NCBI GenBank assembly: GCA_043798555.1
Contig: JAZDOO010000229.1
Span: 1-37,830, forward strand
Length of the DNA stretch: 37,830 nucleotides
Direction: 5' to 3'
Source of the DNA: Pseudomonadota bacterium
GTDB lineage: Bacteria; Desulfobacterota; WTBG01; JAGOGO01
A program made the translations under genes and the position numbers. This document shows, one piece after another, positions 1 to 37,830 of the stretch. How positions within the stretch are numbered: the first letter of the stretch is position 1; each line of letters opens with the position of its first letter. Below the pieces are notes generated by a model. The model was not told the origin of the DNA and ran no database searches. It saw nothing but the letters and a program-made list of their open reading frames with translations.

Positions 1-458
1 CAAACTGAGGTGTACGCTAAAGCCCCGGCCGCAGCTTTTGCCACCAATTGGTTTGCCGGGGCGGAACGATGCTTGGGAACGATGATTCCATGCACACCCA
101 CGGTATTGGCGGTTCGCACAATGGCCCCGAAGTTCCGCGGATCTTCGATGCCGTCCAAAATTAAAAAAAGGGCCTTTTCTTGCGATGTTCGCCAGTGCTC
201 GAGCAGAGATTCGAAACGCTGATAGGAATATGGTGAAACGATTCCTACTACCCCCTGATGGGCTTCTTTGCCCACTAATGTATCAAATCTATTTCGAGGG
301 ATACGCTGAATCTTGATGTTGTGCTGTCGGGCGAGAGCATAAATCTCACTTTTTTTCCCCTTAAGGTTCTCAATGGGCAGGAAAATCTGGTGAACCCGCT
401 CTGGATGGGATTTAATCGTTTCAAGAACCGTATTTATGCCAAAAATAGTTTCCTCCAT
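1..458 (-). CDS. rlmB: 23S rRNA (Gm2251) 2'-O-methyltransferase, TrmH/SpoU family; 3' end runs off the window
   Basis: Not in the ORF track. Manual translation from ATG at 458 gives MEETIFGINTVLE...HQGVVG...FLILDGIEDPRNFGAIVRTA...KAAAGA, with typical RlmB motifs. The frame stays open to the window edge. Confidence 0.9.
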   Translation of the reverse strand, partial: MEETIFGINTVLETIKSHPERVHQIFLPIENLKGKKSEIYALARQHNIKIQRIPRNRFDTLVGKEAHQGVVGIVSPYSYQRFESLLEHWRTSQEKALFLILDGIEDPRNFGAIVRTANTVGVHGIIVPKHRSAPANQLVAKAAAGALAYTSV

Positions 459-471
459 GGTGAAAGCGAGA

Positions 472-1206
472 TTATGCTATGGCCTGTGCCATGTCTTCTA
501 AAATCGTATGAACCGCCTCGACAGGATTTGGAGCTTTAAGGATAGGACGTCCGATGACTATGTAGTCAGCTCCTGCTTGTAACGCCATTTTAGGAGTGAG
601 AACCCGTTTCTGATCGTCTTTGTTAGAAGTATGGATCCTCACTCCCGGGGTAACAGTCAAAAAGTCACGGGGGAGGATATCCCGAATAAAAGGGATTTCC
701 TGGGGAGAAGCTACCACCCCATTGAGGCCAGCCTCGTATGCAAGACAGGCAAGGCGCTGAACCTGGGCAGTAACAGGAGCGGTAATGCCCATTTCTGCTA
801 AATCAGAATCCAGAAGGCTGGTGAGAATGGTTACTGCTAATAAGATGGGAGTTGGGGAGTGAAGTTTATCAGCTGTAGCTCGGGCCGATTTAACTGCCTC
901 TGCCATCATAGTCCTCCCGCCGAGGGCATGAACATTGAGCATCTTTACTTTTAGAGAGACCGCTGCTTCGATAGCTGCGGTTACGGTATTTGGTATGTCA
1001 TGAAATTTTAAATCGAGAAATACTTCTCCTCCTTCATCCTGAACCATTCTTACCGCGGAAGACCCGTAGCGAGTAAAAAGCTGAAGCCCCACTTTGAAAA
1101 GCCCCACATAAGACTTCAGTTCCTTTACCCAGAATTGCGCCTCGGAAAGGCTGTCCACGTCCAATGCCACAATAAGCTTTTTTTTAACTTCTTCTTTTGA
1201 TAACAC
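472..1206 (-). CDS. pyrF: Orotidine-5'-phosphate decarboxylase
   Basis: LIVALD, FKVG, FLDLKFHDIPNT (DxKxxDIxNT), VTPGVR, DDQKR, VIGRPI. Confidence 0.97.
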   Translation of the reverse strand: MLSKEEVKKKLIVALDVDSLSEAQFWVKELKSYVGLFKVGLQLFTRYGSSAVRMVQDEGGEVFLDLKFHDIPNTVTAAIEAAVSLKVKMLNVHALGGRTMMAEAVKSARATADKLHSPTPILLAVTILTSLLDSDLAEMGITAPVTAQVQRLACLAYEAGLNGVVASPQEIPFIRDILPRDFLTVTPGVRIHTSNKDDQKRVLTPKMALQAGADYIVIGRPILKAPNPVEAVHTILEDMAQAIA

Positions 1207-1232
1207 AGGAAAATATGATTAGGTGAAAAGGG

Positions 1233-1850
1233 TTAGTATTTTAAAAAATCATTTAAAATGGGTAGGCGTTTTAACATGTGTTCACGACGATGCCTTTCAG
1301 AGATGATGATTGCTTGGAGAACCCTGAGGGTTTCAGCAAAGGAGTCGTTAACAACTATATAATCATACGTATTCGCTTGAGAAATCTCCTCCTGGGCCCT
1401 ACTGAGACGGTTTTTTATTATCTCTGGAGAATCAGTGTTTCTTTCCTGCAATCTCCGTTCAAGTTCAGCAAGCGATGGGGGGAGCACAAAAATGGATATC
1501 CCCTGGGGGTAATTTTTTTTTAGTTGCTTGGCCCCCTGAGCATCTATATTAAAAAGAAGATCGTGACCCTTTGCAAGCGTTTGTTCAATGACTGATCGGG
1601 CAGTCCCGTAAAAATGCCCATAAATTTCAGCCCACTCCGCCAATTCTCCTTTATTGATCATAGCCCTGAACGTCTCTGAAGATACGAAAAGGTAATCTTG
1701 GCCATGTATTTCATCCTTACGAGGAGGGCGGGTAGTGTACGACACTGATAATTGTAATTTGGGAATCTGTCTTACCAATTCTCTACCGAGAGAAGTCTTT
1801 CCTGTTCCTGAGGGACCAGAAATGATAAACAAAAGACCGCTTCTTCCCAT
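1233..1850 (-). CDS. gmk: Guanylate kinase
   Basis: P-loop SGPSGTGKT, SVSYTTRPPR, YGHFYGT. Confidence 0.97.
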   Translation of the reverse strand: MGRSGLLFIISGPSGTGKTSLGRELVRQIPKLQLSVSYTTRPPRKDEIHGQDYLFVSSETFRAMINKGELAEWAEIYGHFYGTARSVIEQTLAKGHDLLFNIDAQGAKQLKKNYPQGISIFVLPPSLAELERRLQERNTDSPEIIKNRLSRAQEEISQANTYDYIVVNDSFAETLRVLQAIIISERHRREHMLKRLPILNDFLKY

Positions 1851-2125
1851 TATCCCTCCTTCCCCTCTCCTCCCTTGGGTTGATACTCCGTTAATAGACG
1901 GTTGGCAACCGTACTCGCTTCAACTGCTGAGAGTACTATATGATCACTGTCAGTGATAATAATAGAACGGGTTTTTCTCCCCTGCGTCACATCTATGAGT
2001 TTCCGGGATTCCCTCGCCTCTTCTTTGAGGCGCTTTATGGGAGCTGATCCGGGAGTGATTATGGCAACCACTCGCGATGCCATGAGCATATTTCCAAAAC
2101 CAACATTTAACAGTTTTATATCCAT
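1850..2125 (-). CDS. DUF370 / RemA (YlzA) family protein
   Basis: LLNVGFGN...GSAPIKRL...[24 protein letters not shown]; typical yicC-DUF370-gmk order. Start chosen at ATG 2125 behind a GGAGG RBS; the ORF track starts at 2143. Confidence 0.92.
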
Positions 2126-2142
2126 GCCTTTTCCTCCATACA

Positions 2143-3015
2143 CTATTCTACATTTTGAACCTGTTCGCGCATCTTTTCTACATCACTTTTTACTTCCACA
2201 ACGGCTTGAGAGATTCTGACGTCGTTTGATTTCGAACCAATGGTATTGATTTCACGATTTATTTCTTGGATGATAAACTCGAGCTTACGGCCAATAGCAA
2301 TTGGCGAGTCAAGTAACTCTTGACATTGCTGAAGGTGACTTCTAATCCGAACAACTTCTTCAGTTATGTCGGCTCGTTCCGCGAGAAAAAAAATTTCGGT
2401 CAAGAGGCGAGATTCATCTATTTTATAAGGGAGATCGAGTTGTTGAAACCGTTTGAGCAGTTTTTCTCGATAGGAGGTAGTCATTTGGGAGCCATGCGAT
2501 TCGATTTCAGAAATAAGGTGATCAATCCTTTGGACTCTTTCCTGAAGGTCTTGCTTGATAAAAGTCCCTTCACATTCCCTCATTTCATTCAGGGCATTTA
2601 AGGCTGAATCTAAAAGGATTTGCAATTCATCCCACCTTTGAAAATCTGCTTCAATTTTTTCAACCGAGATAACATCTTTCAAGGAAATAATATGTAATAA
2701 CGAAATGCCTTCAGCTAAGTCGAGCTCTTGCTTGAGTTGACTTAGAAGGCTATAATATTCGTGAGCCAAAGGGAGATTTAATCCAACATGAAATTTCACC
2801 CCCTCCCCATTCTCCATTTGAATAGTAGCATCAACTCTCCCTCGGTTTATTTTCCGCTCCATGTACTTTTTTATCGTTAGTTCCAGCGGAACCAGCACCT
2901 TGGGAATTTTAAGATTAATGTCACAAAAGCGGTGGTTAACCGTTTTAATTTCTATTACACAGGGGCGAGTATCAAATAATCCTTCGACTCTGGCATAGCC
3001 GGTCATACTTCTCAT
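2143..3015 (-). CDS. yicC: YicC/YloC family endoribonuclease
   Basis: [45 protein letters not shown]-terminal [11 protein letters not shown]. Confidence 0.95.
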
Positions 3016-3578
3016 ACTGAACTAATCCCTATATGGTTAAATTCCGAACGCCCCCTTTTTAACTGGAAAAGATATTTTTGACGAAGGACATTCATGAGGT
3101 CAATCATCTTCCCCGATCGGTAATCAGGATATGTCCAGGGAAGAGCCCGAAAGCTTTTTTCCTGGTAAATCAACGTTATGTCAGCGTGGATACCGTTTTG
3201 TAAATACGGACGGTGGGGGCAGGGTTTGGTGGTTGCTAAAATAAGATGATGGGCACTAATATACCCAGGATCGATATTAACCGTTCGCTTGTTAGGTCCC
3301 GAGGAAAAAGTGGTTTCAATTTCATTGGTTACGTGCTTCAAGTCAGAAAGTCTCTCCGGGTTAATTAAAGGTTCAAAGCTTATCATTCTTCGCCAGAGGT
3401 TTTGCCCCATTTCCTTCTCATAGTAATCAGTATAATTAAAAGGCATTACTTCACTGATAAAATCGAGGGAGCCCCAAAGGGAAACCATTTTCTTTAAAGC
3501 AAGATGAAACGAATCTTCCTTTCTCCAGATTAGGCTCGCAATCAATTTTACTGGTTTAGGATAGGTTGGATTTCCCAC
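3012..3578 (-). CDS. DUF4416 family protein
   Basis: FNYTDYYEKEMG, RTVNIDPGY, LILATTK..HRPYL, LPWTYPDY; 4-bp overlap with yicC. Confidence 0.85.
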   Translation of the reverse strand: MGNPTYPKPVKLIASLIWRKEDSFHLALKKMVSLWGSLDFISEVMPFNYTDYYEKEMGQNLWRRMISFEPLINPERLSDLKHVTNEIETTFSSGPNKRTVNIDPGYISAHHLILATTKPCPHRPYLQNGIHADITLIYQEKSFRALPWTYPDYRSGKMIDLMNVLRQKYLFQLKRGRSEFNHIGISSV

Positions 3579-3631
3579 AAGAAAAAGTAACAGTTAAAAT
3601 TGAGCTTCCCGATAATAGAGGAAAAACTACC

Positions 3632-4420
3632 CTAAGTCAAGGATGCATCTCCCAGAGAGGAATTTCTGGTGCTGGTCAAATTTTGGTAAAAAATCTTTTG
3701 AATTTTTTCCTGAAGAAATTTCTTATCCCTGAGGGTTAATGATTCGGTTTCAACGGGGGGATCCACGAAAACCTTTACATAACCAGGCAATACCCGCACG
3801 GACCCTTTGGGCATTATTGTATGGGTTCCGTTAATCGTAATGGGTAGAATAGGCGCCCGGGAAAGAATGGCTAAAAAAAATCCTCCCTCAGTGAAAGGAA
3901 GAAGATCGCCGGTGGGGCTTCGGGTCCCTTCCGGGAAAACGAGGACGCTTGCTCCTTTTTTAATCCTTTCAATCGTTTTTCTAATACTGGAAGAGGCCTT
4001 GGATTTATTCTCTCGGTCAATGCTGATGGCACCGATCCAGTGCAAGATCCAGCCAAAAACTGGAATTTTAAACAGTTCTTTTTTCGCCATCCAATGGATA
4101 AAAATGGGCAGGGTAAGGAGGACAAAAATATCATGATAGCTCTGGTGATTAGCCATAATGATATAGGTTTGGCCAGAACGGATATTATCAATTCCCTCGA
4201 CTTCTACCTGCACGCCGCTAACCAATAAGAGAAGACGAGCCCAATATTTCTGGATTTGAAGGATCTTTTTTTCCTGTGACCTAAAAACGAAAATAGCTGG
4301 ACAAATAATGATAGTGTTCACGATGATCGTGATCCAAAACAGGATCGTTCTTATTACAGCAGCCGCTTGCTTCAAATAAGTAAGTATTTTTAAGATATTA
4401 ATAAACTGAGAGCGGACCAA
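3632..4420 (-). CDS. plsC: 1-acyl-sn-glycerol-3-phosphate acyltransferase
   Basis: NHQSYHD (HxxxxD), AKKELFKIPVFGW, FPEGTRS; hydrophobic N-terminus. Exact start uncertain. Confidence 0.9.
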   Translation of the reverse strand: MVRSQFINILKILTYLKQAAAVIRTILFWITIIVNTIIICPAIFVFRSQEKKILQIQKYWARLLLLVSGVQVEVEGIDNIRSGQTYIIMANHQSYHDIFVLLTLPIFIHWMAKKELFKIPVFGWILHWIGAISIDRENKSKASSSIRKTIERIKKGASVLVFPEGTRSPTGDLLPFTEGGFFLAILSRAPILPITINGTHTIMPKGSVRVLPGYVKVFVDPPVETESLTLRDKKFLQEKIQKIFYQNLTSTRNSSLGDASLT

Positions 4421-4508
4421 GCGCCATAGGTAAAGGCCTTAGTTTTGCATTACTTTATTTTTTCAACTAAGTCAACTTCTTGTTAAGCTTCGGACCATTA
4501 TCTGGCAC

Positions 4509-4536
4509 TTGATTTTTCTTCTCGTACTGTTAAAAT
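4509..4536 (+). promoter_or_regulatory. Putative sigma70 promoter for ssb
   Basis: TTGATT-16 bp-TAAAAT with an extended TG; a second TATAAT at 4545-4550. Confidence 0.45.
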
Positions 4537-4590
4537 GGGGCGGGTATAATTAATCGGAAAAATTTTCTTACATTAGAATGGAGGAAAATA

Positions 4591-5001
4591 ATGGCAGGAG
4601 TAAATAAAGTGATTTTGATTGGCAACTTAGGGGCGGATCCGGAGATCAGGTACACGAGCAACGGAACAGCCGTGGCAAATTTTCGTATTGCCACAACCGA
4701 ACGCTGGACTAATGCTAACGGAGAAAAAGAAGAACGAACCGAATGGCATCGAATTGTGGCGTTTGGAAAACTGGGGGAAATTTGTGGAGAATATTTAGCA
4801 AAAGGTAAACAAGTTTACATTGAAGGGAGACTTCAAACGCGCAACTGGGAAGATCGGGATGGAAATCAAAGAACAACAACTGAAATCATCGCTACTGGAA
4901 TGCAGATGTTAGGGTCACCAGGTGGGAGCAGTAGCCAGCTTCAGGGAAAGGAAGAACCGGCTATTCCCAAGGATTCAGTGGTGGATGATATTCCGTTCTA
5001 A
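4591..5001 (+). CDS. ssb: Single-stranded DNA-binding protein
   Basis: [32 protein letters not shown], acidic tail DDIPF; GGAGG RBS. Confidence 0.98.
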
Positions 5002-5018
5002 CGTTGAATAGTTGATAG

Positions 5019-5056
5019 AAAGAAAAAGCCCTCATTGTCTGAGGGCCTTTTCTTTG
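5019..5056. terminator. Bidirectional intrinsic terminator between convergent ssb and groEL
   Basis: AAAGAAAAAGCCCTCA-ttgtc-TGAGGGCCTTTTTCTTT, a hairpin with an A tract on the left and a T tract on the right. Confidence 0.85.
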
Positions 5057-5069
5057 GTAAGCGGTTAAA

Positions 5070-6710
<1,641 letters not shown>

Positions 6711-6746
6711 CTAAAATATAAGTACCAGTTTTCTTTATAGATAGTT

Positions 6747-7037
6747 TTATTTTTCGATGATTCCCAGAATATCATCTTCCCTCATTATGAGATGCTCTTC
6801 GTCATCAATCTTGATCTCAGTTCCCGCATACTTACCAAAAAGTATCCGGTCACCTTTTTTGACTTCCAAAGGAATTTTTTTGCCGTCATCAGTTACCTTA
6901 CCGGGACCCACGGCCATCACTATACCTTCCTGAGGCTTTTCTTTGGCTGAGTCAGGGATTATAATGCCTCCTTTGGTTTTCTCTTCTTCTTCAATCCGCT
7001 TTACGATGACACGATCTTGTAATGGTTTAATATTCAT
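6747..7037 (-). CDS. groES: Co-chaperonin GroES
   Basis: [37 protein letters not shown]; AAGGAGG RBS. Confidence 0.99.
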
Positions 7038-7179
7038 AGTATACTTCCCTCCTTAGAATAATGGTTTAGCGTTAGTATCCATGAGAAGCTATGAGACTTT
7101 TTTTGGAAATTCTTTTTCTCACCTCCTTTATAACTAAATATGAAACTTGAGAGAAAAGGCGAAGCTTGGATAGAAATTG

Positions 7180-7206
7180 TTAGCACTCGGTTTAATTGAG
7201 TGCTAA
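7180..7206. promoter_or_regulatory. CIRCE element (HrcA operator)
   Basis: Perfect TTAGCACTC-N9-GAGTGCTAA upstream of groES. Confidence 0.97.
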
Positions 7207-7211
7207 TTTAG

Positions 7212-7240
7212 AGTTTACTTAATTTTATAAATATAATCAA
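7212..7240 (-). promoter_or_regulatory. sigma70 promoter for groESL
   Basis: Minus strand TTGATT-17 bp-TAAACT, which places the transcription start at the edge of CIRCE (the classic arrangement). Confidence 0.7.
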
Positions 7241-7620
7241 GGCTAAAAATAGCGTAAAAACAGCTAAATTTTATTATTTAACCCTTATTTTGACAATTTT
7301 TTTAGTTTAAATGTTATTTTTTAAAAAAATCTCGTTTTGTTTTATTATTAATTGTAATCAGGTGCAAACACTTTTGACCTATCATCTTACCGACTACCCA
7401 CAAAAAACAGTAATTTCTCACTATAATTGAGTAGTAACCTGCTGGTAGTAAAACAAACTTGACACCCACAGGATACTGTGGTAGCAACTCTATCTGTGCA
7501 TTCCAATTAGATAACGTGTTTGATTTATTTTAAAAATGGCTTACTTCACTCTCGGGGGTTATTTATTAATCCCTTTTTTAGCTTTTGGTTAACCTGCATC
7601 CCTTTGAAAAGTGCAAAAAA

Positions 7621-10290
7621 ATGGAAGATCCGTTCCTGTCAAAAACCTATGATCCTTATCAGGTGGAAAAGAAATGGTATGCTTTTTGGGAAAAACAGGG
7701 TTATTTCCACGCAGATGAGCAGAAGCCTTCGGAACCATATTCGATTGTCATTCCGCCACCCAATGTTACTGGTTCCCTCCATATGGGTCACGCGTTAAAT
7801 AATGCCCTTCAAGATATCCTAATTCGCTATAAAAGGATGGAGGGTAAGAATACGCTCTGGTTGCCCGGGACCGACCATGCTGGCATTGCTACGCAATATG
7901 TGGTGGAAAAAGAGCTGGCTAAGGAAAAGGTGGCTCGGAAAAGCTTGGGGAGAGAAAAGTTTATTGAGCGCATATGGCAATGGAAAAAGGAGCATGGGGG
8001 GATTATTATTGAGCAATTAAAGCGATTGGGGGCTTCATGTGACTGGGTTCGGGAACGGTTTACCATGGACGAAGGGCTTAGTAAAGCGGTACGGGAAGTA
8101 TTTGTTCGTCTCTACGAAGAAGGACTTATCTACCGGGGTGATTATATCATTAACTGGTGCCCTCGGTGCCAAACTGCCCTTTCAGATCTTGAGGTTGAGT
8201 ATCGGGAAACCCAGGGACAATTTTACTATATCCATTATCCGCTCACAAAAGGAAAGAGAAGTATTGTTGTAGCAACCACCCGACCGGAGACCATGTTGGG
8301 AGACACTGCGGTAGCTGTTCACCCTAATGATGAGCGTTACACTGCTATCGTAGGTAAAGAAGTAGTCCTTCCCCTGATGGATCGGGTTATCCCGATAATT
8401 GCCGATGAGTATGTAGACAAAAGTTTTGGGACGGGAGCACTAAAAATTACACCGGCCCACGATCCTAATGACTTTGAACTTGGCTCACGGCACAATTTGC
8501 CGGCCGTTAAAGTCATTGATGAAAGTGGGAAGATGAACGAAAATGCAGGGCGATATCGCCGGATGGATCGATTTTCCTGTAGAGAAAAGGTGGTTGAAGA
8601 TCTAAGGGCTCAAAAGCTTTTGAAAAAAGTTGAGAAATATACTCATAACGTTGGGCATTGCTACCGGTGTGATGAAGTAGTCGAACCTACGCTTTCGAAA
8701 CAATGGTTTATCCGGGCCACTCCTTTAGCGGAACCAGCAATTGCTGCAGTTAAAGAAGGGCGGACCAAAATCATTCCTACCGTCTGGGAGAAAACGTATT
8801 TTGAATGGATGGAAAATATTCGTGACTGGTGTATCTCCAGACAAATTTGGTGGGGACACCGGATACCAGCGTGGTATTGCCAAACGTGTGGAGAGATCCA
8901 AGTGGAAAGAGGAGAGCCTCAACAGTGCAAAAACTGTGGAGGTAACCAACTTGAACAAGAAGAAGATGTTTTAGATACCTGGTTTAGCTCAGCCCTGTGG
9001 CCTTTTTCCACCTTGGGGTGGCCTCAAAAAACGAAGGAACTTGAAGTTTTTTATCCCACTTCAGTCCTGGTTACCGGATTTGATATTCTTTTCTTTTGGG
9101 TAGCCAGAATGATGATGATGGGGTTGAAAATTATGGGAGAGGTTCCTTTCCGTGATGTATACATTCATGCGTTAGTCCGGGATGCCCAAGGTCAAAAAAT
9201 GAGCAAATCTCTGGGTAATGTGATTGATCCTATTGTAATGATTGAAGAATATGGTACCGATGCTTTCCGCTTTACCTTGGCTGCCTTGGCTTCCCAGGGG
9301 AGAGATATTAGGCTTTCGGAAGATATTATCGGAGGGTATCGTAATTTTGCTAACAAAATTTGGAATGCTGCCCGGTTTGTTCTTTTAAACCTCGACGGGT
9401 ATACCCCAGAAGAAAGTTCCATCCCCTACCATCAGTATTCCCTTGCAGACAAATGGATTTTGAGCCGGGTAAATCGGCTGATTGGAACAGTAAGAACCGC
9501 ATTGGATCAGTATAAATTTAATGAAGCAGCCCTTTCCCTTTATCAATTTATCTGGCACGAATTCTGTGATTGGTATGTTGAATTTAGCAAGGAGGGGTTA
9601 ACCAGTACTGACAATGGAAACATATCTCGGGGCGTTACCCAGCAGGTGCTTGTGGAAGTTTTAGATATTATTCTTAGGCTTCTTCACCCTTTTATGCCCT
9701 TCATTACTGAAGAAATCTGGCAAAACCTCCCCGGTAATGAGGGAAGCATTATGGTTTCAGCCTTTCCTATTGTGAATGGTACAATTTTAAATCCTGAAGC
9801 TGAAGAAGAATTGGAAATAATTAAAGAGGTCATTTATCATATCCGTAATATCCGGGGAGAGATGCATATCCCCCCCTCGCAAAAGGTAGCAGTGATTCTT
9901 TACTGTGGTAGTGATGCCAATGCCCAGCTTTTAAAAACCCATCAGAATTATTTATTGCAGTTAGCCCGGATAAGTTGCCTCACGTTTTCCAACTCCAAAA
10001 AAAGACCCAAAGCAGCCGCCACTGCCATTGTTAAAGATATAGAGGTCTATGTTCCTTTGGCAGACCTCATCGACTTCGGAGAAGAGGAGAAGAGACTCAG
10101 AAAAGAAATTGCCAAGACGGAAAAGGAACTCGCTTTGGTTCAGAAGAAGTTGTCCAATGAAGACTTTCTTCGCAAGGCGCCTAAAGAAATCGTGGAAAAA
10201 GAACATCAGCTTAACCAGACCCTGATCGAAAAACAAAGAAAACTGCAAGAAGGCATTTCCCGACTCATGGAAATGAGAGACGCACGGTGA
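7621..10290 (+). CDS. valS: Valine--tRNA ligase
   Basis: PPPNVTGSLHMGH, ATTRPETMLGD, DWCISRQIWWGH, KMSKS, C-terminal coiled coil. ATG 7621 preferred over the TTG start at 7585. Confidence 0.98.
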   Translation: MEDPFLSKTYDPYQVEKKWYAFWEKQGYFHADEQKPSEPYSIVIPPPNVTGSLHMGHALNNALQDILIRYKRMEGKNTLWLPGTDHAGIATQYVVEKELAKEKVARKSLGREKFIERIWQWKKEHGGIIIEQLKRLGASCDWVRERFTMDEGLSKAVREVFVRLYEEGLIYRGDYIINWCPRCQTALSDLEVEYRETQGQFYYIHYPLTKGKRSIVVATTRPETMLGDTAVAVHPNDERYTAIVGKEVVLPLMDRVIPIIADEYVDKSFGTGALKITPAHDPNDFELGSRHNLPAVKVIDESGKMNENAGRYRRMDRFSCREKVVEDLRAQKLLKKVEKYTHNVGHCYRCDEVVEPTLSKQWFIRATPLAEPAIAAVKEGRTKIIPTVWEKTYFEWMENIRDWCISRQIWWGHRIPAWYCQTCGEIQVERGEPQQCKNCGGNQLEQEEDVLDTWFSSALWPFSTLGWPQKTKELEVFYPTSVLVTGFDILFFWVARMMMMGLKIMGEVPFRDVYIHALVRDAQGQKMSKSLGNVIDPIVMIEEYGTDAFRFTLAALASQGRDIRLSEDIIGGYRNFANKIWNAARFVLLNLDGYTPEESSIPYHQYSLADKWILSRVNRLIGTVRTALDQYKFNEAALSLYQFIWHEFCDWYVEFSKEGLTSTDNGNISRGVTQQVLVEVLDIILRLLHPFMPFITEEIWQNLPGNEGSIMVSAFPIVNGTILNPEAEEELEIIKEVIYHIRNIRGEMHIPPSQKVAVILYCGSDANAQLLKTHQNYLLQLARISCLTFSNSKKRPKAAATAIVKDIEVYVPLADLIDFGEEEKRLRKEIAKTEKELALVQKKLSNEDFLRKAPKEIVEKEHQLNQTLIEKQRKLQEGISRLMEMRDAR

Positions 10291-11129
10291 TGATAGACGG
10301 AGTCGAGGCAATAATCGCGCTGGCCTTGTGGGAAGACATCGGGCACCAGGATGTGACCACCCGGAGCTTAATTGATGTGGCTGAAAGGGGAAACGCCCGA
10401 ATAAAGGCGAAAGAAGATTTTTTGCTCGCTGGGATGAACATTTTTTTTCGCGTTTTTGTTCAGTTAGAAAAAGAAGTGACGATAACGCCATTCTTTCACG
10501 ATGGAGATGAAATTAAGCAGGGTGATGTCATTGCAGAAGTGAGGGGGCCGTTGTGGGCCTTATTGACCGGAGAACGTACGGCACTCAATTTTCTCCAGAG
10601 ACTTTCTGGTATCGCTACCCTTACCCGAGAAATAGTCAAAAAAGTGGAGCGGTATCCAGTGCGCATTTTGGATACCCGTAAAACCACTCCTGGGTGGCGG
10701 ACTTTAGAGAAAGAGGCAGTGAAGGTGGGAGGAGGATTCAATCATCGCTGGGGGTTGTATGACGGAGTGTTAATAAAAGATAACCATATCCGAGCGGTGG
10801 GAGGCATTGAGAAGGCGGTAGCGAAAGCTCGCGCCCAGATTCCGCTTACCATGAAGATTGAAGTGGAAGTGAGTAGCCTTGAAGAAGTTGACGAGGCACT
10901 GAGGGCAAAGGCAGATATTATTATGCTGGATAACATGTCCTTAGATGAAATGCGCTTGGCGGTGGAAAAGATAAAAGGCCGCGCACTGGTGGAAGCATCG
11001 GGGGGGATTACCATTGAAAATGTTGCGTCGGTGGCTAAAACCGGAGTTGATTTCATTTCTATGGGAGCATTAACCACTTCTTTTCGGGCAGTAGACATAA
11101 GCATGGATTTAGAAGCGAAAGGAAACTAA
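10287..11129 (+). CDS. nadC: Nicotinate-nucleotide diphosphorylase (carboxylating), quinolinate phosphoribosyltransferase
   Basis: [46 protein letters not shown]. Confidence 0.97.
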
Positions 11130-11914
11130 TGCTGCTCACCATTGATATCGGGAATACCAATATTGTATTGGGCATTTTTCAAGAAGACAATTTGATCAGG
11201 CACTGGCGGATTGTAACCCGACAAGACAAAACCGAAGATGAATATGGGATTCTCATTTATAACTTATACCAGGCAGCACAGATAGATTTCACTCATACCC
11301 AGGAGGTAATTATCTCTTGTGTTGTTCCACCCATGGTGAGAATAATGGAAGCGCTTTGTGCCAAATATTTTCAGATCACCCCAATTTTTGTTGGCCCAGG
11401 TGTAAAAACCGGGATGCCGATTCGATACGACAACCCCCATGAAGTGGGTGCTGACCGCATTGTCAACGCGGTAGCTGCCTATGAAAAATATAAACAAAGT
11501 GTTATTGTGGTTGATTTTGGAACCGCAACTACCTTTGATTATATTTCTCCCCAAGGGGAGTACATGGGGGGGGCCATTGCACCAGGGATTGGCGTTTCCA
11601 GCGAAGCTCTTTTTGTGAAAGCTTCAAAGCTTCCCCGGGTAGAGCTTATTAAACCAGAGTCCATAATTGGAAAAAACACCACTGCCAGCCTCCAGGCAGG
11701 AATCGTGTATGGGTATATAGCAATGGTTGATGGAATCGTAGAAAAAATGAAGCGGGAAGTAAAAACATCCCCCCGCGTCATCGCTACCGGTGGGTTGGCT
11801 GGTTTTATTGCGGCAGAATCTAATACCATCGAGGAAGTTGATGACCTTCTCACCCTTAAAGGACTTCGATTGATTTACCAAAAAAACTTTGGGAGCAAGA
11901 GGCGCATTTCCTAA
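11129..11914 (+). CDS. coaX: Type III pantothenate kinase
   Basis: [32 protein letters not shown]. Confidence 0.96.
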
Positions 11915-11952
11915 ATTTTATCGTTAATCTAACCTAAAAAAAAGAGGCGGAC

Positions 11953-12474
11953 GTGAAGATTACACCTTTGGATATTCAACAGCAGCAATTTACTATAAGG
12001 TTTAGAGGATATGATACCCAAGATGTAGACTCCTTTTTGGAGTCAGTAGCTAATGCATTGGAAGAGCAAATTAAAAAGCACAATGAATTAAAAGAGGAAC
12101 TGGAGAGAAAGGAAGAACGTATCTGGGAATACCAAAATATGGAAAAGACGTTAAAAGAGACCTTGATGATGGCTCAGGCCACTTCAGAGGAAATGAAAAA
12201 GAATGCCCAAAAGATGGCAGAAGATCTAAGAGCAACCGCCCAGAAAGAAGCTGAGATTACCATTACCCGAGCGAAGCAACAAGCAGAAAAGATTATGGAA
12301 GAGACTAATGCCCAATTTGCAAAGATTAAAGCGGAATTTAACGAGGTAAAAAGAAAAAAAATTATTTTGGAACAAGAGCTTAGATCCTTATTGGAGACTC
12401 ATTTGAGACTCCTTGAGGCCACTTCCGAAAACCCAGCCAGCCCCTTAGACGCAAAACCCATTATTGAGTCATAA
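11953..12474 (+). CDS. divIVA: DivIVA domain coiled-coil protein
   Basis: ITPLDIQQQQF...FRGYDTQDVDSFL followed by a long coiled coil. Confidence 0.92.
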   Translation: MKITPLDIQQQQFTIRFRGYDTQDVDSFLESVANALEEQIKKHNELKEELERKEERIWEYQNMEKTLKETLMMAQATSEEMKKNAQKMAEDLRATAQKEAEITITRAKQQAEKIMEETNAQFAKIKAEFNEVKRKKIILEQELRSLLETHLRLLEATSENPASPLDAKPIIES

Positions 12475-12802
12475 CTCCAAAAAAAGTACCCCTGTCATGC
12501 TGGATATCAGGGAACATAACGACGGCATACTATTCCCGCTACTGGTGCAGCCGAGGTCAAAAAAAAATGAGATTTTAGGAATCCATGATGGTGCATTAAG
12601 AATTAAAGTTGTTGCACTACCAGTTGAAGGCGCAGCGAATGAGGCCTGCCGAAAAATTCTTTCCGAAGCTCTCGGTGTCAGTAAGTCAAACATAGAAATC
12701 ATCAAAGGGAAAACTTCTTCCCGAAAAATGGTTAAATGCCGAAAGGTAAATCCCAAAAAACTGCAAGCCTGGCTTAACCATTTAAATTTTATTGACTGTT
12801 AG
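12464..12802 (+). CDS. yggU: DUF167 / YggU (UPF0235) family protein
   Basis: VQPRSKKNEI, PVEGAANE, LGVSKSNIEIIKGKTSSRK. True start may be ATG 12497. Confidence 0.88.
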   Translation: MSHNSKKSTPVMLDIREHNDGILFPLLVQPRSKKNEILGIHDGALRIKVVALPVEGAANEACRKILSEALGVSKSNIEIIKGKTSSRKMVKCRKVNPKKLQAWLNHLNFIDC

Positions 12803-12868
12803 TGACTTTAGGGGTAATAATGAGCTAATGTGAGGATAAAAAACCTTTAACCACGAAAAGGGTGAGTC

Positions 12869-13834
12869 ATGTATTGTCAAAGATGTAATCTTCATTCGGA
12901 AGAGTATGTAGACAAATGTCCTCTTTGCGATGGTCCAATGGAGGTTGATGCGGTGGGGAGTGGGGTGATGAAGACACCCACAATTCCTGAAAAAGAAGAC
13001 CACACCTTAGACCTATCGCAGGAAGAAGGTCTGAAACTTACCGAGGAAGAAGTCGAGGAGGACACTTCTATTGGAGCAACGGTGGCTTTGGAACAGGAGC
13101 AAATAGTAGCCGAAGCGGAAAAGGAAAAGCTTCAAGTGCAAGAAGTTGAGGAGAAAGAAGAGGAACCTCTTGAGGACCAAGAAGATCGTTTGGACACACA
13201 AGAGCTTATTCCGGTAACCGAACGGCCTGGCCGTACAAAGTTACCCCTCATCATTAGTGGGTGTATCTTAGTAGTGCTCATAGTGGGTATTTTGGGGTAT
13301 TTTTTTCTCCTTCCCTCTGAAAAAATAGCTCCTCCCACGATGAAAAAAGTGGCAGCAGCAAAAAAGAAAGCGGTCCCTGCGAAGCCCGAAACTGCACCTG
13401 CAAAACCACAAGTTGCACTTGCAAAACCTGAGCCCGCTCCAACAAAACCACAGGTTGAGCCTTCAAAACCAGCATTAGCCCCGAAAACTCCTGAACCCAC
13501 AAAACCCCTCACTGAAACCATTCCCCTTGCGTCTAAGCAAGTTGCTATTGAAAAACCAGGGACTCCTCCCGTTTCCCCACTTCCTGTTGCGAGCACCAAA
13601 GGTGATTATTCGATTCATGTGGGTTCATTCAAAGAGAAAGGAAACGCTGATTACCTTATTGGAAAGCTCCAAAAGAAGGGCTATCCGGTAGTATGTAACT
13701 TTGTAACCATTCCAGGAAAGGGTGATTGGTATCGCGTTCAGGTTGGTTACTATTCGAATGTGAAAGAGGCTCAACAGGTAGCATCAAAATTGAAAACCGA
13801 AGAAAAGGTGTTTACTCTTATCCTGAAACGATAG
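12869..13834 (+). CDS. Bitopic SPOR-domain protein with N-terminal zinc ribbon
   Basis: CQRC...CPLC, acidic region, one TM helix (IISGCILVVLIVGILGYFFLL), Pro/Lys/Ala linker, and a C-terminal SPOR domain (YSIHVGSFKEKGNA...WYRVQVG). Confidence 0.85.
   Translation: MYCQRCNLHSEEYVDKCPLCDGPMEVDAVGSGVMKTPTIPEKEDHTLDLSQEEGLKLTEEEVEEDTSIGATVALEQEQIVAEAEKEKLQVQEVEEKEEEPLEDQEDRLDTQELIPVTERPGRTKLPLIISGCILVVLIVGILGYFFLLPSEKIAPPTMKKVAAAKKKAVPAKPETAPAKPQVALAKPEPAPTKPQVEPSKPALAPKTPEPTKPLTETIPLASKQVAIEKPGTPPVSPLPVASTKGDYSIHVGSFKEKGNADYLIGKLQKKGYPVVCNFVTIPGKGDWYRVQVGYYSNVKEAQQVASKLKTEEKVFTLILKR
13376..13480 (+). repeat. Five degenerate 21-bp (7-aa) coding tandem repeats
   Basis: PAKPETA / PAKPQVA / LAKPEPA / PTKPQVE / PSKPALA in the SPOR protein linker. 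Confidence 0.75.
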
Positions 13835-13870
13835 GGAACTTCATTTTTCGCTGGTAAGCACCCCCTAACA

Positions 13871-13926
13871 GTCATGCTGAATTTATTGCAGCATCTCAAT
13901 AGACCCTGAAACGAGTTCGGGGTGAC
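13871..13926. repeat. REP-like palindromic dimer (GTCA...TGAC type)
   Basis: GTCATGCTGAATTTATTGCAGCATCT-caat-AGACCCTGAAACGAGTTCGGGGTGAC: two short hairpins in inverted orientation, intergenic. Confidence 0.75.
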
Positions 13927-14042
13927 GTTTAATTTGTTAGACCAAGAACCCTGATTCATCACATTGTTCTTCTCCCATCGTTGTTACGTAAAAGAAAGTT
14001 TCCTTACTTCTCAAAGGTTCCCAAAAAAATCATTATGACTAA

Positions 14043-16715
14043 GTGAGCATCCCCATGGAATCAACCCCCGCCCTCTATCTCATCGACGGCAGCACCAACA
14101 TTTACCGGGCTTACCATGCACTAAGGAACCTTGCTAATGCAAAAGGCTTTCCCACCAATGCAGTCTATGGCTTCACCTCAATGTTGGTGAAGCTCCTGCA
14201 GGAATGTCATCCGCACTACCTAGGGATTGTATTTGATGCTAAGGGACCTACCTTTCGACATGAAATGTATAATGAATACAAAGCTACTCGACCAGGAATG
14301 CCGGATGATCTGGTAATCCAACTTCCCTATATCAAGAAAATTATAGAAGGCTTCAGTATTAAGTCGTATGAATTTGAGGGCTATGAGGCCGATGATATTA
14401 TCGGAACCTTAGCCAAAAAAGCTGGGGCCATGGGCATACCCACGGTGATTGTCTCGATAGATAAGGACTTTTTTCAGCTCATTGACGCACATATCACCCT
14501 GTTAAATCCTGTAACCAATATCTTTGTGGGCGTAAATGAGGTTCAGGAACGGTTTGGGGTTACTCCGGATAAAGTGATTGAGTTGTTCGGCCTGTGTGGA
14601 GATGCGTCGGATAATGTTCCGGGCGTGGCGGGCATAGGGGGAAAAACCGCTACCACCTTGATTCAAAAATATGGTTCCATAAAAAATGTGTACGAACATC
14701 TGGAAGAAATCACCCAAAAAAGCCTGCGAGAAAAGTTAGCGCAAGGCTTTGAGAACGCTTGTTTAAGCAAAGACCTGGTTACCATTAATACCCAGATTCC
14801 TCTCTCCTTTGACCTGGATCTTTTTCGCATTACTAAGCCCGACCCGGAGATTCTGGAGCCGATTTTTAAGGAATTAGAATTTAACCGGTTTCTCAAGGAG
14901 TTCATCCCCCGCAAAGCTCATCACCCCACAACCTACCAGCTCCTACGCACCCAGGAAGAGTTTCAACAGGCTCTTCAGGAGTTAAAGCGCGCCCCGTCGT
15001 TGACATTAACCTTAGAAACCACTTCTCCTGATCCTCTCCGGGCCAAGCTTCTGGGGTTTTCATTTTCCTGTCAACCGCATCAGGCGCTCCATATTCCTCT
15101 CAACCTCACGGGTCAAACCAAAGAAAAGCAATGGGTACTTACCAACTTGAAGCCGTTGTTAGAGGATAAGAGAATCAAAAAGCTCGGACACAATCTTAAG
15201 TATGACTACGTTGTGCTCTTGCGAAACGGTATTCACCTCCAGGGAATCGAAGAAGACACCATGGTTGCCTCCTACCTGCTTAACCCCTCGAAGCGAAACC
15301 ACGATTTGAGGGAAGTTGCCTTGGAACAGTTAGACTATCTTTTTGACGAACCGGAATCTAAGGGGAGAGGAAAGGTCAAGTCCCTCCCCTTTGAGCGCCC
15401 TGAGCCTGAGGAGGCCTACCTATCCTTCTGTGAAAAGGCGGACATCATTTTTCTGCTGGCGAACCTCCTCTTTCCTAAATTAAAAGAAAAGAGCCTGGAT
15501 ACCTTGTACTACACTATCGAAATGCCTCTGATGCAGGTATTGGCACGTATGGAGCTAACCGGAGTAAAGGTAAACCCTCATCTCCTCTCCGAGCTTTCCA
15601 AAGCCTTAGAGCTGGACCTGGAAGGACTGGAGAAAAGAATCCATGTCTTGGCAGGCACACCCTTTAACATCAATTCACCTCAACAATTGAGCGAGGTCTT
15701 GTTCGAAAAGCTTAAGCTTCCCGTTATTACCCGCACCAAAACCGGGCGTTCCACTGATGTGGATGTGCTCACCAAACTGGCAACCATTCATGAACTGCCC
15801 GCACTGGTCCTCGAGTATCGTCGTCTTTCCAAACTGAAATCCACCTATATTGATGTACTTCCCAAACTGATTAACCCCGAAACCGGACGCATCCATACCA
15901 CTTTTAATCAGACTGTAACTGCCACGGGCCGCTTAAGCAGCAGTGACCCCAACGTTCAAAACATTCCTATTCGGGGCGATCTGGGGAAACAAATTCGGCA
16001 AGCCTTTATTGGGGAAAAGGGGTTCGTTTTGGTCTCGGCGGATTATTCCCAAATTGAGCTTCGCATCATGGCGCATCTCTCCGGCGATGCTAATCTCCGG
16101 GAGGCTTTCATACACGATGAGGACATCCATACCAAGACGGCTGCCGAGGTGTTCCAAGTCTCTCCTGATCAGGTCACTGAGGGCATGCGGCGGGAAGCCA
16201 AAGTAATCAACTTTGGGATTATGTATGGCATGGGTCCAAATGGGCTTTCGCAGGAACTGGGAATCTCCCGGGAAGAAGCCAGAAGTTATATTGATAGCTA
16301 TTTTGCCGAGTACCAGGGGGTAAAGCGCTACATTGATGAAACCCTTGAAAGCGCCCGGGATCTGGGCTATGTGGTCACCCTGTCCGGCCGTATCCGGTAC
16401 CTTCCCGAAATCAATAGCAGCAACCGCATGGCGCGGGAGTTTGCAGAACGAGTAGCGATCAATACCCCGATCCAGGGCACTGCGGCAGACTGCATCAAGA
16501 TCGCCATGATTCGCATTGATCAACGCATTCAGAAAGAAAAGCTGAATGCCCGGATGATCCTCCAGGTCCACGACGAACTCCTGTTTGAGGTTTCAAAGAG
16601 TGAATTACATGACCTTATGACTCTTGTCAAAGAAGAAATGGAAGGGGCAATGAAACTGGATGTGCCGATAAAGGCGAGCATAAAGTACGGGAAAAACTGG
16701 GATGAGGCGCACTAA
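14043..16715 (+). CDS. polA: DNA polymerase I
   Basis: 5'-3' exonuclease motifs (LIDGS, TFRH, YKATR, EADD) and polymerase motifs (TGRLSS, DYSQIELR, RREAKVINFGIMYG, QVHDEL). Confidence 0.98.
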   Translation: MSIPMESTPALYLIDGSTNIYRAYHALRNLANAKGFPTNAVYGFTSMLVKLLQECHPHYLGIVFDAKGPTFRHEMYNEYKATRPGMPDDLVIQLPYIKKIIEGFSIKSYEFEGYEADDIIGTLAKKAGAMGIPTVIVSIDKDFFQLIDAHITLLNPVTNIFVGVNEVQERFGVTPDKVIELFGLCGDASDNVPGVAGIGGKTATTLIQKYGSIKNVYEHLEEITQKSLREKLAQGFENACLSKDLVTINTQIPLSFDLDLFRITKPDPEILEPIFKELEFNRFLKEFIPRKAHHPTTYQLLRTQEEFQQALQELKRAPSLTLTLETTSPDPLRAKLLGFSFSCQPHQALHIPLNLTGQTKEKQWVLTNLKPLLEDKRIKKLGHNLKYDYVVLLRNGIHLQGIEEDTMVASYLLNPSKRNHDLREVALEQLDYLFDEPESKGRGKVKSLPFERPEPEEAYLSFCEKADIIFLLANLLFPKLKEKSLDTLYYTIEMPLMQVLARMELTGVKVNPHLLSELSKALELDLEGLEKRIHVLAGTPFNINSPQQLSEVLFEKLKLPVITRTKTGRSTDVDVLTKLATIHELPALVLEYRRLSKLKSTYIDVLPKLINPETGRIHTTFNQTVTATGRLSSSDPNVQNIPIRGDLGKQIRQAFIGEKGFVLVSADYSQIELRIMAHLSGDANLREAFIHDEDIHTKTAAEVFQVSPDQVTEGMRREAKVINFGIMYGMGPNGLSQELGISREEARSYIDSYFAEYQGVKRYIDETLESARDLGYVVTLSGRIRYLPEINSSNRMAREFAERVAINTPIQGTAADCIKIAMIRIDQRIQKEKLNARMILQVHDELLFEVSKSELHDLMTLVKEEMEGAMKLDVPIKASIKYGKNWDEAH

Positions 16716-16716
16716 A

Positions 16717-16767
16717 ATGATCGAATTGGAATATTCTTTAATGATTGAGGCAACCGAAGAACCAGAC
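16717..16767 (+). pseudogene. 5' remnant of a HicB-like antitoxin gene
   Basis: [17 protein letters not shown] resembles the N-terminus of a HicB-family antitoxin (recognised from memory). Similarity stops after 17 codons. Confidence 0.5.
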
Positions 16768-16790
16768 GTGCGGGGGTTGAACGTCCCCGC

Positions 16791-17069
16791 GACCCACGCG
16801 AAAAGATGGTCAGAAGACATCACTTAAGCCCCCGATCCATTCAGAAAGCAATGGCTGACGCAGTAAAAAAGTCCGGTATCCCCAAAAGGGCAAATGTCCA
16901 TACGCTCCGTCACAGCTTTGCCACTCATCTTTTACAGGATGGATATGATATCCGTACTGTTCAGGAACTGCTTGGACACAAAAGTGTACAGACAACAATG
17001 GTCTATACTCATACCCTGGAAAGTTTGCGAGGAGGGGTTGTCAGTCCGCTGGAAAATCTTCAGTTATAG
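16791..17069 (+). pseudogene. intI: 3' remnant of an integron-type tyrosine recombinase
   Basis: [11 protein letters not shown] (IntI-specific patch), [38 protein letters not shown]. Only about 92 codons remain; the N-terminal two thirds, including the first catalytic Arg, are missing. Confidence 0.85.
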
Positions 17070-17159
17070 AGAGGTAGCGGCGGCTCTTTCGGGTGATAAA
17101 TTGCAATGGGTAACCACGGGGGTTAACGCGAAATTCCCATGGTAATTTGGGTAATAGGG

Positions 17160-18104
17160 ATGAGACAAACAAAGGCTCTGGTAGGAATCATAATTCTTTT
17201 GATGGCCATTTCGCTTCCCGTTGGGGGAAGCGAAGGCGGGAGGTCTACCTCACTGTCTAATTTGGTACCCCTTAAGATCCAAGGCTGGAAGGCAAAAGGA
17301 AAAGATGCGATTTACAACCGGCAAACCATTTACGACTACATGGACGGGGCAGGTGAGATTTATTGTTGGTATGGCTTTCAGGAATTGTTGGTGCGCTGGT
17401 TTGCCAAAGCAGACCAGCCGGATATTGTCCTGGAAATGTTTGACATGGGTTCATCAGAGGATGCCTTTGGGGTCCTCTCTCATGGACGAGAGGGTCAAGG
17501 TGAAGAGGTATGTATTGGACAGTATTCCGAATATAATGGGGGCCAGTTGGTTTTTTGGCAAGGGAGGTTCTATATCAACATCTATGCCATGCGAGAGACC
17601 CCATTGGCCAAGAAGGCCGTGCTTGATCTGGGCAAAACCGTATCCATGGCCATCAGAGTTAATGGAGAAAAACCAAGGTTGATCAGCTACTTACCCACCC
17701 AGGGGTTGATGGAAAAATCCATTCGGTATTTCCATAATCATTTATCCCTGAACCGCTATTACTTTGTGGGGGATGAAAACATTCTTCACCTCGATAATCA
17801 GACCAAAGCGGTTCTGGCCAGATACCACCATAATGGAAGTGAAACCTACCTTCTTTTGGTACAGTACCAAACTCCAAAAAGGGCAAAGGCAGCTTTTGAA
17901 AGTTTCTTAGGTGCCTCTACGCCGGAAGCAAAACAAACAGGTATCATTCAGCTCAAAAACGGCCGATGGTCAGCGGCTAAGATGGAAAATGCTTTTGTTA
18001 TCGCTGTCTTTGATGCACCAACCATGGATGATGCGGAGGCTCTTATGAAAGTGGCCATGGAAAAATTAGAGGGCAAATATTCTAACTCCAAACCCCGGCG
18101 ATGA
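17160..18104 (+). CDS. Secreted protein, DUF6599-like
   Basis: Signal-like N-terminus MRQTKALVGIIILLMAISLPVGG; IYDYMDGAGEIY..YGF, EMFDMGSSEDAFG, FWQGRFYI. The ORF track starts at 17139; the family name is recalled, not searched. Confidence 0.7.
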   Translation: MRQTKALVGIIILLMAISLPVGGSEGGRSTSLSNLVPLKIQGWKAKGKDAIYNRQTIYDYMDGAGEIYCWYGFQELLVRWFAKADQPDIVLEMFDMGSSEDAFGVLSHGREGQGEEVCIGQYSEYNGGQLVFWQGRFYINIYAMRETPLAKKAVLDLGKTVSMAIRVNGEKPRLISYLPTQGLMEKSIRYFHNHLSLNRYYFVGDENILHLDNQTKAVLARYHHNGSETYLLLVQYQTPKRAKAAFESFLGASTPEAKQTGIIQLKNGRWSAAKMENAFVIAVFDAPTMDDAEALMKVAMEKLEGKYSNSKPRR

Positions 18105-19233
18105 TATGCTTGCAGAATTTACATTTCCCGTCTTCTATGTTCTTTTCCAGAATTTCAAATCCTATTCTTCCGACAACCACCTTGCCACAATTGGGGCAAT
18201 AGGTACTCTCTCCCTTATGACCGTAAACATTACCAATATACACATACTTCAGTCCCGCTTCCATGGCAATATTTCGAGCTTTCTCCAAACTCGTTACCGG
18301 GGTAGGGGGGAGGTTCTTGATCTTATACATCGGGGAAAATCGGGTAAAATGGACCGGCACCTCAGTCCCCAGATGACCCTTGATCCACAGGGACATCTCC
18401 CTGATCTCTTTCTCGTCGTCGTTTAAGGTAGGGATGATTAAAACCACGATCTCGTACCAGATCCCGATTTTCTTCAAGGTCTCAAGGGCGTGCAAGACAG
18501 GTGCTAACTCTCCCGAGCAGGTCTCCTTATAGAATTTCTCCGTAAACGCCTTCAAGTCCACCTTAACCGCACTCAAATGCTTGCAGAGGTCAACGAGGGG
18601 CTCTTCAGCGATGTATCCGTTGGATATCATGACGCTTCCAACCCCCTCTTTCTTAGCCAACTGCGCTGTATCATACATGTAGGTGTAGAAAACAACCGGT
18701 TCCGAATAGGTATAGGCTATTGTGGGGGCCTTGTATCCTTTAGCTAACCGGACGATCTCTTCCGGGGACAAGTCGTAACTTTCCACCTGTTCAGGTCGAA
18801 ATTGAGATATCCTCCAGTTCTGGCAAAATCTGCACTCAATATTGCACCCGGCGGTGGCAAGCGAAAGTGCCGTTGTGCCAGGCAGGTAATGAAACAAGGG
18901 TTTTTTTTCGATGGGATCCACATGGAGAACACAGGGCCTTGAATAGACTAACTCATAATATTTCCCCTCCCTATTCTCTTTGTTCCCACAGTAACCCCTT
19001 TCCAAATCTGCTACACTGCACTTTCTCGGACAAATTTCGCACTGAATCTTAAGGTTTTCCAATTTCTTGTAATACATGGACTCCTTCAACGGAAGCTCAT
19101 CCGAACGAGCCTCCGATTCACCCATCAACTTCAAAATTTCGCTTTGCCCAAAGCTTTCAGAAGCAATGCTGGTAAAGCAAAGAGTCCCGGTGACCGCCTT
19201 GAAAAATTCCCTTCTCGAACAGGAAAAACCCAT
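18082..19233 (-). CDS. AmmeMemoRadiSam-type radical SAM enzyme (PflA-like) with a Tat-like leader
   Basis: DPIEKKPLFH, GCNIECRFCQNW (CxxxCxxC), AYTYSEP, VDLKAF, PVHFTRF, YVYIGNV, TYCPNC; N-terminal SRREFFK. Confidence 0.92.
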   Translation of the reverse strand: MGFSCSRREFFKAVTGTLCFTSIASESFGQSEILKLMGESEARSDELPLKESMYYKKLENLKIQCEICPRKCSVADLERGYCGNKENREGKYYELVYSRPCVLHVDPIEKKPLFHYLPGTTALSLATAGCNIECRFCQNWRISQFRPEQVESYDLSPEEIVRLAKGYKAPTIAYTYSEPVVFYTYMYDTAQLAKKEGVGSVMISNGYIAEEPLVDLCKHLSAVKVDLKAFTEKFYKETCSGELAPVLHALETLKKIGIWYEIVVLIIPTLNDDEKEIREMSLWIKGHLGTEVPVHFTRFSPMYKIKNLPPTPVTSLEKARNIAMEAGLKYVYIGNVYGHKGESTYCPNCGKVVVGRIGFEILEKNIEDGKCKFCKHIIAGVWS

Positions 19234-19247
19234 GGCCTTCCCCCATC

Positions 19248-20129
19248 CTAAAGTTCTAATACCTTAATCTTCGTTAAATCGTCCATACCCAACCCCTTCT
19301 TTGCTGCAGTTGCTATATGTTTTGGAGGCCTCTTCGCTTCCTCCAAAGAGGGGAGTCCATTTTCTTTTCGCTTTGTTTCAATAATGTTAGCCCCAACGCT
19401 ATCCGCGGCAACCGGATCAAAACTCATGATCAGCCCGGAAAAGTTCCATCGCCAGCGGGGCTTATAGCTTGGCCCTCCGTTGTATTGGGCTTCAATGCCA
19501 TCGCATACCACCAGCCTCAATTTATCCTTAATGAACGGGTGGGTATTCAAATCAGCAATGTAAGGGTCACAGTTATTATCGTGGTATTTATTGGGGTTGT
19601 GGATTGCGCCGTAGAAATTTTTCAAGCTCAACGTTACTCCGGCCAAATCGTGGTCCTTCAATACCGGAACATTTATCAAAGCAGTACAATGGGTGGATAA
19701 GATCCGGCTAAAGCAGCTTCCGATAGACTCCTGTATCTCGGGCTCTTCGTCGTAACCAACCACCTCTGTCCCGAAACATTTCACCCCGCTGCCCCTCACA
19801 TTTATTATAAAACCCGCCCTCGTCAGATCGCTGCTGGTCCGATCCCAAATAATGATCTTCTCATCAGGCACATCTGCCAATCTTAGACCCTCGACAATGG
19901 CATTCACCAGATCTGGATGCGTTGACATCATCTGTCCCGAGAGACCATTGACCTTTATCCCCACCACATCGTTTGGACTGAAGAGACTTCTCCATGCCAG
20001 AGAGGCGGAGTTCTTACCCGTCAACACTATCAATCCTTTATGGATCGCCTGAACAGTCACTTGCTTATTAACTCGTCCACCGGGGGTAAGGATGTTTGGA
20101 TTACGCGTTAGAATAACCTTCGATTCCAT
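19248..20129 (-). CDS. DUF362 domain protein (no signal peptide)
   Basis: DVVGIKVN, IIIWDR, INVPVLKDHDLAGVTLSLKN, DPVAAD, GLG. Confidence 0.88.
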   Translation of the reverse strand: MESKVILTRNPNILTPGGRVNKQVTVQAIHKGLIVLTGKNSASLAWRSLFSPNDVVGIKVNGLSGQMMSTHPDLVNAIVEGLRLADVPDEKIIIWDRTSSDLTRAGFIINVRGSGVKCFGTEVVGYDEEPEIQESIGSCFSRILSTHCTALINVPVLKDHDLAGVTLSLKNFYGAIHNPNKYHDNNCDPYIADLNTHPFIKDKLRLVVCDGIEAQYNGGPSYKPRWRWNFSGLIMSFDPVAADSVGANIIETKRKENGLPSLEEAKRPPKHIATAAKKGLGMDDLTKIKVLEL

Positions 20130-20205
20130 ACTAAAAAATCTTTACCTTAAAGAAGAGCTGTTCTCCGAACAAAAACTTAAGGGGACCTCTAATAGTTCCC
20201 AATCT

Positions 20206-20274
20206 GTCACTCCCGCGAAGGTGGGAGTCCAGTAATTTCAATTGGTTATGGATTCCTGCTTTCGCAGGAATGAC
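20206..20274. repeat. REP/dRS3-like palindromic dimer (GTCA...TGAC type)
   Basis: GTCACTCCCGCGAAGGTGGGAGTCCA-17 bp-TGGATTCCTGCTTTCGCAGGAATGAC. Confidence 0.85.
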
Positions 20275-20336
20275 ATTTTTAGAGCCAGCCTTAATCGCAA
20301 GTTAACAAAACCCGTCAATTTAGTAGAATAATTAAA

Positions 20337-20364
20337 ATAATATTTCGGTTTTGAAAGATGTCAA
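20337..20364 (-). promoter_or_regulatory. Putative sigma70 promoter for the DUF362-radical SAM pair
   Basis: Minus strand TTGACA-16 bp-TATTAT. Confidence 0.45.
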
Positions 20365-20593
20365 CCAAATTCTTGCTGATTGCAAATTCTTGCTGAGGGA
20401 AAAGTTTAGTAATTTGAAGTTTTAAGATCTTTTAGGGGGTTAATAAAGATCGCTGAACTTTTATTCTAAATTCACATGGTAATTTTTGGGAAAACAGGGT
20501 AAATTAAAAAATATTAACTATGCGATACCATATAACCTCTTTGGCGAATCCCGAGGCGGCTGCGGGGCTGGCCACATTTAAAGGAAACCCTCC

Positions 20594-20776
20594 ATGGCGG
20601 TAACCCTGGAAGATATTCGCCATCACCGTACCTTTACCACTGTTCCTTTGCAGTCAGCAGAAGTTGAGTTCGTTCTCCAGACCCGGGGGATTGACCATGT
20701 AAACCAGGTTATCGACGGGTTAACTCATGCCGGATATAAAGTTCACTTACCTGACAGAACACCCGGTAATCCTTAA
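20594..20776 (+). pseudogene. ilvA: Threonine ammonia-lyase remnant with an in-frame internal deletion
   Basis: MAVTLEDIR (typical IlvA start) joined to HHRTFTTVPLQSAEVEFVLQTRGIDHVNQVIDGLTHAGY (end of the ACT domain); AAGGA RBS retained. Confidence 0.7.
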
Positions 20777-20836
20777 AACTATTACCTTTAAACCCAATAA
20801 CCGTCATCATGAACATCATGCCTGAGGCGGTTTTAC

Positions 20837-21739
20837 ATGAACCGGAGAGACTTTTTAAAATCAGCGCTCATTGCCAGCGTGGGGGCCACACTTTCAAATA
20901 GCATTGGTCTGCTCATCAAAACCCCGTTGGCTTCGGAAAAAGTTGACCTGGTGGTGGCCCAGGGGACTTCTCCTGCAACGATCACCGCCTCAGCAATTGA
21001 GGCCCTGGGGGGAATGAGAAGCTTCATATCCAGGGGAGACATTGTCGTGGTCAAGCCAAACATAGGGTGGGATCGAACCCCAGAACAGGCGGCCAACACC
21101 AATCCCGAGGTCGTTTCCACTGTGGTAAGACTATCTTACGAAGCGGGGGCTAAAAAGGTAAAGGTCTTTGACCGAACGGTAAATGATGCAAGAAGGTGTT
21201 ATAAACAAAGCGGAATTGCTGATGCAGCAAAAGCCGCTGGTGCGGAAGTGAGTTTTATTGATGACAGGAAATTCAAGACTGTCACCTTAGAAGGTCTTGC
21301 CCTTAAAGAATGGCCTCTTTATACAGATATTCTTGAGGCCGATAAGGTCATCAATGTTCCTATCGCCAAAACCCACGGGCTGGCAACCCTCACCATGGCC
21401 TTGAAGAACTGGATGGGGATAATGGGTGGAAGGAGGGGCATAATTCACCAGCGGCTGGATGAGAGCCTCGTTGACATTGCCACGGTAATTAAACCAACTC
21501 TTACCATACTGGATGCCATTCGCATTTTGACCGCAAATGGTCCACAAGGAGGTAATCTTAGGGATGTAAAGAAGCTCAATACGGTCATTGTGAGTACTGA
21601 TCAGGTGGCGGTTGATGCTTTTGGAGCTACCCTCTTTGGCTTACAGGGGAGTGATCTCGGGTATGTAAGCATTGCCGACCGCATGGGCCTCGGTACCATG
21701 GATCTCTCCAAGGTAAAGATTAAGGGGATCAGGTGCTAA
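20837..21739 (+). CDS. DUF362 domain protein with Tat signal peptide
   Basis: MNRRDFLK plus hydrophobic stretch; VVVKPNIGWDR, AANTNP, INVPIAKTH, MALKNWMG, DQVAVD. Confidence 0.92.
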   Translation: MNRRDFLKSALIASVGATLSNSIGLLIKTPLASEKVDLVVAQGTSPATITASAIEALGGMRSFISRGDIVVVKPNIGWDRTPEQAANTNPEVVSTVVRLSYEAGAKKVKVFDRTVNDARRCYKQSGIADAAKAAGAEVSFIDDRKFKTVTLEGLALKEWPLYTDILEADKVINVPIAKTHGLATLTMALKNWMGIMGGRRGIIHQRLDESLVDIATVIKPTLTILDAIRILTANGPQGGNLRDVKKLNTVIVSTDQVAVDAFGATLFGLQGSDLGYVSIADRMGLGTMDLSKVKIKGIRC

Positions 21740-21801
21740 TCTTAATTGATCGGGAAGACATAAAGAGAGCATTGGCGAGATCCGGAAATATTAAATAGTT
21801 T

Positions 21802-23346
21802 ATGCGAATCTACCGAAAAATTAGTCAAGGACTATTTTTACTCACCTTCTTGTTTCTCTTTTTGCAGACAGAGTCAAAAGGAGGAGATGAGCTGGGGTAC
21901 CCAGTGAAAATTTTTCTTGATTTTGACCCTCTGCTCTTTATCTCCACCTTGCTTTCTTCTCATGCCGTTAGTAAAGGTTTTTATTTCTCTTTCACCTTAC
22001 TTATTGCCACCATCATTCTGGGGAGGGTCTTTTGCGGCTGGGTCTGTCCCTTGGGAACCTTAAATAATCTGGTCAGTTCCCTGAAAAAAGTCCGACCCCC
22101 CGCCGCTCACCTAAACTGGCACAAAGTAAAATATTATATCTTCATCTTCCTCCTTGCAGCCTCGCTTTTCACGCTTCAACTTACAGGCATCCTGGACCCC
22201 CTTTCTTTCCTTACCCGATCCCTTTCTTTAAGTATTTATCCCGTTTTCAACTACGTTATCAGGGCAATCTTTGATACTATCTACAATATCAACCCCCATT
22301 TTATCGTTAACCTGTCGGAGTTCTTGTATACTATAGTAAAGAAGTCCCTCCTCTCTTTTCAGCAGCCTTTTTTCCAACAGGCTCTGTTCCTTGGTTTTTT
22401 ATTCCTTTTAATCCTTGGTCTCAACCTGGTGGAAAAAAGGTTTTGGTGTAAATACCTCTGTCCCCTCGGTGCCCTTCTTGGAATCCTTTCCCGCTATGCA
22501 TTCCTCAAAAGATCCGTAAGCGAGGGATGTGATTCCTGCGGCGCATGTAACCTGGCCTGTCAAGGCGATGCTGCCCCCGACAGCAAGGAAAACTGGAAGA
22601 ACACTGAGTGTCTTTACTGTATGAACTGCGATGACCTGTGCCCTCATAATGCAGTTAGTTTCGGATTTATCAAAAAAAGGGCGGCCGCCTCAATGGATTT
22701 GGGAAGAAGAAAGGTGATTGCATCCATCACTACCGGCGTGCTTGCTGTCCCCTTTTTTAGAATAACTCCCTTGTCACGATCAAGCAGCCTGAATCCAAAC
22801 CTCATTAGACCTCCGGGATCGCTTGAAGAAAAGGAGTTTTTGAAAAAATGTGTGAGATGCGGAGAGTGCATGAAGGTATGCATCACCAATGGGCTGCAAC
22901 CGACCTTTCTTGATGCCGGCCTCGAAGGGATATGGTCTCCCGTGTTGGCTCCGAGGATAGGACACTGTGAATACCGCTGTACCCTCTGTGGCCAGGTCTG
23001 TCCCACTGGTGCGATCGAGAAATTGGAACTGGAAGATAAGCAAAAGATTAAGATCGGGCTCGCCATGATTGACAGAGGGAGATGCCTCCCCTATGCCCAT
23101 GCCACCCCCTGCCTCGTATGTGAAGAAGTATGCCCTACGCCCAAGAAGGCTATATGGCTGGAGCCGGCAACGGGCAAGAACAGGAAAGGGAAAGAGATAA
23201 TTTTGAAACAGCCCAAGGTGGATCTTGACCTCTGTATTGGCTGCGGCATCTGTGAGGCAAAATGCCCGGTTATTGGTGAGCCGGCAATTTATGTAATCAA
23301 TACCGGTGAATCGAGATCGAAAGAAAATCAGCTCCTGTTACTATAA
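21802..23346 (+). CDS. Membrane polyferredoxin, NapH/MauN-like fused to NapG/MauM-like domain
   Basis: Several TM helices, two CxxxCP motifs (FCGWVCP, WCKYLCP), six four-Cys ferredoxin-type motifs, internal GRRKV plus hydrophobic stretch, IRPPG. Confidence 0.9.
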   Translation: MRIYRKISQGLFLLTFLFLFLQTESKGGDELGYPVKIFLDFDPLLFISTLLSSHAVSKGFYFSFTLLIATIILGRVFCGWVCPLGTLNNLVSSLKKVRPPAAHLNWHKVKYYIFIFLLAASLFTLQLTGILDPLSFLTRSLSLSIYPVFNYVIRAIFDTIYNINPHFIVNLSEFLYTIVKKSLLSFQQPFFQQALFLGFLFLLILGLNLVEKRFWCKYLCPLGALLGILSRYAFLKRSVSEGCDSCGACNLACQGDAAPDSKENWKNTECLYCMNCDDLCPHNAVSFGFIKKRAAASMDLGRRKVIASITTGVLAVPFFRITPLSRSSSLNPNLIRPPGSLEEKEFLKKCVRCGECMKVCITNGLQPTFLDAGLEGIWSPVLAPRIGHCEYRCTLCGQVCPTGAIEKLELEDKQKIKIGLAMIDRGRCLPYAHATPCLVCEEVCPTPKKAIWLEPATGKNRKGKEIILKQPKVDLDLCIGCGICEAKCPVIGEPAIYVINTGESRSKENQLLLL

Positions 23347-23373
23347 CAGCTAACCTCCATAATATAAATTTTG

Positions 23374-23402
23374 TTGATATGGAAGCGGTTTTTCGTTAAA
23401 GT
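23374..23402 (+). promoter_or_regulatory. Putative sigma70 promoter for the DHS-like gene
   Basis: TTGATA-17 bp-TAAAGT. Confidence 0.5.
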
Positions 23403-23528
23403 AAGGAGCCAAATCGAGAATCATCCCCCTCGAATTTACGGACAAACGGCTTTAGTGTTCACTCGCAGTCTGGTTTGGACCTTAGACAACGGGCAATAAA
23501 CTCCTATACGAAAGAGGGCATAAACGTT

Positions 23529-24521
23529 ATGGAAACAAACAGCATATCTTCATTCGTTAAACATCATTTTCGGCACTTCAATGCCGCTGCACTGGTTGAT
23601 GCAGCAGAAGGGTATTGTAAGCTTATAGACGCAGGAGGTCATATGCTGGTGACCATTGCAGGCGCCATGAGCACCGCCGAAATCGGCCTCTCTCTGGCGG
23701 AAATGATTCGCCGAGGCAAAGTCCACGCCATCAGTTGCACTGGCGCCAATCTCGAAGAAGATATTTTTAATTTAGTAGCTCATAATCACTATGTTCGTAT
23801 CCCTCACTATCGGCAGCTCACCCCCTTAGATGAGCAGCAGCTTTTGGCCCGCCATCTCAATCGCGTTACCGACACTTGCATCCCCGAGGAAGAAGCCATC
23901 CGGCGGATTGAAAGCGCAATTCTGGATGAATGGGAACATGCTGATAAAAAAGGGGGCCGGTATTTCCCGCACGAGTTTTGTTACCAACTGATCCGGAGCA
24001 AGCGTCTTTCACCTTATTACCAAGTTGATCTGAAAAATAGTTGGGTGGTGGCAGCATGTGAGAACAATCTCCCTATGTTTGTTCCTGGGTGGGAGGATTC
24101 TACCCTCGGTAATATTTATGCCTCCCATTGCCTCCATGGAACCATTCGGAATGTGCACACCGTGCGGAGCGGGATCGAGTATATGATGGAGTTAGCAGAA
24201 TGGTATAAAAGTACCTTCCAAAAACATCCTATAGGATTTTTCCAGATTGGCGGTGGTATTGCCGGTGACTTTCCCATTTGTGTTGTGCCCATGTTACGGC
24301 AGGATTTGAAGATGGAAGACGTTCGATTATGGAGCTACTTCTGTCAAATCAGTGACTCCACGACGAGCTATGGTTCTTATTCTGGAGCAGTACCGAACGA
24401 GAAGATTACTTGGGAAAAATTGGGGGTAGATACTCCCAGGTATATTATCGAATCAGATGCCACGATTGTAGCCCCTCTCATTTTTGCCTATGTGTTAGAA
24501 ACGTCAATTTCAAACTCGTAA
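23529..24521 (+). CDS. Deoxyhypusine synthase-like protein
   Basis: FRHFNAAAL, AGAMSTAE, CTGANLEED, PGWEDST, IGGGIAGDF, SYSGAVPNEKITW.K, IESDATIVAP. ATG 23529 follows a GAGGG RBS; the ORF track starts at 23475. Confidence 0.93.
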   Translation: METNSISSFVKHHFRHFNAAALVDAAEGYCKLIDAGGHMLVTIAGAMSTAEIGLSLAEMIRRGKVHAISCTGANLEEDIFNLVAHNHYVRIPHYRQLTPLDEQQLLARHLNRVTDTCIPEEEAIRRIESAILDEWEHADKKGGRYFPHEFCYQLIRSKRLSPYYQVDLKNSWVVAACENNLPMFVPGWEDSTLGNIYASHCLHGTIRNVHTVRSGIEYMMELAEWYKSTFQKHPIGFFQIGGGIAGDFPICVVPMLRQDLKMEDVRLWSYFCQISDSTTSYGSYSGAVPNEKITWEKLGVDTPRYIIESDATIVAPLIFAYVLETSISNS

Positions 24522-24544
24522 GACCCTCCCTTTTCTGGAGTACT

Positions 24545-24637
24545 ATGAGGTTTTCTCTGGAAGAAGGCCTTCAGGCTATCCAAGCGGCAAAAGAAAAAGA
24601 AAGTGTAAAAGTGGTGTTAGATATCGGGGGACATTAA
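24545..24637 (+). pseudogene. C-terminal remnant of a zinc-binding (MDR) alcohol dehydrogenase
   Basis: RFSLEEGLQAIQAAKEKESVKVVLDI matches the final helix and strand pattern of MDR enzymes; no upstream coding part is present. Confidence 0.5.
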
Positions 24638-24752
24638 AGCACATTCCCCATTCACTTCCTTATATCTCTCCTAAAAAATAACCTAAAATCGTATCGAAAG
24701 AGCGGCGATCAGCCAACTCATCGTTGGTAAAAAAAGCTACTATGCCTACATA

Positions 24753-24792
24753 TAGTATTTTCTTGACAACCAAATACTAAATATTGTATACT
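24753..24792 (+). promoter_or_regulatory. sigma70 promoter with overlapping inverted repeat
   Basis: TTGACA (24763-24768)-18 bp-TATACT; TAGTATTT-N11-AAATACTA straddles the -35 element. Confidence 0.55.
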
Positions 24793-24878
24793 TTTATAGT
24801 TAGTTTAATTGGCCTGTTTTTTGCGACTAAACCACATTGCCTGATTAAAAAATAAAGGGGAATGGTGGGAAATAACTC

Positions 24879-25079
24879 ATGGAAAGCCTGATACTCTTAA
24901 TTCAACATAGATTGAACCCCTTACACATTTACTGCCGCCTTATTGAACGAGGGCTTGATCGGCGATTTTCGTTCCGCATATGCCGGTATTATGAAATTAT
25001 AATTTACAAATGGATTATTCCCCTCACCATCATTTCTATCAGCATTTGTAGATTAATAAAAAAGAAAAACCGAAGCTAA
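24879..25079 (+). CDS. Small conserved hypothetical protein (QHxLNPLHxYCRL motif)
   Basis: 66 aa with its own promoter and a purine-rich leader. The motif resembles small Desulfobacterota hypothetical proteins, from memory. Confidence 0.6.
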   Translation: MESLILLIQHRLNPLHIYCRLIERGLDRRFSFRICRYYEIIIYKWIIPLTIISISICRLIKKKNRS

Positions 25080-25176
25080 CCTCTTGCTCTCCTGCGTTTC
25101 CTTAATAAAGATTTTCTGAGAAACTATAAAATCCAGGAAGGATGAAAGGAGGTTTTTAGAAATAAAACAATTTTGG

Positions 25177-26085
25177 TTATGGAGGGCACTCAGCACAGAT
25201 AGAAGTAAAAAGAGCGGTACTCAAATATCTCTCGCCCCGGTCAGGGAAAATAACCACAATTGTTACTGAACTTATTTCGTTTGCAATTTCCAAGGCCCCT
25301 ACCATTGCCGCGCCACTGCTCATACCCACAAAGATCCCCTCTTCCAAGGCTAACCGTTGGGTCATGTTAAAAGCACGTTCATCATTAACGATTATTCGCT
25401 CATCCAGCTTATCGGGATCAAATATTTTGGGTACAATTGATTCGTTCATGTTTTTTAACCCTTGAATCCGATGCCCCGGTGTTGGTTCGACACCAACGAT
25501 TTTAATCTTTGCATTATGTTCCTTCAATCGCTGCCCGGTTCCCATTAGCGTACCTGTTGTTCCCATTCCGGCCACAAATACGTCCACCTCTCCTTTGGTT
25601 TGATCAATAATCTCTGGACCAGTTCCTTCGTAATGAGCTTTTACATTGTTGGGGTTCGAGTATTGGTCTGGCATGTAATAAATATCTGAATTTTTTTCCA
25701 GAATATGATAGGCCCTACGTATGGCCCCGTCAATTCCCTGACTCGCCGGAGTCAATTCGAGTTCTGCCCCGAAAGCCTCAAGAATCCTTCTCCTCTCCTC
25801 GCTGACACAAGCAGGCATAACCAACTTTGCCCTGTATCCCTTAGCAGCAGCCACCATAGCCAGCCCAATTCCCGTATTTCCTGAAGTAGGCTCAAGAATG
25901 ATCTTATCTTTGGTAAGAGCGCCATTTTTTTCTGCTTCTGTTATCATATAGTAGGCCGGGCGATCCTTGACTGATCCACTGGGGTTGTTCCCCTCCAGTT
26001 TAGCTAAGATGCGCACTCTCTTATTTACATTGATTTTATTAATCTCTACCATGGGGGTAGAACCGATCAATTTTAATATACTCAT
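25177..26085 (-). CDS. cysM: PLP-dependent cysteine synthase (CysM-like)
   Basis: KLEGNNPSGSVKDR, EPTSGNTG, GMGTTGT, HRIQGL, FPDRGERYLS. Confidence 0.92.
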   Translation of the reverse strand: MSILKLIGSTPMVEINKINVNKRVRILAKLEGNNPSGSVKDRPAYYMITEAEKNGALTKDKIILEPTSGNTGIGLAMVAAAKGYRAKLVMPACVSEERRRILEAFGAELELTPASQGIDGAIRRAYHILEKNSDIYYMPDQYSNPNNVKAHYEGTGPEIIDQTKGEVDVFVAGMGTTGTLMGTGQRLKEHNAKIKIVGVEPTPGHRIQGLKNMNESIVPKIFDPDKLDERIIVNDERAFNMTQRLALEEGIFVGMSSGAAMVGALEIANEISSVTIVVIFPDRGERYLSTALFTSICAECPP

Positions 26086-26209
26086 TTTCCTTCCGAAACA
26101 TTAAACATGACAAATTGAGAAACTATCGTTTACTACTAAAAACAAGAAATTTCTGCTCAGATTTATTCCTTTTACCACATCTTAGCAATCGTTGTAAAGA
26201 AATGCTACC

Positions 26210-26237
26210 TTGACAAAGGGAAAATCGTTTTTATTCT
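26210..26237 (+). promoter_or_regulatory. Putative sigma70 promoter for manC and PMM/PGM
   Basis: TTGACA-16 bp-TATTCT. Confidence 0.45.
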
Positions 26238-26380
26238 TTAAGCCGCAACTTTCATTAAAAAACTTGTACTGCCAGGTAAACTTATTTTGAGCTTCCAAAT
26301 AAAGAGGTGATGCTATTGTAAGTAATACTTCTTTCTGGAAGAGGTTTTGAACCTATTGCACTGGGACAGCGTTATATGGT

Positions 26381-27520
26381 ATGAATGAGGTTATTCCTCA
26401 ATCGTTTATTAACCCTAACGATTTTAATTATATGAAAGTTTATCCTGTCATAATGGCCGGTGGTTCGGGGACGAGGTTCTGGCCCGCAAGCAGGTCTCAT
26501 CGTCCAAAACAGTTTTTGAACATTTTTGGTTCAAAAACGATGATCGAACAAACCATAGAAAGGGTAAAACCGCTCTGCCGGGAAGAAAGCATCATTATTG
26601 TGGGTAATGAAGATCACCATCATCTTTTAAATAATCTATTTGGAGAAAATCGGTATGTAACTTTGGAAGAACCTCTTGGATGTAACACCGCTCCTGCCAT
26701 TGGACTCGCTGCTATTTACCTGAGGAAAAATGGAATCATAGATGCGCCAATGATAGCGCTTCCCGCCGACCACTATGTTAACGACGAAGAACAGTTCAGG
26801 AGTGTGCTTTCAGGCGGTTGCAGCGCGGCAAAGGAGAAAGGGGCCATCGTAACTATCGGCATGCTCCCCACCAGGCCCGAAACCGGATATGGGTACCTTC
26901 AAAGAGGTTCCAGGCAAAATGAAATTAACGGGTTCAAAGTTTATAGCGTCAAACGGTTCGTTGAAAAACCAAACCAACCTGAGGCCCTGCACTACCTAAA
27001 AAGTGGAGACTATTTCTGGAATGGCGGAATTTTTATCTTCACACCCGAGGTAATTCTTGAGGAACTACAACTCCATCTTCCTGAAGTATATGAAGGGCTT
27101 CTGAGGATCGAAACGTCCATTGGAGAACCTCATTATCACGATACCCTCCGAGCTGCTTACCAGAGATTTCCTTCTATTTCCATTGACTATGGGGTGATGG
27201 AAAAAACGCGTCGTTGCATTTTAACCATTTCAGGAGATTTTGGATGGAGTGACGTGGGAAGCTGGGAATCCCTTTACACGTTAAGAGCAAATGAGTTAGA
27301 TCATCAGGGAAATTTGGCTCAAGGAAACAACATCCTTCTCGATACTCAATCAACGTTTGTTTTTAATCAATCCAGTCAGATGTTGGTGGGGGTCGGGTTA
27401 AAGGATATCGTGATTGTGAATACTGATGATGTCACCCTGGTAGCTGATATTAAAAGATCTCAAAACCTAAAAAAAGTTGTTGAAGAGATCAGAAGGAGAG
27501 GGTTAAACTCCCTCCTTTAA
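26381..27520 (+). CDS. manC: Mannose-1-phosphate guanylyltransferase (no PMI cupin domain)
   Basis: IMAGGSGTRFWPASR, PKQFL, NTAPAI, PETGYGY, FVEKP, SIDYGVMEK, GWSDVGSW. Alternative start at ATG 26432. Confidence 0.95.
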   Translation: MNEVIPQSFINPNDFNYMKVYPVIMAGGSGTRFWPASRSHRPKQFLNIFGSKTMIEQTIERVKPLCREESIIIVGNEDHHHLLNNLFGENRYVTLEEPLGCNTAPAIGLAAIYLRKNGIIDAPMIALPADHYVNDEEQFRSVLSGGCSAAKEKGAIVTIGMLPTRPETGYGYLQRGSRQNEINGFKVYSVKRFVEKPNQPEALHYLKSGDYFWNGGIFIFTPEVILEELQLHLPEVYEGLLRIETSIGEPHYHDTLRAAYQRFPSISIDYGVMEKTRRCILTISGDFGWSDVGSWESLYTLRANELDHQGNLAQGNNILLDTQSTFVFNQSSQMLVGVGLKDIVIVNTDDVTLVADIKRSQNLKKVVEEIRRRGLNSLL

Positions 27521-27539
27521 TTATAGAAGAAAAGAGCAC

Positions 27540-28913
27540 ATGGTTAATCCTTTTATCTTTAGAGAATATGACATCCGCGGAGTAGCGGATAAAGATTTTC
27601 CCGACGAAACGGTCTATACCCTCGGTAAAACACTGGGGACGTATTTCCTTCGGCATAACGTTCGTATAGTGAGTTTGGGGAGAGATTGCCGACTCAGCTC
27701 TCCCCGGCTGCATCGCCAGCTTTCCCAAGGGATCATAGACACCGGATGCAATATTATTGACATTGATATAATCCCAACCCCTCTTCTTTACTTTTCTCTC
27801 TTTAACCTTGACGTGGAGGGGGGGGTTATGATTACCGGCAGTCACAATCCCCCCGATAACAATGGGTTTAAAGTTTGTCTGGGTAAAAACACCATTTACG
27901 GAGAAGAAATTCAAGCCATCAGGAAAATACTTGAAAAAGGGGGATTTGAGCAAGGAAAAGGAGAGATCGCATCCAAAGATGTAAAAGAGCTTTATCTGGA
28001 AAAAGTGAGCGCCTTGCTTATAATGGGATTTCGAAAGCCCAAAGTAATCATTGATTCTGGAAATGGGACCGCTGGTCTGGTGGCTGGTCCGTTTTTTCGA
28101 AAGTTGGGAGCAGAAGTAACCGAGCTTTTTAGTGAGATGGACGGTAATTTTCCCAATCATCACCCCGATCCCACTGTACCGGAGAATTTAAAAATCCTGG
28201 TTGAAAAAGTAAAGGAACAAAAAGCTGATGTGGGCATCGCTTTTGATGGTGACGCAGATCGAATCGGGGTCATTGATGAACAATGCAACATTATTTGGGG
28301 AGACCAGTTGATGATCTTATTTTCTCGTGCTCTCCTCAAAGAGATTTCGGGAGCCACCATTATTGCTGAGGTAAAGTGTTCTCAGACTCTTTTTGACGAT
28401 ATTGAGAAACATGGAGGCAAGGCGATAATGTGGAAAGTTGGTCATTCACTTCTTAAAGCTAAGCTAAAGGAGGAACATGCCCCTTTGGCCGGAGAAATGA
28501 GTGGCCATATTTTCTTTGCCCATCGGTATTATGGATACGACGATGCCATTTACGCTGGAGCCCGCCTTCTTGAAATTCTCTCTCATACTGAGAAAAATTT
28601 GTCTCAACTTCTTTCCGATGTCCCTCGTACGGTAGTAACTCCAGAGATAAGAATTGAATGTAGTGATGAAATAAAATTTTTGGTAGTACAAAAGCTGGTA
28701 GAAAAATTTAAACAACACTACCGAGTTATTGACGTTGATGGGGCAAGGATTCTATTTGACCGGGGCTGGGGTCTCGTAAGGGCCTCCAATACTCAACCAG
28801 TTTTGGTGATGCGCTTTGAGGCTCAGGAAGAAAAAAACCTGGAAAAAATTAAAGCCATGGTAGAGGAAACGGTTGCCGCCACTATAAGAGAAGTAGAGTC
28901 TTCACCTCGGTAA
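27540..28913 (+). CDS. Phosphomannomutase/phosphoglucomutase (AlgC-like)
   Basis: FREYDIRG, TGSHNP, FDGDADR, GEMSGH, VRASNTQP. Confidence 0.96.
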   Translation: MVNPFIFREYDIRGVADKDFPDETVYTLGKTLGTYFLRHNVRIVSLGRDCRLSSPRLHRQLSQGIIDTGCNIIDIDIIPTPLLYFSLFNLDVEGGVMITGSHNPPDNNGFKVCLGKNTIYGEEIQAIRKILEKGGFEQGKGEIASKDVKELYLEKVSALLIMGFRKPKVIIDSGNGTAGLVAGPFFRKLGAEVTELFSEMDGNFPNHHPDPTVPENLKILVEKVKEQKADVGIAFDGDADRIGVIDEQCNIIWGDQLMILFSRALLKEISGATIIAEVKCSQTLFDDIEKHGGKAIMWKVGHSLLKAKLKEEHAPLAGEMSGHIFFAHRYYGYDDAIYAGARLLEILSHTEKNLSQLLSDVPRTVVTPEIRIECSDEIKFLVVQKLVEKFKQHYRVIDVDGARILFDRGWGLVRASNTQPVLVMRFEAQEEKNLEKIKAMVEETVAATIREVESSPR

Positions 28914-28970
28914 GGCACTGCTTCAAAAAAACGACTTCTGTTCGACTAATACTAATGAGGGGAAATTCAG

Positions 28971-29040
28971 GAGTTCTGAGCATTTGATATTTGTATTTTG
29001 GGTTTGTTTTGAATTTCGATATTCAACATTCAAAGAATTA
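28971..29040. repeat. Degenerate heptamer-period T-rich intergenic repeat
   Basis: CATTTGA TATTTGT ATTTTGG GTTTGTT TTGAATT TCGATAT TCAACAT TCAAGAA. Confidence 0.5.
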
Positions 29041-29060
29041 TCTCGAGAAAGGAGGCCTAT

Positions 29061-29789
29061 ATGACGGACAAGAAACTTAATAGAGGAGTAGCCATCACTT
29101 TTCTGGGACATGCGTGCTTTAAATTCGGTTCTCCTGAAGGGACTCAAATCCTGATTGATCCCTGGTTAAAAGATAACCCCCAGACTCCCGCCGGTGCTGA
29201 AGAAGTGGGTAAACTGGATATTATTCTTGTTACTCACGGACACGGGGATCATTTAGGGGACACGATCAGTTTAGCCAAAAAGTCTGGTGCTATCGTCATT
29301 TCCATGCCTGAGGTTGGTCAATACTTAATTCGAAAAGGACTTAACCCGGAGAAAACCGTAGGGATGAACAAAGGAGGGACAGTGCAGATTGGAGACCTTT
29401 GGGTCACAATGGTACACGCTATTCATAGTTCTTCTATTGCCGAAGGGGATGACCTCATTTATGGTGGGGAGGCAACAGGGTTCGTAGTCCGGTTTAATAA
29501 TGGGTTCACCCTTTACCATGCCGGAGACACCGGAGTCTTTGGAGATATGAAAATTATCGGTGATTTATATAAGCCAGAACTGGCTATTCTACCGATCGGA
29601 AGCCATTATGTGATGGGGCCGGAAGAGGCTGCTTACGCCTGCACGTTATTAAAACCAAACTATGTGATTCCGATGCATTTTGGCACGTTTCCGGTTCTCA
29701 CTGGGACACCGGAACGATTTCAAGAGTTAATGAAAAACCTACCGGACGTCGAGATCTTGGTTATGAAGCCCGGAGAAACGATACATTAA
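29061..29789 (+). CDS. Metal-dependent hydrolase, MBL fold (UPF0173-like)
   Basis: FLGHACF, ILIDPW, THGHGDH, GMNKGG, YHAGDT, IPMHFGTFP; AAAGGAGG RBS. Confidence 0.93.
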   Translation: MTDKKLNRGVAITFLGHACFKFGSPEGTQILIDPWLKDNPQTPAGAEEVGKLDIILVTHGHGDHLGDTISLAKKSGAIVISMPEVGQYLIRKGLNPEKTVGMNKGGTVQIGDLWVTMVHAIHSSSIAEGDDLIYGGEATGFVVRFNNGFTLYHAGDTGVFGDMKIIGDLYKPELAILPIGSHYVMGPEEAAYACTLLKPNYVIPMHFGTFPVLTGTPERFQELMKNLPDVEILVMKPGETIH

Positions 29790-29790
29790 A

Positions 29791-30297
29791 CTATTTCGAT
29801 TTTGCTTGTTTTAATACGCTATTGATTCTTTTTCTCCCTTCGGGAGAGAGGTTTAGAAATTTAATTCCCATTCCGGGGGGGGCTTTTTCTTTGCTGGCAA
29901 CCATTTCTTCTGACCTGGTCCAGACAACCTCACCGGAAACTTCTAATTCTTCTCCCCCATCAGGGAGAAGAATCTTTAAATTAATCCGCGCCCCTCGCTC
30001 CAGAGGATGATCAGTTTTAAGGAAAACTCCGCCCAGGCCGATATCAAACAAGTAGCTGCTTACCAGGGCTTGGGCCGAAGAATAGGCAATTTTAAACTTT
30101 TTAGGAACTCGATCATATTGTCGTCGCTCATTAATACTCCCTGGCACCGGACCCTCAGTTACGTTCCTTATAAGCCGAATGGTTTCTGAACCATAGCTGG
30201 TGCCACACCCGGGGCACTCCTTGGCATCGGCGGGTACAGTTCTAGTACAATAGGGACAGGCTATGGAGAACTTTTCCTTGCTTCCTAAAGTGCTCAT
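29791..30297 (-). CDS. Zinc-ribbon plus PilZ domain protein (TIGR02266-like)
   Basis: CPYC...CPGC, then ERRQYDR (RxxxR), DIGLGGVFL, GEVVW, PGMGIKF. Confidence 0.85.
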   Translation of the reverse strand: MSTLGSKEKFSIACPYCTRTVPADAKECPGCGTSYGSETIRLIRNVTEGPVPGSINERRQYDRVPKKFKIAYSSAQALVSSYLFDIGLGGVFLKTDHPLERGARINLKILLPDGGEELEVSGEVVWTRSEEMVASKEKAPPGMGIKFLNLSPEGRKRINSVLKQAKSK

Positions 30298-30299
30298 TT

Positions 30300-32192
30300 C
30301 TATTTATCCTTTGCACAACGAAACCCAATGCTATTAAACTGACTTGTGGGATTCATCTTTTTTCTTTCCCCGCATCGGGAGGTAAAAGCCATGTTGCTCC
30401 ACGATCCTCCCCGCACAACTTTATTTACGCCTTGATCTGGACCTCGAGTGTTCTGGGATGGATTGAGCTCGTCATCATAAGAGGAGTACCCGTCAGCACA
30501 CCATTCCCAGACGTTTCCCGCCATATCATAAAGGCCATACTGATTCGGTGGATAGCTTCCTACTGGCCGAGTACCGTTTGCTCCTCCTTCCCAGCTATTT
30601 AACCGTTCAGGGTCCATTTCATCTCCCCAGGGCCATAACTTGTCTACCAGTCCTCCTCGGGCTGCCTTCTCCCACTCAGCCTCGGTGGGAAGCCTTTTCC
30701 CAATCCAACGTGCATACGTCTGAGCGTCTTCCCAACTCACTAAAACTACTGGGTGATCTCCCTTTCCCGGAGGGTACGTGTTATTTATCCAATTGTATTC
30801 TTTTGCCCATTCTTCATCTACAAAAGGCCCCATATGGCCCGTAGCATCGACAAATTTCTTGTATTCTTTATTGGTAACCTCATGTTTGTCAATATAAAAA
30901 GCTTTTAGATAAACGTTGTGGGCGGGTTGTTCGTCTGCTAACCAGCCACCTTTGCTATCCGGAAATATTTCTAAAATCCGCTCCACTGATTCCTTCGATG
31001 TACCCATAATAAACTCCCCTTCGGGGATTAAGGTCATATCCTTAGGAACGCGGGAAATGCTTATTACATCATGTTTATAAGCAAACAGACCAATCCCCAA
31101 AAGAACTACCACCAATGAAGCTATTGCTACTGATTTCCAGGGAAATGCTCTCCTCGTCTCATGTCTGGAAATACCAGGAACATATTTTGGGGTAATAGGT
31201 TTACCCCTTTTCTTCTCTTTAGGGGTAACTCCCTGGGCCTCTTCAAACCGCCTGAATCTTTCTGTCTCTGAAGGTATATGAGCAATCAATTCCGCTTCTG
31301 TGGCAATAAACATGCTGGTCCGTTTTTCCAACAACTCCCTTATTTCTCCGGCTGTCTGCCATCGTTCTTCGGGTCGCTTAGCCAGCATTTTCATTACCAA
31401 TCTTTCCAGCCGTTCAGGAGCTTTTGGGCAAAGGTCACGCAAAGCAGCAGGGGTATCCTTAAGGTGTTTAAGAAGCGTTGCCATGGGCGTGTCCCCGAAA
31501 AAAGGCACTTTCCCCGTTAACATTTCGTAGAGTACAATTCCCAAAGAATAAATATCTGACTGCGGCCCAATCGAGCGACCCTCGGCCTGCTCAGGAGACA
31601 TGTATTCGGGGGTTCCTATAATCAATCCAGAGGTAGTGACCCCAGCTTCTCCTGAAACGATTTTGGCAATTCCAAAATCGGCAACTTTGACAGAAAAATT
31701 CGGAGAATCACCCGTTATGACTGCCGGGATGAGCATTATGTTACCGGGTTTAATGTCCCTATGAATTACTCCCTGGCGATGAGCTTCTTCTAAAGCCCGC
31801 AGAATCTGAATTGCAATATCAACGGTCTGAGGAATGGGAAGAACACCGTGTTTTTTTATCAAAGTTTTCAGCGTAATTCCGTCAACCCACTCCATGGTGA
31901 TAAATTTCCGGTCTTCTCCCCAGTAGAGATCAAACATTCCCACAATGTTAGGGTTACGAAGTTTACGGGTAGTCTTAGTCTCTAATTTAAACCGCTGAAG
32001 GCTCTGGGGGTCCATCTGAAGTTCAGGCCGAAGAATCTTAATGGCTATAGTGTCGTTTAATTCTTGGTCGTACGCCTTGTAGACCCCCCCCATTCCTCCC
32101 ATACCTATCAGCGCAAGGATTCGATAACGATTAGCAACAACGGTACCTTCAATTTTAGGCAGGATGGGATCTTGAAAAGAAGTTTCTTCCAT
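30300..32192 (-). CDS. Hanks-type Ser/Thr kinase - TM - FGE-sulfatase (SUMF1) domain fusion
   Basis: IGMGGMGGVY, AIK, HRDIKPGN, DFG, GTPEYMSPE; one TM helix; then GEFIMG, RLPTEAEWEKAARGG, YDMAGNVWEW, RGGSW, GFRC. Confidence 0.93.
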   Translation of the reverse strand: MEETSFQDPILPKIEGTVVANRYRILALIGMGGMGGVYKAYDQELNDTIAIKILRPELQMDPQSLQRFKLETKTTRKLRNPNIVGMFDLYWGEDRKFITMEWVDGITLKTLIKKHGVLPIPQTVDIAIQILRALEEAHRQGVIHRDIKPGNIMLIPAVITGDSPNFSVKVADFGIAKIVSGEAGVTTSGLIIGTPEYMSPEQAEGRSIGPQSDIYSLGIVLYEMLTGKVPFFGDTPMATLLKHLKDTPAALRDLCPKAPERLERLVMKMLAKRPEERWQTAGEIRELLEKRTSMFIATEAELIAHIPSETERFRRFEEAQGVTPKEKKRGKPITPKYVPGISRHETRRAFPWKSVAIASLVVVLLGIGLFAYKHDVISISRVPKDMTLIPEGEFIMGTSKESVERILEIFPDSKGGWLADEQPAHNVYLKAFYIDKHEVTNKEYKKFVDATGHMGPFVDEEWAKEYNWINNTYPPGKGDHPVVLVSWEDAQTYARWIGKRLPTEAEWEKAARGGLVDKLWPWGDEMDPERLNSWEGGANGTRPVGSYPPNQYGLYDMAGNVWEWCADGYSSYDDELNPSQNTRGPDQGVNKVVRGGSWSNMAFTSRCGERKKMNPTSQFNSIGFRCAKDK

Positions 32193-32405
32193 AATCGGTA
32201 AATCTCAGGATGGACAGTTTATAAACCCTAAGGAAAGCGTGTCGAAACTTATCGAAAATTCTTAACATTTTTATTACTACCCGTCAAGAAAGAAAAGGCG
32301 GACACTAACCAAAGTTTTTATCTTTCATTTTAAAAAAACCCTTGGTATAAATGATTACTTTTTGCATTGGACTCGTAGAACTCACCAACCGGTTAGAAAA
32401 GAGTT

Positions 32406-33317
32406 ATGAAAATTACGTTATTAGGAACAGGAGGAGCTATCCCAACTCTTCGCCGTAACCTTCCTGCCGTGGCGCTGCAACGGGAGGGGGATATTTTCCT
32501 TTTTGACTGCGGAGAGGGCACGCAAGTCCAGCTTATTCGCGCATCATTAAGTCCTGGAAAACTTTCTGCCATTTTCCTGAGCCACCTCCACGGAGACCAT
32601 GTGACCGGCCTTCCGGGACTCCTTATGACCATGATGCATCAAGCCCGTGAGAAGCCTCTTTTTATCTTCGGGCCTCCCGGAACCAAAGAATATCTTAACC
32701 TGATCCGAAAATGTTTGGGATTTAACCCCCCTTATCTTCTGGATATCCGTGAAATCTCTGAGGGGCGGGTTTATTCCGGTTCAGACTTCTGGGTAGAGGC
32801 TGTAGGCGTTGACCATAAGCCTCATACCTTTGCTTTTTCACTTGAAGAAGAACCGCGCCCGGGCCGGTTTTTCCCTGATAAGGCAAAGGAGTTGGGGGTA
32901 CCGAAGGGCCCCCTGTTTGGTAAACTGCAGCGCGGAGAAACGTTGACCCTCGAGGGTGGAGAAGTGATTACTCCCTCAATGGTTATGGGCCCGTCCCGTA
33001 AAGGAAGAAAATTTGTTTATGTCACTGATACCCGGCCCTGTCCTCAGATAATCGAGCTTGCCAAAGAAGCGGATTTTTTAATCCATGAAGGGATGTTTGC
33101 AGGCGACATGGAAGAAGAAGCCCGGCTCAAGGGACACTCTACCATCTCGCAGGCAGCAAGGATAGCAGTGGAGGCGAAGGTAAAAAAGTTAGTGATCACC
33201 CACATCAGCTCCCGATACCGACAAATTAACGAACTCCTTGATGAAGCGCGGGCCATCTTTCCTCACGCTATTATCGGTCGGGATTTGATGGAATTTGAAA
33301 TACCGGTTCATAAATAA
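32406..33317 (+). CDS. rnz: Ribonuclease Z
   Basis: LGTGGAIPT, FDCGEGTQ, SHLHGDH, GP-rich exosite (LGVPKGPLFGKLQRG), DTRP, GHST, THISSRY. Confidence 0.96.
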   Translation: MKITLLGTGGAIPTLRRNLPAVALQREGDIFLFDCGEGTQVQLIRASLSPGKLSAIFLSHLHGDHVTGLPGLLMTMMHQAREKPLFIFGPPGTKEYLNLIRKCLGFNPPYLLDIREISEGRVYSGSDFWVEAVGVDHKPHTFAFSLEEEPRPGRFFPDKAKELGVPKGPLFGKLQRGETLTLEGGEVITPSMVMGPSRKGRKFVYVTDTRPCPQIIELAKEADFLIHEGMFAGDMEEEARLKGHSTISQAARIAVEAKVKKLVITHISSRYRQINELLDEARAIFPHAIIGRDLMEFEIPVHK

Positions 33318-33319
33318 AC

Positions 33320-33404
33320 TACCCCGCCGCAAGCAGCGGGGTATTAGATTCCCTGGATTCCGGCTTCCGCCGGAATGACGAACTCGCCGCAAGCGGCGGG
33401 GAAT
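33320..33404. repeat. Composite palindromic element: two CGCCGCAAGC(A/G)GCG hairpins flanking a dRS3-like REP half
   Basis: TACCCCGCCGCAAGCAGCGGGGTA (33320-33343), TGGATTCCGGCTTCCGCCGGAATGAC (33354-33379), CGCCGCAAGCGGCGGGGAAT (33385-33404). Confidence 0.8.
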
Positions 33405-33496
33405 ACAACCCGAAGAGATTTAACGATACTGTCAAAAGGGTTAAAGATGCATCAAAGGGCAGGGCCTAATAAATCGTTTCCCAACTATCTCATACA

Positions 33497-34207
33497 ATGA
33501 CCAGGATGAGACGGACACTATTCTTTCTTATTTTAAGTCTTGGCTCCTTAAAAATAGGTATGACCGCAGAACCAGTAGTTTATAAGGTGGTGTTCGGAAA
33601 TACTTCTCTTTCCCTTTTCTTTGTAGCCTTAGGATACGCAGTCCTTGGGCCAAGAGTCTTTTCAAAAAGGAACGATGGCTTTTTCCCTTTTTGGAGCTAC
33701 CTATTACATTGGCCCTATTTCTTCATTAACTGCCTTACTTTCAAAATATGGCAAATAGCCATTACAGAACCTTATTATACCCAATTATCAGAAAATCTAT
33801 TCATTGGCCGGAGGCTAACATTAGGGGATAGACCAAAGACAGCGGAAATCGGAATCGCAAATGTGCTTGACCTCACCTGTGAATTTCCGGAGGTTAGTTT
33901 TTTAAAAAAAGTCCCAAACTATTTATGTATTCCCCTAATGGATACCCAAGCGCCAACTTTAAGCCAATTGCAAGAAGGGGTTGAGTGGATTAGAAAGAGT
34001 GTTTTGTCGGGCCTTACTTTTGTCCACTGTGCTTTTGGACACGGAAGAAGTGCCCTCTTTGTAGTCGCATATTTACTCAGCAGGAATTCCGATCTAACCG
34101 TGGGTGAAGCAATAAACCAGTTAAAAGAAAAACATCCAAGAATACGTTTAACAAAAAAACAGATTGAAAAATTGCACCAATTCAAAACCTCACTAAATGC
34201 AATCTAG
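33497..34207 (+). CDS. Membrane-associated dual-specificity phosphatase family protein (similar to the YnbD C-terminal part)
   Basis: Hydrophobic N-terminus, LFIGRR, VLDLTCEFPE, catalytic VHCAFGHGRS (HCxxGxxRS). Confidence 0.85.
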   Translation: MTRMRRTLFFLILSLGSLKIGMTAEPVVYKVVFGNTSLSLFFVALGYAVLGPRVFSKRNDGFFPFWSYLLHWPYFFINCLTFKIWQIAITEPYYTQLSENLFIGRRLTLGDRPKTAEIGIANVLDLTCEFPEVSFLKKVPNYLCIPLMDTQAPTLSQLQEGVEWIRKSVLSGLTFVHCAFGHGRSALFVVAYLLSRNSDLTVGEAINQLKEKHPRIRLTKKQIEKLHQFKTSLNAI

Positions 34208-34279
34208 GGTTAACGATTATTGAGCTATCATCCTGGATATGAATTTATTGGCTCTTCTGCTAACCTATATCTCAGATTA

Positions 34280-34643
34280 GTGTATCGCTTTTGCGTCTTG
34301 TCATCAGTAGCTTACCTCATCCGTTTGGTAGCCCTTCCGGTAGAAGCGGTAAGCATCACCTTAACTCCGATCCTGGTGAAAATTTTGCGGATAGCATTGA
34401 TAATGGTCGTTTTTCCGATACCCGGACCACCGGTGATAACTACTACCTTACTCTTGAGAGTACACTTGATGGCCTCTATCTGTTTTTCAGCCAGAGTAAG
34501 GGAAAGTTGTTTTAAACCCATTTAAGGGCTTTTTCTGGATCAATTTCCCTAATTGATTTAGGGGCTTTTAAAATAGCCTCTGGTCGGTTGGCAATGCTTG
34601 TCTCGGATAGATGAAACTTGGTTAGATAGACTGCCTTATTGTT
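34280..34643 (-). pseudogene. recD2: RecD2-like helicase internal fragment, degraded
   Basis: NNKAVYLTKFHLSETSIA...IDPEKALKWV then a stop and frameshift, then QLSLTLAEKQIEAI...VITGGPGIGKTT...TASTGRATKRM, a stop, and an AKAIH remnant. Confidence 0.85.
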
Positions 34644-34784
34644 TAAGGAAAACCTTCTTCCTTACTTCCTGGCCAACGGGAATTCCGGCGGGGATGATAT
34701 TTTTTGATGAAAAATTTTAGTTGTGTTATAAATTTCGAGAACCGAAAAACGGACATCCAGAAAACCTAAAGAGGGAGGGGTAAG

Positions 34785-35177
34785 ATGAGCAAATGGAAAA
34801 AGATAGACCCAGGTTGGAAGTGGGATGACAAATTCATTTTTTCTCAAGCCATTCAGGTTGGCAACACGATTTATCTCTCCGGCCAAGTGGCATTTGACCC
34901 GGATGGAAATGTGGTGGGTAAAGGAGACATGAAGGCCCAGACCCGCCAGGCTTGGGAGAACATAAAAGCCGTCCTTGAGGCAGCTGGGGCTTCACTAAAT
35001 GATGTGGTTAAGATCACCCAATTCATCACGGACATGAGTCGTTTTATGGAGACTCAAGAAGTGCGAAAAGAATATTTTACTGATCCTGCTCCGGCATCAA
35101 CTACTGTAGAAGTTAAATCCTTGGCATTTCCTGACCTCCTTATTGAGATAGAGGTAGTGGCAGTTAAGTCTTCATAG
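34785..35177 (+). CDS. Rid (YjgF/YER057c/UK114) family protein
   Basis: FSQAIQVGNTIYLSGQV, NIKAVLEAAG, DVVK, PAST, LIEIE; GAGGGAGG RBS. Confidence 0.92.
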   Translation: MSKWKKIDPGWKWDDKFIFSQAIQVGNTIYLSGQVAFDPDGNVVGKGDMKAQTRQAWENIKAVLEAAGASLNDVVKITQFITDMSRFMETQEVRKEYFTDPAPASTTVEVKSLAFPDLLIEIEVVAVKSS

Positions 35178-35193
35178 CCTATTCGGATTCTAT

Positions 35194-35221
35194 AAGGGGG
35201 TCTCTCATTGAGAGCCTTTTT
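35194..35221 (+). terminator. Putative intrinsic terminator after the Rid gene
   Basis: AAGGGGGTCTCTC-att-GAGAGCCTTTTT. Confidence 0.6.
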
Positions 35222-35253
35222 ATGGGAATGGATGGAGAACATGGGGCACAGGG

Positions 35254-35487
35254 GCACATGGGGACGTTGGTGCAAAGAGAAATAATACTTGAGCAAAAGC
35301 AGATGAAAGAATATTCACCCCAAGGGGACGTTGGTGCAGAATGTACTTATGGTCCAGTCAAAGAGGAATAAGCGGGTTGCTTGCCAAGGAGATGATACAG
35401 GGCTTTGATTGAAATGCCCCACAGAATAAATTGCGTTTGCACCAACGTCCCCATGTGCTGTTCTCCAACGTCCCCATGTGCTGTTCT
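35254..35487. mobile_element. MITE/REP-like element with 23-bp perfect inverted repeats and extra copies of the GGGGACGTTGG core
   Basis: GCACATGGGGACGTTGGTGCAAA (35254-35276) and its exact reverse complement (35436-35458); an internal direct copy at 35324-35338; a 23-bp tandem duplication at 35442-35464 / 35465-35487. Confidence 0.7.
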
Positions 35488-35489
35488 TT

Positions 35490-35630
35490 CAAGATGAACA
35501 CGAACGCCGGTTCTATGAAATCGAGGCCGAGAACCAGAATTGGTCGCTGCTGGAACTGCGGCGACAGTTCAACTCATCGCTTTATGAGCGGCTTGCTTTA
35601 AGTCGGGACAAGGAAAAGGTTCGTGATCTC
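35490..35630 (+). pseudogene. Internal fragment of a DUF1016/YhcG (PDDEXK nuclease) gene
   Basis: DEHERRFYEIEAENQNWSLLELRRQFNSSLYERLALSRDKEKV, with no native start or end. Confidence 0.8.
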
Positions 35631-35669
35631 AATAATAATGTAAAGTTGCATTTGAGAATCAACGTCCCC

Positions 35670-36362
35670 CTAATTCGGATGAAACCCATTCTCTTTGAAG
35701 CTAAAATAACTATTTCCACCAATTATAATATGGTCCAACAAAACAATATCCACAGTTTCGAGGGCGGTTTTTATGGCATTTGTTATTGTGTTATCATCCT
35801 GCGATGGCTGTAAAGTACCTGCCGGATGATTATGCGCAATAATAACACCAGCCGTGTGATTATACAGCGCCCGCTCTACAATCTTTCTAGGGTAAATCAC
35901 GGATCTATTGACCGTACCGGTTTTTAGTGTTTCAACAGCTATTAATTGATTCCTGCTGTCTAAAAAAAGTGTTTTAAACTCTTCGTCAACCGCTCCTTTT
36001 AAAGAGGCCTTTAGATAATCATAAACAACTTGAGGAGATGAAAGCAGGTCCTTGTTGTGTAGCCCCTTTTCTAAATAAAAAATTGCGATATCTTTCAGCA
36101 AATTTAAAAACAATGCTATGTGATTTGAAATCCCGTTTATAGTCTGTAGCTCTTTTATATCAGAATCCAGCACGCCATTAATAGTCTTAAAGCGTGATAA
36201 CAATTCTTTGGCAATCGGTTTTGTATCTTTTCGAGGAATTGCATACGACAATACTAACTCCAACACTTCATAATCCAGCCAGCCATCTATTCCGGATTTT
36301 TCGTATTTCCCCTTTATCCTTTTGCGATGCCCGATATAACTTGACTTTTTAGTTTCAATCAT
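35670..36362 (-). CDS. radC: RadC/JAB domain protein (UPF0758)
   Basis: GHRKR, YEVLELVLSYAIPRKDTKPIAK, GTVNRSVIYPR, AHNHPAG...S..D, LLDHIII. Confidence 0.95.
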   Translation of the reverse strand: MIETKKSSYIGHRKRIKGKYEKSGIDGWLDYEVLELVLSYAIPRKDTKPIAKELLSRFKTINGVLDSDIKELQTINGISNHIALFLNLLKDIAIFYLEKGLHNKDLLSSPQVVYDYLKASLKGAVDEEFKTLFLDSRNQLIAVETLKTGTVNRSVIYPRKIVERALYNHTAGVIIAHNHPAGTLQPSQDDNTITNAIKTALETVDIVLLDHIIIGGNSYFSFKENGFHPN

Positions 36363-36685
36363 GCTGTCTCTTTTAACTGATTACTGCACTTCTCACAATC
36401 AGGCAAAAATGCGAACATAAGACTCTTGAACAGCTTGCCATGATTCGGCACTTTCATATGAAGAAGTTCATGCAACACAACATAATCTATCAAATTCCTG
36501 CGCTTCTCAAGGAGCTCAGAATTAAATGTAAGACGGCCGCTTCCCGAAAGGGATGCCCATTTTGTCTTCATAAGTCTAAGATGTATTTCTTTGGGCTCGA
36601 CCTTAAGCTTAATAGCCCAATCCCATACAATGGATTTAAAATCTTTTGCCTCAATCTTGCTGTCACTCATCAAAAGACCTGACAT
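36359..36685 (-). CDS. Short YgjP-like (DUF45/M48) HExxH metalloprotein
   Basis: MKTKWASLS, LTFN, DYVVLHELLH, PNHGKLF; directly downstream of hsdR. Confidence 0.85.
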   Translation of the reverse strand: MSGLLMSDSKIEAKDFKSIVWDWAIKLKVEPKEIHLRLMKTKWASLSGSGRLTFNSELLEKRRNLIDYVVLHELLHMKVPNHGKLFKSLMFAFLPDCEKCSNQLKETA

Positions 36686-36688
36686 GAA

Positions 36689-37830
36689 CTATCTCCCGAT
36701 CTTTAATATTTTATCCACAAGCGCGACTGCCTTGTCCTTATCCATCGCCTTAAGAAGAATCTTATACAAATTCGCGGTCAACTCCCGCGCCTCTTTCGCG
36801 TTCTCCCGCCAGTAAGGGCTTTGACAAAACGCGGCATCAATCTGCACCGCTAACTCATCAGCATTTTCTATCCCATCTTTTTTAAGGATCCAATATACGG
36901 TGAATTTCTGCGCGTCAAAATTCTTCTCAGTCTGTTCCTTTTTAGCCTGATTAATTTCTTCAATAATTTTCTCAAGCCGGGTTAAAGCCTCTTGCGTGGA
37001 AATTTGGCGATCATCATAAAACTCAACCACCGCCTCAGCTCGCTCGCCGATAGGAATCAAATATAGTAGCTCTCCCTCATTATCCAACACGAATTTTTCA
37101 ATGCTTTTTCGCAAATTAATCACTTTGGTATTATCCGAATCGTCATCCTTTTTTAATGCCTGCAAAGTATCTTCCTTGATCTCATAAATCTTATACGGCT
37201 TAGGTATGTCATAATTCTCAACCGCTTTACGGACAAGTATCTGGGTTTTTCGCATAAGCTCCTTATCCACAACAACCCGCTTGGAAAAGGCATTTCGTAT
37301 AATCGTATATAAGGATGATAGTTTCAAATACTTATCCATATAATCCCTGATGTCTTTGTCAGGCGAAATGATCTCATACAGCATCTCAAGCTGTTTGTAG
37401 AACTTATAAAAGGCCTCACGCTTGTCTTTATCCGTAAAATACTCAACCGCTTGCTCAATCACCTTGTCATCCATCCTGCCTTGAATAAACCGTTCATATT
37501 CTTTGGCGTTATTGGTAATAACCGAAATAAAAGCTGCTTTTAACACGCTGATATTCTGAATCACACTTCCAATAACATCCGAATCAAACGCCAACGCCTT
37601 CTCAAGCTTTTCAAATATCCCTACAAAATCAAGAACAAACCCTGACGGCTTCTTCATGCCTTCATCGTCCTCATAGGGCCTGTTAACCCGGGCTATTGCC
37701 TGCAATAACGTATGATCCTTCATCGGCTTATCAAGGTACATGCAATAAAGAATCGGCGAGTCGTACCCGGTTAAAAGTTTATCCGTCACAATAAGAATTT
37801 TTGGAATCGTTTCTTTCTTCGGGAAGATTT
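36689..37830 (-). CDS. hsdR: Type I restriction endonuclease subunit R, C-terminal part; 5' end outside the window
   Basis: ILIVTDKLLTGYDSP, MYLDKPMKDHTLLQAIARVNR (helicase motif VI), GFVLDFVG; the frame is open to the window edge. Confidence 0.93.
   Translation of the reverse strand, partial: IFPKKETIPKILIVTDKLLTGYDSPILYCMYLDKPMKDHTLLQAIARVNRPYEDDEGMKKPSGFVLDFVGIFEKLEKALAFDSDVIGSVIQNISVLKAAFISVITNNAKEYERFIQGRMDDKVIEQAVEYFTDKDKREAFYKFYKQLEMLYEIISPDKDIRDYMDKYLKLSSLYTIIRNAFSKRVVVDKELMRKTQILVRKAVENYDIPKPYKIYEIKEDTLQALKKDDDSDNTKVINLRKSIEKFVLDNEGELLYLIPIGERAEAVVEFYDDRQISTQEALTRLEKIIEEINQAKKEQTEKNFDAQKFTVYWILKKDGIENADELAVQIDAAFCQSPYWRENAKEARELTANLYKILLKAMDKDKAVALVDKILKIGR

Follow-up and report, generated by a model that had tools for sequence, protein, structure and literature searches.

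Whether five clustered genes, labelled A to E, on a contig from a groundwater bacterium encode a single extracytoplasmic iron-sulfur system or several separate ones is the question raised by this locus. The window, i.e. positions 1 to 37,830 of contig JAZDOO010000229.1 (GCA_043798555.1), had been described in an initial annotation as carrying a DUF6599-like protein (A), a radical SAM enzyme with a twin-arginine translocation (Tat) leader (B), two DUF362 proteins (C and D) and a NapH/NapG-like polyferredoxin (E). A check of the open reading frames together with family models found all five at their positions, and the export signals claimed for four of them are present on A, B, D and E, while C has no leader. 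The layout also proved correct: C and B diverge from D and E around positions 20130-20836, and A is convergent on B, with which it overlaps by 23 bases. The initial annotation saw no nap or mau catalytic subunit, and none was detected in a scan of 27 ORFs of the window, which covered all but five smaller or edge ones. The reading we favor, with moderate confidence, is that two separately inherited, export-tagged redox modules, D-E and C-B, together with the accessory protein A, were juxtaposed here by rearrangement. It is built on observed families, leader conservation, gene pairings and a fold.

The gene for D (20837..21739, plus strand) encodes a DUF362 protein with a Tat leader and a LarA-like fold, scoring 189 bits against PF04015 (gathering threshold 24). 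The protein starts with MNRRDFLK, and its score against the Pfam TAT_signal model is 18.9, below the cut-off of 22.7. An RR or KR motif is found within the first 70 residues of 52 of 59 D-type ORFs located beside E. Invariant columns among 39 orthologues include R3, R4, K73, P74, N75, D112, H180, K190, R200 and H204, the invariance of R3 and R4 being partly a matter of choice since rows were picked for clean starts. Among same-class loci, 18 of 20 have a D-type DUF362 gene as the immediate upstream neighbor of E, as do 43 of the 55 metagenome loci in which 1 kb or more of sequence precedes E. Across 100 loci, D is the only widely recurrent neighbor within 5 kb of E (68 loci), with A next (10 loci); the remaining neighbors looked like lineage synteny. 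Judged from gene order, this near-obligate and often overlapping pair fits a polyferredoxin that would serve a periplasmic DUF362 protein. In a joint model that included four 4Fe-4S clusters, D (residues 36-300) and E (residues 322-514) obtained a complex score of 0.44 vs 0.00 for the best control, with at least 91% contact agreement between runs and partner pLDDT of at least 92. Of 80 solved complexes, 58 attained the mark set for this score, as did 2 of 110 mismatched pairs; with a score of 0.60 or below it was attained by only 7 of the 80 solved complexes and by both mismatches. The model is rated as weak support for D-E docking.

E (21802..23346, plus strand) combines a NapH-like membrane part, an RR motif with a fifth helix, and a NapG-like domain, and contains Fer4_5 and four further 4Fe-4S motifs. 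Of its 28 cysteines, 16 follow helix 5, and the remainder form two CX3CP pairs and two cytoplasmic CX2CX2CX3C motifs. Conservation and hydropathy mark out a twin-arginine motif inside E (codons 302-303) and a weakly hydrophobic helix after it (together 22705..22770, plus strand): GRRK immediately precedes the fifth helix (residues 305-323), whose hydropathy is 1.48 vs 2.0-2.2 for helices 2-4 and which is followed by an Arg, and the second Arg of the motif is invariant in 16 of 16 sequences. This architecture is already known from the polyferredoxin class of Tooke et al. (eLife 2017, PMC5449189), where the “PFD” polyferredoxin (Q1NSB0) of delta proteobacterium MLMS-1 is inserted by Sec and Tat together, with Tat dependence demonstrated by RR-to-KK reporter fusions. 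PFD, as described there, shares with E the five-helix layout, the CX3CP motifs, clusters on the cytoplasmic side and a set of four 4Fe-4S motifs in the periplasm. E also obeys the PFD rule that the weakly hydrophobic helix 5 comes immediately after an RR and is succeeded by positive charge. The passages of that paper on PFD name no physiological partner or function, whereas E has a near-constant upstream Tat-DUF362 gene. Compared with the NapG, NapH, MauM and MauN models, E remains below all cut-offs (111.9 vs 269, 90.7 vs 213, 85.2 vs 179 and 84.5 vs 234, respectively). In contrast to the split NapH/NapG quinol dehydrogenase, E is a fusion of NapH and NapG, and the window scan found no NapA, NapB or Mau genes.

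For export, cofactor, docking, direction of electron flow and substrate, we infer a scheme in which E would be inserted by Sec and Tat jointly, with its NapH-like half in the membrane and clusters on the cytoplasmic side, while its NapG-like half with four 4Fe-4S clusters would face the periplasm. D would be the catalytic partner, a small LarA-like enzyme that folds and probably acquires a cofactor in the cytoplasm, possibly a nickel-pincer-type nucleotide tethered to Lys190, and is then exported by Tat to dock on the periplasmic domain of E. Together, D and E would connect a periplasmic substrate to the quinone pool.

The second pair is formed by C and B. B (18082..19233, minus strand) is an AmmeMemoRadiSam-type radical SAM enzyme with an N-terminal twin-arginine leader, scoring 372.7 bits against TIGR04337 (curated cut-off 220). 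Its CX3CX2C motif is located at residues 130-137, with C130, C134 and C137 invariant in 31 sequences, and further Cys groups are found at residues 65-82 and 346-374. The leader spans about the first 30 codons (19144..19233, minus strand), where SRREFFK precedes a mildly hydrophobic segment that contains one Cys; comparison with a leaderless paralogue on contig C72 places the start of that paralogue at the start of the B core. An RR motif occurs within the first 45 residues of 103 of the 120 best B homologues. The leaders of B and D, like the second arginine of E, are conserved in orthologues, in support of the initial annotation. With their motif, mildly hydrophobic stretch and conserved leader, B and D show the pattern of Tat substrates and are predicted to undergo Tat-dependent export; the genome also encodes TatC. 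At least 10 of 80 related radical SAM genes encode plain hydrophobic, Sec-like N-termini, a feature not easily reconciled with a folded iron-sulfur enzyme being exported.

C (19248..20129, minus strand) is a C-type DUF362 protein (86.3 bits against PF04015, gathering threshold 24) encoded 14 bases upstream of B. Genes of this type lie directly upstream of a Tat-leader radical SAM gene in 14 of 20 class loci, and the same adjacency was found in 11 of a wider set of 80 loci taken from Acidobacteriota, Zixibacteria, KSB1, Eisenbacteria and delta proteobacteria. Alignment with 8 orthologues revealed that the roughly 50-residue Tat leader of those proteins is missing from C, with no remnant in any upstream frame, and on this comparison C in the window has lost its leader. 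Relative to the canonical AmmeMemoRadiSam system, B scores above the TIGR04337 cut-off and has all Cys motifs in common with the leaderless C72 paralogue, and leader-bearing B relatives in other phyla adjoin Memo-AMMECR1 fusions in 28 of 80 loci. Unlike the canonical system, B has a conserved Tat leader and a DUF362 protein as its regular neighbor, rather than Memo or AMMECR1. AMMECR1-like and Memo-like genes (TIGR04335 and TIGR04336, respectively) are absent beside B in the window and were located on contigs C128, C334 and C291; the fused Memo-AMMECR1 copy of this genome has no signal sequence. The C-B module would be a DUF362 form of an exported AmmeMemoRadiSam system, in which the Tat-leader enzyme B would act on or with the paralogous DUF362 protein C, and in this genome the leaderless C would need to travel bound to B.

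SAM is not known to occur outside the cytoplasm, which counts against a periplasmic radical SAM enzyme. This supply problem would be solved if the chemistry were cytoplasmic, with B modifying or loading C or another client and its Tat leader either exporting the finished complex or holding B at the Tat translocon or membrane, such that B would be maturase and escort in one. Such an arrangement would accommodate a leader on B and none on its conserved partner C in the window, and the closest solved relative of B is the protein-activating enzyme PFL-AE (E-value 1.7e-4). We nevertheless consider it unlikely, as C has an RR leader of its own in the 14 class loci with the C-B pair wherever the N-terminus is on the contig (it is cut off in L132 and L136), except for the called ORF of L130, which is leaderless; piggy-back export would thus not be the general design. 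Memo-AMMECR1 partners elsewhere also bear Sec-type signals, which implies separate export and assembly outside.

A (17160..18104, plus strand, with an alternative ATG start at 17139) belongs to DUF6599 (115.2 bits against PF20244, above the gathering threshold of 27) and has a predicted N-terminal Sec-type signal or anchor, a hydrophobic stretch at residues 13-31 of the long form that is also present in 11 of 11 aligned relatives. Its structure model (pLDDT 86.9) resolves, on comparison with other structures, into two tandem PsbP/Mog1/PknH-sensor-like domains, residues 28-168 matching 4esq with a VIA Z of 12.9 and residues 171-308 reaching 10.7 and 10.2. Each half aligns (Z 8-13) with PsbP/Mog1-like extracytoplasmic domains, namely the PknH sensor domain (4esq), TiME (7cu8), LpqN (6e5d) and the RseB/MucB C-terminal domain. 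An extracytoplasmic location, predicted for A from its signal, is common to these proteins; sequence similarity between them and A is absent, and DUF6599 differs in its tandem domains and in keeping company with Tat-exported oxidoreductases. The modelled likeness in fold reveals no function. DUF6599 was found in 21 of 21 class genomes that have C, and among 20 class loci A adjoins a Tat-leader, 4Fe-4S domain-containing aldo/keto reductase in 13 and a DUF362 gene in 3; in metagenomes, 10 of 80 loci have A no more than 5 kb from E. A may be a Sec-exported scaffold or ligand-binding subunit accompanying exported iron-sulfur-linked oxidoreductases.

Comparison across genomes does not bear out a single five-gene unit. 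In 41 class genomes, E and A are mostly off the contig of B or far away from it (E is 530 kb from B in G005), and E occurs without a Tat-type radical SAM enzyme in 8 class genomes, the reverse being true of 5. Co-occurrence does extend far beyond close relatives, in support of the initial annotation, but in the form of the pairs D-E and C-B. The module pairs are apart in most relatives and recur jointly in Acidobacteriota and in one metagenome locus. In a Terriglobales locus (L020), all five families are present in the order E-A-C-B-Memo/AMMECR1-SpeE-like-D, and subsets of them occur together in L018, L019 and L026. The metagenome locus L229 has the order D-E-SpeE-like-rSAM-Memo/AMMECR1, with a Tat leader on the radical SAM enzyme, and the order A-DUF362-D-E is found in L167, L203 and L208. 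Of the two proposed recipients of electrons from E, DUF362 fits the D-E pairing, whereas the radical SAM enzyme shows only occasional co-location with E (L018, L019, L020, L229 and the window).

These joint loci, including L020 from a distant phylum, are what an integrated chain would lead one to expect, in which E would feed both DUF362 proteins and the cluster of B, and A to E would be subunits or steps of one pathway of maturation or redox chemistry in the periplasm. Radical SAM chemistry after export would further need a low-potential donor in the periplasm, for which the NapG-like domain of E is the sole nearby candidate. A quinol-linked NapGH-type module is, however, not expected to reach the potential for reducing a radical SAM cluster. 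The separation of the pairs in the 41 class genomes, each being found without the other, likewise argues against such a chain, as do the counts from wider loci, where only 3 of 80 radical SAM-centered loci have an E-type gene and only 1 of 80 E-centered loci has a radical SAM gene at an E-value below 1e-60. Given also the nature of the junction within the window, a common pathway for all five proteins seems improbable.

While the divergent arrangement stands, the 707-base spacer between C and D is not a clean shared promoter region, as it contains a repeat and a gene remnant. The short repeat element (20176..20331, no strand assigned) is highly abundant in metagenomes and a site of breaks in public contigs: its summed contig depth is 125 to 4003 in its bin vs 7-13 alongside in runs X1 and X4, while in runs X6 and X20 the neighboring depth is 2-3 or none. 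Loose ends and a 114-base skip are seen in public contigs, and the repeat is single-copy within the window. Since no public contig in four public runs bridges 20331-20336, the C/D junction depends on the source assembly. The remnant (20594..20776, plus strand) is a 60-codon 3' end of a threonine ammonia-lyase gene (NF005600, E-value 2.3e-9, positions 358-405 of 408). With C truncated and both elements in the spacer, the junction looks like a rearrangement scar.

The same features would be compatible with a chance neighborhood, where a DUF6599 gene, a laterally acquired C-B pair and a resident D-E pair were joined by recombination with no functional tie. An integron-type integrase fragment is found just upstream of A, in a stretch for which one public run has different sequence; neither A nor C was found in any of 7 further genomes from this family; and B is 55-58% identical to the copies of its own family vs 60-70% to those of other families. 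Mere chance is nonetheless quite doubtful, as the same families come together in unrelated lineages (L018, L019, L020, L026, L229, L167, L203 and L208), and the presence pattern of A and C common to 21 of 21 genomes is suggestive, those kin not being independent.

The nature of D bears on what such modules may do. Its structure model (pLDDT 93) matches the LarA family with VIA Z 17.8-18.7 and an rmsd of 2.7 Å over about 205 residues, the next unrelated match having a Z of 5.5, and Foldseek gave an E-value of 1e-7; model residues 42-270 fall on residues 35-269 of 5huq. The match covers the part of LarA that holds R75, H174, K184 and H200; in LarA1, H174 is the catalytic His, K184 the cofactor-tethering Lys and H200 a Ni ligand, and DUF362 and LarA (DUF2088/Lar_N) share Pfam clan CL0471 (PMC11770544). 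D contains H180-x9-K190-x13-H204, compared with H176-x9-K186-x15-H202 in the genome's own LarA homologue, and has the His-x9-Lys spacing and an “EADKVI” strand in common with LarA. The hhalign path sets R80, H180 and K190 of D against R76, H176 and K186 of LarA, at a probability of 0.4 and an E-value of 0.15 for the D profile against the LarA alignment. A search of the PDB with the D profile found nothing, and Lar_N (PF09861) was not detected in D, the single match of the genome being on contig C325. Site equivalence is a candidate assignment, where spacing and alignment path fit at a level short of significance in sequence. Unlike LarA, the mature forms of D and C are about 250 residues long, without the C-terminal domain or first catalytic His, and are paired with iron-sulfur partners and predicted to be exported.

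LarA, LarC and LarE genes are all present in this genome, and with a true LarA, LarC and LarE need no other client here. Across the class, 36 of 41 genomes have a LarC. Families f4 and f6 supply 18 of these from 20 genomes, and in those 20 no LarA was found at an E-value of 1e-30. Given its LarA-like fold and His-x9-Lys motif, D may acquire a cofactor in the cytoplasm, which could be the reason for its export by Tat. Both of the widely conserved pairs bear export signals and join a LarA-like protein to an iron-sulfur partner, the radical SAM enzyme in one and the membrane polyferredoxin in the other; they suggest undescribed redox chemistry outside the cytoplasm. A bolder and rather unlikely extension is that DUF362 constitutes a second branch, for the most part exported, of the enzymes that use a nickel-pincer nucleotide or a related tethered cofactor. 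Its members would receive their cofactor in the cytoplasm, leave by Tat and be connected to the quinone pool via a dedicated Sec/Tat polyferredoxin, and a radical SAM enzyme working outside the cytoplasm would mature or partner one paralogue. If this were true, DUF362 proteins would represent a new class of periplasmic respiratory oxidoreductase.

The genes considered here lie between an upstream flank of housekeeping genes (pyrF, gmk, groEL, valS, nadC, coaX and polA) and a downstream flank comprising a deoxyhypusine-synthase-like gene, a gene for a PLP-dependent (cysK-like) enzyme, and sugar-nucleotide genes. Gene A (17160-18104, forward strand) encodes a DUF6599 protein (115 bits) with a hydrophobic N-terminus. 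On the reverse strand follow gene B (18082-19233), encoding an AmmeMemoRadiSam-type radical SAM enzyme (TIGR04337, 373 bits; cut-off 220) with SRREFFK near its N-terminus, and gene C (19248-20129), encoding a DUF362 protein (86 bits) without a leader. Beyond a spacer, the forward strand carries gene D (20837-21739), whose DUF362 product (189 bits) begins with MNRRDFLK, and gene E (21802-23346), encoding a 514-residue membrane polyferredoxin whose matches to the NapG, NapH and MauMN models all fall short of the cut-offs. These five ORFs, their families and four export signals are as the initial annotation described them, C alone being leaderless, and the absence of a Nap or Mau catalytic subunit was confirmed among the 27 window ORFs scanned. 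The genome (412 contigs, 89.7% complete) encodes TatC. The deoxyhypusine/homospermidine-synthase-like gene directly 3' of E (23475-24521, forward strand) matches PF01916 and falls below all NCBIfam cut-offs; a polyamine theme is conceivable, as a spermidine-synthase-like membrane protein is often encoded near relatives of B. Elsewhere in the window, a reverse-strand gene (30300-32192) encodes a fusion of a Ser/Thr protein kinase with a formylglycine-generating-enzyme-like (FGE-sulfatase) domain.

We conclude that the window holds two modules, D-E and C-B, and the accessory gene A, set side by side. The initial annotation had proposed one extracytoplasmic Fe-S system in which the polyferredoxin supplies electrons to periplasmic DUF362 and/or the radical SAM enzyme, and this is partly supported. 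The components recur together in the loci of several relatives, in the order E-A-C-B-Memo/AMMECR1-SpeE-like-D in L020 (Terriglobales), E-A-C-B...D in L018, E...C-B in L019, A-C-B in L026, and D-E-SpeE-like-radical SAM-Memo/AMMECR1 in L229. This co-location makes a functional relation of D-E, C-B and A plausible on sequence grounds. Genomes of the same class, however, mostly keep E and B apart, on separate contigs or, in the one closed genome, at a distance of 530 kb; eight class genomes have E without a Tat-type radical SAM gene, and five have the latter without E. In the window's own family, neither A nor C was found in the seven further genomes, and the family's copies of B share 55-58% identity with it, versus 60-70% for those of other families. 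The spacer between C and D (20130-20836) contains a short repeat (20176-20331), built around an inverted-repeat core and present once in the window. Its summed depth is very high in each of the four metagenome/RNA runs compared, and public contigs break at it, some skipping 114 of its bases. The same spacer also retains 60 codons from the 3' end of what was a threonine ammonia-lyase gene (ilvA; 20594-20776, forward strand). Between polA and A, just 5' of A, lies an 87-codon fragment of an integron-type tyrosine integrase (16806-17069, forward strand) covering positions 232-315 of the 315 in TIGR02249, the C-terminal quarter; one public run has 198 other letters in place of 16795-17083. C itself is truncated: RR leaders are present on its orthologues, and the window's copy begins exactly at the mature domain, with no leader remnant upstream in any frame. 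The split distribution, the identities of B, the repeat and gene remnant in the spacer, the truncated C and the integrase fragment together argue for two juxtaposed modules rather than one system, and lateral acquisition of A and C-B probably brought them together.

No counterpart of the threonine ammonia-lyase remnant was found beside D-E in relatives, and in same-family relatives neither polA, the deoxyhypusine-synthase-like gene nor the remnant was found beside D-E or B, so that these relatives do not reveal the ancestral layout. Near-identical DNA occurs in groundwater metagenomes from two studies, as long pieces with few differences. None of the contigs in the four runs bridges 20331-20336, and contigs of the run X4 on both sides are equal in depth. 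The RNA library X20 contributes small near-identical pieces on E only (21945-22203 and 22433-22611), with A-D hardly covered; this is no measure of expression, as DNA may be present in such a library.

Co-occurrence beyond close relatives, to which the initial annotation had tied its proposal, is found in the form of pairs. A D-type DUF362 gene with a Tat leader lies directly 5' of E at 18 of 20 same-class loci, where stop and start codons often overlap. It holds this position at 43 of the 55 metagenome loci whose sequence extends 1 kb or more 5' of E, and is found within a few kb at most of the other 12. When genes within 5 kb of E were clustered across 100 loci, D appeared in 68 and DUF6599 in 10, these being the only recurrent neighbor families that did not resemble lineage synteny. 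Conservation of the export signals in orthologues likewise held. An [RK]R motif occurs in the first 70 residues of 52 of 59 D-type ORFs, three of the seven exceptions being cut or truncated, and the second Arg of E's internal motif is kept in 16/16 orthologues. E contains two CX3CP pairs, two CX2CX2CX3C motifs on the cytoplasmic side, and 16 more Cys beyond helix 5, a set that amounts to seven clusters in all; GRRK precedes its weakly hydrophobic fifth helix. The MLMS-1 polyferredoxin has the same architecture. Tooke et al. (PMC5449189) call it a NapH-NapG fusion and showed, by changing RR to KK and by reporter fusions, that Sec and Tat jointly integrate it; the retrieved portion of that paper assigns it neither partner nor function. 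Complex folding of mature D with the periplasmic domain of E and four clusters scored 0.44 versus 0.00 for the best control, a mark reached by 58/80 solved complexes and 2/110 mismatches, with scores of 0.60 or less accounting for 7 of the 80 and for both mismatches. Contact agreement among runs was at least 91%, and partner pLDDT at least 92. The models lend weak support to docking of D on this domain.

The nature of D is suggested by its predicted structure. Across 39 orthologues D has no conserved Cys, and K73, P74, N75, D112, D169, K178, H180, K190, R200, H204, D213, D226 and R229 are invariant. The only strong structural relatives of the D model (pLDDT 93) are nickel-pincer enzymes of the LarA family (Foldseek E 1e-7; VIA Z 17.8-18.7, rmsd 2.7 Å over about 205 residues; next unrelated Z 5.5), with residues 42-270 placed by VIA on residues 35-269 of 5huq. 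DUF362 and the LarA N-terminal domain share a Pfam clan, and the roles given for LarA1 residues are phosphate binding (R75), catalysis (H108 and H174), cofactor tethering (K184) and nickel ligation (H200); both points are from PMC11770544. The spacing H176-x9-K186-x15-H202 in the genome's own LarA homologue resembles H180-x9-K190-x13-H204 in D and H160-x9-K170 in C. A profile-profile alignment places R80, H180 and K190 of D against R76, H176 and K186 of LarA, at a statistically unsupported probability of 0.4 (E 0.15); hhalign of the D profile with one LarA sequence aligned 22 columns only, and searches of PDB sequences with A, C, D and the D profile returned nothing useful. The DUF362 model also weakly matches the true LarA homologue (contig C325:2075-2425, 21 bits, E 4e-4), a minor but independent hint that the two belong to one clan. 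Given the LarA-like fold and residue spacing, D may be a small LarA-like enzyme with a tethered cofactor installed in the cytoplasm, which would account for Tat export despite the lack of iron-sulfur motifs. LarC occurs in 36/41 class genomes, including 18 of the 20 genomes of two families without a LarA match at E 1e-30, and the window's genome encodes LarC, two LarE proteins and one true LarA; this distribution is consistent with a cofactor-bearing D without being decisive. Contig C240 carries a partial DUF362 gene and a LarE gene with ABC-transporter genes between them. DUF362 often occurs within proteins with iron-sulfur domains, and is also fused to CBM9 and dockerin, i.e. in extracellular proteins (PMC5742341); searches under PF04015, Npun_F2552 and IPR007160 yielded nothing beyond the relevant DUF362 papers.

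Export leaders also appear to be widespread among relatives of B. An RR motif falls within the first 45 residues in 103 of its 120 best database homologues; 14 of the remaining 17 are shorter gene calls, and three have RR followed by a Cys disallowed by the pattern. (RR invariance in alignment A1 of B reflects the choice of rows and carries no weight.) A second TIGR04337 paralogue in the genome, on contig C72, is leaderless and starts where the core of B starts. Among 80 loci surveyed on one-genome-per-species contigs, leader-bearing copies span many phyla, and rule-based typing of N-termini gave RR 28, KR 11, RK 2, hydrophobic 10 and none 29, a lower bound that misses leaders visible by eye (e.g. 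L014 and L066). C-type DUF362 lies directly 5' of the radical SAM gene at 11 of these loci (phmmer listing), of which a strict script recovered nine, the other two being masked by over-long ORF calls. Within 6 kb, 28/80 loci encode a Memo-AMMECR1 fusion, which often bears a signal peptide, and 39/80 have a member of a cluster consisting mostly of 700-800-residue membrane proteins with a spermidine-synthase-like domain, which, being built by single linkage, also pulls in DsbD_2-like and FMN-binding/NapH-like proteins. In the class, C and B are adjacent at 14/20 loci and the SpeE-like membrane gene is present at 10/20; the six loci without C comprise four from the window's own family, one from another genome, and one on a contig cut 240 bases upstream. 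Contig C8 has a SpeE-like membrane gene at its end, and no radical SAM remnant was found after it. In some relatives of B, mostly from Omnitrophota (L028, L029, L031, L035, L039, L041, L045 and others), plain hydrophobic, Sec-like N-termini replace RR, with genes for small membrane proteins of the DsbD_2 type and for an FMN-binding/NapH-like fusion close by. In the literature, mentions of AmmeMemoRadiSam look incidental as far as titles and the beginnings of abstracts go, no paper pairing a periplasmic radical SAM enzyme with the other search concepts was found, and PMC10924467, from the radical SAM, Tat signal and periplasm literature, contains nothing on a Tat-leader radical SAM enzyme.

The A model (pLDDT 86.9) has two similar domains, each resembling extracytoplasmic PsbP/Mog1-type domains by VIA, with the PknH sensor domain (Z 12.9), TM1622 (Z 10.7) and TiME (Z 10.2) ahead of TP0453, LpqN and RseB/MucB; Foldseek was less informative, giving weak matches only (TP0453, E 1.7e-4, TM 0.27). 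All 11 aligned relatives share the hydrophobic N-terminus, and no literature on DUF6599 was found. DUF6599 occurs in 23/41 class genomes and C-type DUF362 in 21/41, all 21 of which have DUF6599, and the two additional genomes are 59% and 73% complete; this match is suggestive only, as kin are not independent. A lies within 5 kb of E at 10/80 metagenome loci, and the order A-DUF362-D-E recurs in L167, L203 and L208. Its usual neighbor in the class is a gene for an aldo/keto reductase that combines a Tat leader and a 4Fe-4S domain (13/20 loci), another DUF362 gene taking this place at 3/20. The reductases beside DUF6599 (L242-L259, e.g. [quoted passage not shown]

Judged from sequence and models, D-E would most likely be a periplasm-facing DUF362-polyferredoxin oxidoreductase, C-B the DUF362 form of an exported AmmeMemoRadiSam system, and A an exported PsbP-like accessory protein. 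To our knowledge, radical SAM enzymes are regarded as strictly cytoplasmic because they depend on SAM and on a low-potential reductant. That assumption is called into question by a large clade in which export leaders are conserved. An exported radical SAM enzyme would need a supply of SAM and of a strong reductant, and the Sec-like relatives pose the further puzzle of how Sec could take an iron-sulfur enzyme across. D-type DUF362, as a near-constant neighbor, offers a testable partner for a polyferredoxin class that serves as a Sec/Tat model and is itself without a known job. DUF362 is a large family without an assigned function; a LarA-like active site, if true, would explain its use of Tat without iron-sulfur motifs, and would provide a client in the many genomes where nickel-pincer biosynthesis genes are present and LarA is absent.

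Follow-up and report, generated by a model that had tools for sequence, protein, structure and literature searches.

Radical SAM proteins make up one of the largest enzyme superfamilies. Their dependence on SAM, on a low-potential electron and on an oxygen-sensitive cluster is the reason why they are regarded as strictly cytoplasmic. A gene in a 37,830-nucleotide contig of a Desulfobacterota bacterium (the whole stretch that was analysed, hereafter the window) raises the question of whether one of them is sent out of the cytoplasm. The first-pass annotation had suggested a rare exported radical SAM enzyme and asked how SAM would reach it there. The gene encodes a protein of 383 amino acids, here called rSAM, whose N-terminus, MGFSCSRREFFKAVTGTLCFTSIASESFG, resembles a twin-arginine (Tat) signal placed ahead of the catalytic domain (Table 1).

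Table 1. Features of the rSAM gene and its neighbours, in positions of the window.
Feature	Position	Strand	Evidence or remark
rSAM gene, 383 aa	18082..19233	-	
Twin-arginine-type leader, residues 1-29, MGFSCSRREFFKAVTGTLCFTSIASESFG	19147..19233	-	R7/R8 invariant, F10 nearly invariant
Tat consensus motif SRREFFK, residues 6-12	19198..19218	-	Conserved consensus; confined to N-termini in the genome
Variable linker between leader and core, residues 30-52	19078..19146	-	Gappy alignment; TIGR04337 match from residue 53
rSAM core, family TIGR04337, residues 53-383 and stop	18082..19077	-	TIGR04337 and Pfam Radical_SAM matches
N-terminal Cys group C65-x2-C68-x3-C72...C82	18988..19041	-	Invariant; within the predicted DUF362a interface
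CxxxCxxC motif C130/C134/C137, binds the SAM-cleaving [4Fe-4S] cluster	18823..18846	-	Invariant in the alignment
C-terminal Cys pairs C346-x2-C349 and C371-x2-C374, zinc-ribbon-like	18112..18198	-	Invariant; weak zinc-ribbon family matches
Intergenic gap between DUF362a stop and rSAM start, 14 nt	19234..19247	-	G-rich ribosome-binding-like stretch, read by eye
DUF362a, 293 aa, PF04015, without signal peptide here	19248..20129	-	Predicted rSAM binding partner
DUF362b, 300 aa, divergent, own twin-arginine leader MNRRDFLK	20837..21739	+	PF04015 E 1.3e-55; strict motif
NapH-NapG-type fused membrane polyferredoxin, 514 aa	21802..23346	+	RR (301-302) before an internal hydrophobic segment, GRRKVIASITTGVLAVPFF
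DUF6599 protein, 321 aa, hydrophobic signal-like N-terminus	17139..18104	+	Convergent; 23-nt overlap with the rSAM 3' end

The catalytic part of rSAM belongs to a known family. It scores 372.7 bits against TIGR04337 over residues 53-382, compared to a curated NCBIfam cut-off of 220, which places it among the AmmeMemoRadiSam enzymes, and all 29 aligned homologues match the same profile. The Pfam Radical_SAM domain is also recognised (E 1.6e-19). Since the TIGR04337 match begins at residue 53, the first 52 residues are an add-on. The first reading of the gene as an intact CxxxCxxC enzyme with extra cysteines at both ends stands: C130/C134/C137 and the flanking groups C65/C68/C72/C82 and C346/C349/C371/C374 are all invariant in the 29 homologues. 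The N-terminal group is a probable auxiliary cluster or metal site. The extra groups are features of the family, since a leaderless paralogue has them too.

A sequence search of the PDB returned no solved structure from the rSAM family; its sole match was the pyruvate formate-lyase activating enzyme (PFL-AE), with an E-value of about 2e-4. PFL-AE is also the best fold match (3cb8_A, E 2.7e-13, TM-score 0.78 on the target). Membership of the PFL-AE family (TIGR02493) was considered and rejected because rSAM reaches only 48.8 bits where the cut-off is 231.75, and the likeness is thus one of fold only.

If translation began at Met38 (MGESEARS), which is in frame, the twin-arginine stretch would remain untranslated and the leader would be an artefact of the gene call. 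This downstream start, raised from the outset as a way in which the idea could fail, is highly improbable. Met38 is not conserved among the homologues, whereas the RR pair and the phenylalanine are, none of the 106 full-length homologues has a break in the frame across the leader, and inspection by eye found no Shine-Dalgarno-like stretch ahead of the Met38 codon. The ATG of the leader (19231-19233) lies 14 nt (19234-19247) past the TAG stop of a gene for a DUF362 protein, DUF362a, as the first-pass annotation had noted, and the gap holds a G-rich, Shine-Dalgarno-like stretch, GGGGGAAGG, again read by eye. The two genes are probably co-translated. Contigs (not reads) from the X20 groundwater RNA library contained nothing usable over the rSAM gene; they match only 21945-22203 and 22433-22611, in the polyferredoxin gene, and a repeat near 20204-20294.

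In the 29 homologues, which share 60-81% identity, R7 and R8 are invariant and F10 is nearly so, and the remaining leader is variable. The RR pair is found in 106 of the 120 nearest homologues; in the remaining 14 the gene call is truncated at the N-terminus, beginning at the domain in nine and inside the leader in five. Over the 106 leaders, the consensus is S/T, R, R, E/D, F (100/106), L/I/F, K/R. A strict form of the motif, [STNDG]RR.F[LFIVM][KRQ], was searched for in ORFs of at least 150 residues from the window's own genome. It occurs within the first 40 residues of 7 out of 2572 ORFs and, as a control for chance, only once in the 808,039 residues past position 40. Besides rSAM and DUF362b, a second DUF362 protein encoded in the window, it marks two 4Fe-4S dicluster proteins, a molybdopterin oxidoreductase, a protein with a sulfite-oxidase-type Mo domain and a solute-binding protein. 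In this genome, the strict N-terminal motif is predictive of Tat cargo. Both the proposed closeness of SRREFFK to the Tat consensus and the conservation of its arginines among homologues are borne out.

The hydrophobic region of the leader had been regarded as weak. However, its best 12-residue Kyte-Doolittle mean of 1.51 falls within the range of the other six motif-bearing proteins (1.12-2.02), and the RR motif is followed by an uncharged stretch of 13 residues; the TATFIND threshold is about 13 uncharged residues. The Pfam TAT_signal profile (PF10518) gave no match to rSAM at E-values up to 1 and matched 4 of the 29 relatives (best 7e-4), the profile having 21 positions and weak matches being dropped by the HMMER filters. 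In the structure model, pLDDT is 37-45 across residues 1-30. Residues 22-24, S-I-A, fit the -3/-1 rule by eye and are a candidate signal-peptidase site. Signal calls were made by a hydrophobicity heuristic and reading by eye. With 54 of the genome's 1610 ORFs flagged, the loose "Tat-RR" heuristic over-calls; the call for rSAM is based on the strict motif and the alignments. In sequence terms, the leader of rSAM is a conserved twin-arginine signal.

Profile searches of the genome found TatC (249.5 bits) and TatA (66.7 bits), both on contig C33, and the presence of LpxC indicates that the cell has a periplasm. TatC is also present in all five other genomes with RR-leader copies of rSAM, compared to one of five genomes with Sec-like leaders. 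Because the leader is conserved, the Tat machinery is present and the enzyme core is intact, export of rSAM is a serious possibility, as had been proposed, and the question of how SAM would be supplied outside the cytoplasm is a real one. The word "rare", on the other hand, does not fit the family: a leader of some kind is carried by 106 of the 120 nearest homologues and by 55 of the 80 species-level loci (the 80 highest-ranking among at least 598 matches), with L061 left unclassified and L023, L047 and L088 reclassified by eye. Sec-type hydrophobic N-termini take the place of the RR leader in 11 of these 80 highest-ranking loci, mostly in Omnitrophota. All of the compared sequences are from metagenome bins.

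In a tree of 81 rows made from the catalytic domain alone, the window's rSAM falls in a clade of 26 rows (SH-aLRT 99) from at least 10 phyla, in which 25 leaders are of the RR and one of the KR type. The window's genome also encodes a leaderless rSAM paralogue, accompanied by a signal-less Memo-AMMECR1 fusion. One or two leaderless copies that score above the TIGR04337 cut-off are found in this genome and in each of the five other genomes with an RR copy. These amount to seven further copies, each of which starts at the domain. As far as their sequences tell, the paralogues differ in the leader only.

The enzyme was initially described as having no AMMECR1 or Memo partners nearby. Indeed, neither gene is found in the window. 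However, rSAM is not an orphan: the genome-wide search that had been suggested returned two AMMECR1 and two Memo matches on contigs C128 (where they are fused), C291 and C334, and none on the window's contig, C69. The co-occurrence of TIGR04337 with both families thus holds at the level of the genome. The stand-alone AMMECR1 has a hydrophobic N-terminal extension of 53 residues and the stand-alone Memo one of 37, both of them signal-like, while the fused protein has none.

A Memo-AMMECR1 gene lies within 6 kb of rSAM in 12 of 25 clade relatives, and all 11 such neighbours that are not cut by a contig end are signal-like by the heuristic, against a background of 449 of 1610 ORFs. The operon order in relatives is DUF362 with an RR leader, rSAM with an RR leader and Memo-AMMECR1 with a Sec or lipoprotein signal. 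Enzyme and partners are not always predicted to be on the same side of the membrane, however, since six leaderless rSAMs (L033, L058, L065, L067, L070 and L078) adjoin signal-bearing Memo-AMMECR1 genes and two RR-leader copies (L031 and L035) adjoin a signal-less AMMECR1.

Of the 26 clade rows, 13 have DUF362a directly upstream of rSAM; the 55 loci outside the clade gave no DUF362a-type match. Nine of 11 DUF362a orthologues have an RR leader of their own, which is missing in the window's copy and in L017. A leader lost from the annotation of the window's copy was considered and rejected: a stop lies four codons upstream of the start, and no frame of 20130-20500 contains an RR-coding remnant. 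Since DUF362a lacks a signal here, it may be co-exported. Titles and abstracts in the literature on DUF362 do not describe a function; one paper uses DUF362 as an outgroup to LarA.

Modelling of the complex supports the binding of DUF362a by rSAM. The median ipSAE was 0.61 (0.61, 0.65 and 0.61 in three runs), compared to 0.01 for the best of three controls; of 157 solved complexes 116 reach this mark, as do 2 of 215 mismatched pairs, counts that are only rough for the alignments used here. The three runs shared at least 95% of contacts, with a partner pLDDT of at least 92. The modelled interface consists of invariant residues on both proteins, including residues 72 and 75-83 of rSAM. In the model, the cluster loop of rSAM abuts the HNPNKYH loop, an invariant stretch of DUF362a. 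Such a model expresses likeness of fit rather than binding in a cell. DUF362a is possibly a co-exported passenger or a substrate of rSAM.

The way in which the HNPNKYH loop meets the cluster loop in the model looks like an enzyme on its substrate, and the closest fold is that of PFL-AE, which activates a protein. Both observations would suit an rSAM whose leader engages the Tat machinery or a chaperone while the enzyme itself stays in the cytoplasm, as a maturase or escort that modifies DUF362 or Memo/AMMECR1 precursors just before their export. The problem of SAM and reductant would then vanish, and the enzyme would resemble those radical SAM maturases whose exported substrates are modified while still in the cytoplasm; most DUF362 proteins have RR leaders of their own, and the pairing of a cytoplasmic enzyme with an exported partner does occur in the family, in the six leaderless loci above. 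However, a full Tat consensus would be superfluous for such a role, and yet it is kept in all 26 clade rows across at least 10 phyla. The family also functions without a leader, as the leaderless paralogues in the same genomes indicate, and all other carriers of the strict motif in the window's genome are classical exported cargo. In known vestigial Tat leaders, for example in NarG, the RR pair is gone, which also counts against a cytoplasmic maturase. This arrangement is thus considered unlikely.

Further along the window are DUF362b, on which TAT_signal scores 18.9 bits, below its cut-off of 22.7, and the fused polyferredoxin, which is a candidate for electron supply toward the periplasmic side. 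The latter falls below the curated cut-offs for NapG (NF007012, 111.9 vs. 269) and NapH (NF007013, 84.5 vs. 234), and is found near rSAM in just 4 of the 26 clade rows. On the other side of rSAM, homologues of the DUF6599 protein are also encoded close to rSAM in L014, L023 and L029.

Another gene recurs near rSAM in related loci. A polytopic, spermidine-synthase-like protein is encoded within 6 kb of rSAM in 31 of 55 leader-bearing but only 3 of 24 leaderless loci (within the 80 highest-ranking of at least 598 matches). This association could also be expected if the N-terminal segment were only a membrane tether that holds the catalytic domain on the cytoplasmic face, near a lipid or isoprenoid substrate and the spermidine-synthase-like protein. 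RR, KR/RK and Sec-like leaders interchange across the tree, which suggests that membrane association is the shared need, and export does not readily account for an Fe-S enzyme that has a Sec-type N-terminus. Nevertheless, the positive charges of the RR, KR and Sec-like leaders precede the hydrophobic segment, and by the established positive-inside rule this would place the domain outside. The h-region of 13 residues, with its hydropathy of 1.51, lacks the length and hydrophobicity expected of a stable transmembrane helix but is typical of a Tat signal, and many relatives have A-x-A-like sites past it, as read by eye. A mere tether is thus quite unlikely.

The reading preferred here, with moderate confidence, is that the gene product is a paralogue of the radical SAM enzyme of AmmeMemoRadiSam systems that is directed to the envelope. 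rSAM would fold in the cytoplasm, where it would gain its [4Fe-4S] cluster or clusters and possibly SAM, and would bind DUF362a before export. TatABC would then move it across the cytoplasmic membrane by means of the SRREFFK leader, with the signal-less DUF362a travelling as a passenger. Once outside, either free or anchored by an uncleaved leader, rSAM would act with the signal-bearing Memo and AMMECR1 encoded elsewhere, probably with the involvement of a polytopic membrane protein that has a spermidine-synthase (AdoMet-fold) domain. Electrons could come via the adjacent NapH-NapG-type polyferredoxin. As is usual for these enzymes, SAM would be cleaved reductively to give a 5'-deoxyadenosyl radical, directed at the HNPNKYH loop of DUF362a or at a substrate held by the partner proteins. 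Inferred in this account are export itself, the joint passage of DUF362a, the path of the electrons and the identity of the substrate.

To our knowledge, the periplasm has no SAM pool. SAM could be pre-bound and used once, regenerated as a cofactor or supplied via the membrane partner. Likewise, we know of no route for the delivery of Fe-S proteins through Sec; either the proteins with Sec-type leaders (11 of the 80 highest-ranking of at least 598 matches) behave differently, or what the leaders have in common is some other purpose than the export of an active enzyme.

A bolder and more doubtful extension, offered tentatively, is that an entire radical SAM pathway operates beyond the cytoplasmic membrane. 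The rSAM-DUF362 pair, loaded with Fe-S, would be delivered by Tat, and Memo and AMMECR1 by Sec; electrons would flow from the quinone pool via the NapH-NapG-type polyferredoxin, and an AdoMet-fold membrane domain would handle or supply the adenosyl cosubstrate at the outer face. If so, SAM or a derivative would have to be exported, or the enzyme would have to carry SAM out and regenerate it in each cycle, and the Sec-type leaders of Tat-poor lineages would imply Fe-S insertion outside or a cluster-free role.

The predicted export signals on rSAM and its likely partners suggest that SAM-dependent, oxygen-sensitive chemistry may take place outside the cytoplasm. If export is real, radical chemistry would occur in the cell envelope, where the supply of both SAM and electrons must be solved. 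The long-unexplained Memo/AMMECR1/radical SAM system also gains a handle in the two parallel versions in one cell, of which the envelope version has extra testable parts: DUF362, the membrane-bound spermidine-synthase-like protein and the polyferredoxin. Burroughs and colleagues (J Biol Chem, 2019) reportedly linked Memo systems to nucleotide-base and isoprenoid modification. A search of titles and abstracts returned only passing mentions of AmmeMemoRadiSam and no description of an exported radical SAM enzyme, although Burroughs et al. 2019 may already note signals on bacterial Memo proteins.

Parallels to single parts of the proposed system are known. Certain Tat substrates leave the cytoplasm as heterodimers in which a single partner bears the signal (PMC10924467). 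As in such hitchhiker pairs, the signal-less DUF362a is encoded beside a signal-bearing cofactor protein with which its binding model passed. In contrast, 9 of the 11 orthologous rSAM/DUF362a pairs have RR on both proteins, so hitchhiking would apply only to the window's genome and L017. No radical SAM enzyme was found among known Tat hitchhiker cases in titles and abstracts. For the fused NapH-NapG polyferredoxin of delta proteobacterium MLMS-1, reporter fusions show that both Sec and Tat are needed and that the Fe-S domain is outside (Tooke et al. 2017, eLife, PMC5449189). The window's polyferredoxin shares with it, as described there, a NapH-like membrane part, an RR pair with a weakly hydrophobic helix and a NapG-like poly-[4Fe-4S] domain; it differs in scoring below the NapG and NapH cut-offs, and is linked to rSAM by neighbourhood alone.

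Radical SAM maturases of exported substrates are not known to carry an export signal themselves, and the substrate is exported once modified. In the HXS system, a radical SAM enzyme is paired with a Tat-signal protein (PMC13128918). In contrast to such maturases, the enzyme itself carries the signal in the window. PFL-AE (3cb8, 8fo0, 3c8f), the best structural match, acts on a protein loop, as modelled here for DUF362a, but has no leader and no flanking Cys groups and is cytoplasmic.

The closest known system remains the cytoplasmic AmmeMemoRadiSam enzyme. rSAM scores above the same TIGR04337 cut-off, has the same CxxxCxxC motif and flanking Cys groups and is accompanied by Memo and AMMECR1 in the genome. 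Unlike the cytoplasmic form, it begins with about 52 additional residues that include a twin-arginine signal, falls in its own clade, has partner genes that carry signals and is linked with DUF362, to which relatives add a spermidine-synthase-like membrane protein. rSAM is a variant of this known system that is predicted to be exported.

The leader of the radical SAM enzyme, with its SRREFFK motif, is on several lines of sequence evidence a real feature of the protein. The NCBIfam model TIGR04337, for the AmmeMemoRadiSam system radical SAM enzyme, has a cut-off of 220 and gives 372.7 bits over residues 53-382, so the first 52 residues lie outside the family core. We know of no function for the AmmeMemoRadiSam family beyond its name. 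Across 29 homologues that are 60-81% identical, R7 and R8 never change and F10 hardly ever does, in a leader that is otherwise variable and gappy. The RR pair, whose conservation the first-pass annotation had proposed as a check, is found inside the leader in 106 of the 120 best database homologues, with the consensus S/T, R, R, E/D, F (100/106), L/I/F, K/R; among the remaining 14, nine gene calls start at the domain and five within a recognisable leader downstream of the expected RR. A true start at a downstream methionine had also been considered, but Met38 is not conserved among the homologues whereas RR is, and a start-codon artefact is thus highly improbable.

The motif is also rare in the right way. 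When the strict form [STNDG]RR.F[LFIVM][KRQ] was sought in the window's genome (ORFs of at least 150 aa), 7 ORFs out of 2572 had it among their first 40 residues, and it turned up only once in the 808,039 residues beyond. Besides the radical SAM enzyme and the divergent DUF362 protein (DUF362b), five proteins carry it, all from classical Tat cargo classes: two 4Fe-4S dicluster proteins, a molybdopterin oxidoreductase, one with a sulfite-oxidase-type molybdenum domain, and a solute-binding protein. The suspicion that the hydrophobic region is too weak fails, since its score of 1.51 is inside the range of the other motif carriers (1.12-2.02). TatC and TatA are encoded on another contig (C33), and the presence of LpxC indicates a diderm cell. 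However, the 21-position Pfam TAT_signal profile does not match the window enzyme (among 29 relatives it matches four, at E up to 1), which counts against export, as does the fact that we know of no periplasmic SAM. It is improbable that the leader is a membrane tether holding the enzyme on the cytoplasmic face.

An AlphaFold model of the enzyme, built from an alignment of 29 sequences, has a mean pLDDT of 79.3 and a pTM of 0.80; residues 1-50 score 37-60 and the core beyond is confident. The cysteine groups pointed out earlier are real and invariant in the 29-homologue alignment (C65/C68/C72/C82, C130/C134/C137 and C346/C349/C371/C374). Since the flanking groups are common to a leaderless paralogue, they are a family trait rather than a mark of the leader-bearing form. 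The best fold match is the PFL-activating enzyme 3cb8_A (E 2.7e-13), although the score against the PFLA family model is far below cut-off.

The start codon lies 14 nt past the stop of the upstream DUF362 gene (DUF362a), and a G-rich, ribosome-binding-like stretch can be read in the gap. Contigs from a run that may be the source sample (X1) cover 17139-20175 with 6 differences, and a soil-run contig from another study (X8) spans the DUF362a-leader junction (19165-19315) with none, so the gene order cannot be put down to misassembly in a single sample. One groundwater RNA library (X20) yielded no usable contig on the enzyme gene. Within the 700 nt that separate the divergent DUF362 genes, a short palindromic element has a summed depth of hundreds to thousands, against 1-12 in its flanks, in all four metagenome and metatranscriptome runs. 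Contigs break there, and the element behaves like a multi-copy, REP-like repeat common to many organisms.

DUF362a is predicted to bind the radical SAM enzyme. Residues 50-383 of the enzyme were modelled with DUF362a in three runs, both chains being supplied as alignments, and gave ipSAE values of 0.61, 0.65 and 0.61, against 0.01 for the best of three controls. For scale, 116 of 157 solved complexes reach the ipSAE mark, as do 2 of 215 mismatched pairs, counts that are only a rough guide here because our own alignments were used. At least 95% of contacts agree between runs, partner pLDDT is at least 92, and the modelled interface is built from invariant residues of both proteins. In the model the enzyme sits on DUF362a much as an activating enzyme would on a protein loop, which fits its best fold match. 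The HNPNKYH stretch of DUF362a, (nearly) invariant in orthologues, is at the centre of the modelled contact with the cluster loop. DUF362 belongs to the same Pfam clan as the N-terminal domain of the lactate racemase LarA, which tethers its cofactor to a lysine. The HNPNKYH motif may be where a cofactor binds or a modification is made.

Leaders were sorted by a heuristic of hydrophobicity and motif, with three corrected by eye, in the 80 best loci out of at least 598 matched among contigs of one genome per species. In this set, which is skewed to relatives of the leader-bearing query and consists of metagenome bins with uncertain start codons in GC-rich loci, 32 loci have RR, 12 KR or RK, 11 a Sec-like hydrophobic leader and 24 none, while one is unclassifiable. 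In a tree of the catalytic domain alone (81 rows, IQ-TREE quick mode), the window enzyme falls in a 26-row clade (SH-aLRT 99) with 25 RR leaders and one KR, drawn from Planctomycetota, Acidobacteriota, Myxococcota, Thermodesulfobacteriota, Zixiibacteriota, Eiseniibacteriota, Verrucomicrobiota, Chloroflexota, Armatimonadota and KSB1. In 13 of the 26 rows the gene immediately upstream, on the same strand, is DUF362a, separated by 14 to 234 nt or, in L017, overlapping by 14 nt. Among the 55 loci outside the clade no DUF362a-type match was found; L060 has a weak DUF362b-type match. Of 11 DUF362a orthologues, nine have an RR leader of their own, the exceptions being L017 and the window copy, which has a stop four codons upstream and no leader remnant.

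The window's genome encodes a second, leaderless copy of the enzyme (339 aa, contig C72) that clusters with leaderless archaeal and bacterial copies. All five other genomes with an RR copy also have one or two further copies above the family cut-off, and all seven of these begin at the domain. The leader thus sets paralogues apart within single cells. TatC was found in five of five genomes with RR leaders and in one of five with Sec-like leaders, the latter being small bins of unknown completeness in which its absence is soft evidence.

In Bacteroidota, Ignavibacteriota and some Thermodesulfobacteriota copies, KR or RK replaces RR (e.g., KREFLK); these form a separate branch with a conserved LWKWSKEA-like motif just ahead of the core. 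The Sec-like N-termini, from Omnitrophota, Auribacterota and a Chlamydiae bin, have positive charges and then a very hydrophobic run that often ends on an A-x-A-like site. To our knowledge, no route takes an Fe-S enzyme through Sec, and the Sec-type leaders therefore count against export.

The first-pass annotation had noted the lack of adjacent Memo and AMMECR1 partners. This holds for the contig, but whole-genome searches found both elsewhere: a signal-less 477-aa Memo-AMMECR1 fusion (from the chosen start; Memo domain about 14 residues in), a 228-aa AMMECR1 (domain from residue 54) and a 313-aa Memo (domain from residue 38). The stand-alone proteins begin with positive charge followed by a hydrophobic stretch, which, with the signal-less fusion, points to one putative cytoplasmic and one putative envelope version of the system. 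The signal-bearing genes, on contigs C291 and C334 (loci L097, L098), have surroundings that look envelope-related, with ORFs named from their translations: a 1054-aa AsmA-like and an acyltransferase-like ORF on C334, and a lipoprotein-like and a small thioesterase-like ORF on C291.

Relatives carry the envelope version as an operon. Fused Memo-AMMECR1 lies within 6 kb of the enzyme in 12 of 25 clade loci, and all 11 neighbours not cut by a contig end are signal-like by a heuristic that also flags 449 of 1610 ORFs in the window's genome, the 11 not being phylogenetically independent. Several have lipobox-like ends by eye. However, six leaderless enzymes adjoin signal-bearing partners (L033, L058, L065, L067, L070, L078) and two RR-leader enzymes adjoin signal-less AMMECR1 (L031, L035). 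Enzyme and partners are thus not always predicted on one side, which counts against export and keeps alive the idea that the enzyme acts on its partners before they leave. That the enzyme is a maturase or escort which stays in the cytoplasm and does no more than dock at Tat is rather unlikely, and we lean towards genuine Tat-dependent export, with the enzyme soluble or anchored by its leader and probably complexed with DUF362a.

A polytopic, spermidine-synthase-like membrane protein (700-860 aa, PF01564; NF037959 above cut-off in two of five tested) lies within 6 kb at 31 of the 55 loci with a leader and at 3 of the 24 without, and these three have signal-bearing Memo-AMMECR1. By eye, the copy in the window's genome has seven hydrophobic segments ahead of its AdoMet-fold domain, and its even-numbered loops are rich in arginine, an arrangement that would place the domain outside. 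The window's divergent neighbours are DUF362b, which has an RR leader, and a 514-aa polyferredoxin of the NapH-NapG type, in which RR precedes an internal hydrophobic segment. For the MLMS-1 protein of this architecture, insertion by Sec plus Tat with the NapG-like Fe-S domain outside has been shown (PMC5449189). Homologues of polyferredoxin, DUF362b and DUF6599 occur near the enzyme in a minority of loci (L014, L015, L023, L029). A deoxyhypusine-synthase-family gene directly follows the polyferredoxin gene; as relatives have a spermidine-synthase-like partner, a connection with polyamines is conceivable. An integrase fragment just upstream of the DUF6599 gene may mark an old insertion or a rearrangement boundary of the module.

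Positions of the features discussed (in the window unless stated) and loci of related genes
Feature	Position or loci	Strand	Details
Radical SAM enzyme	18082..19233	-	383 aa; N-terminus MGFSCSRREFFKAVTGTLCFTSIASESFG
DUF362a	19248..20129	-	
Palindromic element	20204-20294		ttcctgcgaaagcaggaa
DUF362b	20837..21739	+	
Polyferredoxin	21802..23346	+	
Deoxyhypusine-synthase-family gene	23475-24521	+	PF01916
Integrase fragment	16806-17069		87 aa, C-terminal, phage-type; PF00589 positions 101-169 of 172
Kinase fusion	30300-32192	-	630 aa; Ser/Thr protein kinase + FGE-sulfatase (formylglycine-generating-enzyme-like) domains
Modelled interface, radical SAM side	residues 72, 75-83, 133, 144-149		
Modelled interface, DUF362a side	residues 177-183 (HNPNKYH), 218-221		
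Spermidine-synthase-like protein, window's genome	G000 contig C8:12347-14698 (L099)		at contig end
Spermidine-synthase-like protein, other loci	L011, L014, L017, L021, L023, L027, L030, L036, L050, L077		
Sec-like leaders	L034, L037, L038, L040, L042-L047, L057		Omnitrophota, Auribacterota, a Chlamydiae bin
KR/RK leaders	L056, L064, L069, L072, L073, L081, L082, L084, L085, L088		

In the literature covered, mostly titles and abstracts, we found no description of a radical SAM enzyme that itself bears a Tat signal. Memo-AMMECR1 systems have reportedly been the subject of a comparative study by Burroughs et al. in 2019, which was outside this scope and may mention Memo signals. What appears to be new here is an envelope-directed AmmeMemoRadiSam system, as predicted from sequence, extended by DUF362, a membrane AdoMet-fold protein and a polyferredoxin.
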